The notes below the pieces were generated by a model. The model saw nothing but the letters and a program-made list of their open reading frames with translations. It ran no database searches and was not told where the DNA came from. This document shows positions 1 through 64,000 of a stretch of 64,000 nucleotides of DNA, in pieces. Numbering within the stretch: the stretch's first letter is position 1; each line of letters begins with the position of its first letter. The position numbers were made by a program, and so were the translations under genes. Source of the stretch: Malacoraja senta (lineage: Eukaryota); NCBI GenBank assembly GCA_038087875.1, contig CM075989.1, positions 20,772,001-20,836,000 on the forward strand, in the 5' to 3' direction.

Positions 1-267
1 CAGGCCCTTTGGCCAACCGAGTTTGCAGCAATCAGCGATCACCACATACCCTACACTAGGGGCAATCTTACAACTTACCAAAGCCAATTAACCTACAAAC
101 CTGTACATCTTTGGAGTGTGGGAGGAAACCGGAGCACCCGGAGAAAACTCACGCAGTCATAGGGAGAACGTACAAACTCCGTATATACAGCACCCTGATC
201 AGGATCAAACCCGGGTCACTGGTGCTGGAAGGCAGCAACTCTACCGCTGCTCAACTGTGCATGCCCG
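1..267 (-). mobile_element. tRNA-derived V-SINE (HE1-like)
   Basis: tRNA head, V-domain (gagtttgtacgttctccc..ggtttcctcccacactccaaaga) and CR1-like tail. Confidence 0.85.
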
Positions 268-654
268 CTTTTGGTCCATATTGATCCCAACCTTTGCTAT
301 ATGTATACTTCTCCAAATGTTTTTTAAATGTTGTTACGGTACCTTTAACTGTTGCTATAGTGCCATTTAATCTTCATCCAATTGGTGTTATGAACCATTC
401 TAATTCATGGGCTTCCACAAATGTTTGCTGCTTTTCCTTTCGGCAGTTGCTGTTTCTGCCCAGTTGACCTCTCTTCTGCACCACTGCTGTTAGTTTAAGT
501 AGCAAATTAAATTTCAATATCTCCCACTTATCCTTTTAGAAGATGTGGTCTATACTTTGGGTTCAATCCATCCCGACATTATGTTTCTCCCAAAAAAACC
601 GTCAGCACATTGACCTATCTAAAGCCAAAGATAGACACAAAAAGCCACACCACG

Positions 655-997
655 GGTAGCACGGTGGCGCAGCGGTAGAGGTGCTGGCTTACGCGCCAGA
701 GAACAGGGTTCGATCCTGACTACGGGTGCTGTCTGTACGGAGTTTGTACGTTCTCCCCGAGACCTGCCTGGGTTTTCTCCGGGATCTCCGGTTTCCTTCC
801 ACACTCGAAATACTGTACGTACAGGGTTGTTGGGTAATTGGCTTGGTAAATTGTCCCTGGTGTGTGTAGGATAATATTAGTGTGTCGATAATATTAGGGA
901 TCGCTGGTCGGCGTGGACTCGGTGGGTAGAAGGGCCTGTTTCCACCCTGTATCTCTAAACGAAATGAAACTAAACTGAACTAAACTAAACTAAACTA
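655..997 (+). mobile_element. V-SINE (HE1-like)
   Basis: A box tggcgcagcgg, B box ggttcgatcc, V-domain and (taaac)n tail. Confidence 0.9.
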
Positions 998-1756
998 AAG
1001 TTTATTTTTTGCCTGCATTTGCACTCTCGGGAGAGCTTTGATTTTATGATCATGTTTTTAGGATTTCAAATTAGATCAGTCCAGCTTCACACTAACCCAG
1101 TGAATGAACAATGCAGTCATTCTGACTTATTTCCCAGACTTGGTTTTGGTTGCAAAGCTAAAAATGATTCCCAAAGTGGTAGAAAGTAGGTATACGAGGG
1201 GATTGATGTTGATTGATGCAGAGAATTAAAAATATACATATTACTATCCAATGGAGCAGGCGTCTTTCCAAGGTTGAGAATTAAGGATGGTTGCGATTGA
1301 AATGTCAATTGCTTGAAATGCAAAGTATTTCCATTTCGAAGCATCAAATCCTCTCAATGTGATGAATATACAAATTCTCAATCACAAAATTATATGAAAC
1401 ACAACATTTTAAAAACAATGTGGTTTGTGTCACTGTCTTATTGTGATTGAGCACTTCGTTAATTAGTTTTTTTTTCTGCCAAGGAGATTATAAAGGAGTA
1501 ATCATACCCTCTGAAAATATACTTATCTCCTCTGTCCAGATGAACATGGGGTAATTGAAGTTCAAGGGCACTATTGATAGTGAGAGGCATAAGGTAATAC
1601 TACTGAGTCCGTTAAATACACTGAGATTGGTAATATGCCACGGTTAGTGCAGAAGGCAAATTGGAGAGATTGTCTTTTAACATAGAGGTCTTGGAGACTT
1701 TGATTTTGCAAAGATTGTGTAAAAGAGTAATGCAAATATTAATGTGCACGATAGTT

Positions 1757-2463
1757 GAGTTTAGGGGACAAAGCCTGGAAACAGGCCCTTCGGCCCACCG
1801 GGCCCACACTGACCATCGATCACCCATTCACAATGACCACTTCCTACACACCAGGGGCAATTGTCAGAGGGCCGATTAACCTACAAAGCCGCACGTCTTT
1901 GGGATGTGGGAGGAAACCGGTCTGACCGGAGGAAACCAACACGGTCACGGTAAGAACGGGCAAACTCCAAACAGACAGCTCCCGAGGTCAGGATCGAACA
2001 GAGGGGGGAGGGTCGGGAGGGAGGAGGGGGTCTCCCTGTCGGTCTGCTCCTGGGCCTGGCCAAGATGGCCATTCGCGGGTCCAGGCAGCGGGCGGTCGAT
2101 GGCCGCACAGCGGTCGGCTGCCTGCCCCTTTTCCGGGGTTACGTCCATGCCCGCGTGTCCCTAGAGAGGGAAATGCGGTGTCCACGGGGACTGTGGAGGC
2201 CTTCTGTGAACGCTGGTCACCGCAGGAGGTTGAATATATTATAGATAAAAATGTTAATATTTTAATTTGATAATTTTGTTTAAGTGTTATTTTAAATTGT
2301 GTGAGCTTTCTACCCTCCCTTGTAAATTGTACATTTGTTTAAAAATCTAATAAAAAAAACATTTACGGAAAAAAAAAAAAAAAAAAAAAAAGAGGTCAGG
2401 ATCGAACCGGGGTCTCAGGTGTTGTGAGGCAGTGGGTCTACCCACTACGCCACTGTGCCGCCC
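1757..2463 (-). mobile_element. V-SINE interrupted by the Tx1 fragment
   Basis: SINE body at 1757-1999 resumes at 2392-2463. Confidence 0.85.
2000..2391 (+). mobile_element. 3' fragment of a Tx1-clade LINE inserted into a V-SINE
   Basis: One frame reads LPVGLLLGLAKMAIRGSRQRAVDG..CLPLFRGYVHARVSLERE, resembling a Tx1 ORF2 C-terminus. AATAAA and poly-A follow. 16-bp TSD gaggtcaggatcgaac (1984-1999 and 2392-2407). Confidence 0.85.
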
Positions 2464-2646
2464 ACAAAGGCATTGTTCCACTGATTTTATTTTGCTGGCA
2501 TGAACATGGGCCATGGATATGACTATAACTTGGTTGGATTAATATTTTATGACAGAATGATATGTCACGTGCATAGCAAAGTTAAACACATCAATGTATA
2601 AGGCAGCATTGAAGTTGGTTCAGTCTGGCTGGTATAAAACACATTT

Positions 2647-2950
2647 GTTTTAGTTTAGTTTAGTTTAGAGATACAGTGCTTAGATAGGACCTTCGCCCCA
2701 CCGAGTCCATTTGACCAGCGATCACACCATGCTACACAATAGGGACAATTTAACATTTTAATGAAGCCAATTAACCTTCAAACATGTACGTCTTTGGAGT
2801 GTGGGAGGAAACTGGAGCACCCGGAGAAAACCCACACAGGTCAGGGGGAGAACGTACAAACTCCGTACAGACAGCTCCCATAGTCAGGATCGAACCCGGG
2901 TCTCTGGCGCTGTGAGGCCGTATCTCTGCCGCTGTGCCACCCTGCCGCCC
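2647..2950 (-). mobile_element. V-SINE
   Basis: Full head, core and tail structure. Confidence 0.88.
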
Positions 2951-3053
2951 TCAAAGGGAGTGATCACCTTTTCTTACCAGTACCACAAAAATAAATTCCC
3001 CAGCCACTAATATACTTCCTGTGGAGATCAATAGACAATAGACAATAGACAAT

Positions 3054-6000
3054 TCATATCAAGCTTTTCAAAATAAAAAGAATAAGAATGAACAAAGACA
3101 GTTAGAAGAACTTATTAGACAAATGGATATAGATAATGCTAAAGATCCATCAATAGATAAACATAATAAAATAATAATTTTGAAATTTAAATTAAATAAA
3201 TTATTATCTGCCAAACTTATAAGACTTTTTCAAATTACAAAACAAGAGCACTTTGAATTTGGGGATAAACCGCATAAACTTTTGGCTCACCAGCTAAAAA
3301 AACGAGAAAAGGAACATACTATACCAAAGATCAAATCAGATAAAGGGGAATTATTAACAACACCGAAGGATATTAATAAAAGATTTGCGCAATTTTATGA
3401 TAATTTGTATACATCTAAAACGACAATTGATTCCAATAATATCACAAAGTTTTTGGATAACTGTAATCTTCCAAAGTTAGAGCTGAAGGAACAAGAGGAA
3501 TTGGGTGCACAAATCTCAATTAAGGAATTAGAAGATACAATAAACTCACTAAAGAATGGAAAAACACCAGGCCCTGATGGATTTACTAATGAATTTTATA
3601 AAAGCTTTTATGATAAAATAATACCAAGATTACAAAAAATGTACCAATATGCTTATAAAAAACGAATACTACCTGATACATTAGCGGAATCAACGATTAC
3701 ACTAATACCTAAGAAAAACAAAGATTTAGAAGAACCTGGTTCATATAGAGCTATAGCATTGTTAAACACAGATCAAAAAATATTAGCGAAAACATTAGCT
3801 AGAAGATTAAGTAAATACATTAGTAAATTAATAAACCCAGATCAGACGGGGTTTATCCCTAAGAGATATTCATCTAACAATATGAGACGTCTACTCAACA
3901 TAATGCACTCACACAAATCTGAAGATCAAGAATTATCAATTATTTCGCTGGATGCTGAAAAAGCATTTGATCAAGTAGAATGGAATTATATGGATAAAGT
4001 ATTACAAGAATTCCAACTGGGGGAGAATTTTATTCTATGGATCGTTACTATATAACAAACCTACAGCTAGAATACTAACTGATAACATATTATCCTCGAA
4101 ATTCCAACTATCAAGGGGAAATAGACAAGGATGCTCATTATCACCACAGCTGTTTGCTCTCATTATTGAACCGCTAGCAGAAAAAATTAGAATACACCCT
4201 GATATCCATGGATATAATACTAAAGACTCATATAATAAAATATCTTTATACGCGGATGATATATTACTGTACATTACAAAACCTCAAATCACTATACCAA
4301 ATATATTAAATTTAATTGAAGACTTTGGATCTTTTTATGGATATAGAATAAATTGGAATAAAAGTGAAATTATGTCAATAAAACCGAAAGATTCAACACA
4401 TCTTTTAAAATTCCCTTTTAAAATAGCGACAGAAAAATTTAAATATTGGGAATCGAAATTACCAGAACATATCAAGGTATGTTCAGGGCAAATTTTGACC
4501 CCCTACTTAATAAATTAAACACACGAATTAAATTCTGGAAAACGTTCCCGATGTCTTTAATAGGCCGAATAAACGCAATAAAAATGATCTTTCTACCACA
4601 AATTTTATACCTATTTCAATCGATTCCTATATACTTACCAAAGAAGTTTAAAAAAAAACTCGACTCAGATATCACTAATTTTATATGGGACTATAAATCA
4701 CATAGAATACAAAAAACTCATCTGAATAAACCTAAAGTATTGGGGGGTTTAGCACTACCTAACTTTATGTATTATTATTGGTCAGTAAATATTAAAAATA
4801 TGATTCAACTGATGGATAACTCCGCCCAGCAAGTGGACTGGATTGTAATGGAGAAAGAGGATTGCTCCTCTGGAAACATTGGAGCGATCCTCCTTTCTCC
4901 AATGAAATTGAATAACATAAATTATAATAAGAACCCAATTATTCATAATACAATCCGAATTTGGAAACAAATAAAACAAAATTTAAAATTAAGAAATTTA
5001 TCACTTTTATTACCAATAGTTAATAGCCCTTCGTTTAATCCCTCTATTATAGATAAAGCTTTTACACATTGGGATAGACTAGGAATTAAAACGCTTGGTG
5101 ACTTGTATGAAACTGGAAAATTACTTTCATTTCAACAATTACAAATAAAATATAAACTCGGAAATAATCAATATTTTAAATATTTTCAAATATGCGACTA
5201 TTTGAAAAAATATACAAAAGATCATTATAATAACCCAGTAGATGTATTGGATGAGGCAATGCAGATAAAAGCTGAATCAGCAAACTTAATATCATATTTG
5301 TATAATATTATCTTAAATGTACAAATACCATCTACGGAGGGTATCAGAAGAGACTGGGAACAAGAGTTAGCTATTAAAATTTCAAAGGAAAGTTGGAATG
5401 AACACTTATTAAACATGCATATAAATGTTTGATTAATGTAAGACACACTTTAATACAATTACAAATTTTACATAGATTATATTATTCGAAAACTAAAATT
5501 CATAAAATTTTCCCAAATGTATCATCTATTTGTGATAAATGTCAATCCCAAGAAGCTACTATAGCGCACTCATTCGTTTTCTGTACAAAAATTCAAAAAT
5601 TTTGGAATGACATTTTTGAAATCTTTACAAAGTTATTTAAAATAAGACTGATACCCAAAGCAGAATGGATTATCTTCGGAATAACGGAAGATGGCCCAGA
5701 ACTAAATGTGTTTCAAAAGAAACTAATGGACTATGGGTTAATAACTGGAAAAAAGCTAATTCTAAAATTTTGGAAGAAGTCTCCAATACTAACTATAAAT
5801 ATGTGGACTTCAAATATGTTCGAAACATTACACCTAGAAGAGATAAGACTCCTCCTAGCAGGTAAACCAGATCACTTCCACCTGACGTGGTCTGCATTTA
5901 TAGAATTATTACAAATATAGGGTGCAAAAGTACTTAAAAAAAAATTGAGGTCAGGTAAGGGGGGATGCTAGTTGAAGAGTTGGTATGTCCCATTTACGTA

Positions 6001-6153
6001 ATGCTCATAAAAATATTTGTTTCTCTCTTTTTCCTCTTTCTCTTTCTCTTTCTTTTCTAGGGTCTATTTCTTAACTCTTTTTCTTTGGTTTTTAATTTTT
6101 AATGTAATGTACTTCTAATAAATAAAAATTAAAAAAAAAAAAAAAAAAAAAAA
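3054..6153 (+). mobile_element. 5'-truncated L1-clade LINE (ORF2, 3' UTR, poly-A)
   Basis: L1 ORF2 motifs KTPGPDGFTNEFY, SLDAEKAFD, YADD (4249-4260) and CDKC..H...C. AATAAA near 6117 and poly-A at 6131-6154. Flanked by agacaatagacaatagacaat (3033-3053 and 6154-6174). Confidence 0.95.
3123..5920 (+). pseudogene. Frameshifted L1 ORF2 (RT and C-terminal cysteine-rich region; endonuclease missing)
   Basis: ORF-track pieces 3123-4055, 4446-5432 and 5429-5920 plus the intervening RT core, joined by frameshifts near 4040, 4445 and 5425. Confidence 0.92.
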
Positions 6154-6154
6154 A

Positions 6155-6448
6155 GACAATAGACAATAGACAATAGGTGCAGGAGTAGGCCATTTGGCCC
6201 TTCGAGCCAGCACCGGCATTCAATGTGATCATGGCTGATCATCCACAATCAGTACCCCGTTCCTGCCTTCTCCCCATATCCCCTGACTCAGCTATTTTTA
6301 AGAGCCCTATCTAGCTCTCTCTTGAAAGCATCCAGAGAACCTGCCTCCACCACCCTCTGAGGCAGAGAATTCCACAGACTCACCACACTCTGTGAGAAAA
6401 AGTGTTTCCTCGTCTCCGTTCTAAATGGCTTACTCCTTATTCTTAAAC
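6155..6448 (-). mobile_element. CR1/HER1 LINE 3' fragment
   Basis: FFSQSVVSLWNSLPQRVVEAGSLDAFKRELD plus the CR1 3' UTR and a (ctattgt)n tail. Confidence 0.88.
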
Positions 6449-6798
6449 TAAGACACTCATAATGGAACAAATAATCACCAAACCTCAATGATGCAGACTT
6501 TCATAAATTGAGTGCAATACGACCATTATGAATCATACACTTCAATGCTATCTTTGGTCGACTAAAATGTTGCTCTGATATTGAGGAAGTAAATGCAAGC
6601 ACTGAATTATACTGACAGTTGACTGGTATTTGGTTGTGGTTTAAAGGGTTTCTGATCCGCGTCTTAAATATGTATCATAGAGTTTTGATTTCAAGTAATC
6701 TCTTTTAGGGTCAGTAGACCACATCCTTCCATGCTTTGTGAATGATCAGTCTGTCAGCAACATTTGTACAAGGTTTTGGTGTGAGTGGAGGCACCAGC

Positions 6799-7108
6799 TT
6801 AGACTTTAGAGATATTACAGCGTGGAAACAGGCCCCCTTCGGCTCACACGAGTCCGCGCCGGCCAGCGATCATCGCGCACGCCAGCACCATCCTACACAC
6901 CAGGGACAATTTACAATTTACAGAAGCCAATTAACCTACAAACCTGCACGTCTTTGGAATGTGGGAGGAAACTGGGGCACAACGCAGGTCATGGGGAGAA
7001 CATACAAACTCCATACAGACAGCTCCCGTAGTCAGGATCGAACCTGGGTCTCTGGCGCTGAAAGTGCTGTAAGGCAGCAACTCTACCATTATGCCACCGT
7101 GCTGCCCT
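6799..7108 (-). mobile_element. V-SINE
   Basis: Full head, core and tail structure. Confidence 0.85.
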
Positions 7109-8152
7109 CAGTATCTCTATGGACAGAAGCTTATGTGAACTAAAGGCTTATGTGAACTAAAAGCTCACCCCACGCCCATCAGTCTGAAGAAGGGTCTCGA
7201 TTCGAAACATCACCTATTCTTTTTCTCCAGAGATGCTGCCAGTTACTCCATCATTTTGCACCTCTCTTTGGTGTAAACTAACATCTGCAGTTCCTTTCTA
7301 CATAGCCCGAAGAAGGGTCCTGACCCGAAACATTACCTGTTCAGTCCCTCCACAGATGCTGCCTGACACATTGAATTCCTTCAGCACTTTGTTTACAGCC
7401 CAGAAGTAGTCCTCTGAGGCAATAAAATGATAACAATTGTAATAGGTGGGTAGGAGTTGGTTTGTAAATGTAGTTTTTCTACTTAGTCCTTTTGCAGACT
7501 TTAATTCAAAGGTTCAAAGGGTATTTTATTGCTTTGTGTACCAATTAAGGTGCAGTGAAACCGATTTACCACAGTCATACTCCTTGATGTTAGGCCGCAG
7601 ATACGATACGGAAAAAAAATTGTATCTCCGTCGAGGTAAGAGATTAAAAAAAAGTTTCCCCCAACCACCCCTGCCCCATCCCCCCCCCACAGAAAGCAAA
7701 GCTAAAGTTCACTAAAACATACATTGAACACAAACTAAAAACAACAAAGAGGAAAAGGACGAGACAGACTGTTGGCGAGGCAGCCACTGGAATAGGTTCA
7801 GTTGAGTCCAGAGATCAAAGTCAAATTGAATTTTGTAGTGCATTAATTTATCCCACCCTCTCTTTTAATATTTTAGTCTTAAAATACATTTAAGTTGCAG
7901 TTGCATGGGCCACACAAATGCTGAGTTGTGCATGGTAAAGTCTCCCAAATAGCAACAAGACAATGCTTACAAAATCTATTACAGTTGATGGATCAGTAGA
8001 CCCTCATGCATTTTTAATTAAGAAATGTTGTTTTATGGATTGTACTTTTGAACAAATCAGTTGCAGTAAACGTGTATATCTGCACAAACAAACTCTGAAG
8101 GTTGTTACTTAAAATGGTGACCTTTGAAATACATATGTCCAGTTACCCATGT

Positions 8153-8440
8153 GGGCGGCACAGTGGTAGAGTTGCTGCCTCACACTGCCAGAGACCCAGG
8201 TTCGATCCTAACGACGGGTGTTGTCTGTAGGGAGTTTGTACGCTCTCCCTGTAACCATGTGTGTTATCTCCGAATGTTTCCTCCCACGCTCCAAAGACAT
8301 ACAGGTTTGTACATTCATTGGCTTCGGTAAACTTGTAAATTGTCCCTGGTGTGTGTAGGATAGTGCTAGTGTACTGGTCGCTGGTCGGCACGGACTCGGT
8401 GGGACAAAGGGCCTGTTTCTCTAAAGTCGAAAGTAAAGTC
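8153..8440 (+). mobile_element. V-SINE
   Basis: Full head, core and tail structure. Confidence 0.85.
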
Positions 8441-9679
8441 AAAAGATGAATAAATATAAATTAATATCAAATAATTCAATCATTATTAAAAAATGGAAAA
8501 AACGAAAGCAATCAAAGTGGAATAATAATGAATTTAAATTTACACAATTTAAGGAGACTTAGATTAAACTTAGATTAGATATATTTATGTTAGTAAATAT
8601 AACATTTACATCTAGTTATTGGCCACAACCGAAGCAACAAAACTGCTGAAGTTTAATAATGATGGCGATATTTTTATTCCTCAAGAATGCGATGAATTTA
8701 ACATGCCATAGCCAGACATCTCACTGTGCGTTTGGGAGGTAAACCATGGCAAAAATAACATCTGAAATAAAACATGAAGCGTGCTGTTGGCAAAACGCTG
8801 TCCAAATGAATTGCGGAGATGCTGCATGCATCCTGCATGTTGTCACAATCCAAACACTCACATCCTCTGCCCTTTAAATGAACTGAAAAGCAAGCCGATG
8901 AAATCTGTCTCACCGAGGCTGGCAGTGAAATGGGGCAATTGTAATCCTCGCAAGATTACATAGCTTTACCTTTCCTTTCAATTAAAAAACTCTCTGTGAC
9001 ATAATCCTTGGGACCGGGCGTGACGTAGCGTTACCAGCACTTTCAATTGGAAAGGAGGGGGATGAGAAATATCAGTCAAATTAAAGGTTAATTGGAGCCA
9101 GAAATCTAATATTAATCTGCTGATTTACCCCTGGAGACTCTTTCCGCCTTTTGTAGAAAACCCACAGAGATCACCATACGATGCTAGGGAATATAGAGTG
9201 AGATATTAAGCGCCCCTGTCTAAATTTGTTCCTGTGATCAGTGCTGGTTGAGTTTGAGAGACTCTTGGATTTCTCAAGGGAATTAATGATACTTTCCTTT
9301 ACTTTTGTTATTCAATTATAATGGAATGGACAGAAAGAGAGAGGGGATTTTCAAAAGTCTGTTTCCAAAAGGGTTGTGTGTGTGTGTGTGTGTACAATTG
9401 GGGGAGATGGGAATGGTGGATCTGAGCAACATCAGTGATCTGAACTGTCGCCCACCACATCTATCTATCTGATCAAAAAATGGTTCAAATCTGCACAAGG
9501 TGATTTTTTTCTTTGTTGGAAGGATAGGGGTACAAAACGGTGCTGATCGCGTTAAAGAAAAGTGAGACAGCCCCTTCAGTAACGATAAAACCATTGAACT
9601 AAAAGCGAACAGGTTCTTTTTTGAACAGCATGGCATTGACACCAAATATCTAATACCACACTGCAATCACAGTGTAACG

Positions 9680-9683
<4 letters not shown>

Positions 9684-9737
<54 letters not shown>

Positions 9738-9750
9738 TATATATATATAT
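9684..9750. repeat. (TA)n microsatellite
   Basis: Seen directly in the sequence. Confidence 0.95.
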
Positions 9751-10160
9751 TTTAAAAATATTTTAATTTTATTAGAAGTAAGTACAATTGTATACAATCA
9801 TATTTTCATAATACATGTTATGTACAGCTTCTTATTTTTTTATTATAGTAAAGAAGAATAAGAAAAATAAATTAGATAATAAAATACAGAAAAACGTGAG
9901 ATATATAGTGTGTGAAGAAGAAGAAAAGAGAATGAGAGAAGAAAGTTAAAGAGTAGAAAATAGGTAAAAGAGAGTAAAAAATTTTTTTTTTAAAAGAAGT
10001 AAGGAGAACATTATTTATAATCTTGACCATCCCTCGCCCAGTCCCGAGACAATTAGCTTTTACAGTTGTGTTGCACCATATGATTCCAAAAAGACGACAA
10101 ATGGAGACCAACTCGTTATGAATTGGTCAGATTTATCTATTAGGAGGAATCGCATTTCCT
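9685..10160 (-). mobile_element. L1 3' fragment whose tail has become a (TA)n microsatellite
   Basis: Minus frame EEMRFLLIDKSDQFITSWSPFVVFLESYG matches the L1 C-terminus at 5830-5920. TSD cagtgtaac(g/a)ttttt at 9670-9684 and 10161-10175. Confidence 0.85.
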
Positions 10161-10176
10161 CAGTGTAACATTTTTC

Positions 10177-10631
10177 AATAGACAATTAGACAATAGGTGC
10201 AGGAGTAGGCCATTCGGCCCTTCGAGCCAGCACCGCCATTCAATGTGATCATGGCTGATCATCCCCAATCAGTACCCCATTCTTGCCTTCTCCCCATATC
10301 CCCTGACTCCGCTATCTTTAAGAGCCCTATCTAGCTCTCCCCTGAAAGTATCCAGAGAACCACCCTCTGAGGCAGAGAATTCCACAGACTCACAACTCTC
10401 TGTGAGAAAAAGTTCCTTGTTTTTTTGAAGCACAATGATGAACAGACTGTTTTTTTTACATAGAAACATAGAAAAATAGGGGCGGGAGTAGGCCATTTGG
10501 CCCTTTGAGCCAGCACTGCCATTCAATATGATCATGGCTGATCATTTAAAATCAGTACCCCGTTCCTGCTTTTTCCCCATATCCCTTGATTCATTTAGCC
10601 CTAAGAATTAAATTAAATCTAACTCTCTCTT
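10177..10631 (-). mobile_element. Two adjacent CR1 3' fragments
   Basis: Two copies of the CR1 3' UTR (gggccgaatggcctactcctgc) with microsatellite tails. Confidence 0.8.
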
Positions 10632-11016
10632 GATAAATTTCTTTCAAGATCCTTGAGATGTGGACGTGGATGAATGACGGCAGCTGCATTCTGTAACCTT
10701 TGACGACTTTAGCAAGGGGTTCATTAGATAGTTAGGACACACAAGGAACTGCAGATATTGGATTCTTGAGCAAAGCACAAAGTGGTGGAGGAACCCAAGG
10801 CAGCATCTGGGGAGGAACTGGGGATAAGATGATGTTTCGTTCGGATCCAGACAGGAGAATGTCGCCTTTATAATGTTTGTTCAGTTCAGTTTCAGATTAG
10901 TTTATTGTCACGTGTACCGAGGTACAGTGAAAAGCTTTTGTTGCGTGCTAACTAATCAGCAGAAAGACAATACATGATTAACATCGATCCATTTACAGTG
11001 TACAGATACATGATAA

Positions 11017-11593
11017 AGCCCCTGTCCCACTTTCACGACCTAATAGCTGACCTCTGCCGAGTTTGCCCTTGGCTCATACTCGCAGCACGGTCGCCACGAG
11101 GTCGTAGGAGGTCTTCGTAACTCTTCCTCGTGCTCGTGAGTGGTCTCCGCGTACTCGTGGCCTCAAGTAGGTCGCGGCGTTTTTTCCAGCCTGATAAAAA
11201 ATGTCCACGAGTAAAAGAAAGGTCGGCCTGAAGAAAATGGATACTTTTTACTCGTATGCAGGTCGTAGGTAGGTCGTGATGGTAGTCGTAGATAGTCGTA
11301 GGTCGGTAACTGGCCCAAGAAAAAAATGCAAACTTGACATCATTTTATCATGTGATAATTTTCCACTCGGAGCTAGTAGTAGTTGGTCTTAGGTGTGGAA
11401 GACTGAGGTCGAGGGGGATTGTAGGAGGTCGTAGACATAGTCGTAGGAGGTCGTAGACATAGTCGTAGGAGGTCGTAGACATAGTCGGGGTAGGTCTTTT
11501 ACTTCGGCGAGTCAACACGACCCTGACATTTTTTTCAACTCGTGTAGGGTCTTCTAAACTTGTGGATTAGGTTGTCCAAGTGGGACAGGCCCT
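11017..11593. mobile_element. PIF/Harbinger-type MITE
   Basis: TIR ag(cc/gg)cctgtcccactt, TAA TSD (11014-11016 and 11594-11596), internal gtaggaggtcgtagacatagtc repeats. Inserted in a Rex1-type tail. Confidence 0.88.
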
Positions 11594-11859
11594 TAAGGGA
11601 ATAACATTGAGGAGAGTGTTGCAATGTTAGAGTATGTTTCCATGCTGTATGACTGTGACTCATTGGGAATCTGTAGATTACAGATTGAAATTCAGCGGTC
11701 ACTATCCAACCTCTCTCTCAACTGTTCCTACCACAGGGGCAGGGATAGTGATGTACTTGCCATGAGGCTGCATGAAATTCAAGCAGCCGGGCTTACGTCC
11801 CGTGGTGTTCCCTTACGTTAAAGCACTGCTGAGTGAAAATGCATCTGTACTTCAGCACA

Positions 11860-12138
11860 GTTTAGTTATAGAGATACAGCGTGGAAACAGGTCCTACGGC
11901 CTACCTACTCCGCGTCGACCAGCGATCCCTGCACGCTAACACTATCCTACAATTTTCACACATATACCAAGCCAATTAACCTACAAACCTGTACGTTTTT
12001 GGAGTGTGGGAGGAAACCGAAGATCTCGGAGAAAACTCACGCAAGCAACGGGGAGAACGTACAAACTCCGTACAGACAGCACCCGTAGTCGGGATCGAAC
12101 CCGGGTATCTGGAGCTAGAAGGCAGCAACTCTACCACT
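11860..12138 (-). mobile_element. V-SINE
   Basis: Core, tail and partial head. Confidence 0.85.
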
Positions 12139-12189
12139 ACTGTTGCATTCGTCTCATAATCTGAAATCGCAGTGCTAATACAGCGGATG

Positions 12190-12566
12190 CCAGAGGACAT
12201 AAGTTTAAGGTGAGAGGGGAAGGATTTAGTAAGAATCTGAGGGAAAACATTTTTACTCAGAGGGTGGTGGCTATATGGAACGGGCTGCCAGAGGAGGAAT
12301 TTGAACCAGGTACAATATCCCTTGACTCCACTATCTTTAAGAGCTCTATCTAACTCTCTCTTGAAAGCATCCAGAGAACTGGCTGGTTCTCTGGATGCTT
12401 TCAAGAGAGAGTTAGATAGAGCTCTTACAGATAGCGGAGTCAAGGGATATGGGGAGAAGGCAGGAACGGGGTACTGATTGTGGATGATCAGCCATGATCA
12501 CATTGAATGGCAGTGCTGGCTCAAAGGGCCGAATGGCCTACTCCTGCACCTATTGTCTATTGTCTA
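12190..12566 (+). mobile_element. CR1 fragments including a fold-back inverted duplication
   Basis: CR1 ORF2 end and 3' UTR. 12315-12379 is the reverse complement of 12386-12450. Confidence 0.8.
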
Positions 12567-13368
12567 ACATGTATAAAGCAGTTGGACAGGTAGTTGGATA
12601 GGAAAGGTTTTGAGGAATATGGGCCAAACACAGGCAGGAGGGACTGGCACAGATGAAGCTTCATGGTCAGCACGGGCAAGTTGGCCAAAGGGCCTGTTTA
12701 CATGCTGTACAACTATGACACTAAATGAATTTCCGGGCAATTATCTTTTAAATTCACCTGCAGGTTTAGCCCAAGATGAACAAAGTGACCCAAAGCAGTA
12801 GTACCTTCCAATCAATTGCTGTCTGAGGTTGAATTACCTGGGAGTTACTGAACGACAATGTCTGAAGCCATTTAGGTTTTGTGGAGGAATTCTAATGGAG
12901 CTGCGGAGAGATTTACAATTTAATTCTTTCATTTCCACTGTGTTGCCAGAAGCCGCGGAAGCTCCAGCTCTACAGATTCCATCCCGACTCCTTGCCAGAG
13001 AATACACAATGATCAGGCAATCAGCTGGGTCTCATCAGTTTAGTTCAGTTTAGAGATACAGCGCGGAAACGGGCCCTTCGGCCCACCGAGTCCACACCGA
13101 CCAGCGATCCCCACTCACTAACACTATCCTACACACACTAGAGACAATTTTGACATTTATACCAATCCTATTAACCCACATACAAATTCCCCTGCATCTC
13201 TCAATATTCTTGGTTGAGATCTTCAATCACTGTCATGTTTTCCTCCTCAAATGAAGACACAGTGAAGAGTACTGAGGCATTTTCCTGATTTTCTGCCTTT
13301 AAGGAAAGCACTGAAGATATCCCAATCTGATCATTGTTTGCTGATTGCAATCAGATAATAATTCAGCT

Positions 13369-13558
13369 TCTGCTTTTCGTGTCCATCTTGTTACAAATGT
13401 TGACCTCGCTGTCATCGTCCGTCCTGAAAAGGACGCAAGCTTCCGGCGACAATCAGCGGGAGCCACCACTTGTTGCAATAGATGATGGTGGTAGCAGCAT
13501 TAGCTCAGGATACTTCCAGTTTCCAGCCCCGTGACGTGGATTCTTCAGCTATGGGACC
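13369..13558 (-). mobile_element. Short ribozyme-headed retroelement, copy 1 (ribozyme degenerate)
   Basis: TSD ataattcagct (13358-13368 and 13559-13569). The element starts exactly at GGUCCC, the predicted cleavage-site G. P3 is mutated (GAA/CAC) and P2 has mismatches. Tail ggacacgaaaagcaga. Confidence 0.87.
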
Positions 13559-14225
13559 ATAATTCAGCTACTTCAACTAACGAAAGTATATTATATTGGT
13601 ACAAGGATACAAAGTGCTGGAGTGTCTCTGTTCTCCAGAGATGCTGCCTGACTTACTGAGTTATTCCAGCACTTTGTGTCATTTTGTGTAAGCCAGCATC
13701 TGCAGTTCCTTGATTCTATATTACATTGGTGATGTGCAATATAAAGCCATATACAGGCACTCCCCGACCTATATAATAGACGACTTATGTAAGCAGGCAC
13801 CTACCTGTACCTTGGTACATGTGACAATTATAAACTAAATTAAAAATCAGACCATGCTATACATGAGTACAATCAAGCCAAACCCAAGCCCAGATGGTAG
13901 AACAAATAGAAAGATGCCGACTGTAGAATATAGTTCTCAGCATCATAGCATGACCGTACTGGAGAAAACGTCCAATGTCCAATGTCCAAGATGAGGTAGG
14001 TTGGAGAATTGGGACTGTACCCTCGATTATGGAAGGGCCATTCAAAAAGTCTGTTAACAGAGAAGAACAAGCAGTTCCTGAGTCTGGTAATGTGAGCTTT
14101 CAAGCTTCTGTGACTTCTGGTCAACAGGAGCGGGGAGAAGATGGATTGACCGGGGGTTTGGAAGGTCCTTGTTTGTGTTGGCTGCTTTCCAGAAGCAATG
14201 AGTCTTCTTCGAGTCCGTTGCAATC

Positions 14226-17200
14226 TCAGATGTCATTCTGCCAGTATCTGGCGCAGGTCACAGCTGGTCGAGTCGGTTCAGCCAGGTCCTGGGGGCTGCA
14301 CTGGGGGGGGGGGGCGTCGTCACACTCCAGTAGGTGGGACATTGTCTGTACTGCTCCACAGCTGCATGTGTCTTATGCCTGGTAGTTCCATGCTTTCATA
14401 AGTGCTTTACACCTCCCCTGCTCCACTCGCATTCTGTTGAGGGTCTTCCAGGTTGGCCATGGGAGGTCGTGCCCGCTGGTGAGGCATTCAGTCGGAGTGA
14501 TTCCTCTCTCCATCCAGTCGTGGGCTCGTGTGTTGAGCTGGTTCCATTCATCTTTCCAGATGTTGGTCCTTGCTGTTTCTTTGGTTGTCTGGAGAGGTGG
14601 GACTGTCTGCAAGAAACTGGCTCTGGATTTCAGTCGGGGTGGAGGTGCTGTGTGTCCGTGCAGGGGGTGCCTGGTATCGATCTCCTGTGCTCTCCGCTCG
14701 TCTTGGGCGATGATGGATCGTCTGATATGGGGGGGGGGGCAATACCAGCTAGGGCGTAGAGGCACGGGACTGGCGTTGTCTTTATGCATCCCGTGATAAT
14801 GCGGCAGGTGTCATTGAGTGCTGTGTCAACCAGTTTGGTGTGGTGGGAGCGGCTCCAGCTTGAGCAAGCGTATTCAGCTGTGGAGAAGCACAGGGCTAGG
14901 GCAGTTGCACGGATGGTTGGTGGATCAGCGCCCCACTTTGAGTTTACCAGTTTGCGCAGGATGTTGTTGCGAGTGTTTACCTTGGCTTTGGTGTTCTGAA
15001 GGTGGGTTTTGAAAGAGAGTGTCCTGTCGAGTGTGACTCCGAGGTACACGGGGTGGAAGTGGTTGGAAATCCCATGAGACGCTCAGTTGTTTTCCTGCAT
15101 CTCGATTTCTAAGATGGAAGCTGCATAGTTTAAGGATAAGGGGGAAATCCTTTAAGACCGAGATGAGGAAAAACGTTTTCACACAGAGAGTGGTGAATCT
15201 CTGGAACTCTCTGCCACAGAGGGTAGTTGAGGCCAGTTCATTGGCTATATTTAAGAGGGAGTTAGATGTGGCCCTTGTGGCTAAAGGGATCAGGGGGTAT
15301 GGAGAGAAGGCAGGTACGGGATACTGAGTTGGATGATCAGCCATGATCATATTGAATGGCGGTGCAGGCTCGAAGGGCCGAATGGCCTACTCCTGCACCT
15401 ATTTTCTATGTATCTATAGTTGGGTTTTTGATGGGTTGGGTTTCAGGTGGTTGTTATTGTAGTAGGTTGTCATCTCTTGGAGGGTGCTTTCCAGGACAGG
15501 CTCAATCTTCTGGAAGTTCTCCTGTTGGGTGGTGATGCAGAGGTCATCAGCATAGATGAAGCGGCGGCATTGTGGGGGAAGTGGTTGGTCATTGGTGTAG
15601 ATGTTGAAGAGGAGGGGGGCCAGTACGCTGCCTTGTGGTAGGCCATTCTTTTGGGCTTTCCATTTGCTCTTCTTGTCGTTTAGTTGGACGAAGAAGCGCC
15701 TGTTGTTTAGAAGGCTTTTGATGACTTGGCACAGGTCGAGGTCACCAGTCATGTCAAAAAGTTTCCTGATCATGGTTCGGTGCTGGACAGTGTCGTAAGC
15801 AGCGGTGAGGTCTATGAAAGCTGCTCCGGTGATGAGTTTGCACTCGAAACCGTCCTCAATGTGTTGGGTGAGGTTCAGTAGCTGCCCGGCACAGGAGCGG
15901 CCAGGGCGGAAACCACCTTGATCTTTAGTAAGCTTTGAGTCTATAAGTGGCATAAGGCGTTGGAGTAGTAGCCTCTCGTAGAGATTGTAGGTGATGCAGA
16001 GGAGGGAAATAGGTCTGTAGCTCTTTGGGGATGATGGGTCCTTTCCAGGTTTTGGAATTGCGACAGTCTTGGCCTTTCTCCATACAGGTGGGGTTGTTTT
16101 CTGTGCCATGCATGAGTTCAGCATTGCTAGGAGCCAGATCTTTGCTTTAGGTCCAAGGTGCTGTATCATTTCCGTCAGTACATCATCGATTCCTGCTGCT
16201 TTCCCAGGCTTCAGCATGCTCATTGCAGCTTCGAGGTCTTCTAGGTCGAAGGGCTTGGTGAGAGCGCTGGCTGGTTGCAGGCCGTCTGTTACCGCTGTCC
16301 GGCGGTATTCTCCTGTGGGTCTGCGGCGGTTTTGGCTACGACCGTTTGCCACCAGCTGTGCTGCAACTGAGTTTGCTGTGACTGTTGTGAGTGTGGGCGG
16401 TGTGGTATGGTCTTCGCCGAGGCGGCGGATTGTGGCCCATGCCTTCCTGCTGTTATTGGTCATGTCGGTGTTTTCTATCAACTCCTTCCAGACTTGCCTT
16501 CGGTCCTCCCCGACTGTGTTCAACAGGATCTCTCCGAGTTCCATGGTGGTGGAGGAGAAAGGGTCCTCGTGGTATGTCCTGTGGTAGGCTTTCAGTAGAT
16601 CGCTGGATGTTTCCGACAGCCCGGGGATGTACTCAGTCTGGCATCCTCTTGGTATATGTCGCCTGGCTGACCTTTTCAACAGTTCTATGAACATGGTAGA
16701 GTTGTTGGGGTGTGATGGAATGCTGGGGATGGAGTCTTCGATCTCCTGTTGGAATGACAGACAGTCGGCCTTCCGCAGATTGAACCTTCTGCGGAAGGGG
16801 ACGGTTGTTGCTTGGAGAGCGGATCGGATGGTTATGGTAATTGGCCGGTGTTGCGTATGGGGGATAGGGTCCAGGACCTCTTTCACAGCTCTGGGTGATA
16901 GTTCGCTGCTCACACAAACAAGGTCTGGGTTATATCCTCGTTTCCATCTGGCACCGTGAAAAGATTTTGGCAGTTTGGCGTCATGGATCAGGGTCAGGTG
17001 TTTCGACTCGAGCCAGGTTTCGACTTCATCTCCATCTTGATTGTTCACTTCATAGCCCCACAATGAGCTATGGGCATTGAAGTCCCCAATGCTAATGTGG
17101 TATTTCCTCTTGCATCTGTCTGGCCGTTCAGAGTGGAGGAACGGACTTTGGGGGGGGGGTTTATACACTGATGTGACAGAGATGTTCGGGAGGGCGGCTG

Positions 17201-17506
17201 TGATGGTCTCCATTTGCCCTTCGGTGGTGTGGGTGCAGACCTCTTCGATCGCGAGGTTTGGTCTGCTGAATACAGCTGACCCATACTGTCTGTGTCGGAT
17301 CTCGGCCACCAGCTTCATTCCAGGGATGGCTGGTCGGTGTTGTGTAGGGCCGATGTGGGTTCCTGCATGCACACTAAGTCGAAGCGTTTGGCCGCTGTCG
17401 CTAGTATGTCTGCCTTGCATCTGGAGAAGCCTTCAATATTGATTGAGGCGATTGACAGTGCAGGCCCCGAGGAGGGCGAGTGTCTGTGGCGCTTCGGCAT
17501 CGTCAT
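14226..17506 (-). pseudogene. Disrupted endonuclease/reverse transcriptase ORF of the Vingi-type element
   Basis: APE motifs SINIEG, CMQE, GDFNAH, YNPDL and TQHRP; RT motifs YRPISLL, DLTAAYD, GLPQGSVLAP, YADD and YLGVTLD; C-terminal CSC..H..C. Broken by a frameshift near 17360, the CR1 insertion at 15131-15415, a frameshift in the G-run near 14730 and a stop at 14373-14375. Confidence 0.93.
15131..15415 (+). mobile_element. Young CR1 (HER1-like) 3' fragment nested in the Vingi RT region
   Basis: Encodes LRIRG..F.TEMR...FTQRVVNLWNSLP. Duplication atagtt at 15125-15130 and 15416-15421. Removing it restores KTQLCSFHLRNR. Confidence 0.9.
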
Positions 17507-17529
17507 CTAATAGATTGCTTGGGTAGGTG

Positions 17530-17623
17530 CACAGATAATGGCCTACTGGTGGTAATAATATCAAATTATACCATTCAGTGTTTCCCAGGCTGCACCACGG
17601 GAAGGTTTCTGTATTAGCAGCCC
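17530..17623 (-). ncRNA. HDV-like self-cleaving ribozyme at the 5' end of the Vingi-type LINE
   Basis: Minus strand: P1 GGGCUGC/GCAGCCU (G1-U wobble), P3 ACC/GGU, L3 UUCCCGU, GG available for P1.1, P4 hairpin ACUG..UGGUAUAAU/AUUAUUACCA..CAGU, P2 UACAGA/UCUGUG. G1 coincides with the TSD-defined element boundary. J4/2 is atypical (GGCCAUUA). Confidence 0.8.
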
Positions 17624-17734
17624 AAGCAATGAGTAGATGGCGTCGATGTTGGGAAATCTGGTCTGTGTGATACATCCACAACTCTCTGCGGTTCCTTGCA
17701 ATCTTGCGCAGAACTGTTCCCAGGCCAAGCAACG

Positions 17735-18070
17735 TTTAGTTTAGTTTATTTTTAGTTTAGTTCAGAGATACAGCGTGGAAACAGGCCCTTCGTCCCACTG
17801 ATTCCACGCCGACCAGCGAGCCCCACACATTGACACTATCCTACACACATTAGGGACAATTTACAAATACGCCAAGCTGATTAGTCTACATAACTGCAAG
17901 TCTTTGGAGTGTGGGATGAAACCGAAGATCTCAGAGAAAACCCATGCAGTCACGGGGAGAACGTACAAACTCTGTACAGACGGCACCTGTAGTCGGGATC
18001 GAACCCTGGTCTCCGGCGCTGCAAACACTGTAAGGCAGCAACTCTACCGCTGCGCCACCATGGCCGCCCT
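17735..18070 (-). mobile_element. V-SINE
   Basis: Full head, core and tail structure. Confidence 0.88.
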
Positions 18071-20369
18071 CAATGATGCAGCCCGACAGTGTGTTTTCTA
18101 TGGTGCATCTGTGGAAGTTTGTAAGAGTCACTGGACAGGCTGAATTGGGTAAATAGAGGGGTTGGTGCTTTCTTGGCTATCACCTCAATGTGGTTGCTCC
18201 ACGATAGATTGTTGGTAATATTTATGCAAGGAACTTGAAGGTCTCAACAATTTCCTCTTTTGGTTTTGTGTCTATTATTCCTTTATGTATCCATGGAATG
18301 GCTTGGTGATATATGGGACACACTTTAAGTAAATGCTAGTTATTATCACTGTTACAGTAGCTTTTAAGTCTGATATGGCCTATGTACTCATTTAGTGAGC
18401 ATTGTCCCAAATATAATGTGTGAAATGGTTTTCCAAACTGCCTTCACTTGACCCAAAGAAATATTTTAAGTTTGGGGAATTTAGAGGTGGCGAATTGGGA
18501 AATGACAGCAATTTACTACTTCAAAACATTATTAACAAATTAATTATAAGGGCCAAAATGCTGATATAAAAGGTATATATAGCTTATTAAAACATGGCTC
18601 CAATTTTATTTTATGTTTCTCTATCTTAGTCTGGATTACAAAGGTGATGAAAATGTGAGGGAGTCACAAATTAGATTGCCGCTACAAATTCCTTGTGTCA
18701 GCACCAGTGGTAATAAATGGGAAACCTGCCTTTCCCTCGATCTATGGGGAAAAGATTATGTGGTTAGCTTGTGCTTATCACGCTGAGCGTAAGTCTAATT
18801 GGAATGAACTATTGCAAAGTTTATGAAGTCCTGGGGCAGTTTGTTACAGAACTGTATCAATTAATCTATTCTTTTTTTTTAATGAGTTAGGGATTTCCTT
18901 TGGAGCCAATTGCCGTGGAATCTGACCAAAGGCCCAGAGGAAGCAGAGATTCCATATCATTGACCCCTTCAATTACAGTACACACCTCCCTCACAAGGTA
19001 ACAAATTAGATCCAACCGCTCTATAAACAGGGAAGGGTTTTTAAACCATGGCCAAGGTGTTAAAGGGGAGGGATTGCTCAACATAGCGGTGTCGCAAGTT
19101 TGCTTCGATTAAAGCAGAAAGAACAAAACACTATATATCCTGCTGGGCACCAAATTGCTTCCATTTAACCCAAGTTTGTCCCAACACTGTAGCTCCCTAT
19201 ATAGGAATGATTAATGACAGAACAGGGAGAAAGGATCTAACATACTATGTGAATGGTTGTTTGAAGTCTTAACTGCTCAGCATAAATGTTACAAATGACA
19301 ATTTAGGTGGATACCTTTTGCTGTTAAGTCTTTTCATATGTTGAATAAATCCATTGAGATTGATTCAAGTGCCTTGTGAATCATCTATTATTTATTTACA
19401 GGCCTTCAATGAAAAATAACCAATAGAATAATTTGTTTCGAAATATATCTGCGATGTTTTCTTTACATTCTGAATAAACAGATTAAAGTTAACAAAGTAA
19501 CGATTTAGAAAAGAGAACAATTTATGTTTCGAGCGAACTGATGCCAATATCAGGATTGACCAATACCTTTAACAAATCACTAGTGACATTAAAAAACACA
19601 CTAAACACTGTTCCTTTTATCAATAGTCCATTCCCCAAGTAGATTGATTCATGATATGTTTGATCACATCCAGAGTAGATTAATTTTATTAAACTTTGAC
19701 AAACGTTATCTCACGGATGTTATTTTTCAGTTATTTTCTCGTGAGCCGACATTATTTATTCACTTCACTGAAGCTTCTGTTGAAAACAGTCACAGCAAAG
19801 TGTTGCATTATTTAAAGTTGATTGAAGAAGAGAAACAAGAAAATGCGGCTGCTGGTTGATCACGGAGAGACACAGAGTGTTGGAGTAACTCAGCGGGTCA
19901 GGCAGCATCTCTGGAGAACAAGGATAGGTGACGATTCAGGTCAGGACCCTTCTTCCGACTGATCCGTCAGAAAGGTTCTGACCTGAAACGTCACCTATCC
20001 TTGTTCTCCAGAGATGCTGCCTGGCCCACTGAGTTACTCCAGCATTTGAGGTGGAGGTGGTTCCTGAAGTTACATCAAAGAAGCCTCATTTTCTGAATAA
20101 GATCTTTGTTGGCAGTTTGGTTACCTGATCTCAGATGGATGTTGGAATTGCTCGAGTCAGTGCTGAAAGTATACGGCATGGTTTTTCACTCCAGCACATG
20201 TAAAAGAAGCTACGAATGTTGGAAACTTGAACAAAATACAAAGTGCAAAGTAACTTAGCAGATCAGGCGGCATCTGTAGAGGGAATGGATCGGTGATGTC
20301 TCGGGTCGGGACACTTCTAAGTCTGAAGAACTTAGAAGGACCGGTCTGAAATGTTTCATATTCAGTCTA

Positions 20370-20663
20370 GTTTAGTTTAGTTTAGTTCAGGTCATAGATA
20401 CAGCATGGAAACAGGCCCTTCAGCCCACAAAGTCCATGCCGACCAGCGATCACCCTGTACACTAACACTATTCTACACACACTTGGTACAATTTACCATT
20501 TTACCGAAGCCAATTAATCTACAAACCTGTACGTCTTTGGAGTGTCGGAAGAAACCGGAGCTTGCGGAGAAAACCCACGCAGGTCACGGGGAGAACGTAC
20601 AAACTCTGTACAGATAGCGCCCGTAGTCAGGATCGAAACTCTACCGCAGTGCTACCATGCCAC
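20370..20663 (-). mobile_element. V-SINE with deletion in the head
   Basis: Core and tail homology. Confidence 0.82.
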
Positions 20664-20739
20664 CCAGTTCCTCCACAGCTGCTGCCTAACCTGCTGATTC
20701 TTTGTGTTTTACAGGAGAATAAACTATGAGGCTCAACAA

Positions 20740-21065
20740 TCCTCACTGAATCCTTTAAATGTAATCTTGAAGACCACACAGCCTCTTGCCCAGAGTAGGG
20801 GAATCGAGAACTCAAGGACACAGGTTTAAGGTGAGGGGAGAAAGATTTAATAGGAATCTGAGGGTAACTTTTTTCACACAAAGGGTGGTTGGTGTACGGA
20901 ACAAACTGCCAGAGGAGGTAGTTGAGGCTGGGACTATCGCAACGTTTAGGAAACATAGACAGGGCAGTTTTGGAGGGATATGGGCCAAACACAGGCAGGT
21001 GGGACTACTGTAGCTGGGACATGTTGGCCAGTGTGGGCAAGTTGGGCTGAAGGGCCTGTATGACT
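20740..21065 (+). mobile_element. CR1 3' fragment
   Basis: RTQGHRFKVRGERFNRNLRVTFFTQRVVGV.NKLPEEVVEAG. Confidence 0.85.
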
Positions 21066-21384
21066 TTAGGACTCTACTTGTTGTTCTGCACAATTTGTAT
21101 TGCATTGGTCAGCCCACAATGACACTGATTCCCCTGATCACGATGTTTAATAGTAATAATTGATGACTTGAACTCCTGTCCCCAGCTGATTTAGAATCAA
21201 TGTGCATGTTTACTGGGACAATCAATATTGATACCAAATGCCTATAATTGTGTAATGTAAACAGCCGAGGCAAACTAATATTGGAATATTCATCATATAT
21301 CATTTGTGCTGAAAGTACAAGGGACTTATTGAAGTGATGTGCCATATTAATATGGTTGCTATTTCTATAAAATACACTCAATAT

Positions 21385-21760
21385 ATATCAGAACAAGTCC
21401 TTCCAACCTGCCATCAGGCCGCCGATATAAAGTCCCCCTATCTAAGAAAAACATCCACAAAAACTCATTCATACCCATTGCCATAAACAGCTTAAATAAA
21501 AAATGAACAATGGACAAATTAACCCTGACGCACTGTCACTTTTCACGTATCCACAACTTCCATCTTGGCTATTTTTACAGTTTTTAATCCTTATACTTGT
21601 TTTTAAGATCTATACACACGGTGTGTGCTCGCAGAAATCTGTGTTGTATGACTGCTTATCAGTACATTGTCCTGTTTGTATGTTGAGCCACGCCAAAGAA
21701 GATTTTCTGTTACGACAGACAATAAAGCTTTCTGAATCTGAATCTGAACCTGAATCTGAA
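21385..21760 (+). mobile_element. Rex1/L2-type LINE 3' fragment with (tctgaa)n tail
   Basis: One frame reads LPSGRRYKVPLSKKNIHKNSFIPIAINSLNK*, followed by AATAAA and a (tctgaa)n tail at 21731-21760. Confidence 0.65.
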
Positions 21761-21810
21761 TACCTATCTTCCACAGATTTTGATTTCTAATTCTTAAACC
21801 TGTTGTTCAA

Positions 21811-22050
21811 GGGTGGCATTGTGGTGCAGCGGTAGAGTTGCTGCCTTACAGCCGTTGCAGCGCCAGAGACCTGGGTTCAATCCCAACTATGGGTGCTGTC
21901 TGTATGGAGTTTGTACGTTCTCCCTGTAACCCCGTGGGTTTTCTCCGGGTGCTCCGGTTTCCTCCCACACTCCAAAGACATACAGGTTTGTAGGTAAATC
22001 GGCTTGGTAAATGTAAAAATTGGCCCTAGTGTATGGAGGATAGTGTGCGG
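21811..22050 (+). mobile_element. V-SINE, 3' truncated
   Basis: Head and core homology. Confidence 0.85.
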
Positions 22051-22560
22051 ACACTCAAATCAAATGTGGCCTGATTATTTCATAGAACACAAAATGCTGG
22101 AGTAACTCAGCGGATCAGGCAGCATCTCTGGAGGACAGGGTCATGTATCTGGTCTGGACCCTTCAGCCTTAACAAAGGGTCCTGATCCAAAATATCACAT
22201 AACCCTCAGTCTGAAGAAGGGTCCCAACCTGAAGCATTGTCTACCCATGTCCTCCAGAACTTATAGTCGCTCAGAGGTGGAGGGTATATGCATCGAGCTG
22301 CTAGGGGAGGTAGTTGAGGCAGGTACTGGAACAGCATTTAAAAGCCTCTTGGACAGGTACCGGCATAGGAAAGGTTTGGAGGGATATGGGCCAAAGGCAA
22401 GCAGATGGGACTAGCTTAGATGGGACATCTTGGTCAGCATGGGCGAGTTGGGCCGAAGGGCCTGTTTATATGCTGTATGAGTCTATGACTCTATGACATT
22501 GCAATGCCCTCAATGGAAATAAAAGTGGAGATAAATGACAAGCTACCAACCATCCACTGA

Positions 22561-22868
22561 TTTAGTTTAGAGATACAGAGCGTAAACAGGCCCTTCGGCC
22601 CACCGGGTCCGCGCCGACCAGCGATCCTCGCACACTAACACTATCCCACACACACTAGGGCCAATTTTTACATTTACCGAGCCAATTAACCTACAAACCT
22701 GGACATCTTTGGAGTGTGGGAGGAAACCCAAGATCTCGGAGCAAACCCACTCAGGTCACGGGGAGAACGTACAAACTCCGAACAGGCAGCAACCGCAGTT
22801 GGGATCGAATCCAGGTCTCTGGCGCTGCATTCGCTGTAAGGCAGCAACTCTACCGCTGCGCCACCGTG
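22561..22868 (-). mobile_element. V-SINE
   Basis: Full head, core and tail structure. Confidence 0.88.
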
Positions 22869-23183
22869 ACCTCCCTATGTATGCCCTAGTTATGTTGTTT
22901 TCCACAGCTGGGATGTAGGATAACAAGTGCGGGAAGTATCAGTGGGATGTAACTGATGAGGAACCTTCAAAGGATGGTAATTCATTTTTGTTTATTAAGC
23001 AAAGCAGAAAATGAAGCAATTGATATTTGTTGAGGAAGCTGAGTAAATGGCATTTCACAGCATTCATTTTTAACAACACTGTTTCTCTTTAATTTCCCAA
23101 GAGCAGTACTTTGCTTCGCAGTGGCCTCACATTTTTAAATATTCTGGGATCGACTCAAACAGGACGCCACGCTCCAGGACTGT

Positions 23184-23825
23184 TTAGTTTAGTTGAAGTT
23201 GGAGATACAGCGTGGAAACTGGCCCTTCAGCCCACCGAGTCCATGCCGACCATCGATCCCCGCACAGTAAAAGCCCTGTCCCACTGTACGATGTTCATTC
23301 AAGAGTTCTCCCGAGTTTGCCCTGATTTGAACTCGGAGAATTACGGTAATGGCCGCTCGCAGGTACTCGGGGCTCTCGTGGACATTTTTCAACATGTTGA
23401 AAAATCTTCACGAGTCTTCCCGAGCTTACCGCGTTTCCCGAGTACCTGCCGTTAGCGTTACGAGCAGCTAAGAGACGTCCCCGAGCTCCGACGTACCCGC
23501 TACGTACATTCTACGTGCTTACCGCGAGTTTGATTTTTTTTTAAACTCGGGAGAGCACTTGAATGAACTCGTACAGTGGGACAGGGCTATAACACTTTCC
23601 TACGCACACTATCGACAAATTTACAATTTTACCGAAGCCGGTTAACCAACAAACCTGCGCGTCTTTGACGTGTGGGATGAAACCGGAGCTCCTGGAGAAA
23701 ACCCTCGCAGGTCATAGGGAAAATGTACAAACTCCATACAGACAGCACCCGTACGTAGTAAGGAATGAACCTGGGCCTCTGGCGCTGTGAGGCAGCAACT
23801 CTACCGCTGCCCCACCATGCCGCCA
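23184..23825 (-). mobile_element. V-SINE split by a MITE
   Basis: SINE tail at 23184-23270; body at 23590-23825. Confidence 0.85.
23271..23589. mobile_element. PIF/Harbinger-type MITE inserted in a V-SINE
   Basis: TIR agccctgtcccactgtacga; TAA TSD. Confidence 0.9.
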
Positions 23826-24204
23826 CATTAGATATTTTACCATTTTGATTTGGATGGAACCAGTTACTTTGCTTGTAGTTTCCTGATTCAATACATTCAG
23901 GAAGTGTGCTGTGGAAGCTGCGTTAAACGTTCAAATTGTATTGTAGCTTGTTTTAAAATAATAACCAGCTGAAGGGCCTGTTTCCATGCTGCACGACTGT
24001 ATGACTAAATTCATCCTCAAGATAAAAAGGAGAGCTGGGTGTAAATTAGTTGTTGACTTTGACCTCCATTGTAGAAGTTATTGCAAAGCTGTATCTATTC
24101 CTCGATTTATTATTAACGGGAGCTCAGAAGTAGCACGTTAGCTCATAAATCAGATGGTGATGAATGCAAGTCAAGATATCTTAACAGTGTAGACATTTGT
24201 GCAT

Positions 24205-24399
24205 GATGGCCCCATAGCAGAAGCGTCCACGTCGCGGGGCTGGAAACTGGAAGTATCCTGAGCTAATTCTGCTACCCACTTCATCCATGGTGACAAGTGA
24301 TGGCTCCCACTGATTGTCGCCGGAAGCTTGTGTCCTTTTCAGGACGGACGATGACAGCGAGGTCAACATTTGTAGCAAGATGGACACGAAAAGAAGAAG
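24205..24399 (+). mobile_element. Short non-autonomous retroelement (~190 nt) with HDV-like ribozyme head and Vingi-like tail, copy 2
   Basis: TSD atttgtgcat (24195-24204 and 24400-24409). Tail ggacacgaaaagaagaag. Homologous to 13369-13558 in the opposite orientation. No tRNA A/B boxes seen. Confidence 0.88.
24208..24274 (+). ncRNA. CPEB3/HDV-like ribozyme, fold apparently intact
   Basis: GGCCCC A UAGCAGAA GCG UCCACGU CGC GGGGCU GG AAACUGGAAGUAUCCUGAG CUAA UUCUGCUA. P1 is 6 bp with G1-U, P2 is a perfect 8 bp, P3 is 3 bp, P1.1 is CC/GG, and J4/2 is CUAA with the putative catalytic C at 24263. Confidence 0.88.
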
Positions 24400-24869
24400 A
24401 TTTGTGCATATTGAGAAAGGCTTGTGTTGCCGCTGTTCCCTTTCAGAACATCCCAAAACTCTTTGCTCATGGGCGCATTTTTTAACTGGAGCCACTGCTG
24501 TAATGTAGGAAATATGTCACCATATTTCTGCACAGCAGGATCCCAGAAATAGCAATGATCTGAACACCTGTACTTGCTTTTAGTGTCATGGGGCTGAGAG
24601 AGCAAGAGAGAGAGAGAGAGAGAGAGAAGGGGGGAATGTTCCCTAGATTATTTTAAGAGACAAGTAGACATGTACATGGATAGGACAGGGTTGGAGGGAT
24701 ATGGGCCAAACGCAGGCAGGTTGGACTAGATGGGGCATGTTGGTCATTGTGGGCAAGTTGGGCGAAAAGGTCTGTTTCCACGTTGTATGACTCTATGACT
24801 AGTCCCTCTAGCTTCATCGTGACCTACAGGGAAGGTGGATGATATCACAGGTTAGATGGTGCTTGGACT

Positions 24870-26045
24870 TGAAAGTGGATTCACAGGTGGATGGGGTGGT
24901 GAAGAAGGCATTTCATTCATTGGCCTTCATCAGTCAGGGTATTGAGTGTAGAAGTTGGGACACTATGTTACAGTTGTACAAGACATAGGTAAAACCCCGC
25001 TCAGAGTATTGTTTTCCATTTGTGTCATGCTACCATAGGATGGATGAGAAAAAGTAGCTGGGAAAAGTACAGGGAATTTACAGAATGTTGTCAGGACTCG
25101 AGGCCTGAGCTACAGAGAGAGGGTGGGCAGGCTAGCACTTTATTCCTTGTTGTGCATGAGGCTGAGGGTCTAAAAAATCACACGGAAAATAGTTGGAGTG
25201 AATGCACAGAATCTTTTTCTGATGGAGAGGAATCAAGATCGAGAGGGCACAGGTTTAAGATGAGAGGGGAAAGTCTTAAAATGAACCTGAGAGGCAACCT
25301 AATCACACAGAGGATGGTTGGTACATGGATCGAGCTGCCAGAGGAAAGGGCCTGTCCCACCAGCATGCGACTGCACGCGGCAAGCGTGACCTAACGCGGT
25401 CGCTTGAGCCGTACGGCCTCGCGGGGCCGGTCCCACTTCGATCGCCGGAGCCGTATGGAGTTGTGCGGAGCTGGTCCCGACATCGCGCGGGGCTCCGAAA
25501 AACTGACTGCCCAAAAATTCCGCGCGGCAACGGCCTGCCGGCCCACAGCCGCATTGAGGCCGTACGCACCGCCTCGTCGGGCATGCGCAGCGTCTCGACG
25601 CCGTACGCAGCTTCTTGACGCAGTACGCAGCGTCTTGACGGCGTACGCCTAGCGCGAACTTCCCGCGGACTTCGCTCGAACTTCACGTCATCTCTTACGG
25701 GATCACTCGACCTCCGCGCGGCCCTGCTTCCGGTTTGCTCGCGCTCGCCGCCATGCAGTCGCATGCCTGGGGGACCGGCCCTGTACGAGGATCACTCGAC
25801 CTCCGCGCGACCCCCGCGCGGCCCCCGCTTCCGGTTTTGGTCGCGCTTGCCGGCATGCAGTCGCATGCTGGTGGGACCGGCCCTGTACGGGGCTCACTCG
25901 ACCTCCGCTCGACCTCCGCGCGACCCCCGCGCGGACCCCGCTTCCGGTTTGGTCGCGCTTGCCGCATGCAGTCGCATGCTCGTGGGACAGGCCTGAAGTA
26001 GTTGAGAGATGTACTATAACAGCATTTAAAAGATACTTAGAGAGG
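24870..26045 (+). mobile_element. Degenerate CR1 ORF2 3' region interrupted by a MITE
   Basis: SRGHRFKMRG..ITQRMVGTWIELPEE continues as gtagttgag after the MITE at 25347-25994. Confidence 0.75.
25347..25994. mobile_element. CpG-rich Harbinger-type MITE with triplicated right-end module
   Basis: TIR agg(g)cctgtcccac(c/g)agcatgcgactgca; GAA TSD (25344-25346 and 25995-25997). Confidence 0.85.
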
Positions 26046-26240
26046 TAGTGTCAGTTTAGTTTATTGTCACGTGTGCGAGGTAGAATGAAAAGCTTTTTGT
26101 TGAGTGATATCCAGTCAGGGGAAAGACAACACATGATTACAATTGGGCCATTTACAGTGTATAGAATCGTGATAAGGGAATAACTATTACTGCAAGGTAA
26201 AAGCCAGCAAAGTCCGATCAAGGATAGTCCCGAGTGTTTC

Positions 26241-26637
26241 AGAAAGAACTGCAGATGATGGAAAAATCGAAGGTAGACAAAATGCTGGAGAAACTCAGCA
26301 GGTGAAGCAGCATCTATGGAGTGAAGGAATAGGTGATGTTTTGGGTCGAGGCCCTTCTTCAGACTGATGTGGGGTGGTGGGGGCGCGGGAAGAAGAAAGG
26401 AAGAGGCGGAGACAGTAGGCTAGTGGGAGAGCTGGGAAGGGGAGGGGAAGGAGGGAGAAAGGAAGGGCTACCTGAATTGGAGAAGTCAATGTTCATACCG
26501 CTGGGGTGTAAACTACCAAGCGAAAGATGAGGTGCTGCTCCTCCAATTTGCAGTGGGACTCACTCTGGCCATGGAGGAGGCCCAGGACAGAAAGGTCGGA
26601 TTTGGAATGGGAGGGGGAGTTGAAGTGCTGAGCCACC
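26241..26637 (-). mobile_element. Penelope-like element 3' fragment (GIY-YIG C-terminus and pseudo-LTR)
   Basis: Minus frame VAQHFNSPSHSKSDLSVLGLLHGQSESHCKLEEQHLIFRL..LHPSGMNIDFSN, followed by the tctgaagaaggg..cc(c/a)aaac motif shared with the short palindromic units. Confidence 0.85.
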
Positions 26638-27511
26638 ATGAGTCCGAGGGTCACCAATGAGGAAGACAGTTGTTCAGCACTGCTCTCCGGTTGTGGTAGG
26701 ATGGTTCGTTGCCTGATAAAAGCTGGGAAGAAACTGTCCCTGAATCTGGAGGTGCATGGATAAGGAACATTTAGAGGGATACGGGGACGAACGCAGGCAA
26801 ATGGGACTAGCTTAGATGGGGCATGGACAAGTTGGGCTTGTTTCTGTGCTGTGTGACTCTATGACTGGTGTTGAATTAACCAGCATCATATGAATCTTTA
26901 AACCAGATGGGGGAAAAAAACTTCATCAGTTCTTTCACAATCTATTCTGGATGGTTTGCTTCATCTTGTACTGTACATGAGCTGATTTCTATTTTGAAAT
27001 CAAATTGCCTGAGGCAAAGATTTGACATTATGTGTTGTATCTGCATTGTGACACGTGACGGGGAATGAGAGGTTGAGAATGGAGAACGGGTACAGCTGCC
27101 CTTTCTTCTTCCACCCTTTGCTCCAGACCTCTCCACTTAACTTAACTTTGCTTTCTTTGATGAGAATTTTTGATTTCACATACTGATAAGTACGGTGCTT
27201 TATTTATGATAAAGTCCTGTACGGGCACTTCTGTAAAGTTAAAAGCGAGATTTTTCAATTTTTAGAATTTTAATTTGATTTGATACTTTTTCTAACGTGG
27301 AGCAGTACAGCACAAGAACAGGCCCTTTGGCCCACAATGTCGGTGCTGAACATGATGCCAAGTTAAGCTAATCTTCTCTCCCTGCACGTGACCTATATCC
27401 CTCCATTCCATATCCATGTGCCCATCTAAAAGTCTCTTAAACGCCACTATTGCAACATGTTTCAGGCACCCACCACTCTGTGTGAAAAACTTGCCCCGCA
27501 CATCTCCTTTA

Positions 27512-27827
27512 AAGCCCTATCCCACTGTACGAGTTTATTCAAGAGCTCTCCCGAGTTTAAAAAAAATCAAACTCGTGGAAGCACATAGAATGTACGTAGC
27601 GGGTACGTCGGAGCTCGGGGACGTCTCTTAGCGGCTCTTAATGCCAACGGCAGGTACTCGGGAAACGCGGTAAGCTCGGGAAGACTCGTGAAGATTTTTC
27701 AACATGTTGAAAAATGTCCACGAGAGCCCCGAGTACCTACGAGCGACCATTACTGTGAATATCCGAGTTTGAATCAGGGCAAACTTGGGAGAACTCTTGA
27801 ATGAACTTGTACAGTGGGACAGGGCTT
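27512..27827. mobile_element. PIF/Harbinger-type MITE, same family as 23271-23589, inverted
   Basis: TIR aagccct(a/g)tcccactgtac; TTA TSD; internal sequence is the reverse complement of 23271-23589. Confidence 0.9.
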
Positions 27828-27991
27828 TTACATTTCACCCCTCTCATGTTAAAGCTATGCCCTCTGGCCTTCTTCTTATCAAGTCCACACACAAGATTAG
27901 AAGTTGTTCAGCCAGAGCTGAACACACATCTCAGCATCTGCATACAATGGTGTCTGTCTTGTTGCTTCTTGTGCTTCTTGTGCGTGGTGGT

Positions 27992-28045
27992 GGAAAGATT
28001 GGTGGAAACAAGGGCCGCGACGTGAACGCTCTTTCCTTGACCCCA
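27992..28045 (-). ncRNA. Minimal (P4-less) CPEB3/HDV-like ribozyme fold
   Basis: Minus strand: (U)GGGGUC AA GGAAAGA GCG UUCACGU CGC GGCCCUU GU UUCCA CCAA UCUUUCC. P2 is a perfect 7 bp, P3 is GCG/CGC and L3 is UUCACGU. Followed by the tail acgcacaagaagcacaagaagcaacaaga to 27957. Confidence 0.78.
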
Positions 28046-28827
28046 TGCCCTCTGGTAAACAGGGAGGTAAATTGATGCGGAAAAAAACTTGATAACATTT
28101 TTTAATTGATATATACACTGGCAACTTTTTGTCCACAAAAAAACCACAGGGTTTGTTAATGGTACAATCAAAAATTGCAGAATCTCTCCAATTTACTCTA
28201 CACTATCCAATTTTGTGGGAAGGAACTGCAGATGCTGGTTTACAATGAAGATAGACACAAAATGCCGGAGTAACTCAGCGGGACTGGGTACATCGTTGAT
28301 AGAAGGCATGGGTGACGTTTCGGGTCGAGACCCTTCTTCAGACTCATTTCTGAAGTCCAGTCTGAAGAAGGGTCACGCCCCGAAACATCACCCATTCCTT
28401 CCAACCAGAGATGCTGAGTTACTCCAGCATTTTGTGTCTATCCACACTGTCCATTTGATGTGGTCTCATCGAAATCTTATGTCACGCTTTGGATTGTGTT
28501 CTTTAAACTGAGGGTATTTGCAGTTTTGTACAAGTTCCCTGCATCAGTTTAGTTGTTACTTTGTTCAAAATCCATGAGAAGAGTTGATGGAAGATGTTTG
28601 TACTAATACTTCATATTTTACATTCAATGGAAGCAGCTTCAAAGAATTGATGTAAACTTGTTCTTCTTTTGTTTTAAATACTTAGCTTTCTCCATTGAGG
28701 AAAGGCAAGCGGGAGGTGTTGATTCCAATGCTGAACTACGATTTACCTCTTTGGTAACGCTCGGACGATCCTTGATCGGACTTTGCTGGCTTTACCTTGC
28801 ACTAAACGTTATTCCCTTATCATATCC

Positions 28828-29250
28828 CTCGCTAGAATTTAGGAGATTGAGAGGGGATCTTATAGAAACGTACAAAATTCTTATGGGGTTGGACAGGCTA
28901 GATGCAGGAAGATTGCTCCCGATGTTGGGGAAGTCCAGGACAAGGGGTCACAGCTTAAGGATAAGGGGGAAATCCTTTAAAACCGAGATGAGAAGAACTT
29001 TTTTCACACAGAGAGTGGTGAATCTCTGGAACTCTCTGCCACAGAGGGTAGTTGAGGCCAGTTCATTGGCTATATTTAAGAGGGAGTTAGATGTGGCCCT
29101 TGTGGCTAAAGGGATCAGAGGGTATGGAGAGAAGGCAGGCACGGGATACTGAGTTGGATGATCAGCCATGATCATATTGAATGGCGGTGTAGGCTCGAAG
29201 GGCCGAATGGCCTACTCCTGCACCTATTTTCTATGTATCTATGTATCTAT
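28828..29250 (+). mobile_element. Young CR1 3' fragment inserted in a Rex1-type tail
   Basis: SLEFRRLRGDLIETYKIL...RTRGHSLRIRG...GY* with a (tatgtatc)n tail. Confidence 0.9.
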
Positions 29251-30272
29251 GTATATATACACTGTAAATGGCAGAATTGTAATCATGTATTGTCTTTCCA
29301 GTGACTGGATAGCATGCAGCAAAAGCTTTTCGCAATACCTAGGTGACAATAAACTAAGCTAAACTAAACTCCTTGCATTTCAAGTCAAGTCAAGTCACTT
29401 TTATTTCTATAGCACATTTAAAAAACAATTCTCGTTGGCCAAAGTGCTTTACATTGGTGGAGGTACTAACGTTATACAACAGTGGTTCATAGAATTAAGT
29501 ACATACATCAATACATACATATAGTCCTCACTCGGAGGACGTCAAGAAAGGCTTTAGAGTAAAAACCATTTCCTTTCCATCCCTGCTCATTTTTTTTTAC
29601 CTTCCCAGCTATTAAAATGCTTCGTGCATTTCAGTGGGAATGAATTACTGTCTATTATATGATTTTTATTCTTTAATCAGTTTCCCTGAATTAACTAAAA
29701 AATATCAATCTTATAGTCTCCCAAGCACAGCCTATTTCATAATGGTTTTGCATGCCAAATTACCTGTGTTATTGGCAGTCGAAACAAAAATAAAGTTGTT
29801 GAAAAAGGGTCCCGGGTTTCATTTTCTTTTGTACACCACACTCATTCTGTGATTCGATCAATGTTCCATCAGACAGATTATGGTTTATTTGCTGTAAATC
29901 ATAGTGAAATAGCAACAGGCAAAGCATTCACAGTTGGAAGGTAATTGTGTCTCAGTACCTCCATTAGTTACCTAAGTATCCGTATCAACCCAACAATAGA
30001 TTATTTGACGCTAATTTGGAACGAGAGCATTTCCGTGGCGACACTATCCATAAAGAGCAGCCAAAAGCAGTATTTTGTAAAACTCTATTTAGAACCAAAA
30101 ATAACTTAGCAATGAAACCTGACAAAACTAAATAAGTGAGATGCAAAAAACTGTGTTAAAAGGAAGGTAGACAAAAATGCTGGAGAAACTCAGCGGGTGC
30201 AGCAGCATCTATGGAGCGAAGGAAATAGGCAACGTTTCGGGCCGAAACCCTTCTTCAGACTCAAGGAACACA

Positions 30273-30536
30273 GGGGCGGCACAGTGGTGCAGTGGTATAG
30301 TTGCTGCCTTACAGTGCCAGAGATCTGTGTTCGATCCTGGCTACCAGTGTTGTCTGTAAATAGTTTGTACGTTATTCCTGTGACCTGCGTGGGTTTTCTC
30401 TGGGTGCTCTGGTTTCCTTCCACACTCCAACAATGTACAGACTTGTAAAACTGTTCCCAGTGTGTAGGATAGTGCTGGCGGAAGGGGTGATTGCTGTTCG
30501 TCGTGAACTCGCTGGGCCTGTTTCCCCGCTGTATCT
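30273..30536 (+). mobile_element. V-SINE
   Basis: Head, core and tail homology. Confidence 0.82.
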
Positions 30537-31211
30537 CACCAACTTGAACTACAAATGCTGGAATCTTAATTAAAACACCAAGTGTTGGAGGAACTCAATG
30601 GGACGGGGAGCATTTGTGAAAGGATTGGACAGAGGCCATTTTGGGTTGGGGCCCTTCTTTCGACTCAGGTCGACCCGCTGAGCTCCTCCAGCACCTCGTG
30701 TTTTGATTCAGATTTAACAACTTTGTTTCAGATTGAATTAAATCAATAAAACACTATCAATTTGTGACCGCTCTTCCCTAAAAGCACAATAACTATTCAA
30801 ATCGTCAATTAATCTTTTCTGTTTCCGGTCTCAGAGATGAAACGGAAAAGATGAAAACAGAGCAAACAGGACAATCGGGTTTATGATCTCAACCTAATAT
30901 CTCAGGTTACACTATTCTGCATATTTCCCTTTATATATATATAGAAACATAGGTGCAGGAGTAGCCACTTGGCCCTTCGAGCCAGCACCGCCATTCAATA
31001 TGATCATGGCTGATCATCCACAATCAGTACCCCGTTCCTGCTTTCTCCCCATATGCTCATCTGATATATATTAAATAATAATAATATTATAATACAACTT
31101 ATTACATAACAAACTTCTCCTTATCATATATCTGTACACTGCGGACGGCTCGATTGTGATCATGTGCTGACTGGTTAGCATGCTACAAAACCTTTTCCCT
31201 GTACCTCGGTT

Positions 31212-31607
31212 CATAGATACATAGATACATAGAAAATAGGTGCAGGAGTAGGCCATTCGGCCCTTCGAGCCTGCACCGCCATTCAATATGATCATGGCTG
31301 ATCATCCAACTCAGTATCCCGTACCTGCCTTCTCTCCATACCCCCTGATCTCCTTAGCCACAAGGGCCACATCTAACTCCCTCTTAAATATAGCCAGTGA
31401 ACTGGCCTCAACTACCCTCTGTGGCAGAGAGTTCCAGAGATTCACCACTCTCTGTGTGAAAAAGTTTTTCCTCATCTCGGTCTTAAAGGATTTCCCCCTT
31501 ATCCTTAAGCTGTGACCCCTTGTCCTGGACTTCCCCAACATCGGGAACAATCTTCCTGCATCTAGCCTGTCCAACCCCATAAGAATTGTGTACGTTTCTA
31601 TAAGATC
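31212..31607 (-). mobile_element. Young CR1 3' fragment
   Basis: DLIETYTILMGLDRLDAGRLFPMLGKSRTRGH...GY*; near-identical to 28828-29250. Confidence 0.9.
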
Positions 31608-33616
31608 ATGTGGCAAGAAACTAAACTGAACTCAAATAGCTGCAATCAGATGGAATGGCATCCCAATAACTACAGTTTAAGATAAGAATGAACGATTATT
31701 CACTTGTTGGCTTCCAAGACGCAAAGGGTTAAAAGCCGACCATGTATTTCATTGACCTACACGTACTGTAACTGTAAGAGCTGCCGACTGCTTAATGACA
31801 TGAATCATGTCTGCGTTTATGTTTGGCACTCCGGGACTTTCTAATGTATTTTAAGATGTTCTAGGTTCAGCAAAGGCCCTTCTGTCAATTATGGTGATGT
31901 CAGGAAATCACTGAGATCACTATGCGTCAATGCATAGCATTTAGACAAAGGTTTTAGCATGTCAGCTATTGTGACTCGCAACCCTATCGGTTTAAAAGAA
32001 AAAGTCAAATGCATTTGCTTTGATGAAATTTGTTTGGGATATTTTACAATGAATATTAATCAATTATTAAGTGAGCTAGTTTTGTTCCCTGGTAATAGAA
32101 CGCAGGGCTAGCTTCTGAAATGCCTGTCACACCGAAGAACTATATACATGCCTTGAATCCACTAAGTCTTCAGAATGGTAATGTTATTAATGTAGTGGAT
32201 ACCAGATGCCAGTGCTTTAATGCAGCTTTTAACTTTTGTTTTAAACAGAGTTCTCTACCTTGCCTATTCCCTGCTGAGTATTTTCAACCCATTCCCCCAG
32301 CAAATTTGAGTGTTGTTTTAAATCCTTTTAGATCATAAATGGAAGACGTCCAGGATCTGACAGCTGACTGAGCTGCATCCTCCCAATGATCACTGAACGA
32401 GATCACAATCCGCAAGTGACCCATGCTCGCCAACTTCTATATTTAACTCCGTTTCCAGGATGATGGCTTTGGAAGCGTTCTGCTTTGTTTTTTTGTTATT
32501 AGAAGAATGCCGATTTAAATGCGCAAAAGTCAAATGGTTCTTTCTTAATGTGAATGCTGTTATTCGTGCTGCAGTGCATGCGACTTGTTCAGGTCATTTG
32601 GTGGGTGACTTGGTGCCAGTTGAAGCTGGGATAAGCGGGACATTTAGAGGTCTCCCATAGTTCACCCCTGCCCTGCCCTGAAGAGAGTTGATTATTGCTT
32701 TAGAGTCATAGAGTCATAAGGTCATAAGTGATAGGAGCAGAATTAGGCCATTTGGCCCATCAAGTCTACTCCGCCATTCAATCATGCCTGATCTATCTCT
32801 CCCGCCTAACCCCATTCTCCTGCCTTCTCCCCATCAACTCTGATGCCTGTACTGATCAGGCCATACAGCATGGAGCCAGGCCCTTCGGCCCAACTTGCCA
32901 ATGCCAACCAACATGCCCTACCTACACTAGTCCCACCTTTGGTCAGTCAGGATTGAGCACGGGTCCCTGGTGCTGTAAGGCAGCAAAACCAGCATCTGCA
33001 GCTCCTTCACAAGCTCCTCCTCTCAGACCCTGGAAGCAGACAGCTTCTTGGTATCCTCCTTGGGGGGGATGCCGAAACCTATCATCGATGCAACTGCAAT
33101 AAGCTCTCAGCACTGAACGAATGGACAGTCTCTGAATGTCATCATCTGCGGAGGTCAGTACTACAAAAAATCCAATGACTTTTTCACAAGGGTCAATCGC
33201 TCACATTCAGTTGATTTGCTGTTTCCAGCAAGAGTCTTTCAACATCAACATCTCACATGTCTTGTTTAGTACGGGTGTCGGGGGTTATGGGGAGATGGCA
33301 GGAGAATGGGGTTGCGAGGGGAATGTAGGACAATTGGATAGATCAGCCATGATGGAATGGCGGAGTAGACGCGATGGGCCGAATGGCCTCATTCTGCGAC
33401 TATAGTTTAGTTCATTGTCACGTGTACCGAGGTGCAGTGAAAAGCTTTTGTTGCGTGCTAACCAGTCAGCGGAAAGACTACACATGATTACGATCGAACC
33501 ATTCGCAGTGTACAGATAGCGTAGTTAAAGTAAAACGTGGAGCGATTGTAATGCATGTTTGCTGATCGATGTCTGTGACCAGCACACACAGAGTCGCCTG
33601 GCTTGGGCGACCTTAA

Positions 33617-33817
33617 AGGGCCTGTCCCACTTGGCCGTCATTTGCGCCTAATTTACGCGACATCATTTACGCGTCACGACGCACGACGTGCGCATGGTGC
33701 GCGATGACATAGGCAGTGACGCGCGGCAGCACGCGGCGTCGCAGGAGTTTGTGATGTACAAAATCTTTGCGCGCTATCTGCGTGACTCGCAAATGACGGC
33801 CAAGTGGGACAGGCCCT
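33617..33817. mobile_element. PIF/Harbinger-type MITE (201 bp)
   Basis: Perfect 30-bp TIR agggcctgtcccacttggccgtcatttgcg; TAA TSD. Confidence 0.92.
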
Positions 33818-33915
33818 TAAGGTTTCTGTTGAATAATTGCTGGGGGTTGGGAGACTGGATACGGCATAGAAAAATCTGTAAATTCACTCAAGACACAAGT
33901 AACCGCTGACGCTTG

Positions 33916-34229
33916 TTTAGTTTAGAGATACAGCGCGGAAACAGGCCCTTTTGGCCCAACCGGGTCCGCGCCGACCAGTGATGCCCGCACGTTAACACTA
34001 TCCTACACCCACGAGGGACAATTTTTACATTTACCGAGCCAATTAACCTACATACCTGTACGTCTTTGGAGTGTGGTTGGAAACCGAAGATATCGGTGAA
34101 AGCCCACGCAGGTCACGGGGAGAACGTACAAACTCCGCACAGACAGCACCCGTAGTCGGGATCGAACCCGGGTCTCCGGCGCTGCATTCGCTGTAAGGCA
34201 GCAACTCTACCGCTGCGCCACCGTGCCGC
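33916..34229 (-). mobile_element. V-SINE (young, CpG-rich)
   Basis: Near-identical to 40241-40555. Confidence 0.9.
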
Positions 34230-35114
34230 AGTTTGCAAAAAATGACGCAGAGTGCTGGAGTAACTCAATTGGCCAGGCAGCATCTCTGGAGAATATAGAT
34301 AGGTGAAGTTTTGGGTCAGGACCCTTCTTCTGACAGATTGTGCTGGGGAGGGGGTGGGGGAGGAGGAGAAAACACCTGGAAGAGAGGAGGGGGAGAGCAA
34401 AGACTGGTGAGTGATATATGGATACTCATTTGTATCGACCTGTTACTCATCAGGGTTAGTCCTTCCCCTCATCTCTTTTCCAGCTTTCTGCTCCCAACCC
34501 TCCCACCACAATCGTTCTGAAGAAGAGTCCCGACCCGAAACATCACCTATCCATGTAATAACAAGGAACTACAGATGCTGGTTTATACCAGAGATAGACA
34601 CAAAATGCTGGAGTAACTCAGCGGGTCAGGCAGCATCTCCGGAGAAAAAGGACAGGTGACATCTCAGGATGGGACCATTCGAAAGGTCTCGACCTGAAAC
34701 ACCTCCCATCCATTATCTCCAGAGATGCTGCCTGACCCGATGGGTTGCTCCTGCTTTTTGTGTCCAGCTATCGGTGTAAATTCACTCTGCTGTTTTCATG
34801 AGTATAAATGCCGTTGGACAGAGTTGAAATTTTCCCCCATCACCAATAGTTTAATCTGGAGTGGTTAGTGTGTTTAAGAGCAAATAAAATAGAGTCGGGA
34901 TTCTTGAGAGGCTGCTTGACCAATCTGATTACCTCATTACAGAAGGCAGTGGTTGCACTCTGACTGTCTCAGGGCAGGTTTCTAAGGGAACCTGACAGAT
35001 TTCATGCCTCTACTTAACGCCGAGATTAAATCACAAACGGCAACAAACCATTTCTGGCATTTCACAAATAAAGTATCTGTGCTTAGCAGTACTTCGAACA
35101 GCTTCAGCGATGTA

Positions 35115-35489
35115 CAGGTCCACCAATGATGTACAGGTCCACCCTTGGTTCCAGAGCGTTGCTGGATTATTCGCTTTGCCGGACCAACAGAGGTCACGGC
35201 TTCCGAGAGGAGTCCGACGGCCGAGGGGGTCGAGACACCGGCCCGCAAGGTCGGCTTCGGCCGTCGGCTGATGGGAACGGATCAGGGGTTCCACAGCCCC
35301 GGCTGCAGGGGGGCAAATTCCACCCGCCGATCGGCCACGGAAGTCCCGATGAGGTCGAGATCGGCCGCCTCACCCGGCCTAGGTGCCATATTTTCGTGGG
35401 GGGGGGGATTCCAAATACACTCTCGTAATTTAATCCGGATTAAAGGAGATGCAGGACCACCAGTTGTCAGAGAATTGGTGGAGGACCTG
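35115..35489. mobile_element. Tc1/pogo-type non-autonomous element
   Basis: TA-flanked ends caggtccaccaat and attggtgg(agg)acctg. The left end is tandemly duplicated (gatgtacaggtccacc twice). GC-rich interior. Confidence 0.6.
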
Positions 35490-36370
35490 TATTTGTCTGT
35501 AATGATCTGCCTTTGGTGATGATATCATCATACTGTATATCTGCTATAAACTCATGTGGTACTTGTTGCAGGAATCTCTCCTAAGATTAATATAGTTTGG
35601 AATGTAAGATTGTAAGTCTGGTTTATTGCTCAGCTACGGGATTCACTAAACCTGATGACAAAGATAGACAAAACAACTAAATACATAGGGGGAAAAAACA
35701 CCAGTGTAGCAAAACTCTTCATCGTTACCCTGGTCATGCCCTCATTTCACTCACTATGACCAGGAAGAAGATATAGGGGTATGAAAACCTTGGCCACCAG
35801 ATTCAAGAATAGCTCTTTCCCAACAACCATCAGGGTCTTGAACTCTGCACAACACTAACCTCAACTATGAACGTCTATGGTTGTACTGAGGAACACAGAA
35901 CATAGAAAGGTACAGCACAGGAACAGGCCCTTCGGCCCACAATGTCTGTGCTGAACATGATGCCAAGACCAACTCTTATCAGCCTGCACATAATCCCTTT
36001 CCCTCCATATCCATGTTCATAGGTTCAAATGTTCATAAGTTCTAGGAGCAGAATTCGGTCATTCGGCCCATCAAGTCTACTCTGCCATTCAATCATGCCT
36101 TGTCTATCTTTCCCCCTTAACCCCATTCCCCTGCCTTCTCCCATTAACCCCTGACACCCGTACTAATCAGAAAATTGTCAATCTCTGCTTAAAGATACAC
36201 AGCAGTCTGTGGCAATAAATTCCACAGATTCACTAAAGAAATTCCTCCTCATCTCCTTTCTAAAGGTACGTCCTTTTATTCTGACGCTGTGGCCTCTGGT
36301 CCTGGATTCTCCCACTAGGGGAAACATCCTCTCCACATCCTCTTTATCCAGACATTATCTGGTAGGTTTA

Positions 36371-37019
36371 CATAGAAACATAGAAACATAGAAAATAGGT
36401 GCAGGAGTAGGCCATTCGGCCCTTCGAGCCTGCACCGCCATTTGATATGATCATGGCTGATCATCCAACTCAGTATCCCATCCCTACCTTCTCTCCATAC
36501 CCCCTGATCCCTTTAGCCACAAGGGCCACATCTAACTCCCTCTTAAATATAGCCAATGAACTGGCCTCAACTACCTTCTGTGGCAGAGAATTCCACAGAT
36601 TCACCACTCTCTGTGTAAAAAATGATTTCCTTATCTCGGTCCTAAAAGTCTTCCCTCTTATCCTTAAACTGTGACCCCTAGTTCTGGATTTCCCCAACAT
36701 CGGGAATACTCTTCCTGCATCTAGCCTGTCCAACTCCTTAAGAATTTTGTAAGTTTCTATAAGATCCCCCCTCAGTCTTCTGAATTCCAACGTGTACAAG
36801 CCGAGTCTATCCAGTCTTTCCTCATATGAAAGTCCTGCCATTCCAGGAATCAGTCTGGTGAACCTTCTCTGTACTCCCTCTATGGCAAGAATGTCTTTCC
36901 TCAGATTAGGAGACCAAAACTGTACGCAATACTCCAGGCGTGGTCTCACCAAGACCCTGTACAACTGCAGTAGAACCTCCCTGCTCTTATACTCAAATCC
37001 TTTTGCTATGAATGCTAAT
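36371..37019 (-). mobile_element. CR1 3' fragment (longest in the window)
   Basis: YRVLVRPRLEYCVQFWSPNLRKDILAIEGVQRRFTRLIPGM..., an uninterrupted 164-aa ORF2 C-terminus. Confidence 0.92.
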
Positions 37020-37789
37020 CAAATCCTTTTCAATGAGATTCCCCCCTCATCCTTCTAAATTCCAGCAAATACAGGCCCACAGCCTTTAAACACTCATCAT
37101 ATGTTAGCCCAGTCAATCCTGGGGTCATTCTCGTCTCTCCAAAAGTCTAAGCCATTCACGTGCCTATTAAAAGTCTATTAAATGCTGCTATGATATCTGT
37201 TTCCACCACCATCACCCCTGATCGCTCGTTCCAAGTACTTTGGACTTTGTTGATATTGGTATTGAATTACTGTTTATTCCATATTATTCTATATTATCGA
37301 GGTGCATTGTGTTTACTGCTGCCGGAAGGAATAATTGCATTGTTCCATTGAAAGTACACATGACAATTACACGCTCTTGACTCTCTTGGCCGGCTGCAAC
37401 AAAACGCTGCAGGCAGGAAAGAGAAAGCAACTCAATGGCAAAATGCTTTGGATGGGTGCAGTGAGATGATAATGCACATGCAGCGACAATTATAAAAGTC
37501 ACAGTGACTTTCAGCAGCACTGAAAGAGATGTTGATAACAGCGCTGAACATCCAGGAGACCAGGCAGCATAGGGTGGAGAAGGCTTAAGTGCAAAAGCAT
37601 CACTGGTTAGTTTAGGAATCGGACACAATGGCAGCTGAAGCGCAGACAGGCTAAATGTGTAGTCAAAAATGTGCAATCAAGCATGCAAATTCTTCATTAC
37701 ATCAGTGGACCGGATGGAAATGTTCTTTAATGGTAATAATATTGTTAAAGTAGAAGGTAATTTAAGGTAAGGGAGGAACGATTTAGTGT

Positions 37790-38130
37790 ACAAAATCATG
37801 AGAGGAATAGGTTGGGTAAACACACAGAGTCTCTTGCCCAGAGTAGGGGAATCAAGAATCAGAGGACATAGGTTTATGGTGATGGGGGCAAAGATTTAGT
37901 AGGAATCTGGGGGTAACTTTTTCACTCAAAGGGTGGTGGGTGTATGGAACGAGCTGCCGGAGGTGGTAGTTGAGGCAGGGACTATCACAACGTTTAAGAA
38001 ACATTTGGCTAGGATAGGTTTGGAGGGCTATGGGCCAAATACAGGCAGGTGGGATTAGTGCAGATGGGGCATGTTGGCCGGTGTGGGCTAGTTGGGCTGA
38101 AGAGCCTGTTTCCATGCTGTAAGACTCTAT
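37790..38130 (+). mobile_element. CR1 3' fragment
   Basis: Same subfamily as 20740-21065. Confidence 0.8.
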
Positions 38131-39288
38131 CACGTTGAATATGCACAAACACTAGAAACTGCTGAAAACTGCTGCAGGAGAGAAATCTATTGACAGTCAT
38201 TGGCTAAGGGATCTATTGCATGTTTAATAATCTGGCAACTGCTCTGAAAATAAAGATGTTCAGAGCAATGTAATAATTGGAGCATTATCTGAATCCTTAG
38301 TGATTTGAAACGGCGTCGAGGTTTACAAACCTGATGTGCTGCCGCGAGTGAGAATTTAATTGTTCCATTTCTGTACATCTGACAATTAAACACTTTTGAC
38401 TCTTGAGTTACAAATTTGGCACCTGGAATCAAAGGGCAGGAGAAAATGCAGACTTTGGTTTCAGTTCCTTGGGGACTGGTATACTTCAGAACCTCTCCCC
38501 TGAGGCCACTTTTCTTCAACAGCCTTCAATAATGAAGGTTGGCAGGCTACTCAGGCGACTTAACCAAAGAGGCCATCAGGGCAAAGGCCTACCCTGTTAT
38601 ATTTCCTGTGAGACTGGGCTATTGACTCTCCTAATGCTTTATGCCACTTGTACCGACGGGGAGAGAGATTGCTCTTTCTTACCAACAGCAGCCGAGGCCT
38701 ACGTTTAAATGCAATGATGACACTGAGATAAATACGCATTCGGATCATCAATGTAAGAAGGAACTGCAGATGCTGGTTTACAATGGAGATAGACACAAAG
38801 TGCTGGAGTAATTCAGCGAGTCAAGCAGCATCTCTGGGGAAAATGGATGGGTGACGATTTGGGTCGGGACCTTTCCTCAGACCCTGGGTGATGTTTCGGG
38901 TCCCGAAACTTCCTCAGATGGTGATGTTTAGGGTCGGGACCCTTTCGTAGAGTCTGAGGAAGGTTCCTGACCCAAAACATGATCCTTTTTCTCCAGAGAT
39001 GCTGCCTGACCCGCTGAGTTACTCCAGAACTTGGTGTCTATCTTTGAATCATCAAGGTTAGTAGTGTAGTGTGTTCCGACCACTTTGGTAAAATGGGGGC
39101 TGACCTACGATGTGATGTGGCTCACTGATAAAAGGAATGTGGACATTTAGAGAGCAGCTGCCATTTTTTTTAGTTTAATTTTTGGAGACAAATTTTATAG
39201 ATGTATTTTGGTTTGGTGCCACTCTGTTTTCTATTGCTGGTGTCAAATGTTTGGCCACATTCTGGGCTCAGTCACCTCCACTGGATTT

Positions 39289-39762
39289 TAATAGGATGTT
39301 GCCAGGACTCGAGGACCTGAGCTATACAGAAAGGTTGAGTAGGATACAACTGTATTCCTTGGAGCTCAAGAGGATGAGGGATGATATTATAGAGGTGTGT
39401 AAGATCAGGTTGAAGATTAGATAGCTAAATCACTTTTACACAGAGTAGGGGGAATCAAGAACCAGAGGACATAGGTATAAGGTGAGTGGGGGGGGGGGGG
39501 TTGGGGGGTAAGAATTAACAGGAACCCGAGGGACAACTTTTTTTACGCAAAGGATGGTAGATATGTGGAGCGGACTGCAGAGGAGGCGGTTGAGGCAGGT
39601 ATTATCACAATGTTTAAGAAACATTTGGGCAGGTACATGGATAGGACAGGTTTAGAAGGATATGGACCAAATGCAGGCAGGTAGGATTAGAGTAGATGGG
39701 GCATGTTAGTTGGCATGGTCAAGTTAGGCTGAGGGCCTGTTGCCACGCTGTCTGACTCCATG
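39289..39762 (+). mobile_element. CR1 3' fragment
   Basis: RMLPGLEDLSYTERLSRIQLYSLELKRMRDDIIEV plus the 3' UTR. Confidence 0.8.
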
Positions 39763-40240
39763 TCCCCATTTTATTTGGAGGAGGACTTTGAAACATCTTT
39801 AGAAATGCAACAACACAAGAACCAGAATCTATGGCTCAGGGTCCATTTATCTATTTTTGGTCTTTCTTTGTAGAGTGTTCTTCATGAACGAGGCCTTTGT
39901 ACATTTTTGTTGTCGATGGGTAACTTGCCACCCTCTAGCTCAACATGTCACCACATATACGGTTTACATCTTAGCCACAGTCCCGTGTGTTACTGGATAC
40001 ATACATGAATCAAGCAACTATTGAGCATGACCAGAGGCGTGTTGAACTAGAGGTTGAAGGCCAGACCGGGGGATTGACCTACATTTATGGGCTGACCAAC
40101 AACACCAGCATCTTGTCATTGGATGCCCACTGGCTAATTTTGCAATGCAATGAAGCTTCGGAGGAGAGAGAGCCTGAGAAGGAGATATCTTCTCACAACC
40201 GGTACTAGTGAGGAGACAACGATGTAGCCTGAAGGTTTCA

Positions 40241-40555
40241 TTTAGTTTAGGGATACAGCGCGGAAACAGGCCCTTCGGCCCACCGGGTCTGTGCCGACCA
40301 GCGATCCCAGCACATTAACACCATCCTACACCCACTGGGGACATTAAAAAAAAAAACATTTACCAAGCCAATTAACCTACAAACCTGTACGTCTTTGGAG
40401 TGTGGGAGGAAACCGAAGATCTCGGAGAAAACCCACGCAGGTCACGGGGAGAACGTACAAACTCCGTACAGACAGCACCCGTAGTCGGGATCGAACCCGG
40501 GTCTCCGGCGCTGCATTCGCTGTAAGGCAGCAACTCTACCGCTGCGCCACCGTGA
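40241..40555 (-). mobile_element. V-SINE (young, CpG-rich)
   Basis: Full head, core and tail structure. Confidence 0.9.
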
Positions 40556-41087
40556 CCATCCTGACTTATGAAGCCCCGTTGCAGGATGCTTGAGCTGCTC
40601 ATTGTTCCCTTCGGAATGATCTCCCATTGACATTGCACCACCAGAGAGAGGACTACCTTTACCACATGTAGTAGCCCTAAACATATTGCCCTGAGCCATA
40701 ACTAATTGACTTGGGGTCCCTTTCCAGAATTGTGGAAAAGTATTGATCATCTCTTTGCCCAGTGCCATCATATGTTTAACTCAATCATCCCTAGGATAAT
40801 TCTCGTAAATCTCCTCTGGACCTTCTCCAAAGCCAGTACATTCTTCCTCAGGTATAAGTCCCGAAACTGCTCACAATACTCCAAATATTACTTCAAATGT
40901 TTCCTTGCACACCTGTTTGGCCACTGTTTATTGGTACCATATCATCCAGCTGCGAGATAGTCTGGTGAGATGGCGCTGTTATTGTATTCCGTGTCTTGTG
41001 AATTTTCTCCTGATGTATGATACCACCTCCGGCTGCTTGCTGAACCTTCCTACCTTTTGGCTGCAATTATAAATTGAGAAAATCCAC

Positions 41088-41410
41088 AGGGCGGCACGGT
41101 GGTGCAGCGGTAGAGTTGTTGCCTTACAGCGCTTGCAGCGCCGGGGACCCAGGTTCGATCCCGACTTAGGGCTGTCTGTCGGGAGTTTGTACGTTCTCCC
41201 AGTGACCGCATGGATTTTCTCCAAGACCTTTGGTTTCCTCCCACACTCCAAAGATGTACAGGTATGTATGTTACTTGGCTTGGTATTTAGTAAGTGTAAA
41301 TTGTCCCTAGTGTGTGTAGGGTAGTGTTAATGTGTGGGGATCGCTGATCGGTGGGGACTCGGTGGGCCGAAGGGCCTGTTTCCGTGCTGTATCTCTAAAC
41401 TATATACTAA
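41088..41410 (+). mobile_element. V-SINE
   Basis: Full head, core and tail structure. Confidence 0.88.
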
Positions 41411-43229
41411 ATTACACAGCCGTGCATTGTTTTGCAATGCAAGGAGTGTACAGGATAGAGGTGTTTATATCTGTCCCATCAGCTTTAGACTGGACATAGT
41501 GATACATTTTACCAAGTCCGCATTTAATTGTATAGGATCACCAGCTTTCACTAAAAAGGGTAGGTGAAGGCAGGCAGTATTCATTTCATTTGTAATTAAT
41601 ATTAATGGTTTAATTAATTTAAATGTTGAATGAAGTTTTAAATAAATGTGTTATTTTTTAATTTTTAATTTTCTATTAAAGGTTTCTACCGGCACGCTTG
41701 TGGCTGTGAGACCAAAATACTCTGTGTAACAGTGAGACACGGCTGTGAGATACTGGGCAAGTCTTCCATATGAATTGGTCCATTCCTCACTAAAATGTTT
41801 CCGAGGTTGTTCAAACAAATGGACACAATCTGATTGCAAAGTTCTTAAACAGAGATGACAATTAGTTGCAGGATTTGGTCAATGGCATTAACTTACTTCA
41901 AGTGATATTTGGCTGTTAGTCACATATTTAACATCTGCAGCAATTTCATAATCAAATGTCCCAACATAGTGCAGATTAGACATTTTCATGTAGTGTGGAT
42001 AGGATCAGGGACTGAAGCTTGTATTGAGCGAGAGCTTTTTTATAATGCAAATTAAATCTCGGTTTATACTTAATTCAAAACTTGGCCATTAATTTCACTT
42101 TGATCATTTGCATTACAGATGTTCAGAGAACATAGATAGAACATAGAACAGTTTAGTTTAGTTTAGTTTATTATTTATTGTCACGTGTACCGAGGTGCAG
42201 TGAAAAGCTTTTGTTGCGTGCTAACCAGCTAGCGGAAAGACAATACATGATTACAATCGAGCCATTCGCAGTGTACAGATACATGACAAGGGAATAACGT
42301 TTAGTGCAAGGTAAAGCCAGTAAAGTCCGATCAAAGATAGTCCAAGTACTTTGCAAGAACAGGCCCTTCGGCCCATTATGTCTGTGTTGAACATAGAGTC
42401 ACAAAGTCATACAGCATGGAAACCGGCCCCTTGGTCCTACTTGTCCAAGCCAAACAAGATGTCAACTGTAAACAGGCACCTGAGACAGTATCTGATTTAA
42501 ACACATCTTTAATCAGCACTGTAACTTGGCAGCATTTAAAGACAAGGTGTTGTCAGTTCATCCTAGCGGCTTAGACTGCTGGTGCTGGGAATGGGCGTTG
42601 GTATAAATGTTATAGTGGGGTGGAGTTAGTGATGCTGGCTAAGTGTGATTGGTTCACATGCATCAGCAATCTACATCAACCATCTAAGCTAGTCCCATTT
42701 GCCCATATCGCCCAACAAGGTCATGTAATAGGAGTAGAATTAGGCCATTCGGCCCATCCAGTCTACTCCACCATTCAATCATGGCTGATCTATCACTCCT
42801 ATCCCTATTCTGCCTTACCTAGACCATCACTTACCTACCTGCACATAACCCATATCCCTCCTTTCCCTGCATATTAATATGCCCATCCAGAAGTCTCTTT
42901 CATGCCACTAACATATCTGTCTGCATCACCCCTGGCAGGCACCCACCACCCTCTGTGTATAAAAACCTGCCCCGCACATCTCCTTTATACTTTGCCCCTC
43001 TCACCTTAAAGCTCTGCCCTGTACGATTTAATTTCTCCATCTTGGGGAAATTGATTCTGAATGTCTACCCTATCTATGTCTCTCATTATTTTATATACTT
43101 CTATCTGGTGTCCCGCAACCTCTGGCGTTCCAGAGGAAACAGTCCAATTCTGAGAGGATTGGAGCCCATTTCCCAAATTTGGTTTTATTGAGGTCAATTT
43201 CCAAAGTAGATAATGGGTCAAGTGAACTA

Positions 43230-43838
43230 TTAGACTTTAGACATACAGCGTGGAAACAGGCCCTTCGGCCCACCTACTCCACGCCGACCAGCGATCACCC
43301 CATGCACTAGCACTATCCTACACACTAGGGACAATAGGGCGGCACAGTGGTGCAGCGGTAGAGTTGCTGCCTTACAGCGAATCCAGCACCAGAGATCCGG
43401 TTCGATCCCGACTACGGGTGCTGTCTGTAAGGAGTTTGTACATTCTACCCGTGACCTGCATGGGTTTTCGCCGAGATCTTCGGTTTCATCGCACACTCCA
43501 AAGACGTACAAGTTTGTAGGTTAATTGGCTTGGTAAATGTTTTTAAAAAATTGTCCCTGGTGTCGGATAGGGTTAGTGTGGGGAGATCGCTGGTCGGCGC
43601 GGACCCGGTGGTCCGAAGGCTCCTTTTCCGCGCGGTATCACTAAACTAAACTAATTGACAGAAGCCAATTAACGTACAAACCCGCACGTCTTTGGAGTGT
43701 GGGAGGAAACCGGGGCACCCGGAGAAAACCCATGTGGTCACGGGGACAACGTACAAACTCCGTACAGACAGCATCCGTGGTAAGGATCGAACCCAGGTCG
43801 CTGTAAGGCAGCAACTCTACCGCCGTGCCACAGTGCCG
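43230..43838. mobile_element. Nested V-SINEs: a plus-strand copy (43337-43652) inside a minus-strand copy
   Basis: The minus-strand tail (43230-43335) and body (43655-43838) flank a complete plus-strand copy. Confidence 0.85.
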
Positions 43839-44265
43839 CACCATTGGTCATTAACGTCAGGAGAGCAGGTCTAAACAAAACATAAGACTATATAATACAT
43901 ATAAACTAATTAAGGGGTGCTACATAAACAAACTAAGTCCAATACTCATCTTTGGGGAGTCAGGAGAAGCAGAGATGAGCCACACTGAAGATTAAGTAAT
44001 GGGTTAGATGACCCCTCTTGGATGCTGCCCGGCCCTTTGAAACCACGATGTATTCTCAGCAGAAGAGGAGGCATAAAGGGACGGTGCAAAGCTCATTTGT
44101 GGTGGAAATGGCTGAGCAAGAATCTCCTTCCTTCTTGTGCTTACAAATTCACAACATAACTATTTTACACTGACTTACCCAGAGAGAGAAAAAAATGACT
44201 GTTATTGGTCATTGTTAAATTAGCTGCTTTGGCTATTAATATATTAAGTCCTCATTCACCAACAG

Positions 44266-44548
44266 GGTGGCAGAGTGGCACAGTTGGTGGAGCTGCTGCG
44301 TGACCGTGCCAGAGACCCCGGTTCGATCCTGACTGTGCTGTCCGTATGGAGTTTGCACATTCCTCCCACTTCCCAAAGATGTGTGGGTTTGCAGGTGGAC
44401 CGGTCGCTGTCAATTGCCCCCCAGTGTGTAAGGAGTGGGTGTGAAAATGGCATAACATAGAACTAGTGTGAACGGATGATTGATAGTTGGTGTGAATTCA
44501 GAGGGCCGAGGGTTATATCTTTTCCAATGTTATATCTCTCTAAACTAA
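44266..44548 (+). mobile_element. Old V-SINE
   Basis: Diverged head, core and tail. Confidence 0.7.
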
Positions 44549-45970
44549 GCTATTATCATCAGTTCATAAGTTAAAGGAACACAATTAGGCCATTCGGCCC
44601 ATCAAGTCTAATCCTCTCTTCACTCATGGCTGATCTATCTCTCTGTCTCAACGCCATTCTTCTGCCTTCTCCCCATAACCCCTGATACCTTCAGCACGTT
44701 ATATACCACGGGTCGGGATAAAAGAATTCAGAGACGTATTTAGTGGGCTGGAAATAATGCAGGGTTTTGTAAAATTAACCTGAGACAAGAATGATAATTT
44801 TCAGAGATAGCAACATTTTAACAAAACAGAGGCATGATTTATTCCAGTAATATTGCATGGTGACGAAAAAAAAAAAGCTGCCAGGGTCAAACTGGCTTCC
44901 GCGCACATTTCATTAATTTACTTCAGATCAGAGCCAGAGTCATTATTCCCAGTGACTTAAGGCCCTGGGGGCAGATGTGAAATGGAAAGAGCATGCTGCC
45001 TGCTCCAAAATGATGCTTACTGAATCTGAAAGGTCATGTCATGTTTTCTGGCAATTGAGTCGATGGATTTGGATTCTACAGCATAAGGTCAGGCAGCTCC
45101 ACTCAGCACATGTTTACTGGGAAAAGTGCCTCCCAGTTATTTCACAATGACCTTATTACCCTGCGAGACTGATGAGCTCTGCACAGGGTCCCTCAGACCT
45201 CCTGTTCTGCTGAGAACACGTCTTGCTTTCAAAAGGCAGGGCAGGTTCCGAAGGGTCAGGCAACCCATTAGTTAATCTTCATCGGCCGTCTCCCCATAGA
45301 TGAGTATCAGTCCTATTTGTTTATCTAACATTCATTATTCAATTCATAAGTATTACGTAGTCACACGTCTGGGAAAGAAACTGCAGATGTTGGTTTGCAC
45401 CGAAGCTGGACACAAAATGCTGGAGTAACTCAGTAACTCAGCGGGTCAGGCTGCACCTCTGGAGAAAAGGATTAGGTGACGTTTCGAGTCGGAACCCTTC
45501 TTCAGACTTCAGACTATGATGTGGTCTTATGGTTTTTTTTTTTCAAGTGCTCTCCTGACACTAATCATCCACTTGACCCCCTCCATGTTGCCCATTATTC
45601 CAAGTGACAGTGAGTGTTAGCAGGCCGTTTGACTGGATCATCACAGCCAATCCTGTCTTCGTTGTGTAAGCACATGCTAGTTCATGTCCTGTCCCTGAAA
45701 TTTGAATGAATGAATGAATGAATACTTTGTCACATGTGATGTCACAGTGATATTCTTTGTTTTGCCTACCCAAGGTATGCAAAGGGTTACCATGTAAAGG
45801 GCGCCGACAGAGTTACAAAGTATCCCACGCCAGGTCCTCTTTTGTTCCCCCCCGCCCCTCCCAGCTGTTCCCGCACATTGGGTCCTCCTTTGTTCCCCCC
45901 CCCCCCCCCCGGTGGAATCTGCAAAATCTCCCACCCGCTCTCCCATCTTCCATTCTCCGTCAACTTGAAG

Positions 45971-46276
45971 TGGCGGCACGGTGGCGCAGCGGTAGAGTTG
46001 CTGCCTCACAGCGCCAGAGACCCATGTTCGATCCTGACTATGGGTGCTGTCTGTACGGAGTTTGTATCATCTCCCCGTGACCGTGTGGGTTTACTCCGGG
46101 TGCTCTGGCTTCCTCCCACACTCCAAAGACGTACAGGTGTGCAGGTTATTTGGCTTCTGTAAATTGCCCCCTACTGTGTAAGATGTGAAAGAGGAACAAC
46201 ATAGAACTAGGGTGCGGGTGATCGCGGGGCGGCATGGACTCGGTGGGCCGAAGGGCCTGTTTCCATGCTGTATCTC
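45971..46276 (+). mobile_element. V-SINE
   Basis: Full head, core and tail structure. Confidence 0.88.
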
Positions 46277-47912
46277 AAAAAAAAGCTTTTAAAAGTCTTC
46301 CAAAACATTATCACCTGCATCCTAATCCAAAACTTTCATTTTCTGCCAGCCTTGATCTCGCTGAAAATGCATAATGGGTCCAGGTCTACCAATGACTTTG
46401 ATTTTCAAAATCATCTTTTTATTTTTAACCCCTCTATGTTGCCACCTCATTCAGATTCATCAAACTCTCTTTGCTCTTCCGACTTAGCCTTGCCCATTTA
46501 AATGTCCATTCTATTTGTTACCATCGGAGCCATGGAGCCATGGAGCACAGACACAGGCCCTTTGGCCCATCTTTTCCATGCTGACCAAGATGGTACATCT
46601 AAGCTATTCCCATTTACCCACTTATGGCCCATATTCCTCCAAACCACTCCCATGTATTTGACATTATTATAGTACCTGCCTCAACTACTTTCTCTTGTTG
46701 TGCTGCCTGGGCTAATGCTCTAGACTTCTCTCTCATAAATCTCTGAGTCTTTATGCATCTATGTCCTTCGTTCATAAGCTTCTTAAAACCGAACGTTTTC
46801 ACCAACCTCTCTGCTTACTTTATTGAGTATTTGTCTCTGTGCAAAACACAAAGTACTGGAGTAACTCAACAGGTCAGGCAGCATCTGTGGAAGGAATGGA
46901 TAGGCAACGTTTCGGGTCGGGACCCTTCATCAGAAGAATCCAGACCTGAAATATCATCTGTCCATTCCCTCCACAGATGCTGCCTGACCCACTGAGTCTA
47001 CTCTACCAGCAGCTCTGTGTAGGATCGCTGGTCGATGCGGACTCTGTGTCGTAGGGCCTGTTTCCACACTGTCTCTCAAAACTAAACTAAACTTATGTGA
47101 CTATTTATGATTTTAGGCCTGACGCTTAGAAACATGATCTATTGAAGAGGAAATTGGGTTACTTTGAATTTCACTGGTTCTTTACTTAGCTCAGACCCAC
47201 AGAATATGCTACAGTGCCCTTGGATACTGTATGGATAGAGCTAGTGTGTGGCCGATCGCTGGTCCGCACAGGCTCGGTGGGCTGACGGGTCTGTTTCTGC
47301 GCTGTATCTCCAAAGTCTGAAGACAAAAATTATTTTGTTTGATCTAATTTATCAAGAGAAGTGGAAGAAACAATGCCTTTAGAACCATAGGGGCCATATG
47401 ATCCACTTACACGTGTGACGGGAGCCAACGAATATGACAAAAGGCCCCACATAAATACATGAATGCACCATTCCTATTCAAGCAGGCAGCGAAACCCCAG
47501 TCGGGGATTTTGTTTGCAAACATTTATGAAGGACAATTATTTAGGTTGTGAATCTGTGGAATTCACTGCCACAGACGTCTGTGGAGGCCAAGTCAGTGGA
47601 TGCTTTTAACGATGAGGTTGATAAGTTCTTGATTAGGAAGTGCATCAAAGTTTACAGGGAGAAGGTAGGAGAATGGGGTTGAGAATAAATCAGCAATGGT
47701 TGAATGGCAGAATAGACCTGATGGGCCAAATGGCCTTATTCTGTTCCTATGTCGTGGTTTAATTGTCTTATAATAAGTCTTTCTCAATTATTTTCTTTGG
47801 TGGATATGTAGAACGGATGTTTACAATGTGTATGTTGCTAGACAGGTGACCAAAGTCGCCAGGTTGGTTTGCTACAGTGATTTTATTAGGCTGAAGCCCA
47901 GTGAACGTCAGG

Positions 47913-48215
47913 ACTTTAGACTTTAGAGATACAGCAAGGAATCAGGCCCTTCGGCCCAGCGAGTGTGTGCCATCCAGCAATCACCCCATACACTAGCACT
48001 CTCCTACATACACTGGGGACAATTTACAGGAGCCGATTAGCCTACAAACCTGTACGTCCTTGGAGTGTGGGAGGAAACCGGAGCACCCGGAGGAAGCCCA
48101 CACGCAAGTCACGGGGAGAACGTACAAACTCCGTCCAGACAGTGCCCGCAGCCAGGATCGAACCTGGGTCTCTGGCGCTGTAAGGCAGCAACTCTACCTC
48201 TGTGAGACTGTGCCG
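47913..48215 (-). mobile_element. V-SINE
   Basis: Full head, core and tail structure. Confidence 0.85.
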
Positions 48216-48973
48216 TATGTGTCAGACGCCTAGACAGGTGACAAACGTCAACAGGCCAGTTTGCTGCATTGAATTTACTAGGTGGAAGCCTAGCAAACTT
48301 CAAGCCTTCCGCCCATAGCCCATCTCAAAACGTAGGCGTCTTAAGCAAGGGATAGAGCTCTGTTCCAAATTGTTGATGATCACAGAGAACTGTTGACTAC
48401 ATCCCACGCTCAGTCCTCAGGTAAAATGATTCAAACATGGACGAAGGAAAATATACGGTGGTCGCTTTTATTCTCTGTTAACAATGTTTCACATCCAGCA
48501 AAGTCATTTATTTTTCCATTGGAGGCACAAAGGCACGCGTGGAACTGGAGAAGATGTTTGTAAATGCTGGGACCCTGGAGGGCCTTCAGTGCTCTGACAG
48601 GATGTACATTTAAATTATCCGGAGCCTCCTCCTCATTGCAGATGACACACTGCAATAACGTGATCAGACATCCCTGAAAGTCTCTCAATGAGTTTGCCTC
48701 GGAGGTCTCTCTAGGCAGCTGTCCACATTTCTGCTGTCTCGTACACGTGTACAAGTTCTTCAAACTGTCTGCCTTCTACTTTTGACTTGCCTACTCCACC
48801 AAATAGCGATTTTATATTTGGCTGGTCCGTAGAACAAATCCATGAAGGACACAGTGGCCCAAATCACTTAGTGTAATTTTTTTTTGCAGCACAGTAGATT
48901 GAGTTCCAATCACGAGACTCTTCTTGTCAGCACTTTTAATTTGAACGTGAATGTTAATCTTCTTGTATCAAGA

Positions 48974-49400
48974 GGGAGGCACGGTGGTGCAGCGGTAGAG
49001 TTGCTGCCTTACAGGGCTGGAGACCCGGGTTCAATCCTGGCTACGGAGTTTGAGCTGTCTTAGACTTAGACTTAGACTTAGATTCCTTTATTGTCATTCA
49101 GACAAAATTAAAAACAGACGGACTGCCGGCGAGCCGCAGCCGTGCAACAGCGCCGCCACTTCCGGAATGGCCTGTACGGAGTTTGTACATTCTCCCTGTG
49201 ACCTGCGTGGGTTTTCTCTGGGTGCTCCGGTTTTCTCCCACACTCCAAGGACGTACGGGTTTTGTGGGTTAATTGGCTTGATAAAATTGTTAATTGTCCC
49301 TAGTGTGTGTGGGATAGTGTTAGTGTGTGGGAATCGCTGGTCGGCATGGAATAGGTGGGCCGAAGGGCCTGTTTCCGTGCTGTATCTCTGAACTAAACTA
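48974..49400 (+). mobile_element. V-SINE with a small nested LINE-tail insertion
   Basis: A (cttaga)n-tailed fragment at about 49058-49170 interrupts the head. Confidence 0.8.
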
Positions 49401-51248
49401 AAATAAACTACCAATAGTACCTATTGTATCTACCTCCACCACCACACCCCAATGGTCAATGGTCATTGATGCTTTTACTGTCAAATGTGCTAAGGGAGAA
49501 TGCAAAGTGAAAATGTCCAAACATTCCAGTGGAGTATTGCCACGGCCAAGCACATCCCCTATTAGCAAATTGCACAAAAATAGTCCACTGATCCTGCATG
49601 CAAGGGGCGCCATGTTTTGGTGCCATTTTCAGAGTCCAGTCCACGCTCTAGGTATTATAAGCAGTGCCAGTTCCAGGCGAGCCCCAGGCTGCCGTGAGGC
49701 CTCCAGCCGTAGCCATCCCTTAGACGTGCGGGTCGACCTACGATCCCACATCCCTCTCCTCGCCCGTCCACCTTTGTACCTCGGAGGCACCTCCCGTAGC
49801 CGAGCTCAAGGGCATGATAGGTCGAAGCACAGTTCCCTCTCCTCTCCCACCGGTACGAGGGTAACTACCCATCACTTACAGACTTAACCGTACCCAAGTT
49901 AAGGGGCGTTTGAGGAACCAATGTGGTCCACATATTTGAATGCACAGCCCCCTCTCTTCACACGATATTGGTATGGAGCGCTACTTACATAGCAATTGCC
50001 CTGGGATAATGTCTATCTGCTCCTTACCTTTCTCCCTCTATCTCACCAGCCATGGGACCCACCCAACATTACGCAACAAACCAGCTAGTCAGAACATATG
50101 GGTGCCATGTTATTGTGCTGTACAGCCTTCGCTCTGGTCAAGTGTGCAATGGCCTGCAATTAAATAAGTAAGTAAGTAAGTAAGTAAGTTTATTGGCCAA
50201 GTATTCACATACAAGGAATTTGCCTTGGTGCTCCGCCCACAAGTAACAACATGACATACAGTGACAGTTACGAATGAATAGACAATCAACCTTCCTTCTG
50301 GACAATAAATTGAACTGAGGATGTAAAAGTTGTCCCAAGGCAGATGTTTCATCTCGGTTAAGGGTGCATTAATAACCTTAAAATAATGATTGTGAGAACT
50401 ATTAGTTCCCTTCCCCCGAGCTAAACGGTCACAACCACAGATAGTCTATGGGCAAACAGAACCTGTACACTGGAAATAATTCAAGCGATTGCCCAAACTA
50501 AATATTTAAGAAGGAGCTGCAGATGCTGGAAAGTCAGAGGTAGACAAAAATGCTGGAGAAACTCAGCGGGTGAGGCAGCATCTATGGAGCGAAGGAAATA
50601 GGCAACGTTTCTGGTCGAGACCCTTCTTCAGACTGATGTGAGGGTTGGGGGGGGGGGGGTGGGGGAAGAAGAAAGGAAGAGGCGGAGACAGTGGGCTGAA
50701 TAATCATATAGTTTCCATTGGAGACCCTTAACGTCACCCACTCCTTCTCTCCAGAGATGCTGCCTCACCCGCTGAGTTAAAATCCAGTATTTTGTGTCTA
50801 CCCGAGATTTGTGTTCCCACAATTCGAAACAAAGACTCAGATTGTCGAAATGACATGAACCATAAGGAGAGCATTTAGACTTTTGTGCACAGTTTCGGAA
50901 AGTAACATATTTCACCCAAGATGCTGTTGATAGAGGGGGGTCAAAAAATAACTGGTTGATTCAAAAAACTAATGGAATTGGACATTGTCTTTCTTAATTG
51001 GCCTCAATAACAGCTTGACATTTGGAAATTACTTGAACAGCTTGAATGGCTAATTGTTACAGCCTTATTAAACTGCTTCTGTGGCCTAATTAATAAAAAA
51101 TCACAGGCTACCATCAACAAAGACTTTTAAGAAGTTTCTTAATAATCATTTATGTTTCAAAGGTTTGGCTAATTGGAGTTTCATCTTTTGAAGAGAAAGC
51201 TGTGACTTTCTGCAACAACCCTGTGGTAGAAATAATCGTTTTTGCCTA

Positions 51249-51561
51249 GGGGTGGCATGGTGGCGCAGCGGTAGAGATGCTGCCTCGCAGCGCCAGAGAC
51301 CCAGGTTCGATCCTGACCACGGGTGCTGTCTGTACGGAGTTTGTACCTTCTCCCCGTGACCTGCGTGGGTTTTCCCCTGGTGCTCCATTTTCCTTTCTCA
51401 CTCCAAAGACGTACAGGTTTGTAGGTTAATTGGCTTCGGTAAAGATTGTAAATTGTCCCTGGTGTGTGTAGGATAGTGTTAGTGTGTGGGGATCGCTGGT
51501 CGACGTGGACTCGGTGGGTCGAAGGGCCTATTTCCGCGCTGTATCTCTAAACTAAACTAAA
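51249..51561 (+). mobile_element. V-SINE
   Basis: Full head, core and tail structure. Confidence 0.88.
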
Positions 51562-51951
51562 TTTATGTGACTATTTACCATTTTAGGCCTGATTCTTAGA
51601 AACATGATCTATTAAAGAGGAAACTGGGTTACATTGAAATTCACTGGTTCCTTACTTGTCACAGCCCCACAGAATATGCTACAATGCTCTTGGATATCAG
51701 TCTAAAGATCCCAAGTATGTACCTGCTCATAGAACATTTAAGCACAGGAACAGGCCCTTCGGCCCACAATGTCCATGCCAAACATGATGCCTAGATAAAC
51801 TAATATCTTCTGCCAACACAATATCTATATTCCTCCAACCCTAGTGTCCATCTAAAAGCCTCTTAATTGCCACTATTGTATCTGCCCCCAACACCAACCC
51901 TGACAGCATGTTCCAGGCACTCACCTCTCTTTAAAATAAACACCTTAAAGC

Positions 51952-52262
51952 GGGGTGGCACGGTGGCGCAGCGGTAGCGTTGCTGCCTTACAGCGCTTTC
52001 AGCACCAGAGACCCGGGTTCGATCCCGACTACAGGTGCTGTCTGTATGGAGTTTGCATGTTCTCCCCGTGTCCACATGGGTTTTCTCCGAGATCTTCGGT
52101 TTCCTCCCACACTCCAAAAACATGCAAGTTTGAAGGGTAAAAAAATGTAAATTGTTCCTAGTGTGTGTAGAATAGTGTTAATGTGCTGGGAACGCAGGTC
52201 AGTGTGGATTCGGTGGGTCAAAGGGTCTATGCCCATGCTGTGTCTCTAAATTAAACTAAACT
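51952..52262 (+). mobile_element. V-SINE
   Basis: Full head, core and tail structure. Confidence 0.88.
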
Positions 52263-52399
52263 ATGCCCTCAAGTTTACCCCCCTGGGAGAAAAGTTCTGA
52301 CTGTCCACCATATTTATGCCTCTCATAATTTTATCTACTTCTATTGGGTCTCCCCTCAAAGGTTTGGAGGGATATGGGCCAAAGGCAGGAAGGTGGGAC

Positions 52400-52890
52400 G
52401 AGTGTAGATTGGGCATGTTGGTCGGCATGGTGGTACCAGTGTGGATGGGCATGTTGGTTGGCATGGTGGTACCAGTGTGGATGGGCATGTTGGTTGGCAT
52501 GGTGTGGAAGGTGTAGATGGGGCATGTTGGTCGGCATGGTGGTACTAAGTGTAGATGGGGCATGTTGGTTGCATGGTGGGACGTGTAGATGGGGCATGTT
52601 GGTTGGTGTGGTCGTACTAGTGTAGATGGGGCATGTTGGTTGCATGGTGGGACGTGTAGATGGGGCATGTTGGTTGCATGGTGGTACCAGTGTAGATGGG
52701 GCATGTTGGTTGCATGGTGGGACGTGTAGATGGGGCATGTTGGTCGGCGTGGTGGTACTAAGTGTAGATGGGGCATGTTGGTTGCATGGTGGGACGTGTA
52801 GATGGGGCATGTTGGTTGGTGTGGTCGTACTAGTGTAGGTGGGGCATGTTGGTTGTTGTGGTGGGACAAGTGTAGATGGGGCATGTTGGT
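52400..52890 (+). repeat. Minisatellite (about 33-38-bp unit, roughly 14 copies) amplified from a CR1 3' UTR
   Basis: Unit gtgtagatggggcatgttggttgcatggtgggac and variants, following the CR1 sequence ggagggatatgggccaaaggcagg. Confidence 0.9.
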
Positions 52891-53496
52891 CATCATGATC
52901 AGGAGTTATGGGAGAAAGCAGGAGAATGGGGTTTAGAATGAAAGATAGATCAGCCATGATTGAATGGTGGAGTAGACTTGATGGACCAAATAGCCTAATT
53001 TTGCTCCTATGAACATACGAACTCAGGTTCCATCCTGACCTGGGATGCTGTTGAGTGGAGTTTGCACTTTCTCCCTGTCACCATGAGGGTTTTCTCCGTG
53101 TGCTCCGGTTTTTATCCCACATCCCAAAGACACGGAGGATTGTAGATTAATTGGCCTCTCTAAAATTGTCCCTAATGTGCAAGGAGAGGATGAGAAAGTG
53201 AGATAACATGGAGTTAATATGAACAGGCGATGAACAGTTAGCGAGGACTCGGTGGGCTGTAGGGTCTGTTTCCATGCAGTGTCTCTAAACTATACTAAAT
53301 CGGTCTGAAGAAGGGTCCCAACCTGAAAAGTCACCTATCCGTGTTCTCCAGAGATATTCCCTGATCTGCTGAGTTACTCCAGCACTTTGTGTCTTTTTTT
53401 GTAAACAAGTATCTGCAGTTCCTTACATCTAACCCTATTCAAGGGCAGACAGACCTACCATGCATTTTTGGTGTGTTCTTGCTGTATTTTAGGCCA

Positions 53497-53813
53497 TTTA
53501 GACTTTACTTTAGATTTCGAAAAACAAAGTGCAGAAACAGGCCCTTCAGCCCATCGAGTCCCTGCCGACCAGCAATCTCTATGCACTCGCACTATCCTAC
53601 GCACTAGGGGCAATTTATAACTTTACCAAAGCCAATTAACCTACAAACCTGCACGTCTTTGGAATTTGGAAGATACCAAAACAACTGTAGAAAACCTATA
53701 CAGTCACGGGGAGAACGTACAAACTCTGTACAGACAGCACCCATAGTCAGGATCGAACCCGGGTCTCTGGCGCTGTGAGGCAGCAACGTTACTGCTGCAC
53801 CACTGTGCTGCCC
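53497..53813 (-). mobile_element. V-SINE
   Basis: Full structure; an older 5'-truncated plus-strand copy lies at about 53025-53298. Confidence 0.85.
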
Positions 53814-54888
53814 TTCGCTTGCATTGTTTAAACATAATGATTTTACACCATTGTAGTCAGTTGTGATTGTTCTGTAGCCCGGACCTTGACAAAAGGAAAT
53901 GGGGCATCTTGGGTCGGCATGGTCGAGTCGGGTCGAAGGGCCTGCTTTTATGCTCAGCGACGCTACGACTCTAAGAAGATGGGAGAGCGAGCCGACATTT
54001 AGATTCTGCCTTTGTCTCTCTTTGAACAAAGGCAGCACCATATTCACGATTCAGGACTAGCTTCTGTGGAGCAGCAAACTAGATTTGTGGCAGGCGGCCA
54101 GAATCACTTAGATCATTTCACCAGGGGCATAGAGGGAGCAGTTGGAGACCCGGGGCGCCCTGGGAGAGCAGCTCTTTCTGCTCCAGCGCATTACACAGTG
54201 TGACATTTCTCTCGCAGTTGTCCCCTGTACATCATGGTTGGCGACATAAAAAAACACTCATTGTCTGTAGATATAAAATCAGTTTAGCTACCGCTGGGGT
54301 CAAACTGCTGTCAATGAATACCGTCGTAATTCTGCTCTTATGAAAAGCATTTAAGCTCCTTGGAGATGAGCGAGTGTGGGCTTTATGTAGGATCAACTCC
54401 TGGTCAAGATACTCTCTTGTAAGAAATCATTCTGGTGAAAATGTTCATCTACGCGGTCACGTGTCTCCAAACAGATGGTATTTTTTGAAGAAAATGTTTC
54501 TGATACCAATTAACCCTTGCTTTCACCATAAATATGCAAGAGCTATTAACCCTTTGCCCTATTATGCAATTGCTGGTACACTCTATAATATATATTTTTT
54601 ACACTCTCTCTCTCTCTCTCTCTCAGAAGAAGAAGAAACGGAAGCTGCCCCCGAAGAGGGCAAGCAGGGAACAAACGTGGACTGACATCAGGAAGGGAGT
54701 TGTGCAGATTTAAAATGTGTTCCCATCTTCATGGATTTTCGCCACAATAGTAAATTCCGTTCTGAGTTATTCCTTTACTGTCTCTGCTATTATTTCTGCC
54801 CGGAGACAAACAGGCTTGTTGTCAAATCACACATAAAGCACAGTAATGATATTCAGCGGAAGCAGTAGCTGTGACGTGATCTAATGGG

Positions 54889-55063
54889 AGACAGACACAA
54901 AAAGCTGGAGTAACTCAGCGGGACAGGCAGCATCTCTGGAGTGAAGGAATGGGTGACGTTTCAGGTCGAGACCCTCCTTCAGACGGCCACAGAGGGGGAG
55001 CAGCGAGAGAGGATGTCGCAGAACTTCTTCAAAGTAGGCGTACCTTGAGGAGATTCCTACACA
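54889..55063 (-). mobile_element. Penelope-derived short insertion
   Basis: 12-bp TSD tgatctaatggg (54877-54888 and 55064-55075); carries the pseudo-LTR motif. Confidence 0.75.
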
Positions 55064-55179
55064 TGATCTAATGGGTCTACACTTAGTTGGTTTGGGGTAC
55101 TTTGCCACTGATTTCCTGCTGCTTCAGTCAAGCCTCTAGATGTGGACCCTCTCCTGCAGATCATAAGAAAGATTGTTTT

Positions 55180-55562
55180 CATCACCCAGAGAGTTGTGAA
55201 TCTCTGGAATTCTCTGCCTCAGAAGGCAGTGGAGGCCAATTCTCTGGAAGCATTCAAGAGAGAGTTAGATAGGGTGTGGTGGAGTAGAGAGGACAGGGGG
55301 GAACTCAGTGAAGATAGACACAAAATGCTGGAGTAACTCAGCGGAATTCTGTGGAATTCTCTGCCTCAGAGGGCGGTGGAGGCCGGTTCTCAGGATGCTT
55401 TCAAGAGAGAGCTAGATAGGGCTCTTAAAAATAGCGGAGTCAGGGGATATGGGGAGAAGGCAGGAACTTGGTACTGATTGTGGATGATCAGCCATGATCA
55501 CAGTGAATGGCAGTGCTGGCTCAAAGGGCCGAATGGCCTACTCCTGCACCTATTGTCTATTG
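55180..55562 (+). mobile_element. CR1 3' fragments with an intervening Penelope piece
   Basis: TQRVVNLWNSLPQKAVEANSLEAFKRELD, then a second copy with the 3' UTR. Confidence 0.75.
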
Positions 55563-56841
55563 TGACATTATACTACTTTTCCACCTTCAGATCAGGATGC
55601 AGCACAACATGGTTTGGGAACAGAAATGTCACGTATTCCTTTTCTCGAGACGCCGCCTGACCCACTGCATTACTCCAGCATTTTGTGTCTATCTTCGGTA
55701 TAAACCAGCTTCTGCAGTTCCTTCCTATACAAAAAAAATGATAGTTTATTCATGATCTTAACCTGGCCAGAGGAAGTTGTAGATACAATTATGAGTTTTA
55801 AGACATTTGGACAGAGAAATGAACAAGAAGGGTTTACAGAAGTCTGGATGAATCACAGGCAAGTGGGAATAGCCCAAATCACCAATTTAGTCAGCATGGA
55901 AAATGCGGGCCGAAGGGCCTCTTTCTGTGCTATATTGGTCTATTGGTCTATGACTAAGAAAGAGCTTCAAAGTCTCTCTGCAATTCACTACAGATGCAAA
56001 CCGTGCTATAAGAGGTCGGTTGGAACATTGTGCTTCTTGTAAAAAATTTACTTATTTCGAATACGACAAGGATTTGGTAAAAAACATCTTTTACAGTAAT
56101 TTTAGCCCTTTTTTCCTGAACCAGACCGATTATATTTTCATTAAATGACAAATTCATTACAACCCCCCCCCTCCTAATGGTTGCAAGCAGCATTTGCCAT
56201 CATTGCTCAGGACAATTTGACATATCAGTCCGCTAACTATTTAAAAACTCAATAAGTTAATGAGTTGCTGCACAGGACACACTCATCACCTTTAATTAAG
56301 TAAGTTTCTAACTGATGAAGAGGACTCTTTTAATTGCAACAAGCTTGCTCTTGCATGTGTTGCCGCTGTTATGTCCCACGAAATTCAATGGGGGTGGTGT
56401 TTGCAAGCCTGCCTCTTCTGCGCCTGATCAAGTGTTCCATCGGCAGAGGTCTCTCAGAGACTGCACATTGCATGTGCTGCCAACAGGTTTTGTCAGAGTC
56501 GAGATTTTATTTAAACATGAACCCTGAGGAATTCAGCGAATCTCATTAATTTAGTGAAGCGTACATATTTCGCCACTCGCACGTTCTCTCCTGTTCTGTC
56601 ACTAACAATGGCAAGCCCACGTCATCACATGCACCCTCTGATCCCAATGGTTTCCAATATATCCTTACGTATTTTGAAAAAATATTTTTTTTCTGGAACA
56701 TTTTAAAACATTATCGGAAAATTTCAGAAATGGGCAGATAGTAAGAATTTCATTGTTCCCTTTTGGGATATATCACAATAAAACACTCTTGGGTCTCTAG
56801 ACTCTTGAAGTAGCCAGAAAGCAGTAGGAGAGAAGTCTAGC

Positions 56842-57315
56842 AGCACACTGGTGCAATGGTAGAGTTGCTGCCTTACAGCGCCAGAGACCCGGGTTCCATC
56901 CTGACCACGGGTGCTGTCTGTACGGAGTCTCTACATTCTCGCTGTGATGTGGGTTTTCTCCAGGTGCTCCGGTTTCCCCCCCACATTCCAAAGACATGTA
57001 GGTTTGTAGGTTTAAGAAGGAACTGCGGATGCTGGAACAATCGAAGGTAGACAAAAATACTGGAGGAACTCAGCGGGTGAGGCAGCATCTATGGAGCAAA
57101 GGAGTTATTTCCTTCGCTCCATAGATGCTGCCTCACCCGCTGAGTTTCTCCAGTATATTTGTCTACCTTAGGTTTGGAGGTTAATCGGTGTCTGTAAATT
57201 GACCCTGGTGTGTCGGATAGAACCAGTGTACAGGGTGGTCATCGGTCGGCGCAGACTCAGTGGGCCGAAGGGCCTGTTTCCACGCTGTACCTCTAAATGA
57301 AATTAAACTAAACTA
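56842..57315 (+). mobile_element. V-SINE with a nested Penelope-derived palindrome (about 57016-57169)
   Basis: The SINE resumes after the duplicated taggtttg(t/g)aggtt. Confidence 0.82.
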
Positions 57316-57902
57316 ATATTCAAGTAACTCAGTGGGACAGGCAGCATCTCTGGATAGAAGGAATGGGTGACGTTGCGGTTTGAGACCCTTCTTCTGAAGG
57401 GTCCCGCTGAGTTACTCCAGCATTTGGTGTCTATCTTCAGTGTAAACCAGCATCTGCAGTTCCTTCCTAAACTAATATTTATATTGTGTAAAGATACGCT
57501 ACCTTAGAAGGGCTTTTGTACATTGGAGTCACTTTAATTCATTACTTCTTCCACTACTCTTGTAGTTTTTCTAATCTAATCCTGGAAAGATGAGAAATGT
57601 GGAATAATGAGGACGGAGTGAACAGATTCGCTGATAATTCTCAAATGTCAAAAATAATTGTCCTGGGAGGGATAAAAATATTTTCTACTAACATCTAATT
57701 TATTTATGGTTTGTCAGAAGTGTGAAATGGTTCCAGGTGTTTTGGGGAGGGGAGATTTGTTAGTGAACTTGTTGGGTGAGTGTAAAAATATTTGGGCAGA
57801 ATTTCTTCATTGCATGCATTTGGCAATCCAGACACCAATTAACCTCCAATTTCATCTCTCTGACAGGCTTCGTTATCACATTATAATATCAGTAAATTAA
57901 AT

Positions 57903-58120
57903 GTGTGGGGAAGGAACTGCAGATGCTGGTTTACACTGAAGATAGGCACTAAAAGCTGGAGTAACTCAGCGGGTCAGGGAGCATCTCTGGAAAGAAGGAA
58001 TAGGTGACATTTCGGGTCTGGACCCTTCTTCAGACTTCCGTGACCTGAAACATCACCTATTCCTTTTCTCCAGAGATTCTGTCTGACCCGCTGAGTTACT
58101 CCAGCTTTTTGTGTCTATCT
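57903..58120. mobile_element. Palindromic Penelope pseudo-LTR-derived unit
   Basis: Inverted arms about 85 bp long. 14-bp TSD tcagtaaattaaat (57889-57902 and 58121-58134). Related units at about 7180, 13604, 19868, 20225, 22085, 28214, 30163, 34240, 38758, 45374, 46845, 50508, 53300, 57016, 57322, 59352 and 63186. Confidence 0.8.
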
Positions 58121-58595
58121 TCAGTAAATTAAATTTTTGTCATGAATTTGGCAGCCTTTCAGAAATAATATTTTACTACCTTTTGAAGAGCACAATTTTT
58201 AATTTGGTTAATATAGTTGATTTTGACTTCAACATAAAAAAAATGAGCATGTATTAATCTTGTTCTTCACTTGTCAATAACTTTTTTTTTTTTAAAGGCA
58301 ACAAAATATGTTAATTTTGGTTTTCAATGTTCAGCACTGTTTCTCAGTAATTTAGTATTGAAATGGATTTAAAACATTCTTAGATCCAAAAGCAATATTT
58401 TGGAATCTTCATCAATGACCACTAAACAGTCACTACTGTTGGTGATTAAATTAATCTGGGGACATGATTAGTTTTATGGATGGGATGGTTGCTGGCAGAT
58501 GGAGGTTAAATTAGCACAAAATGTACATGGAAACCTGATTTTGACTTGAAACTACACAATATCTTGTGGCAGTTTCAGGTGAATACAAGTCAGAA

Positions 58596-58905
58596 TGGTG
58601 GCGCAGGGGTAGAGTTGCTGCCTTACATCGCCGGAGACCTGGGTTCGATCTTGACTACCAGTGCTGTCTGTACAGAGTTTGTACGTTCTCCCCATGACCC
58701 GCGTGGGTTTTCTCCTGGAGCTACCGATTCCTCCCACACTCCAATGACGTACAGGTTTGTAGGTTAATTGTCTTTGTGTAAGTGTAAAATTGTCCCTAGT
58801 GCATGTGTAGGATAGAGTTAATGTGTGGGGATCGCTGGTCGGTGTGGACCCGGTGGGCCGAAGGGCCTGTTTCCGCGCTGTATCTCTAAACTAAACTAAA
58901 CTAAA
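58596..58905 (+). mobile_element. V-SINE
   Basis: Head, core and tail homology. Confidence 0.88.
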
Positions 58906-58911
58906 CCAAAC

Positions 58912-59270
58912 TATTTCCCCAGGTTGAAAATATCAAATACAAGAGGGCAGAGCTTTAAGGCAAGGAGATAAAGGAAATGTGCAGGGTGTTGGGAGCAAAA
59001 TGTGGCCTTTCCATTTGCTCCTACACAGGGCAAGCCTTTTATACAGAGAGTGGTTGGGGCCTGGAACACACTGCCAGGGGTGGTGGTGGAGGGAGATACG
59101 ATCGTGGTATTTAAGAGGCTTTTAGACGGGCAGGTGCACATGCAGGGAATGGAGGTACCGTATATGGATCATGTGCAGGCAGTGGAGACTAGTTTAACTT
59201 GGCATCATTTTCAGCATGGACATTGTGGGCTGAAGGGCCTTTTCTTGTGCCTTATTCTTCTATGTTCTAT
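58912..59270 (+). mobile_element. Old CR1 3' fragment
   Basis: FIQRVVGAWNTLPGVVVEGDTIVVFKRLLD. Confidence 0.75.
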
Positions 59271-59972
59271 GATCTATGTACCTGATGGAATCTCCAGAGA
59301 GCAGAAATTGATCCTCTGTCCTTCATGCTAAAGGTATCATGCTGAAAGAATGTGTAGGAAGGAACTGCAGATGCTGGTTTACACCGAAGATTGGCACAAC
59401 ATGCTGGAGTAACTCAGCGGGTCAGGCAGCATCTCTGGAGAGAAGGAATAGGTGACATTTCAGGTCTAGAACAATGGGTCTGAAGAAGGGTCTCGAGCCG
59501 AAACTTCACCTATTTCTTTTCTCCAGAGATACTGCCTGACCCGCTGAGTTACTCCAGCATTTTGTATCTATCTTCAGATACTTCTACAGGTTGAACTCTA
59601 CTTTTGACTACAATGGACCAACATTTAGAGACAGGTTTAACATCACTCTATTGTCAAAATTCAAAAAAAGGACACATTTTCACCCAGTATCGCATTTCTT
59701 AGTGCTATTCAGCAGGGAGAAGTTTGTGTTGTATATATTTATTTAGTGTTTACATGACCACTTCATTCAGTTTTATGAGTTTCAAAAAAGCCTTAAAATG
59801 TAAAATAATTAAGGATTATAATGTAAAATGATTAAAATGTAAAATAAGTAAGGATTACAATTTAGAGTAATTTTTTTTTTTTTCAGCCTATTCCTTTTTC
59901 GATCATTGATTATGTGAACGTTGTGTGAAATGGATACAGTGTTGGTTCATATTCACACAGATTGTAAAGTTT

Positions 59973-60510
59973 CCTTAATTATGGCCTGATAATGGCGAAA
60001 AAACGTATACTTAAATTTTGGAAAAATACATCTGCCCCTACTCTTAAAATGTGGATTACAAACATGTCTGAGACGCTACATCTTGAAAATATGAGACTTG
60101 CATTGCAGGAAAATCAGAGCAATTTTCAAAGACATGGATTCATTACAAGGATAGTATGGTGCAACACAACATCGGAATTAAACCGATTTACGGACTTCGT
60201 GATGGGTGGGGAGAGAAATTAAGCAGGTATATCAACACTTTTTTTTTTTCCCCCCCCGATTTTGTCTTTTTATTTCTTTACGTTTTTCCTATTTCTTTTT
60301 ATACTCACTCTTCGACTACACTCATTTGGTAGTTTAGGGGTTCTATTCTTACACATTCACGCTCTCTTTCATTTTCTTTCTTTCTTGCTCTTTTTCTATT
60401 TCATCTTTTCTAAAATTAAAATTGAAGCTGTACAGTAAATGTATTATGTCATATGCCGCGGTTTATACTTTTGTACACTTTCTAATAAAAATATAAATTA
60501 AAAAAAAAAA
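59973..60510 (+). mobile_element. L1 3' fragment
   Basis: MAKKRILKFWKNTSAPTLKMWITNMSETLHLE parallels the L1 C-terminus at 5730-5850. T-rich UTR, AATAAA near 60484 and poly-A. Confidence 0.85.
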
Positions 60511-61614
60511 ATTTAAAAAAATTGGTAAGTTTTGTTCTTTTTAATATATGACCGAAATAAACAATTCATTCATTCATATCCAATTTAACAGAGCACCTCA
60601 ACTATTTGTATCCAGAGTAACAACTGGATAAACGGAAACAAGATTTAAGGAGGAGAGGGAAATGCCAAACAACTTCAGGCAGGAGAAAACGCACAGTATG
60701 GTCATTAAACATGACGTGAATGATCATTCAATCATGACATTATAATTAGGCAGCATTATATCATAGGATTTTTCTTATCATTATTAGAAGGTGTAAATTG
60801 TAAAAGAAAATCTTAAATAAACATTCACGATAAGTATTGTGCTGTTGTTGCAGTAGGATCACTAAAATGTGGCCATGCTTATTGAGCAGCCCTGACTAAT
60901 GAAAGGATGGAGCATGCCAGCTGATTCTCCACCATTGCATTAATAAGGCCAGTTTCTGTACATTTATCATCCATTAAAGATACACTAGTTAGCACCGTAA
61001 CACCACCTACAACTAGACATTTGGGACATCTTGTCATATATTCTCCACATGGCTCGGCTTGTAGTTAGACTTGCCTTACAGCATGGAGTGACACCTTGTA
61101 TGAAACAGCACTAATTGTAAGATCTCAAGGGTAGTCTTTGCTGCCTTGCCACTAACGCTGCAGCTTGTGACTTGGGAAAATAATTTTGCCATGCCTGTGA
61201 ATTCAGAAATTAAACAGTTCACATAAATGTCTAAATATCACAACCAGGCAGTTCATAATCTGTAAGGAAAATTAATGGAACTGTTTATTTTTGTATTGGT
61301 AATTCAAATGTTTTTTTTTATGGCTGTGGATCTCAATGCCACGGTTTCCATAAACCGACTTATATAATAATAATACGGTGCCCATTATCGGAACTGGAGG
61401 GGACCTTATAATTCTGAATTATTCTACTTGCTGCTGTGGCCTCTCGTGATCCTATTCTTTCAATTAAGTTTACTTTCTGAGAATGATAATGAAAGTTTCT
61501 TATCATTCTCAGGAGACAAAATAATTTGTTGAAGCCATGACGTTTCAGAGAGGAATGAAGCTGATAATGGGAGTCCCTCCGGCCGAGGTCCAATACTGGG
61601 ATGTGTCAAAGGGT

Positions 61615-61910
61615 CATAGAGTCTCAGGGTGTGGAAACAGGCCCATCGGCCCAACTTACCCACACCGACCAACATGTCCCATCCACACCAGCCCCACCTG
61701 CCTGCGTTTGGTCCATATCCCTCTAAACCTATCCTAACCATGTACCTGTCTAAATGCTTCTTAAATGTCGTGATAGTACCTGCCTCAACTACTTCCTCCG
61801 GCAGCACGTTCCATATACCCATCACCCGTTGTGTAAAAAAATTTGGCCCTCAGGTTCCTATTAAATCTTTCCCCCGTCACCTTAAACCTATGTCCTCCGG
61901 TTCTCGATTC
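61615..61910 (-). mobile_element. CR1 3' fragment
   Basis: GIWNVLPEEVVEAGTITTFKKHLDRYM. Confidence 0.8.
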
Positions 61911-62835
61911 CGAGGTACAATGAAAAGCTTTTTTAGCTGCCTGCTATCCAGTCAATGAGAAGACTATACATGATTGAAATCAATTGGTCTATAGTACACA
62001 GATACAGGATAAAGGGAATAACATTTAGTGCAAGATAAAGTCTAGTAAAGTCTGATTAATGATAGTCCGAGGGTCTCCAATGAGGTAGATGGTAGGTCAG
62101 GTCCAATCTATAGTTGGTGATAGGATGGTTCAGTTGCCTGATAACAGCTGGGAAGAAACTGTCCCTTAACATGGAGGTATGCATATACTATACCTCCATG
62201 CATATTCCTAATGAGTATTGTATACAGTCTTCTATAATAGGGGTCTACTAGTCTCTGAAATAATTGACATAGAGACTGGCCACCATGATCCACTGGGTTT
62301 ATCTAAGTATGTCACCATAATAGATACAAAGGTATGAGTATGAAAACCATGTAGAATGGTGACAGGTATATTTTACTGAAAGGAGAAGCTTCAATGTTGT
62401 ACATTCATTATTTCATTTCCAGTGAAATGCTTGTTGTTTGACCGCTCAATGTTCTAACTCTCCTGCCTGCTGAACTAAGGAAGATGTTACAAGCTGAAAC
62501 TAAAATAGCCAACATGCTATCTTTTCATTGACAATTAAGTTGTTACTGTAAGTCATCCAAACTTGTTCTGCCGCTCAGCAAGATCAAGTCTTCTTGTGAT
62601 TCATATCCCACTTCCTTTATTTACTTTGCATGAAAAATACTTTTAGTTTCTTGCTTGAATGCCCTAACTCAAAATACATGTTCTTATGTATTCTCACACC
62701 ATAGGAAATTGGTTCTCATCTTCACTATCTCAGCCCCAAAACATTTTGAACACAGTGATCATATTATCTTTCATTCTTTCATGGTCGAGGGAATTAAATC
62801 GAGTTTTTACAGCCCCCCTCCCTTTTGCAATTTAA

Positions 62836-63156
62836 TAGCCCAGTCCCACGGTGCGAGTTCATTCCAAGTGCTCTCCCGAGTTTAAAAAAAAATCAAACTC
62901 GTGGTAAGCACGGAGAATGAACGTAGCGGGTATGTCGGAGCTCGGGGACGTCTCTTAGCGCTAACGGCAGGTACTCGGGAAGACTTGATAACGGCAGGTA
63001 AGCACGGGAAGACTCGTGAAGATTTTTCAACATGATGAAAAATGTCCACAAGAGCCCCGAGTACCGACGAGTGGCCATTACCGTAAATCTCCGAGTTCGA
63101 ATCAGGGCAAACACGGGAGAGCTCTTGGAATGAACTAGTACCGTGGGACAGGGGTT
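62836..63156. mobile_element. PIF/Harbinger-type MITE, same family as 27512-27827
   Basis: Imperfect TIR cc(a/t)gtcccacggt; TAA TSD; internal homology to 27512-27827. Confidence 0.88.
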
Positions 63157-63395
63157 TAACTCTTTAAGCAGCCTCAAGTATTCATAGATAGGCACAAAAA
63201 GCTGGAGAAACTCAGCGGGACAGGCAGCGTATCTGGAGAGAAGGAATGGGTGACGTTTCGGGTCGAAACCCTTCTTCAGACTTCTGAAGAAGAGCAAGGA
63301 AATAATTCTCCTTACTTGACAACAGTACTTTGTGTCCATGGTGTTTAATTGAGGGAAATTTACACTTAATTTCAGCAACTATTTTTTTTAATATA

Positions 63396-64000
63396 CAGGT
63401 GCTCCTCAACTTACGATGGGGTTACGTTCCGATAAACCCATCGTAAATCGAAAATATCATAAGTCGAAAATGCATTCAATACACCAAACCTACCAAACAT
63501 TCTCTCTCTTCTGATAAGACTCGAGAATAGTGGGAGAAGTCACTGGGGCATCAACACTTGTTGATTGTTTAGCAGGTATAGTGTTCTTCAGGAAGATTTC
63601 AAGTTTCGACTGCTTAGTTTGTTTCTTCTTTTCATTATATATTTCCCTGTAGCGGGCAAGGGTATCCTGTATCCACCTGGCAGTTTTTGCCAATCTCTCG
63701 TATTTGACGTCCATTTCCTCCAACATCCGTACGTCACTGCTGATAGCAGCAAACGCCTCCGCCAGTTTCTTTGTTGTGAATGTTTTCATTGCCTCGGTTA
63801 TTCCTTCTTCTTCCTCTGCCTCAGCTTCTTTACTTTTATCTTCCCCCAGTTCGATCAGCTCCTCATTGGAAAGTTCTACGCTGTAGAGCTGCGGCTCGCT
63901 GCCGTTGCCCGGCATCACCAGAGAGTATCGTACCGCATATCGCTAGCCCGGGAAAAGATCAAAATTGAAAATTCAAAATACCGTTTCTACAGAATGTGTA
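63396..64000 (-). mobile_element. Internally deleted Tigger (pogo) transposon, Tigger5/MER47-like; runs off the window
   Basis: TA followed by caggtgctcctcaacttacgatggggttacgttccgataaacccatcgt. The minus-strand ORF 63490-63918 carries a Tigger transposase C-terminus (ELSNEELIEL..FTTKKLAEAF..YREIYNEKKKQTKQSKLEIFLK). Confidence 0.85.

What the first reader, a model, noticed from the sequence alone, without database searches (positions are those of the whole stretch)
13369..28045. A three-tier family of HDV-ribozyme-headed retroelements in one window: autonomous LINE, ~190-nt element and ~90-nt minimal element
Seen: four nested double-pseudoknot folds, each at the 5' boundary of an insertion ending in a similar (gaa)-rich tail. 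The tails are gcaacggactcgaagaaga (LINE), gcaagatggacacgaaaagaagaag (190-nt element) and acgcacaagaagcacaagaag (minimal element). Established: HDV-like ribozymes define the 5' ends of R2, RTE and trypanosome L1Tc/ingi elements and their short derivatives (NARTc/RIME/SIDER). Inference: this genome carries promoter-less 'ribozyme SINEs' that cut themselves out of host transcripts and borrow a Vingi-type RT through tail mimicry. I know of no description of this in cartilaginous fish, but I cannot search the literature.
Basis: partly seen in the sequence, partly recalled or inferred. Interest (0 to 1): 0.92.

Follow-up and report, generated by a model that had tools for sequence, protein, structure and literature searches.

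The report
Ribozyme-headed retroelements resembling CPEB3 ribozyme
This stretch holds a jumping gene (LINE) and three short parasitic elements that each begin with a predicted self-cutting RNA, and that RNA is a close sequence relative of the 'mammal-only' CPEB3 ribozyme, which hints where that ribozyme came from.

Summary
Four HDV-type double-pseudoknot folds sit at the first base of four insertions flanked by target-site duplications (TSDs). Two pass Rfam's CPEB3_ribozyme cut-off. One is a decayed copy, and the LINE's is a divergent, sub-threshold HDV-like fold.

One claim is wrong. The "~90-nt minimal element" is a 177-nt element.

- **Copy number:** signature motifs give 1,342 and 2,211 genomic matches for the two short families, with 0 for reversed controls.
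- **5' ends:** of 40 copies picked by their 3' half alone, 36 reach G1. TSDs abut G1.
- **Fold support:** six sequence types were seen; alignment A2 (five of them) gives covariation for P1, P2 and P4.
- **Likely driver:** the 192-nt family shares its last 16 bases with a second LINE, not the one in the window. That LINE has an APE+RT ORF of 991 aa and scores up to 64 bits on the CPEB3 model.
- **Clade:** its 5' end matches published Vingi 5' ends.

Cleavage is inferred, not shown. This is a new variant of ribozyme-processed non-autonomous retroelements. It also makes a Vingi origin of the mammalian CPEB3 ribozyme plausible.

The parts
13367..13558 (-). 192-nt non-autonomous element, copy B. 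Its ribozyme head (13558-13493) is decayed. Tail: ...ggacacgaaaagcagaag
   Evidence: RF00622 17.8 bits. P3 1/3 and P2 5/7. The sequence was read.
13358..13366 (-). TSD ctgaattat of copy B. The other copy of the TSD is at 13559-13567 and abuts G1 at 13558.
   Evidence: Read directly.
14203..17623 (-). LINE-A: an APE+RT non-LTR retrotransposon and a dead copy. It has a frameshift near 17367 and a nested insertion. Tail: ...gcaacggactcgaagaaga
   Evidence: ORFs. Pfam hits Exo_endo_phos_2 and RVT_1. 49% identity to LINE-B over 649 aa. About 20 genomic 5' ends.
17531..17623 (-). Divergent HDV-like fold heading LINE-A. G1 is at 17623. P1 is GGGCUGC/GCAGCCU.
   Evidence: RF00094 27.2 bits, below GA 50. 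Helices were checked.
17624..17633 (-). TSD ctcattgctt of LINE-A. The other copy is at 14193-14202.
   Evidence: Read directly.
15083..15413 (.). Unrelated repeat nested inside LINE-A's RT region (approximate limits).
   Evidence: A break in the reading frame between ORFs 15414-17432 and 14630-15082. The LINE-B protein alignment stops at the break.
24208..24399 (+). 192-nt non-autonomous element, copy A. Tail: ...ggacacgaaaagaagaag
   Evidence: 40 of 40 scored genomic matches are full length. A contig of run X1 matches 24207-24400.
24208..24273 (+). CPEB3-type HDV-like ribozyme fold heading copy A.
   Evidence: RF00622 39.7 bits. All helices are intact.
24195..24204 (+). TSD atttgtgcat of copy A. 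The other copy is at 24400-24409. Three extra bases, gat (24205-24207), lie before G1.
27868..28044 (-). 177-nt non-autonomous element; the family is about 175 nt.
   Evidence: A contig of run X2 matches 27869-28046.
27992..28044 (-). P4-less CPEB3-type ribozyme fold heading the 177-nt element.
   Evidence: RF00622 36.2 bits. Helices checked.
27857..27867 (-). TSD ccagagggcat of the 177-nt element. The other copy is at 28045-28055.

Best explanation
The window holds members of a living system of ribozyme-processed retroelements.

The system has two layers. Vingi-like LINEs carry a single ORF with an AP-endonuclease and a reverse transcriptase. At least two high-copy short non-autonomous families (about 192 nt and 175 nt) have no polymerase III head.

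Proposed cycle:
1. A copy lying in sense orientation inside any host transcript is co-transcribed. This step is inferred.
2. Its 5' HDV-type (CPEB3-type) double pseudoknot cuts itself immediately 5' of G1. The RNA therefore begins exactly at the element's first base. The fold and the genomic 5' ends are shown. The chemistry is inferred.
3. The LINE protein recognises the short shared 3' end, GAC(A/T)CGA..AAGAAGAAG, in trans. It copies the RNA by target-primed reverse transcription to its very 5' end. This gives full-length copies with TSDs of 8-14 bp. The TSDs and tail identity are shown. The trans action is inferred.

The 192-nt family is matched to 'LINE-B', which lies elsewhere in the genome. 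The 175-nt family is matched more loosely to the window's LINE-A type.
For: - **Rfam.** Two window heads pass RF00622. LINE-B heads score 40.7-64.2 bits in 4 of 4 copies examined. A genome-wide RF00622 scan scored 59 candidates: 51 had E<=1e-3 and 39 were over the cut-off. None of 14 control genomes matched.
- **Covariation.** Alignment A2 has 20 rows and 27 pairs, with 85.5% of cells paired and 14 pairs changed on both sides. The covariation score is 0.325, against at most 0.082 for slid partners, and 0 of 500 shuffles reached it. P2 is a pseudoknot helix: 95% of its cells pair and 4 of 7 pairs change on both sides.
- **5' ends, 192-nt family.** Of 40 places chosen by the 3' half only, 36 reach G1 and 4 are 5'-truncated. 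Of 28 TSDs of 9 nt or more, 21 abut position 1.
- **5' ends, 175-nt family.** TSDs were found in 23 of 30 copies, and 18 abut G1 exactly.
- **5' ends, LINE-A.** About half of 18 copies start within 2 nt of G1. The rest are truncated.
- **Tails.** The last 16 nt of the 192-nt family are identical to LINE-B's.
- **LINE-B.** One ORF of 991 aa with APE and RVT_1 domains.
- **No tRNA head**.
- **Copy numbers.** 1,342 and 2,211 signature matches, with 0 for controls.
Against: - No cleavage has been observed.
- One polyA RNA-seq run showed both strands of the elements and no pile-up of read starts at G1. This is uninformative rather than negative.
- LINE-A's ribozyme is below Rfam thresholds. Its J4/2 (CCAUUA) differs from the usual C-N-A-A, and the Rfam HDV alignment puts a U at the catalytic-C column.
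- The bodies of the short elements are unrelated to either LINE. The LINE-to-short-element pairing therefore rests on 16 nt for the 192-nt family and about 14 nt for the 175-nt family.
- Rows for covariation were hand-picked. Of the 20 ribozymes fetched, 3 were dropped as truncated or deleted. L083 and the four 192-type rows of alignment A1 were also left out.
- Related sequences inflate shuffle statistics.
Confidence: 0.8

Rival explanations
1. The 5' ends are set by transcription initiation from an internal promoter. The conserved fold would then serve RNA stability, translation or protein binding rather than cutting. The precedent is the dual promoter/ribozyme Pr77 of L1Tc.
For: No cleavage data exist. 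In L1Tc the same 77 nt are both promoter and ribozyme (PMC3383444, abstract seen). The RNA run shows no start pile-up at G1.
Against: No tRNA-like head was found. The covariation keeps a double pseudoknot, including P2 and the G1-U pair, which is what a ribozyme needs and a DNA promoter does not. The heads score on a ribozyme model built from active mammalian sequences.
Confidence: 0.1
2. The heads are inherited LINE 5' ends kept for another reason, such as protection of the RNA end or a signal for finishing cDNA synthesis. They may no longer cut in the short families.
For: Review text credits the R2 ribozyme fold with cap-like protection against 5' exonucleases (PMC13708176, passage). The P4-less head and the A1 subfamily seen in L095, L101 and L110 might be poor catalysts.
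Against: P4-less HDV-like ribozymes are known to be active (theta and minimal ribozymes, PMC10879173; listing only). The exact start at G1 still needs some process that creates that end.
Confidence: 0.07
3. The similarity to the mammalian CPEB3 ribozyme is convergence forced by the HDV fold, not common descent.
For: HDV-like ribozymes recur widely, and the core is constrained.
Against: A review passage, citing Webb 2009, states that only six nucleotides are invariant among HDV-like ribozymes (PMC8256844). Here runs such as AGAAGCGUUCACGUCGCG, CCCUGUCA and UGCGAAU are shared with the Rfam consensus, and the 'type D' heads also share the P4 stem CAGAUUCU..GAAUCUG. The HDV model scores these heads far lower than the CPEB3 model does.
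Confidence: 0.2

Closest known systems
R2 SIDEs: non-autonomous R2 and R2/R1 derivatives of Drosophila (Eickbush & Eickbush 2012, PMC3414825; abstract seen)
   Same: Short protein-less elements that keep a 5' HDV-like ribozyme to define their 5' end from a co-transcript. They also keep a 3' end recognised by the LINE protein.
   Different: SIDEs are internal-deletion derivatives, rDNA-specific and low in copy number. The elements here are dispersed in thousands of copies, their bodies are unrelated to the LINEs, and their partner is an APE-type LINE.
NARTc/L1Tc, RIME/ingi and SIDER of trypanosomatids, with the L1TcRz ribozyme (PMC3185411, PMC4035085; abstracts seen)
   Same: An Ingi-group LINE plus short derivatives that all share an HDV-like ribozyme in the first ~77 nt. 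Ingi is described as closely related to Vingi (Kojima 2018; 'sister clade' in the review read).
   Different: That is a protist system whose head is also an internal promoter. There is no sequence likeness to the CPEB3 type.
Vingi LINEs and their non-autonomous derivatives or SINE parts (Kojima 2011, not readable here; Kojima 2018, PMC5786205, passages and supplement read)
   Same: Compact single-ORF APE+RT elements of about 3.1 kb. The printed 5' ends of Vingi-2_Gav, Vingi-4_Crp, Vingi-1_BF and Vingi-2_SPur carry the same GCAGAAGCGTTCACGTCGCG...CTGCGAAT head. SINE2-1_AMi ends ...ggacacgaaaaaggaaagga, like the tails here.
   Different: That paper does not call the Vingi 5' end a ribozyme. [quoted passage not shown] SINE2-1_AMi has a tRNA head upstream, whereas the elements here start at the ribozyme.
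Mammalian CPEB3 intronic ribozyme (Rfam RF00622; Salehi-Ashtiani 2006, recalled; Bendixsen 2021, PMC8233481, passages read)
   Same: Sequence-level likeness across P1, P2, P3/L3, J1.1/4 and J4/2. Scores reach 64 bits on the family model.
   Different: The mammalian one is a single-copy conserved intron element. These are heads of mobile elements in thousands of copies. P4 varies or is missing.
RTE, R2, R4, Baggins and SART 5' ribozymes (Ruminski 2011; paper not held, abstract recalled)
   Same: 5' processing of promoter-less non-LTR elements by HDV-like ribozymes.
   Different: Other clades and other sequences. That abstract, as I recall it, assigns HDV-like ribozymes to LINEs and hammerheads to SINEs. 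Here HDV-type heads serve SINE-sized elements.

Membership tests
HDV-like self-cleaving ribozyme | Nested double pseudoknot: P1 (with a G1-U wobble at the cut site), P1.1, P2, P3 and, optionally, P4 | tested here: met
   Pair lists for the window copies. Covariation on 20 genomic heads. Copy B at 13558 is decayed.
HDV-like self-cleaving ribozyme | Catalytic cytosine in J4/2 (C-N-A-A before the P2 3' strand) | tested here: inconclusive
   CUAA in the 192-nt head, CCAA in the 177-nt head and CGAA in LINE-B fit. LINE-A has CCAUUA, and the Rfam alignment puts a U at that column.
[quoted passage not shown]
   Only indirect evidence: genomic 5' ends and TSDs at G1.
Rfam RF00622 CPEB3_ribozyme | Score at or above the gathering score of 35 bits | tested here: met
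   39.7 and 36.2 bits in the window. 39 genomic hits over the cut-off, up to 64.2 bits. Copy B and LINE-A do not reach it.
Rfam RF00622 CPEB3_ribozyme | Single conserved copy in an intron of the CPEB3 gene of mammals | tested here: not met
   These are dispersed repeat heads: 1,342 and 2,211 signature matches. They are relatives of the family, not the orthologous locus.
Vingi clade of non-LTR retrotransposons | Single ORF with an APE endonuclease and RT, and no RNase H domain | tested here: met
   LINE-B has an ORF of 991 aa with Exo_endo_phos and RVT_1 only. LINE-A fragments show the same two domains. A missing Pfam hit is weak evidence that RNase H is absent.
Vingi clade of non-LTR retrotransposons | RT phylogeny placing it with reference Vingi elements | not tested
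   No reference Vingi protein was available to the tools. There is only 5'-end nucleotide likeness, judged by eye, to the Vingi ends printed in the PMC5786205 supplement.
Canonical SINE | Head derived from tRNA, 5S or 7SL RNA with an internal pol III promoter | tested here: not met
   ARAGORN found no tRNA-like sequence in 13000-28500. The elements start with the ribozyme.
Bipartite non-autonomous LINE (5' end plus 3' end of its LINE) | Body made only of the parent LINE's 5' and 3' parts | tested here: not met
   Only the ribozyme core (14-17 nt matches) and the last 16 nt match LINE-B. Nothing else matches LINE-A or LINE-B. Other, unexamined LINE families could be the parents.

The most novel reading that the evidence does not exclude
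The mammalian CPEB3 intronic ribozyme is said not to occur outside mammals. It may be a domesticated 5' head of a Vingi-clade retroelement. This genome would then keep the living family: LINEs plus thousands of ribozyme-headed SINE-sized elements with several sequence types. That would supply the missing outgroup for the CPEB3 ribozyme. It would also show that Vingi elements, including those now used as gene-writing tools with their native 5' UTRs, begin with a self-cleaving ribozyme.
Probability: 0.6. Interest if true: 0.88.

Novelty: new variant of a known kind. Interest (0 to 1): 0.78.

Why it matters
**Scope of ribozyme processing.** This would extend ribozyme-defined 5' ends to the Vingi clade, and to SINE-sized elements present in thousands of copies in a large animal genome. 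Kojima 2018 lists ribozymes for six other LINE clades.

**Origin of the CPEB3 ribozyme.** A 2021 study states that the CPEB3 ribozyme has no known outgroup (PMC8233481). These elements give a concrete and testable origin for it.

**Annotation.** The Rfam CPEB3 model will label large numbers of repeat copies as 'CPEB3 ribozyme' in non-mammalian genomes. Here 39 of 59 scored candidates were over the cut-off, out of about 100,000 rough first-look candidates.

**Gene-writing tools.** Vingi-based gene-insertion systems keep native Vingi 5' UTRs (review PMC13708176). If those UTRs self-cleave, anything placed upstream would be cut off. I did not test whether Vingi-1 of Anolis has the head.

Tried and rejected
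- **RNA evidence.** The look-up of sequencing runs listed no RNA holder. One 2026 polyA RNA run of raw reads (X10) and three contig runs were laid. The elements are covered on both strands, the unique flanks have no depth, and no places were reported where many molecules begin or end. This says nothing either way about cleavage.
- **Rfam at relaxed thresholds.** Besides the ribozymes, only miRNA-like hairpin hits from inverted repeats appeared, all far below their cut-offs.
- **Other LINE 5' ends.** A LINE family at 36% identity (L085, L086) and two LINE-A copies (L062, L064) gave no ribozyme hit at E<=1.
- **Alignment A1.** MAFFT mis-set the P1 3' strand of the 192-type rows in A1. A2 was therefore made without them, and the 192-type was checked by explicit pair lists instead.
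- **Earlier notes of this scan.** Four look-ups found nothing on this genome or on look-alike sequence.
- **Papers not held.** Kojima 2011 and Ruminski 2011 could not be read. Webb 2009 and Webb & Luptak 2011 were not looked up and are known to me only by recall or citation. They may already describe related ribozymes of amphioxus, sea urchin or lamprey.
- **Literature searches with no relevant hit.**
  - 'CPEB3-like ribozyme': 0 papers.
  - CPEB3 + ribozyme + LINE + exapted: 0 papers.
  - Vingi + ribozyme: 6 papers, none linking the two.
  - HDV-like + cartilaginous: 2 papers, both irrelevant.
- **Not attempted.** RT clade placement by protein search, because no named reference was available. 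The taxon of the genome was not checked either.


Full report
**What is in the window**

Rfam's curated thresholds give two hits, both to the mammalian CPEB3 ribozyme family RF00622. One is at 24196-24273 (+), 39.7 bits. The other is at 27992-28053 (-), 36.2 bits. The gathering score is 35.

At relaxed thresholds two more appear. RF00622 scores 17.8 bits at 13493-13568 (-). HDV_ribozyme RF00094 scores 27.2 bits at 17557-17625 (-), below its gathering score of 50. Nothing comparable lies in the rest of the window.

Explicit pair lists give the following:
- **Head at 24208:** P1 6/6 with G1-U34, P2 7/7, P3 3/3, P1.1 2/2, P4 5/5, J4/2 CUAA.
- **Head at 28044:** P1 6/6, P2 7/7, P3 3/3, a one-pair P1.1, no P4, and a CCAA junction.
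- **Copy at 13558:** the same element as 24208 but decayed, with P3 1/3 and P2 5/7.

The LINE's head starts at G1 = 17623. It has P1 7/7 (GGGCUGC/GCAGCCU, with G1-U37), P3 3/3, P1.1 2/2, a long AU-rich P4 hairpin and a five-pair P2 (ACAGA/UCUGU). Its J4/2 reads CCAUUA, and the Rfam alignment places a U at the catalytic column. That fold is plausible but not secure.

**Boundaries**

All four units are flanked by target-site duplications (TSDs).

| Unit | Strand | Coordinates | TSD |
|---|---|---|---|
| 192-nt copy A | + | 24208-24399 | atttgtgcat, with 3 extra bases before G1 |
| 192-nt copy B | - | 13558-13367 | ctgaattat, abutting G1 |
| LINE-A | - | 17623-14203 | ctcattgctt, abutting G1 |
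| Third short element | - | 28044-27868 | ccagagggcat, abutting G1 |

These were read.

The third element is not a ~90-nt unit. In 30 of 30 genomic copies, homology runs on past the supposed tail. The family is about 175 nt long and ends ...GTGTGTGGACTCGATAAGAAGAAG. Contigs from other public runs match exactly 24207-24400 and 27869-28046, which agrees with these limits.

**Genome-wide behaviour**

The assembly is 1.94 Gb.

- **192-nt family.** There were 2,067 first-look candidates. The 40 scored were all essentially full length, and apart from the window's own copy they were 94-95% identical to it. A 25-nt signature has 1,342 matches with up to 2 mismatches, against 0 for the reversed control.
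- **175-nt family.** There were 1,134 first-look candidates. Its signature has 2,211 matches, against 0 for the control.

To test the 5' end without bias, I searched with the 3' half alone and fetched the 5' sides of all 40 places. That set includes the window's own copy and one duplicated pair, L012/L020.

- 36 of 40 reach G1. One of these has an internal deletion and one has a rearranged 5' end.
- 4 of 40 are 5'-truncated.
- Among the 36, a TSD of 9 nt or more was found in 28.
- Of those 28, 21 abut position 1, 6 lie 1-3 nt upstream, and 1 runs through position 1.

For the 175-nt family, 30 loci were picked by their 5' part. TSDs were found in 23. Of these, 18 abut G1 exactly, 2 are offset by one base, and 3 start at G2-G3.

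LINE-A has only about 20 copies of its 5' end. About half of the 18 examined start within two bases of G1. The rest are truncated at scattered points, as LINEs usually are.

**The LINEs**

LINE-A carries Exo_endo_phos_2 and RVT_1 domains. It is dead: it has a frameshift near 17367 and a nested repeat at about 15083-15413.

A protein search of the genome found its own family at about 90-96% identity. It also found families at about 50% identity, with open frames of up to 1,014 aa. I call the 50% family LINE-B.

Findings on LINE-B:
- All 4 copies whose upstream regions I fetched carry RF00622 hits of 40.7-64.2 bits at their 5' ends.
- The one whole copy examined has a single ORF of 991 aa with APE and RT domains and no other Pfam hit.
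- It is 49% identical to LINE-A over 649 aa.
- In 2 of 3 copies where both ends were read, TSDs place the 5' end within two bases of G1.
- Its 3' end is ...CAAAGACACGAAAAGAAGAAG.

The last 16 nt of the 192-nt family are identical to that 3' end. LINE-A's tail...GGACTCGAAGAAGA, resembles the 175-nt family's GGACTCGATAAGAAGAAG.

Beyond the ribozyme core and these last bases, the short elements match neither LINE. They look like head-body-tail composites, not deletion derivatives of these two LINEs.

**Is the fold real?**

A genome-wide RF00622 scan gave about 102,000 rough first-look candidates, of which 59 were scored. Of those, 51 had E<=1e-3 and 39 were over the cut-off. None of 14 control genomes matched.

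I fetched 20 hits of varied length. Together with LINE-B and the two short families, they show at least six sequence types. P2 differs between types in a compensated way:
- GUAGAA/UUCUAC
- GCAGGA/UCCUGC
- AAGGA/UCCUU
- GGAAAGA/UCUUUCC
- GCAGAA/UUCUGC

Alignment A2 has 20 rows: 17 of the 20 fetched, plus L084, L036 and the window copy. I left out L127 and L129 (5'-truncated) and L134 (internal deletion). I also left out L083 and the four 192-type rows of the first alignment, A1. MAFFT had mis-aligned the 192-type rows.

On A2 the full pseudoknotted structure gives:
- 85.5% of cells paired.
- 14 of 27 pairs with changes on both sides.
- A covariation score of 0.325, against at most 0.082 when partners are slid.
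- 0 of 500 shuffles reaching the observed score.

By helix, P2 is 95% paired with 4 of 7 pairs doubly changed. P4 has 7 of 8 pairs doubly changed, and P1 has 2 of 7.

Two caveats apply. The rows were chosen by me, and related sequences inflate shuffle statistics. The slid-partner control is the more meaningful one.

**Clade and the link to CPEB3**

No reference Vingi protein was available, so I did not place the RT in a tree.

The supplement of Kojima 2018 (PMC5786205) prints the 5' ends of Repbase Vingi-2_Gav, Vingi-4_Crp, Vingi-1_BF and Vingi-2_SPur, aligned to the alligator SINE2-1_AMi. By eye, all carry the same head as LINE-B...GCAGAAGCGTTCACGTCGCG...CCCTGTCAG...CTGCGAATTCTGC. SINE2-1_AMi ends ...ggacacgaaaaaggaaagga.

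[quoted passage not shown] It does not call this sequence a ribozyme.

The same head is strikingly close to the Rfam consensus of the mammalian CPEB3 ribozyme. In the alignment, P3/L3 (GCGUUCACGUCGC) and the junctions CCCUGUCA and UGCGAAU are identical. The differences in P1 and P2 are compensated. The 'type D' heads also share the mammalian P1 (GGGGGCC/GGCCCCU) and the P4 stem (CAGAUUCU..GAAUCUG).

A review passage states that only six nucleotides are invariant among HDV-like ribozymes (PMC8256844). Convergence is therefore an unlikely explanation.

Bendixsen et al. [quoted passage not shown] Kojima's Repbase review lists a Vingi fossil (X12_LINE) in the human genome (PMC5753468).

My searches found no paper that links CPEB3 or a ribozyme to Vingi. 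Webb 2009, Webb & Luptak 2011, Ruminski 2011 and Kojima 2011 were not read: two were not held, and two I did not look up. Any of them could contain such a link.

**Mechanism and verdict**

The best reading has confidence 0.8. These are promoter-less retroelements whose RNA 5' end is made by self-cleavage of an HDV/CPEB3-type ribozyme out of a host co-transcript. A Vingi-like LINE protein then copies the RNA by binding the short shared 3' end.

- **Shown here:** the folds, their covariation, 5' ends and TSDs at G1, tail identity, copy numbers, and LINE domain content.
- **Inferred:** cleavage, co-transcription and trans-mobilisation.

The RNA-seq lay did not inform on any of these.

The general principle is known from R2 SIDEs, NARTc/RIME and RTE. 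I therefore file this as a new variant of a known kind.

The more novel reading is that the mammalian CPEB3 ribozyme descends from this retroelement lineage. The evidence does not exclude it, and in my view makes it more likely than not.

Noticed in passing
L081 (about 185-300, minus orientation) and L082 (about 185-345, minus orientation); also the first ~60 nt of L136 read 5'->3': Some LINE-B copies begin with 3-5 tandem repeats of a 26-nt partial ribozyme unit, GATCAAGGTAGAAGCGTTCACGTCGC, ahead of the complete ribozyme. Rfam reports these as extra partial CPEB3 hits of 25-27 bits. The unit is bounded by the GATC shared by the two P1 strands, which suggests slippage or template switching at the 5' end.
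   Followed up: partly
window 15083-15413: A repeat of about 330 bp, unrelated to the LINE, is nested inside LINE-A's RT region. It ends ...ggccgaatggcctactcctgcacctattttctatg.
   Followed up: no
L137 (G000:C3:83740260-83740778, minus orientation): A third kind of short element of about 256 nt, headed by the 'type D' ribozyme, which is the type closest to the mammalian CPEB3 consensus. Its TSD tagttgt abuts G1, and its tail is ...GATGACATGAAAAAAAAAAGAA.
   Followed up: partly
L095, L101, L110 (192-nt family): A subfamily begins AGCCCCTT instead of GGCCCCAT. In it the G1-U wobble would be an A1-U pair, which may affect cleavage.
   Followed up: no
window 12343-12422, 19906-20016, 28245-28442: Long perfect or near-perfect inverted repeats give sub-threshold miRNA-family hits on both strands. 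They are probably MITE-like or foldback repeats.
   Followed up: no
window 24564-24986 and 26115-26819: Very high read and contig depth in all four runs laid, meaning further high-copy repeats between the two short elements. The RNA run shows strongly one-sided strand depth at 27243-27524.
   Followed up: no
TSDs of both short families: Most TSDs begin with A, often just after extra AAG or AA at the tail end. This suggests a preferred nick site or microhomology between the (AAG)n tail and the target.
   Followed up: no

Follow-up and report, generated by a model that had tools for sequence, protein, structure and literature searches.

The LINE on the minus strand of the window (the whole stretch of 64,000 nucleotides analysed here) begins with a double pseudoknot of the HDV type, formed by its first 95 bases, and this fold very probably freed the element's RNA from a read-through transcript and thereby fixed the 5' end of complete copies. 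The element runs from 17623 to 14204 and is of a 3.1-kb single-ORF type with an endonuclease and an RT. According to the mechanism that we propose, a master copy would be transcribed from upstream inside a longer transcript, the C at 17541 would act as the general acid in a cleavage 5' of G1, and the element's RT would copy the RNA up to the cleaved end, so that every complete copy would begin at the cleavage position and nothing from further upstream would be passed on. Joining of the second strand would leave a few bases of junction noise, and the window copy would afterwards have gained four core changes and the breaks in its ORF. The case for a ribozyme draws its strength from the match with the TSD boundary, from the family copies and from covariation, whereas the Rfam score is weak.

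The fold begins exactly at the TSD-defined 5' end, as the first-pass annotation of this DNA had proposed: 17623 directly follows the 11-bp TSD, which ends where element base 1 begins (Table 1). That base is also, as proposed, the G of a 7-bp P1 closed by a G-U pair; 7 of 7 pairs were found, in agreement with the 6-7 bp that P1 of HDV-like ribozymes spans from the cleavage site, in most cases with G.U as its first pair. P3 of 3 bp encloses a 7-nt L3, such loops typically having 7-8 nt and holding U...C-G. The elements given by the annotation in the order P3/L3, GG, P4 and P2 are all present, but the 3' strand of P1 comes after P3, and only then the GG. P1.1 consists of two C-G pairs in the family and of C-G and U.G in the window copy, where 17602 is U versus C in the family majority and the pairing is thus weakened. 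P2 displays 8 pairs and a bulge in the family and 7 pairs and one bulged A here, at least 5 bp being expected of the class. J4/2 of the family (C-C-A-A) follows the C-N-R-A pattern, from which the window copy (C-C-A-U) misses the final A; the descriptor given in PMC6326823 is C-R-R-A, and a pyrimidine at the second position also recurs in related heads.

Table 1. Features of the LINE, its 5' fold and two short elements, in window coordinates.
Feature	Position	Strand	Remarks
5' TSD copy	17624..17634	-	11 bp
HDV-like ribozyme fold	17529..17623	-	predicted cleavage between 17624 and 17623
P1 5' strand	17617..17623	-	G1 pairs with U
P2 5' strand	17607..17614	-	
P3-L3-P3	17594..17606	-	ACC/GGU around 7-nt L3 UUCCCGU
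P1 3' strand	17587..17593	-	
GG	17585..17586	-	partner of L3 in P1.1
P4 region	17542..17584	-	43 nt, predicted hairpin (-8.4 kcal/mol)
J4/2	17538..17541	-	C-C-A-U; 17541 predicted as the catalytic C; U at 17538 versus A in the family
P2 3' strand	17529..17537	-	one bulged A; private changes at 17530 and 17529
Single ORF	14226..17506	-	AP endonuclease, RT, no RNase H; broken here by frameshifts and an insertion
Repeat within the RT region	15131..15415	-	~285 bp; missing from the other copies examined
3' UTR	14204..14225	-	22 nt, terminal GAAGAAG tail
3' TSD copy	14193..14203	-	11 bp
Family A short element	24208..24399	+	CPEB3-like head, ORF start and 3' end of sister LINE V3 (L226); 10-bp TSD
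Family B short element	27869..28044	-	minimal head without P4; 11-bp TSD; tail like that of the window LINE

Four core changes are private to the window copy, namely at 17602 (P1.1), 17538 (the equivalent of A78) and 17530-17529 (P2). A77 and A78 make up the A-minor motif by which the catalytic C is held in place (PMC1874588), so that loss of the A78 equivalent likely impairs this copy. The window copy retains the catalytic C, but its ORF is broken and its core bears these four changes; we read it as the decayed version of a ribozyme that is likely active in the family, and as probably slow or dead itself. The earlier suspicion that a departing J4/2 left this copy inactive is backed as far as impairment goes by the four changes; the catalytic C is present, and the altered base is the A78 equivalent.

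The description of the element as full-length holds for its two ends, both of which are present, but not for the ORF, which carries a frameshift near 17360, the 285-bp insertion 15415-15131 and additional indels. The ATG previously placed at 17506, about 24 nt downstream of the fold, was found there, ~23 nt past P2 and immediately preceded by an in-frame stop, while an upstream ATG at 17574 within P4 opens a frame of two codons. No 2A-like motif was seen at the ORF start by eye. The inserted repeat is flanked by a 6-bp duplication, and a related repeat lies at a different position in copy L020. The window also contains fragments of an unrelated RT-encoding LINE (3123-5432, plus strand), with 29% identity to the RT of this element.

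A search of the genome from which the window derives (1.94 Gb) with the 5' region of the element gave at least 18 matches, two pairs of loci sharing their flanks and leaving 16 distinct insertions. The element starts at base 1-3 in 11 of the 18 matches (10 distinct flanks), at base 6 in two and further in for five. No sequence 5' of element base 1 is shared among these genomic matches; full-length copies reaching further 5', which had been named as a possible objection to the proposal, do not occur among them. The other point raised beforehand, the consensus of J4/2, was settled in favour of the catalytic C: the canonical C-C-A-A stands in 15 of the 17 loci covering it and in 4/4 sequencing runs, one locus being without the C and the window copy without the last A. 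Several copies display clean TSDs of 11-12 bp and the GAAGAAG tail, and eight long copies diverge by only 0.7-1.6% from their own majority (element length 3133 bp), which indicates a young family.

Over half of the sampled words of the element were recovered from 14 public sequencing runs (five organisms and one unlabelled sample). In all four runs examined, from four organisms, the family letters stand at 17538, 17530 and 17529 and the frameshift near 17360 is absent, and in three of these the other differences of the 5' UTR are confined to the P4 loop or lie downstream of P2. Contig matches end at 17622-17623 in five contigs of one run and at 17624 and 17620 in one contig each of two other runs. 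The share of sampled words in six RNA runs was 0.07-0.11, a value that carries no weight as evidence.

The first bases of the copies are variable: base 1 is A in four copies, and 8/10 copies starting at base 1-2 are changed somewhere in bases 1-5. This noise resembles the junction variability of R2 elements, which cut at their own 5' end and reveal similarly variable junctions (PMC3774820). The four copies with A instead of G at base 1 (L002, L005, L007, L008), in which P1 would close by A-U, include two with clean TSDs; a separate A1 subfamily found no support, as none of the other variants within the first 1100 bases is common to all four. Two further TSD-flanked copies, L016 and L018, join an inverted 5' piece (element bases 119 down to 3, or to 46) to the final 545 bases, the inverted stretch starting at the start codon in each case. 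The structure looks like twin priming, and the extension of one piece to base 3 agrees with a template whose end lay near base 1. Among the V1 copies, the core (element bases 6-39 and 83-96) showed 13/480 substitutions, compared with 112/9782 in the ORF (p 0.008) and 1/430 in P4 (p 0.002); without CpG sites, core and ORF had 9/460 and 86/8943 (p 0.05). This excess, which is small and was found post hoc, possibly reflects a survivor bias against active ribozymes.

A loose descriptor matched 9 times in the window and 0-7 times in 8 shuffles, which is not significant, and Rfam model HDV_ribozyme (RF00094) scored these bases weakly, with 27.2 bits (E 0.074) against a gathering threshold of 50 bits. 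The CPEB3_ribozyme model (RF00622, gathering 35 bits) gave no match at 17.6 kb nor in copies L019 and L023. When the window copy was folded together with its flanks, the minimum-energy structure did not contain the pseudoknot, which the method is unable to model. On the loose descriptor and the E value alone, the fold might be taken for a chance match in a 5' UTR, yet we consider this practically untenable, given the exact coincidence with the TSD, the rarity of matches to a tight descriptor and the covariation across families whose RTs are only ~35-50% identical. The tight descriptor with relaxed J4/2 matched the window only at 17623(-) and 24208(+), and 4 matches occurred in 60 whole-window shuffles.

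Related heads were collected from two sources. A search of the same genome with the Anolis endonuclease domain uncovered more families with heads of their own, V2 (L176-L186), V3 (L183), V4 (L192, L196), V5b (L217) and V6 (L220), the last having a P3/L3 identical to that of the window family and a different P1 and P2; several other families fetched from this genome gave no descriptor match. In metagenome contigs, the fold was found upstream of related ORFs at 6 of 23 testable loci (three of them representing one element; 4 further loci were too short of flank), as opposed to 4/460 shuffles and 2/23 reverse strands. The remaining 17/23 loci had no descriptor match; on inspection by eye, two of them have a fold that deviates at one point, and several others have been lost to decay or truncation. 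The V4 heads have a P3 of GCC/GGC, but the position immediately preceding P2, where the catalytic C is expected, holds A in both L192 and L196. L176 and L179, with the longest open frames of V2 (1008 and 1014 aa), carry several tandem head repeats of ~26 nt between two GATC sites, probably the result of template jumping at the 5' end.

An alignment of 13 heads from related families and loci revealed pairing in 94.8% of cells, a percentage inflated by the selection of heads for their fit, two of those from the metagenome having been included by eye, while slid controls all lay at 36-52%. Double-sided changes were counted in 34 cells, a number reached in 0/500 shuffles, and they affect 9/12 pairs, including 6/7 of P1; the outer P1.1 pair is non-standard in 6/13 heads. 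Unless the alignment is wrong, these changes and the metagenome controls refute a chance match.

The fold is also carried by short elements. The two matches of the Rfam CPEB3 model in the window are the heads of a family A and a family B element of ~190 and ~175 bases, both with a 6-bp P1 and GAAGAAG tails. A first look gave 2064 candidates for family A and 1708 for family B, from which 40 per family were scored and 30 per family fetched. In families A and B, every distinct flank that contained the anchor (27 of 27) starts with the P1 bases, many of them directly after the TSD. The exact pattern of a guessed parent of family A had no match, and its V3 parent came from the protein search; a parent of family B was not found. 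Immediately 5' of the head, T stands in 23/27 distinct flanks of family A and in 18/27 of family B. U at -1 is described as the fastest context of the HDV ribozyme (PMC1874588); an insertion preference could account for the T equally well.

These derivatives bear on what the head is for. It might mainly be an internal promoter, or a protective 5' module bound by the RT, base 1 then being the transcription start; elements of head and tail only have been amplified to thousands of candidates, the head of L1Tc is both promoter and ribozyme (PMC3383444), and the R2 fold confers cap-like protection (PMC13708176). Such a main role is very unlikely in our view, because stem sequences turn over with compensation whereas the catalytic C, L3 and J4/2 are retained, a pattern more in keeping with catalysis than with a promoter in the DNA; moreover, a promoter or module role and cleavage are not mutually exclusive. 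That the chief job of the fold would be to start translation on an uncapped RNA, with cleavage secondary, we regard as very unlikely. The closeness of the ATG to P2 (~23 nt) and the in-frame stop right before it would suit such a function, as would the fact that a cleaved RNA has no cap, and Ruminski 2011 is said to propose a translation role in the title of the paper. Against this, an intact core is kept in non-coding derivatives, the distance from head to ORF is variable (117 nt here, ~128-193 nt as projected elsewhere), and there is the upstream ATG in P4. We prefer self-cleavage as the primary function, with which a promoter or translation role may coexist.

Concerning its classification, the element had been called Vingi-type. 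In PMC13708176, Vingi elements are described as compact, as sister to Ingi and as lacking RNase H, and the clade, with Vingi-1_Acar, Vingi-2_Gav and Vingi-1_EE, shares with our family a compact single ORF, APE and RT, no RNase H and a sister position to RNase-H-bearing elements (PMC13708176). Copy L023 has an open frame of 986 aa (L023:621-3578) with Pfam domains Exo_endo_phos_2 and RVT_1, a compact ORF as in Vingi. A Pfam scan at E 0.1 found no RNase H domain, in line with Vingi and not with Ingi, which has RNase H after the RT. The nearest proteins, from eel and chub, are 89% identical, while other matches listed, including an Anolis family, show 41-51%; eel relatives are labelled 'ribonuclease H' in UniRef, the Pfam domains listed for the representative being without RNase H. 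Provided that the host is not a teleost, the gap between 89% here and near 50% among the other relatives listed points to horizontal transfer; the repeats of the host genome resemble SINEs of cartilaginous fishes. The Anolis family, with ORFs of 982 aa, falls inside the same clade with support 99 (quick IQ-TREE, no bootstrap); its protein we take to be Vingi-1_Acar. The nearest longer relatives of intact architecture do have RNase H and reveal ~33% identity. In a FastTree analysis, a branch with support 100 (no bootstrap) lies between 19 compact elements and 16 relatives that bear RNase H, 'no RNase H' being assumed from ORF size for nine DNA-derived rows and no row being named Vingi, Ingi or RTE. 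The compact ORF, the missing RNase H and the split in the tree match the published description, and the earlier label thus stands as probable, on architecture and on an RT tree without any sequence named Vingi. An indirect tie is given by the sister heads, which match the printed 5' end of Vingi-2_Gav.

HDV-like heads at the 5' end are known in R2, R4, R1, RTE, LOA and Ingi, a list of six clades that does not include Vingi (PMC5786205). Neither a published 5' ribozyme for Vingi nor a published link between CPEB3 and Vingi was found in the literature, a provisional result, with founding papers, Repbase, patents and preprint supplements outside the search. Among the closest known systems are L1TcRz and Pr77 of L1Tc/ingi in trypanosomes, where an HDV fold likewise opens an APE-type LINE with a single ORF (PMC3185411, PMC4035085), in a sister clade that also has short non-autonomous derivatives (PMC5786205). 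In contrast to these, the window family has no RNase H and lives in an animal host. R2 is similar in its cleavage at the 5' junction, its variable junctions and a P1 of 6-7 bp, and R2 SIDEs are derivatives made of ribozyme and 3' UTR (PMC3774820); R2, however, is of the RLE type with 28S rDNA as its specific target, while ours is a dispersed APE element with TSDs of 9-13 bp.

The mammalian CPEB3 ribozyme (RF00622) has the same fold. It is a single fixed intronic copy, unlike the window head, whose P1, P2 and P3 sequences are different and whose score misses the threshold, making it a more distant relative. The sister heads are much closer: RF00622 scores were 45-64 bits for seven V2 heads, 42.8 for a family A copy and 55.6 for metagenome locus L106, which by our own count agrees with the Rfam CPEB3 consensus at 35/38 of the first positions. 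In the printed supplement of PMC5786205, bases 2-74 of Vingi-2_Gav match this consensus at 52/54 positions outside upper P4 (own count), and all 14 P4 stem bases of the alligator element SINE2-1_AMi match it as well; no remark on the likeness of either to CPEB3 was found in the portions of that paper covered here. The sister scores of up to 64 bits and the 52/54 of Vingi-2_Gav make the CPEB3 ribozyme likely a domesticated Vingi head. Convergence on active-site sequence has been discussed for R2, and the motif is short, which speaks against descent; identity in J1/2, P2 and P4 speaks for it. All told, we think it rather likely that a self-cleaving HDV-type ribozyme at the 5' end is a clade-wide trait of Vingi LINEs and their miniatures and that, at the same time, the CPEB3 ribozyme is such a head, domesticated in intron 2 of CPEB3 before the split of marsupials and placentals.

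RNA tools for gene insertion are being developed from Vingi elements, and the native 5' UTR is 'unusually' retained in one such platform (PMC13708176). If the element used there has a self-cleaving head, this would directly affect the behaviour of the tool RNAs. The family described here extends to Vingi the set of LINE clades for which a 5' ribozyme is predicted, and it supplies natural active-like as well as decayed variants of the head. The wider value lies in the clade-wide pattern of heads and in a testable origin of the CPEB3 ribozyme, for whose evolution Vingi heads, if this origin is true, would be the missing outgroup.

What the first reader, a model, noticed from the sequence alone, without database searches (positions are those of the whole stretch)
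27957..28045. Ultra-short (~90 nt) element: a P4-less CPEB3-like ribozyme plus a repeat tail
Seen: GCGUUCACGUCGCGGCCCUUGU, which closely matches the CPEB3 P3-L3-P1-GU segment as recalled. It has a different but perfectly paired P2 (GGAAAGA/UCUUUCC), only about 5 nt where P4 would be, J4/2 CCAA, then (cacaagaag)2. The flanks atggtgtctg and atgccctctg (7/10 identical) may be a decayed TSD. The different P2 sequence amounts to natural covariation against the 24208 copy and supports the fold. Inference: this may be a near-minimal selfish RNA made of ribozyme plus RT-recognition tail. Position 1 is a U-U mismatch in this copy.
Basis: partly seen in the sequence, partly recalled or inferred. Interest (0 to 1): 0.8.

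Follow-up and report, generated by a model that had tools for sequence, protein, structure and literature searches.

The report
Vingi mini-retrotransposon with minimal CPEB3-type ribozyme
This is the front half of a 177-base jumping element, copied hundreds of times in this genome, that begins with a stripped-down RNA predicted to cut itself; related jumping genes here carry a version about 90% identical to the ribozyme in the mammalian memory-linked CPEB3 gene, which likely shows where that ribozyme came from.

Summary
The P4-less CPEB3-like fold is real (minus strand, 28044-27992; Rfam RF00622 36.2 bits), but the element is not ~90 nt. It is 177 nt (28044-27868) with a perfect 11-nt target-site duplication. 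At least 424 copies exist. The last ~75 nt match the 3' end of an APE+RT LINE of Vingi type, so this is a non-autonomous internal-deletion derivative, a known kind, with a 52-nt minimal HDV-like ribozyme of a type reported almost only from phages. Cleavage was not tested and the parent's 5' end was not found. Larger lead: several Vingi-type LINE families here carry CPEB3-type ribozymes (up to 64 bits). One matches the mammalian consensus at 57-58 of 63 non-loop positions, including the whole P4 stem. The mammalian CPEB3 ribozyme, described as lacking non-mammalian outgroups, likely derives from a Vingi 5' end.

The parts
27868..28044 (-). Whole non-autonomous element (family A), 177 nt in this copy; family mode 175 nt
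   Evidence: depth steps and loose ends at 27869 and 28044-28046 in other organisms' runs
27992..28044 (-). Minimal HDV/CPEB3-type ribozyme fold: P1 28044-28039 with 28016-28011 (G1.U), J1/2 2 nt, P2 28036-28030 with 27998-27992, P3 28029-28027 with 28019-28017, L3 28026-28020, one-pair P1.1 G at 28009, 5-nt linker instead of P4 28007-28003, J4/2 28002-27999 (predicted catalytic C 28002)
   Evidence: sequence; Rfam; per-copy parse of 63 loci; cross-family covariation. Cleavage not tested
28010..28010 (-). Extra U private to this copy, between P1' and the P1.1 G; may weaken this copy
   Evidence: 2 of 63 loci; table 4
27944..27991 (-).
27868..27943 (-). 3' part taken from a Vingi-type LINE: last ~14 codons and stop (27899-27897), a 7-bp hairpin (27923-27906), short 3' UTR and (AAG)3 tail
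   Evidence: 85-92% identical to 9 LINE 3' ends, further loci; stop-anchored score second of 2884 in the window
28045..28055 (.). Target-site duplication, 5' side (11 nt, perfect)
27857..27867 (.). Target-site duplication, 3' side (11 nt, perfect)
24208..24399 (+). Sister family B (~192 nt): 6-bp P1, two-pair P1.1, P4 region present; internal-deletion derivative of LINE L091
13367..13558 (-). Second family B copy in the window
14204..17623 (-). Full-length Vingi-type LINE (family V1; APE+RT, interrupted by a ~290-nt repeat), 11-nt TSD, similar 3' terminus; not the parent of family A

Best explanation
The stretch is the 5' half of a ~175-nt non-coding retrotransposon, present in at least 424 copies with 11-12-nt target-site duplications, whose 3' ~75 nt match the end of a Vingi-type LINE and whose first 52 nt fold as a P4-less HDV/CPEB3-type RNA predicted to self-cleave. 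Shown: copy number, ends, TSDs, 3' homology to an APE+RT LINE, the fold and its covariation across families. Inferred: the element is transcribed by read-through or an internal promoter; the ribozyme cuts 5' of G1 and so fixes the RNA's 5' end; the LINE protein recognises the 3' hairpin and AAG tail in trans and inserts the copy by target-primed reverse transcription, so new copies start exactly at G1. It likely arose by internal deletion of the LINE. Also inferred (about 0.7): this ribozyme subtype, carried by one clade of Vingi-type LINEs here, is homologous to the mammalian CPEB3 ribozyme.
For: 424 exact matches of a 36-nt core, control 0. TSD in 22 of 26 loci with a tail (of 30), control 0 of 26; 19 of 22 are 11-12 nt. 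8 of 37 copies sit in other repeats whose paralogues are contiguous across the junction. 9 of 12 hits of a pattern designed to exclude family A are LINE 3' ends sharing the last 70-76 nt at 85-92%. Sister family B shares both its 5' and 3' ends with LINE L091. LINE ORF has APE and RT and no RNase H hit. Element 5' end equals G1. 12 of 24 pairs change on both sides across 16 sequences, 0 of 500 shuffles reach it, slid controls 3-7. 6-bp P1 is within the known range (PMC4908430 passage); active P4-less forms exist (PMC10879173).
Against: No cleavage assay; the one raw RNA run (poly-A, 6% read) showed no pile-up of ends, which such a library may not show. No copy of the parent LINE reaching its 5' end was found, so 5'-part ancestry and the point at which P4 was lost are open. 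MFE folding prefers a rival in which the P1 5' strand pairs with the downstream ACCACC, and z-scores are not significant; the program cannot model pseudoknots. An HMM test of the 3' peptide was negative. Copy statistics come from loci selected for an intact ribozyme. Covariation counts are inflated by relatedness. No reference Vingi protein was available, so the clade label rests on architecture.
Confidence: 0.85

Rival explanations
1. Same element, but the ribozyme is a dead relic: P4 and one P1 pair were lost by deletion, and the precise 5' end comes from an internal (Pr77-like) promoter starting at G1.
For: Rival fold has the lowest predicted energy; L1Tc's 77-nt head is both promoter and ribozyme (PMC8256844 passage); no cleavage data.
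Against: Both P1 strands are one base shorter than in the 7-bp relatives and P2 differs from relatives by paired changes; J4/2 C kept in 63 of 63 parsed loci (biased sample); P1 duplex (-8.1) beats the rival duplex (-5.5 kcal/mol).
Confidence: 0.2
2. The likeness between these LINE ribozymes and the mammalian CPEB3 ribozyme is convergence on a constrained fold, not descent.
For: R2 and HDV ribozymes share 21 of 27 core nucleotides (PMC8256844 passage); only ~63 informative positions; no mammalian flank could be compared here.
Against: The match covers P2 and the P4 stem (7 of 7 pairs in family C), outside the core; ribozyme-like heads of LINE families outside this clade gave no CPEB3 match at E<=0.5; the human genome holds Vingi traces (PMC5753468).
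Confidence: 0.25
3. One reading: a self-contained ~90-nt element of ribozyme plus 9-nt repeat tail.
For: The 9-nt repeat exists.
Against: 24 of 30 pattern-picked loci carry the LINE-derived tail 150-177 nt from the start and the other 6 are broken or interrupted; the perfect TSD lies at 177 nt.
Confidence: 0.02

Closest known systems
Bipartite non-autonomous LINEs: NARTc/RIME (L1Tc/Ingi), Vingi-1_EE derivatives, R2 SIDEs (Kojima 2018, PMC5786205; Sanchez-Luque 2014, PMC4035085)
   Same: Short, no ORF, LINE 3' end, TSDs, HDV-like fold at the 5' end; only RTE, Ingi, Vingi and R2 are reported to make such elements.
   Different: [quoted passage not shown]
Mammalian CPEB3 ribozyme (Rfam RF00622)
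   Same: Identical P3, L3 and one-pair P1.1 junction, G1.U; window copy passes the Rfam cut-off narrowly; LINE-borne relatives reach 64 bits.
   Different: 6-bp P1, no P4, different P2, hundreds of dispersed copies in a retroelement rather than one conserved intronic copy in mammals; a typical copy (L002) scores 31.8, below cut-off.
Minimal HDV-like ribozymes (drz-Mtgn-1) and theta ribozymes (Kienbeck 2024, PMC10879173)
   Same: P4 absent, ~52-56 nt, catalytic C first in J4/2.
   Different: Those were ~99% in phages, often beside tRNAs; this one heads an animal retrotransposon.

Membership tests
HDV-like ribozymes | Nested double pseudoknot (P1, P2, P3, P1.1) with 6-7 bp P1 | tested here: met
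   range from PMC4908430; P1.1 has one C-G pair as in CPEB3
HDV-like ribozymes | G1.U at the cleavage site and catalytic C in J4/2 | tested here: met
   P1 5' strand intact in 53 of 63 loci, J4/2 CCAA in 62 of 63
HDV-like ribozymes | Self-cleavage 5' of G1 | not testable with these tools
   no assay; element 5' end coincides with G1
Mammalian CPEB3 ribozyme (RF00622) | Score above Rfam cut-off 35 | tested here: inconclusive
   window copy 36.2; typical copy 31.8
Mammalian CPEB3 ribozyme (RF00622) | 7-bp P1 and P4 hairpin | tested here: not met
   6-bp P1 and 5-nt linker; met by LINE families V2, C, D, E
Mammalian CPEB3 ribozyme (RF00622) | Single conserved copy in a CPEB3 intron | tested here: not met
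   424+ dispersed copies; the host's cpeb3 gene was not examined
Non-autonomous bipartite LINE (Vingi/Ingi type) | 3' end shared with an autonomous-type LINE | tested here: met
Non-autonomous bipartite LINE (Vingi/Ingi type) | 5' end shared with the same LINE | tested here: inconclusive
   parent found only 5'-truncated; met for sister family B; related LINEs start with a similar ribozyme
Non-autonomous bipartite LINE (Vingi/Ingi type) | Dispersed copies with TSDs and no coding capacity | tested here: met
Vingi clade (partner LINE) | Single ORF, APE + RT, no RNase H | tested here: met
   1014-aa frame of L107: RVT_1 and Exo_endo_phos, no RNase H hit at E<=1; definition from PMC13708176. Parent family is 52% identical to it over the aligned RT/C-terminal part
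Vingi clade (partner LINE) | RT phylogeny with reference Vingi and Ingi elements | not testable with these tools
   no reference sequences held; the name Vingi rests on architecture and recall
Theta ribozymes | Phage location, cleavage site at a tRNA 3' end | tested here: not met
   animal retroelement; upstream flanks differ in every copy
Classical SINE | tRNA/7SL/5S-derived head upstream of the LINE-derived part | tested here: not met
   element starts at G1 with no shared upstream sequence; no such Rfam hit there

The most novel reading that the evidence does not exclude
The mammalian CPEB3 ribozyme is a domesticated 5' end of a Vingi retrotransposon. One Vingi clade in this genome still carries the ribozyme subtype, from a near-identical full form (family C) down to a 52-nt P4-less form (this finding), giving the missing outgroups for CPEB3 ribozyme evolution and a natural minimal HDV-like ribozyme in an animal retroelement.
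Probability: 0.65. Interest if true: 0.8.

Novelty: new variant of a known kind. Interest (0 to 1): 0.62.

Why it matters
Bendixsen et al. [quoted passage not shown] 2024 found minimal P4-less forms almost only in phages. This genome offers both: retroelement-borne CPEB3-type ribozymes that make the origin question testable, and a high-copy minimal variant. A natural 175-nt template also marks the 5' and 3' sequence a Vingi protein may need, which bears on Vingi-based gene-insertion platforms (PMC13708176).

Tried and rejected
Parent LINE 5' end: long-P4 pattern gave 2 hits, both family A copies with a duplication; walking 5' reached only about residue 184 of the reference ORF; ribozyme-to-ORF pattern gave 1 hit, a family A copy. 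HMM of 21 LINE C-termini did not detect the family A peptide; the stop-anchored score was designed after seeing the motif. RTE/Rex3 partner was my first guess (recall); dropped once the 3' match to the Vingi-type LINE appeared. MFE folding is uninformative for the pseudoknot. No RNA holder listed; RNA reads of organism B cover the element on both strands but cannot be tied to this copy. No empty orthologous site among the joints shown (15 of 53; 15 of 276). Descriptor scan missed the V1 head, where I could not place J4/2 and P2. Earlier-findings look-ups by sequence, place and three words were empty. PDB and Atlas searches only confirmed a non-LTR RT. Papers not held: Ruminski 2011, a PMC id I recalled for Webb and Luptak 2011, Riccitelli 2014, Kojima 2011. 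No supplements were read.

Full report
Observation. The flagged stretch reads on the minus strand as an HDV/CPEB3-type fold. Rfam gives two hits in the window, both RF00622: 24196-24273 (+, 39.7 bits) and 28053-27992 (-, 36.2 bits; cut-off 35).

Boundaries. A genome search with 27940-28060 gave 1420 candidates, 40 scored; the 39 other copies are 93-99% identical and all match to the query's 3' end. The 30 loci fetched share sequence from G 28044 through an AAG tail about 175 nt later, with unrelated flanks. Of 30 loci, 26 had a recognisable tail; 22 of these have a TSD of 9-13 nt (19 are 11-12 nt) against 0 of 26 shifted controls; element length 168-186, mode 175; the base before G1 is T in 24 of 30. 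The window copy has a perfect 11-nt TSD at 28055-28045 and 27867-27857. An exact 36-nt core occurs 424 times, control 0, a lower bound. Among the first 30 of those loci, 24 carry the same tail within 150-177 nt and 6 are broken or interrupted.

Fold. Parsing 63 distinct loci, all picked for an intact core and so biased: P1 5' strand 53, P2 57 and 60, L3 61, J4/2 62; the extra U of the window copy is in 2. P1 is 6 bp with G1.U, so the U-U mismatch is not a family trait. The T before G1 also precedes most 7-bp-P1 V1 LINE copies shown, so it is likely a target preference. Webb 2016 (passages) says most HDV-like ribozymes have a 6- or 7-bp P1. Across 16 sequences from six families, 12 of 24 pairs change on both sides; 0 of 500 shuffles reach this and slid controls give 3-7; relatedness inflates it, and the 'further pair types' measure did not exceed shuffles (324/500). 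Against activity: MFE folding pairs the P1 5' strand downstream and z-scores are not significant. Cleavage is untested.

Partner. The window holds a full-length APE+RT LINE at 17623-14204 with an 11-nt TSD and a similar terminus. Its N-terminal domain found 585 candidates, 150 scored, in at least eight families. A pattern built to exclude family A gave 12 hits: 9 are LINE 3' ends sharing the last 70-76 nt at 85-92%, 3 are family A loci; more followed. All parent copies found are 5'-truncated, so its 5' end is unseen. Family B (24208; 2064 candidates, 40 scored; TSD in 22 of 30) shares 57 and 72 nt at the 5' side and 19 nt at the 3' end with LINE L091, showing the internal-deletion route directly. 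A related 1014-aa frame has APE and RT and no RNase H hit, the Vingi layout as given in PMC13708176 (passages). No reference Vingi sequence was compared; the name rests on layout and recall.

Mobility and age. 8 of 37 copies with TSDs lie in other repeats whose paralogues run unbroken across the junction. Non-CpG divergence from the majority in the 3' part is 2.9% (25 copies) and 4.5% (22 copies), biased low. The family is abundant with the same ends in runs of coded organisms A-E and G. Contigs of organisms E and G bridge this copy's 5' junction with 7-9 other letters, so this insertion is likely shared and older than their split; no empty orthologous site was among the joints shown.

CPEB3 link. 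Of 14 LINE loci scanned, the 6 of family V2 pass RF00622 (40.7-64.2 bits); the other 8 give no CPEB3 match at E<=0.5. A genome scan scored only 59 candidates: 51 matches, 39 over cut-off, in families V2, A, C, D, E. Family E heads a full LINE; family C sits on 5'-inverted LINE insertions, two with TSDs read by eye; D was not tied to a LINE. By hand count, the majority of five family C copies matches the Rfam consensus at 57-58 of 63 positions outside loop L4, including all 7 P4 pairs, with one paired change in P2; the single copy L154 matches 54 of 67. A FastTree of 20 loci groups C, V2, E and the parents of A and B apart from the other families (support 0.89; 45-56% identity among them; rooted arbitrarily). 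[quoted passage not shown] Kojima 2018 (passages) lists Vingi traces in the human genome. Against: core convergence is known, R2 and HDV sharing 21 of 27 core bases (PMC8256844 passages, which also notes structure-based relatives in non-mammals); no mammalian flank was compared.

What is known. [quoted passage not shown] Minimal P4-less forms were ~99% phage (PMC10879173, passages and parts 1-2 of 7). De la Pena 2020 suggests domestication of intronic ribozymes in general (passages). Ten library searches (listings only) showed no paper naming Vingi as the CPEB3 donor or a P4-less ribozyme on an animal retroelement. Four key papers were not held, Repbase was not searchable and no supplements were read, so prior description is not excluded. 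Also seen without effect on the reading: PMC6007223 (abstract), PMC10919898, PMC13635239, PMC3747384 (passages).

Verdict. Real feature, wrongly bounded. The element is a new variant of a known kind (0.85). Its ribozyme is probably active in typical copies (about 0.7). The strongest value is the lead on the CPEB3 ribozyme's origin (about 0.65). Interest 0.62.

Noticed in passing
L154, L156, L158, L164, L167 (about 1501-1579): Family C: ribozyme heads of an older Vingi-type LINE, the closest match to the mammalian CPEB3 consensus including the P4 stem.
   Followed up: partly
L188:1500-2340, L196:1500-3010, L197, L167: 5'-inverted insertions in which the inverted piece is the extreme 5' ~105 nt with G1 at or near the junction; four of five family C ribozymes found are in this arrangement. 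Unexplained.
   Followed up: partly
L107:5116-5316, L108:5169-5318: Long-ORF V2 LINE copies with several tandem 26-nt repeats of the ribozyme's P1-P3 part at their 5' end.
   Followed up: no
window 14204-17623 (-): Full-length V1 LINE whose head has P1, P3 and the GG of P1.1 but no J4/2 C and P2 that I could place; the same in all V1 copies seen.
   Followed up: partly
window 27991-27984 and equivalents in families B-E, V1: An ACCAC-like motif follows P2' in most families; it can pair with the P1 5' strand in family A. Possible promoter element or off-switch.
   Followed up: partly
L157, L160, L166, L168: Family D: CPEB3-type ribozyme with a short 5-bp P4, an intermediate towards P4 loss; partner not identified.
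   Followed up: no
window 27868-28044, run X23: Poly-A reads of organism B lie more on one strand than the other over the element (about 70-100 versus 13-49); if the library is stranded, sense copies are under-represented.
   Followed up: no
window 3042-5920 (+): Frameshifted LINE ORF with an RT domain, unrelated to the finding.
   Followed up: no
window 52392-52890 and 25708-25993: Tandem arrays of ~37-nt and ~102-nt units.
   Followed up: no
L313:8200-9090: Broken sequence resembling an LTR-element or retroviral pol remnant next to a truncated parent LINE piece (resemblance by eye).
   Followed up: no
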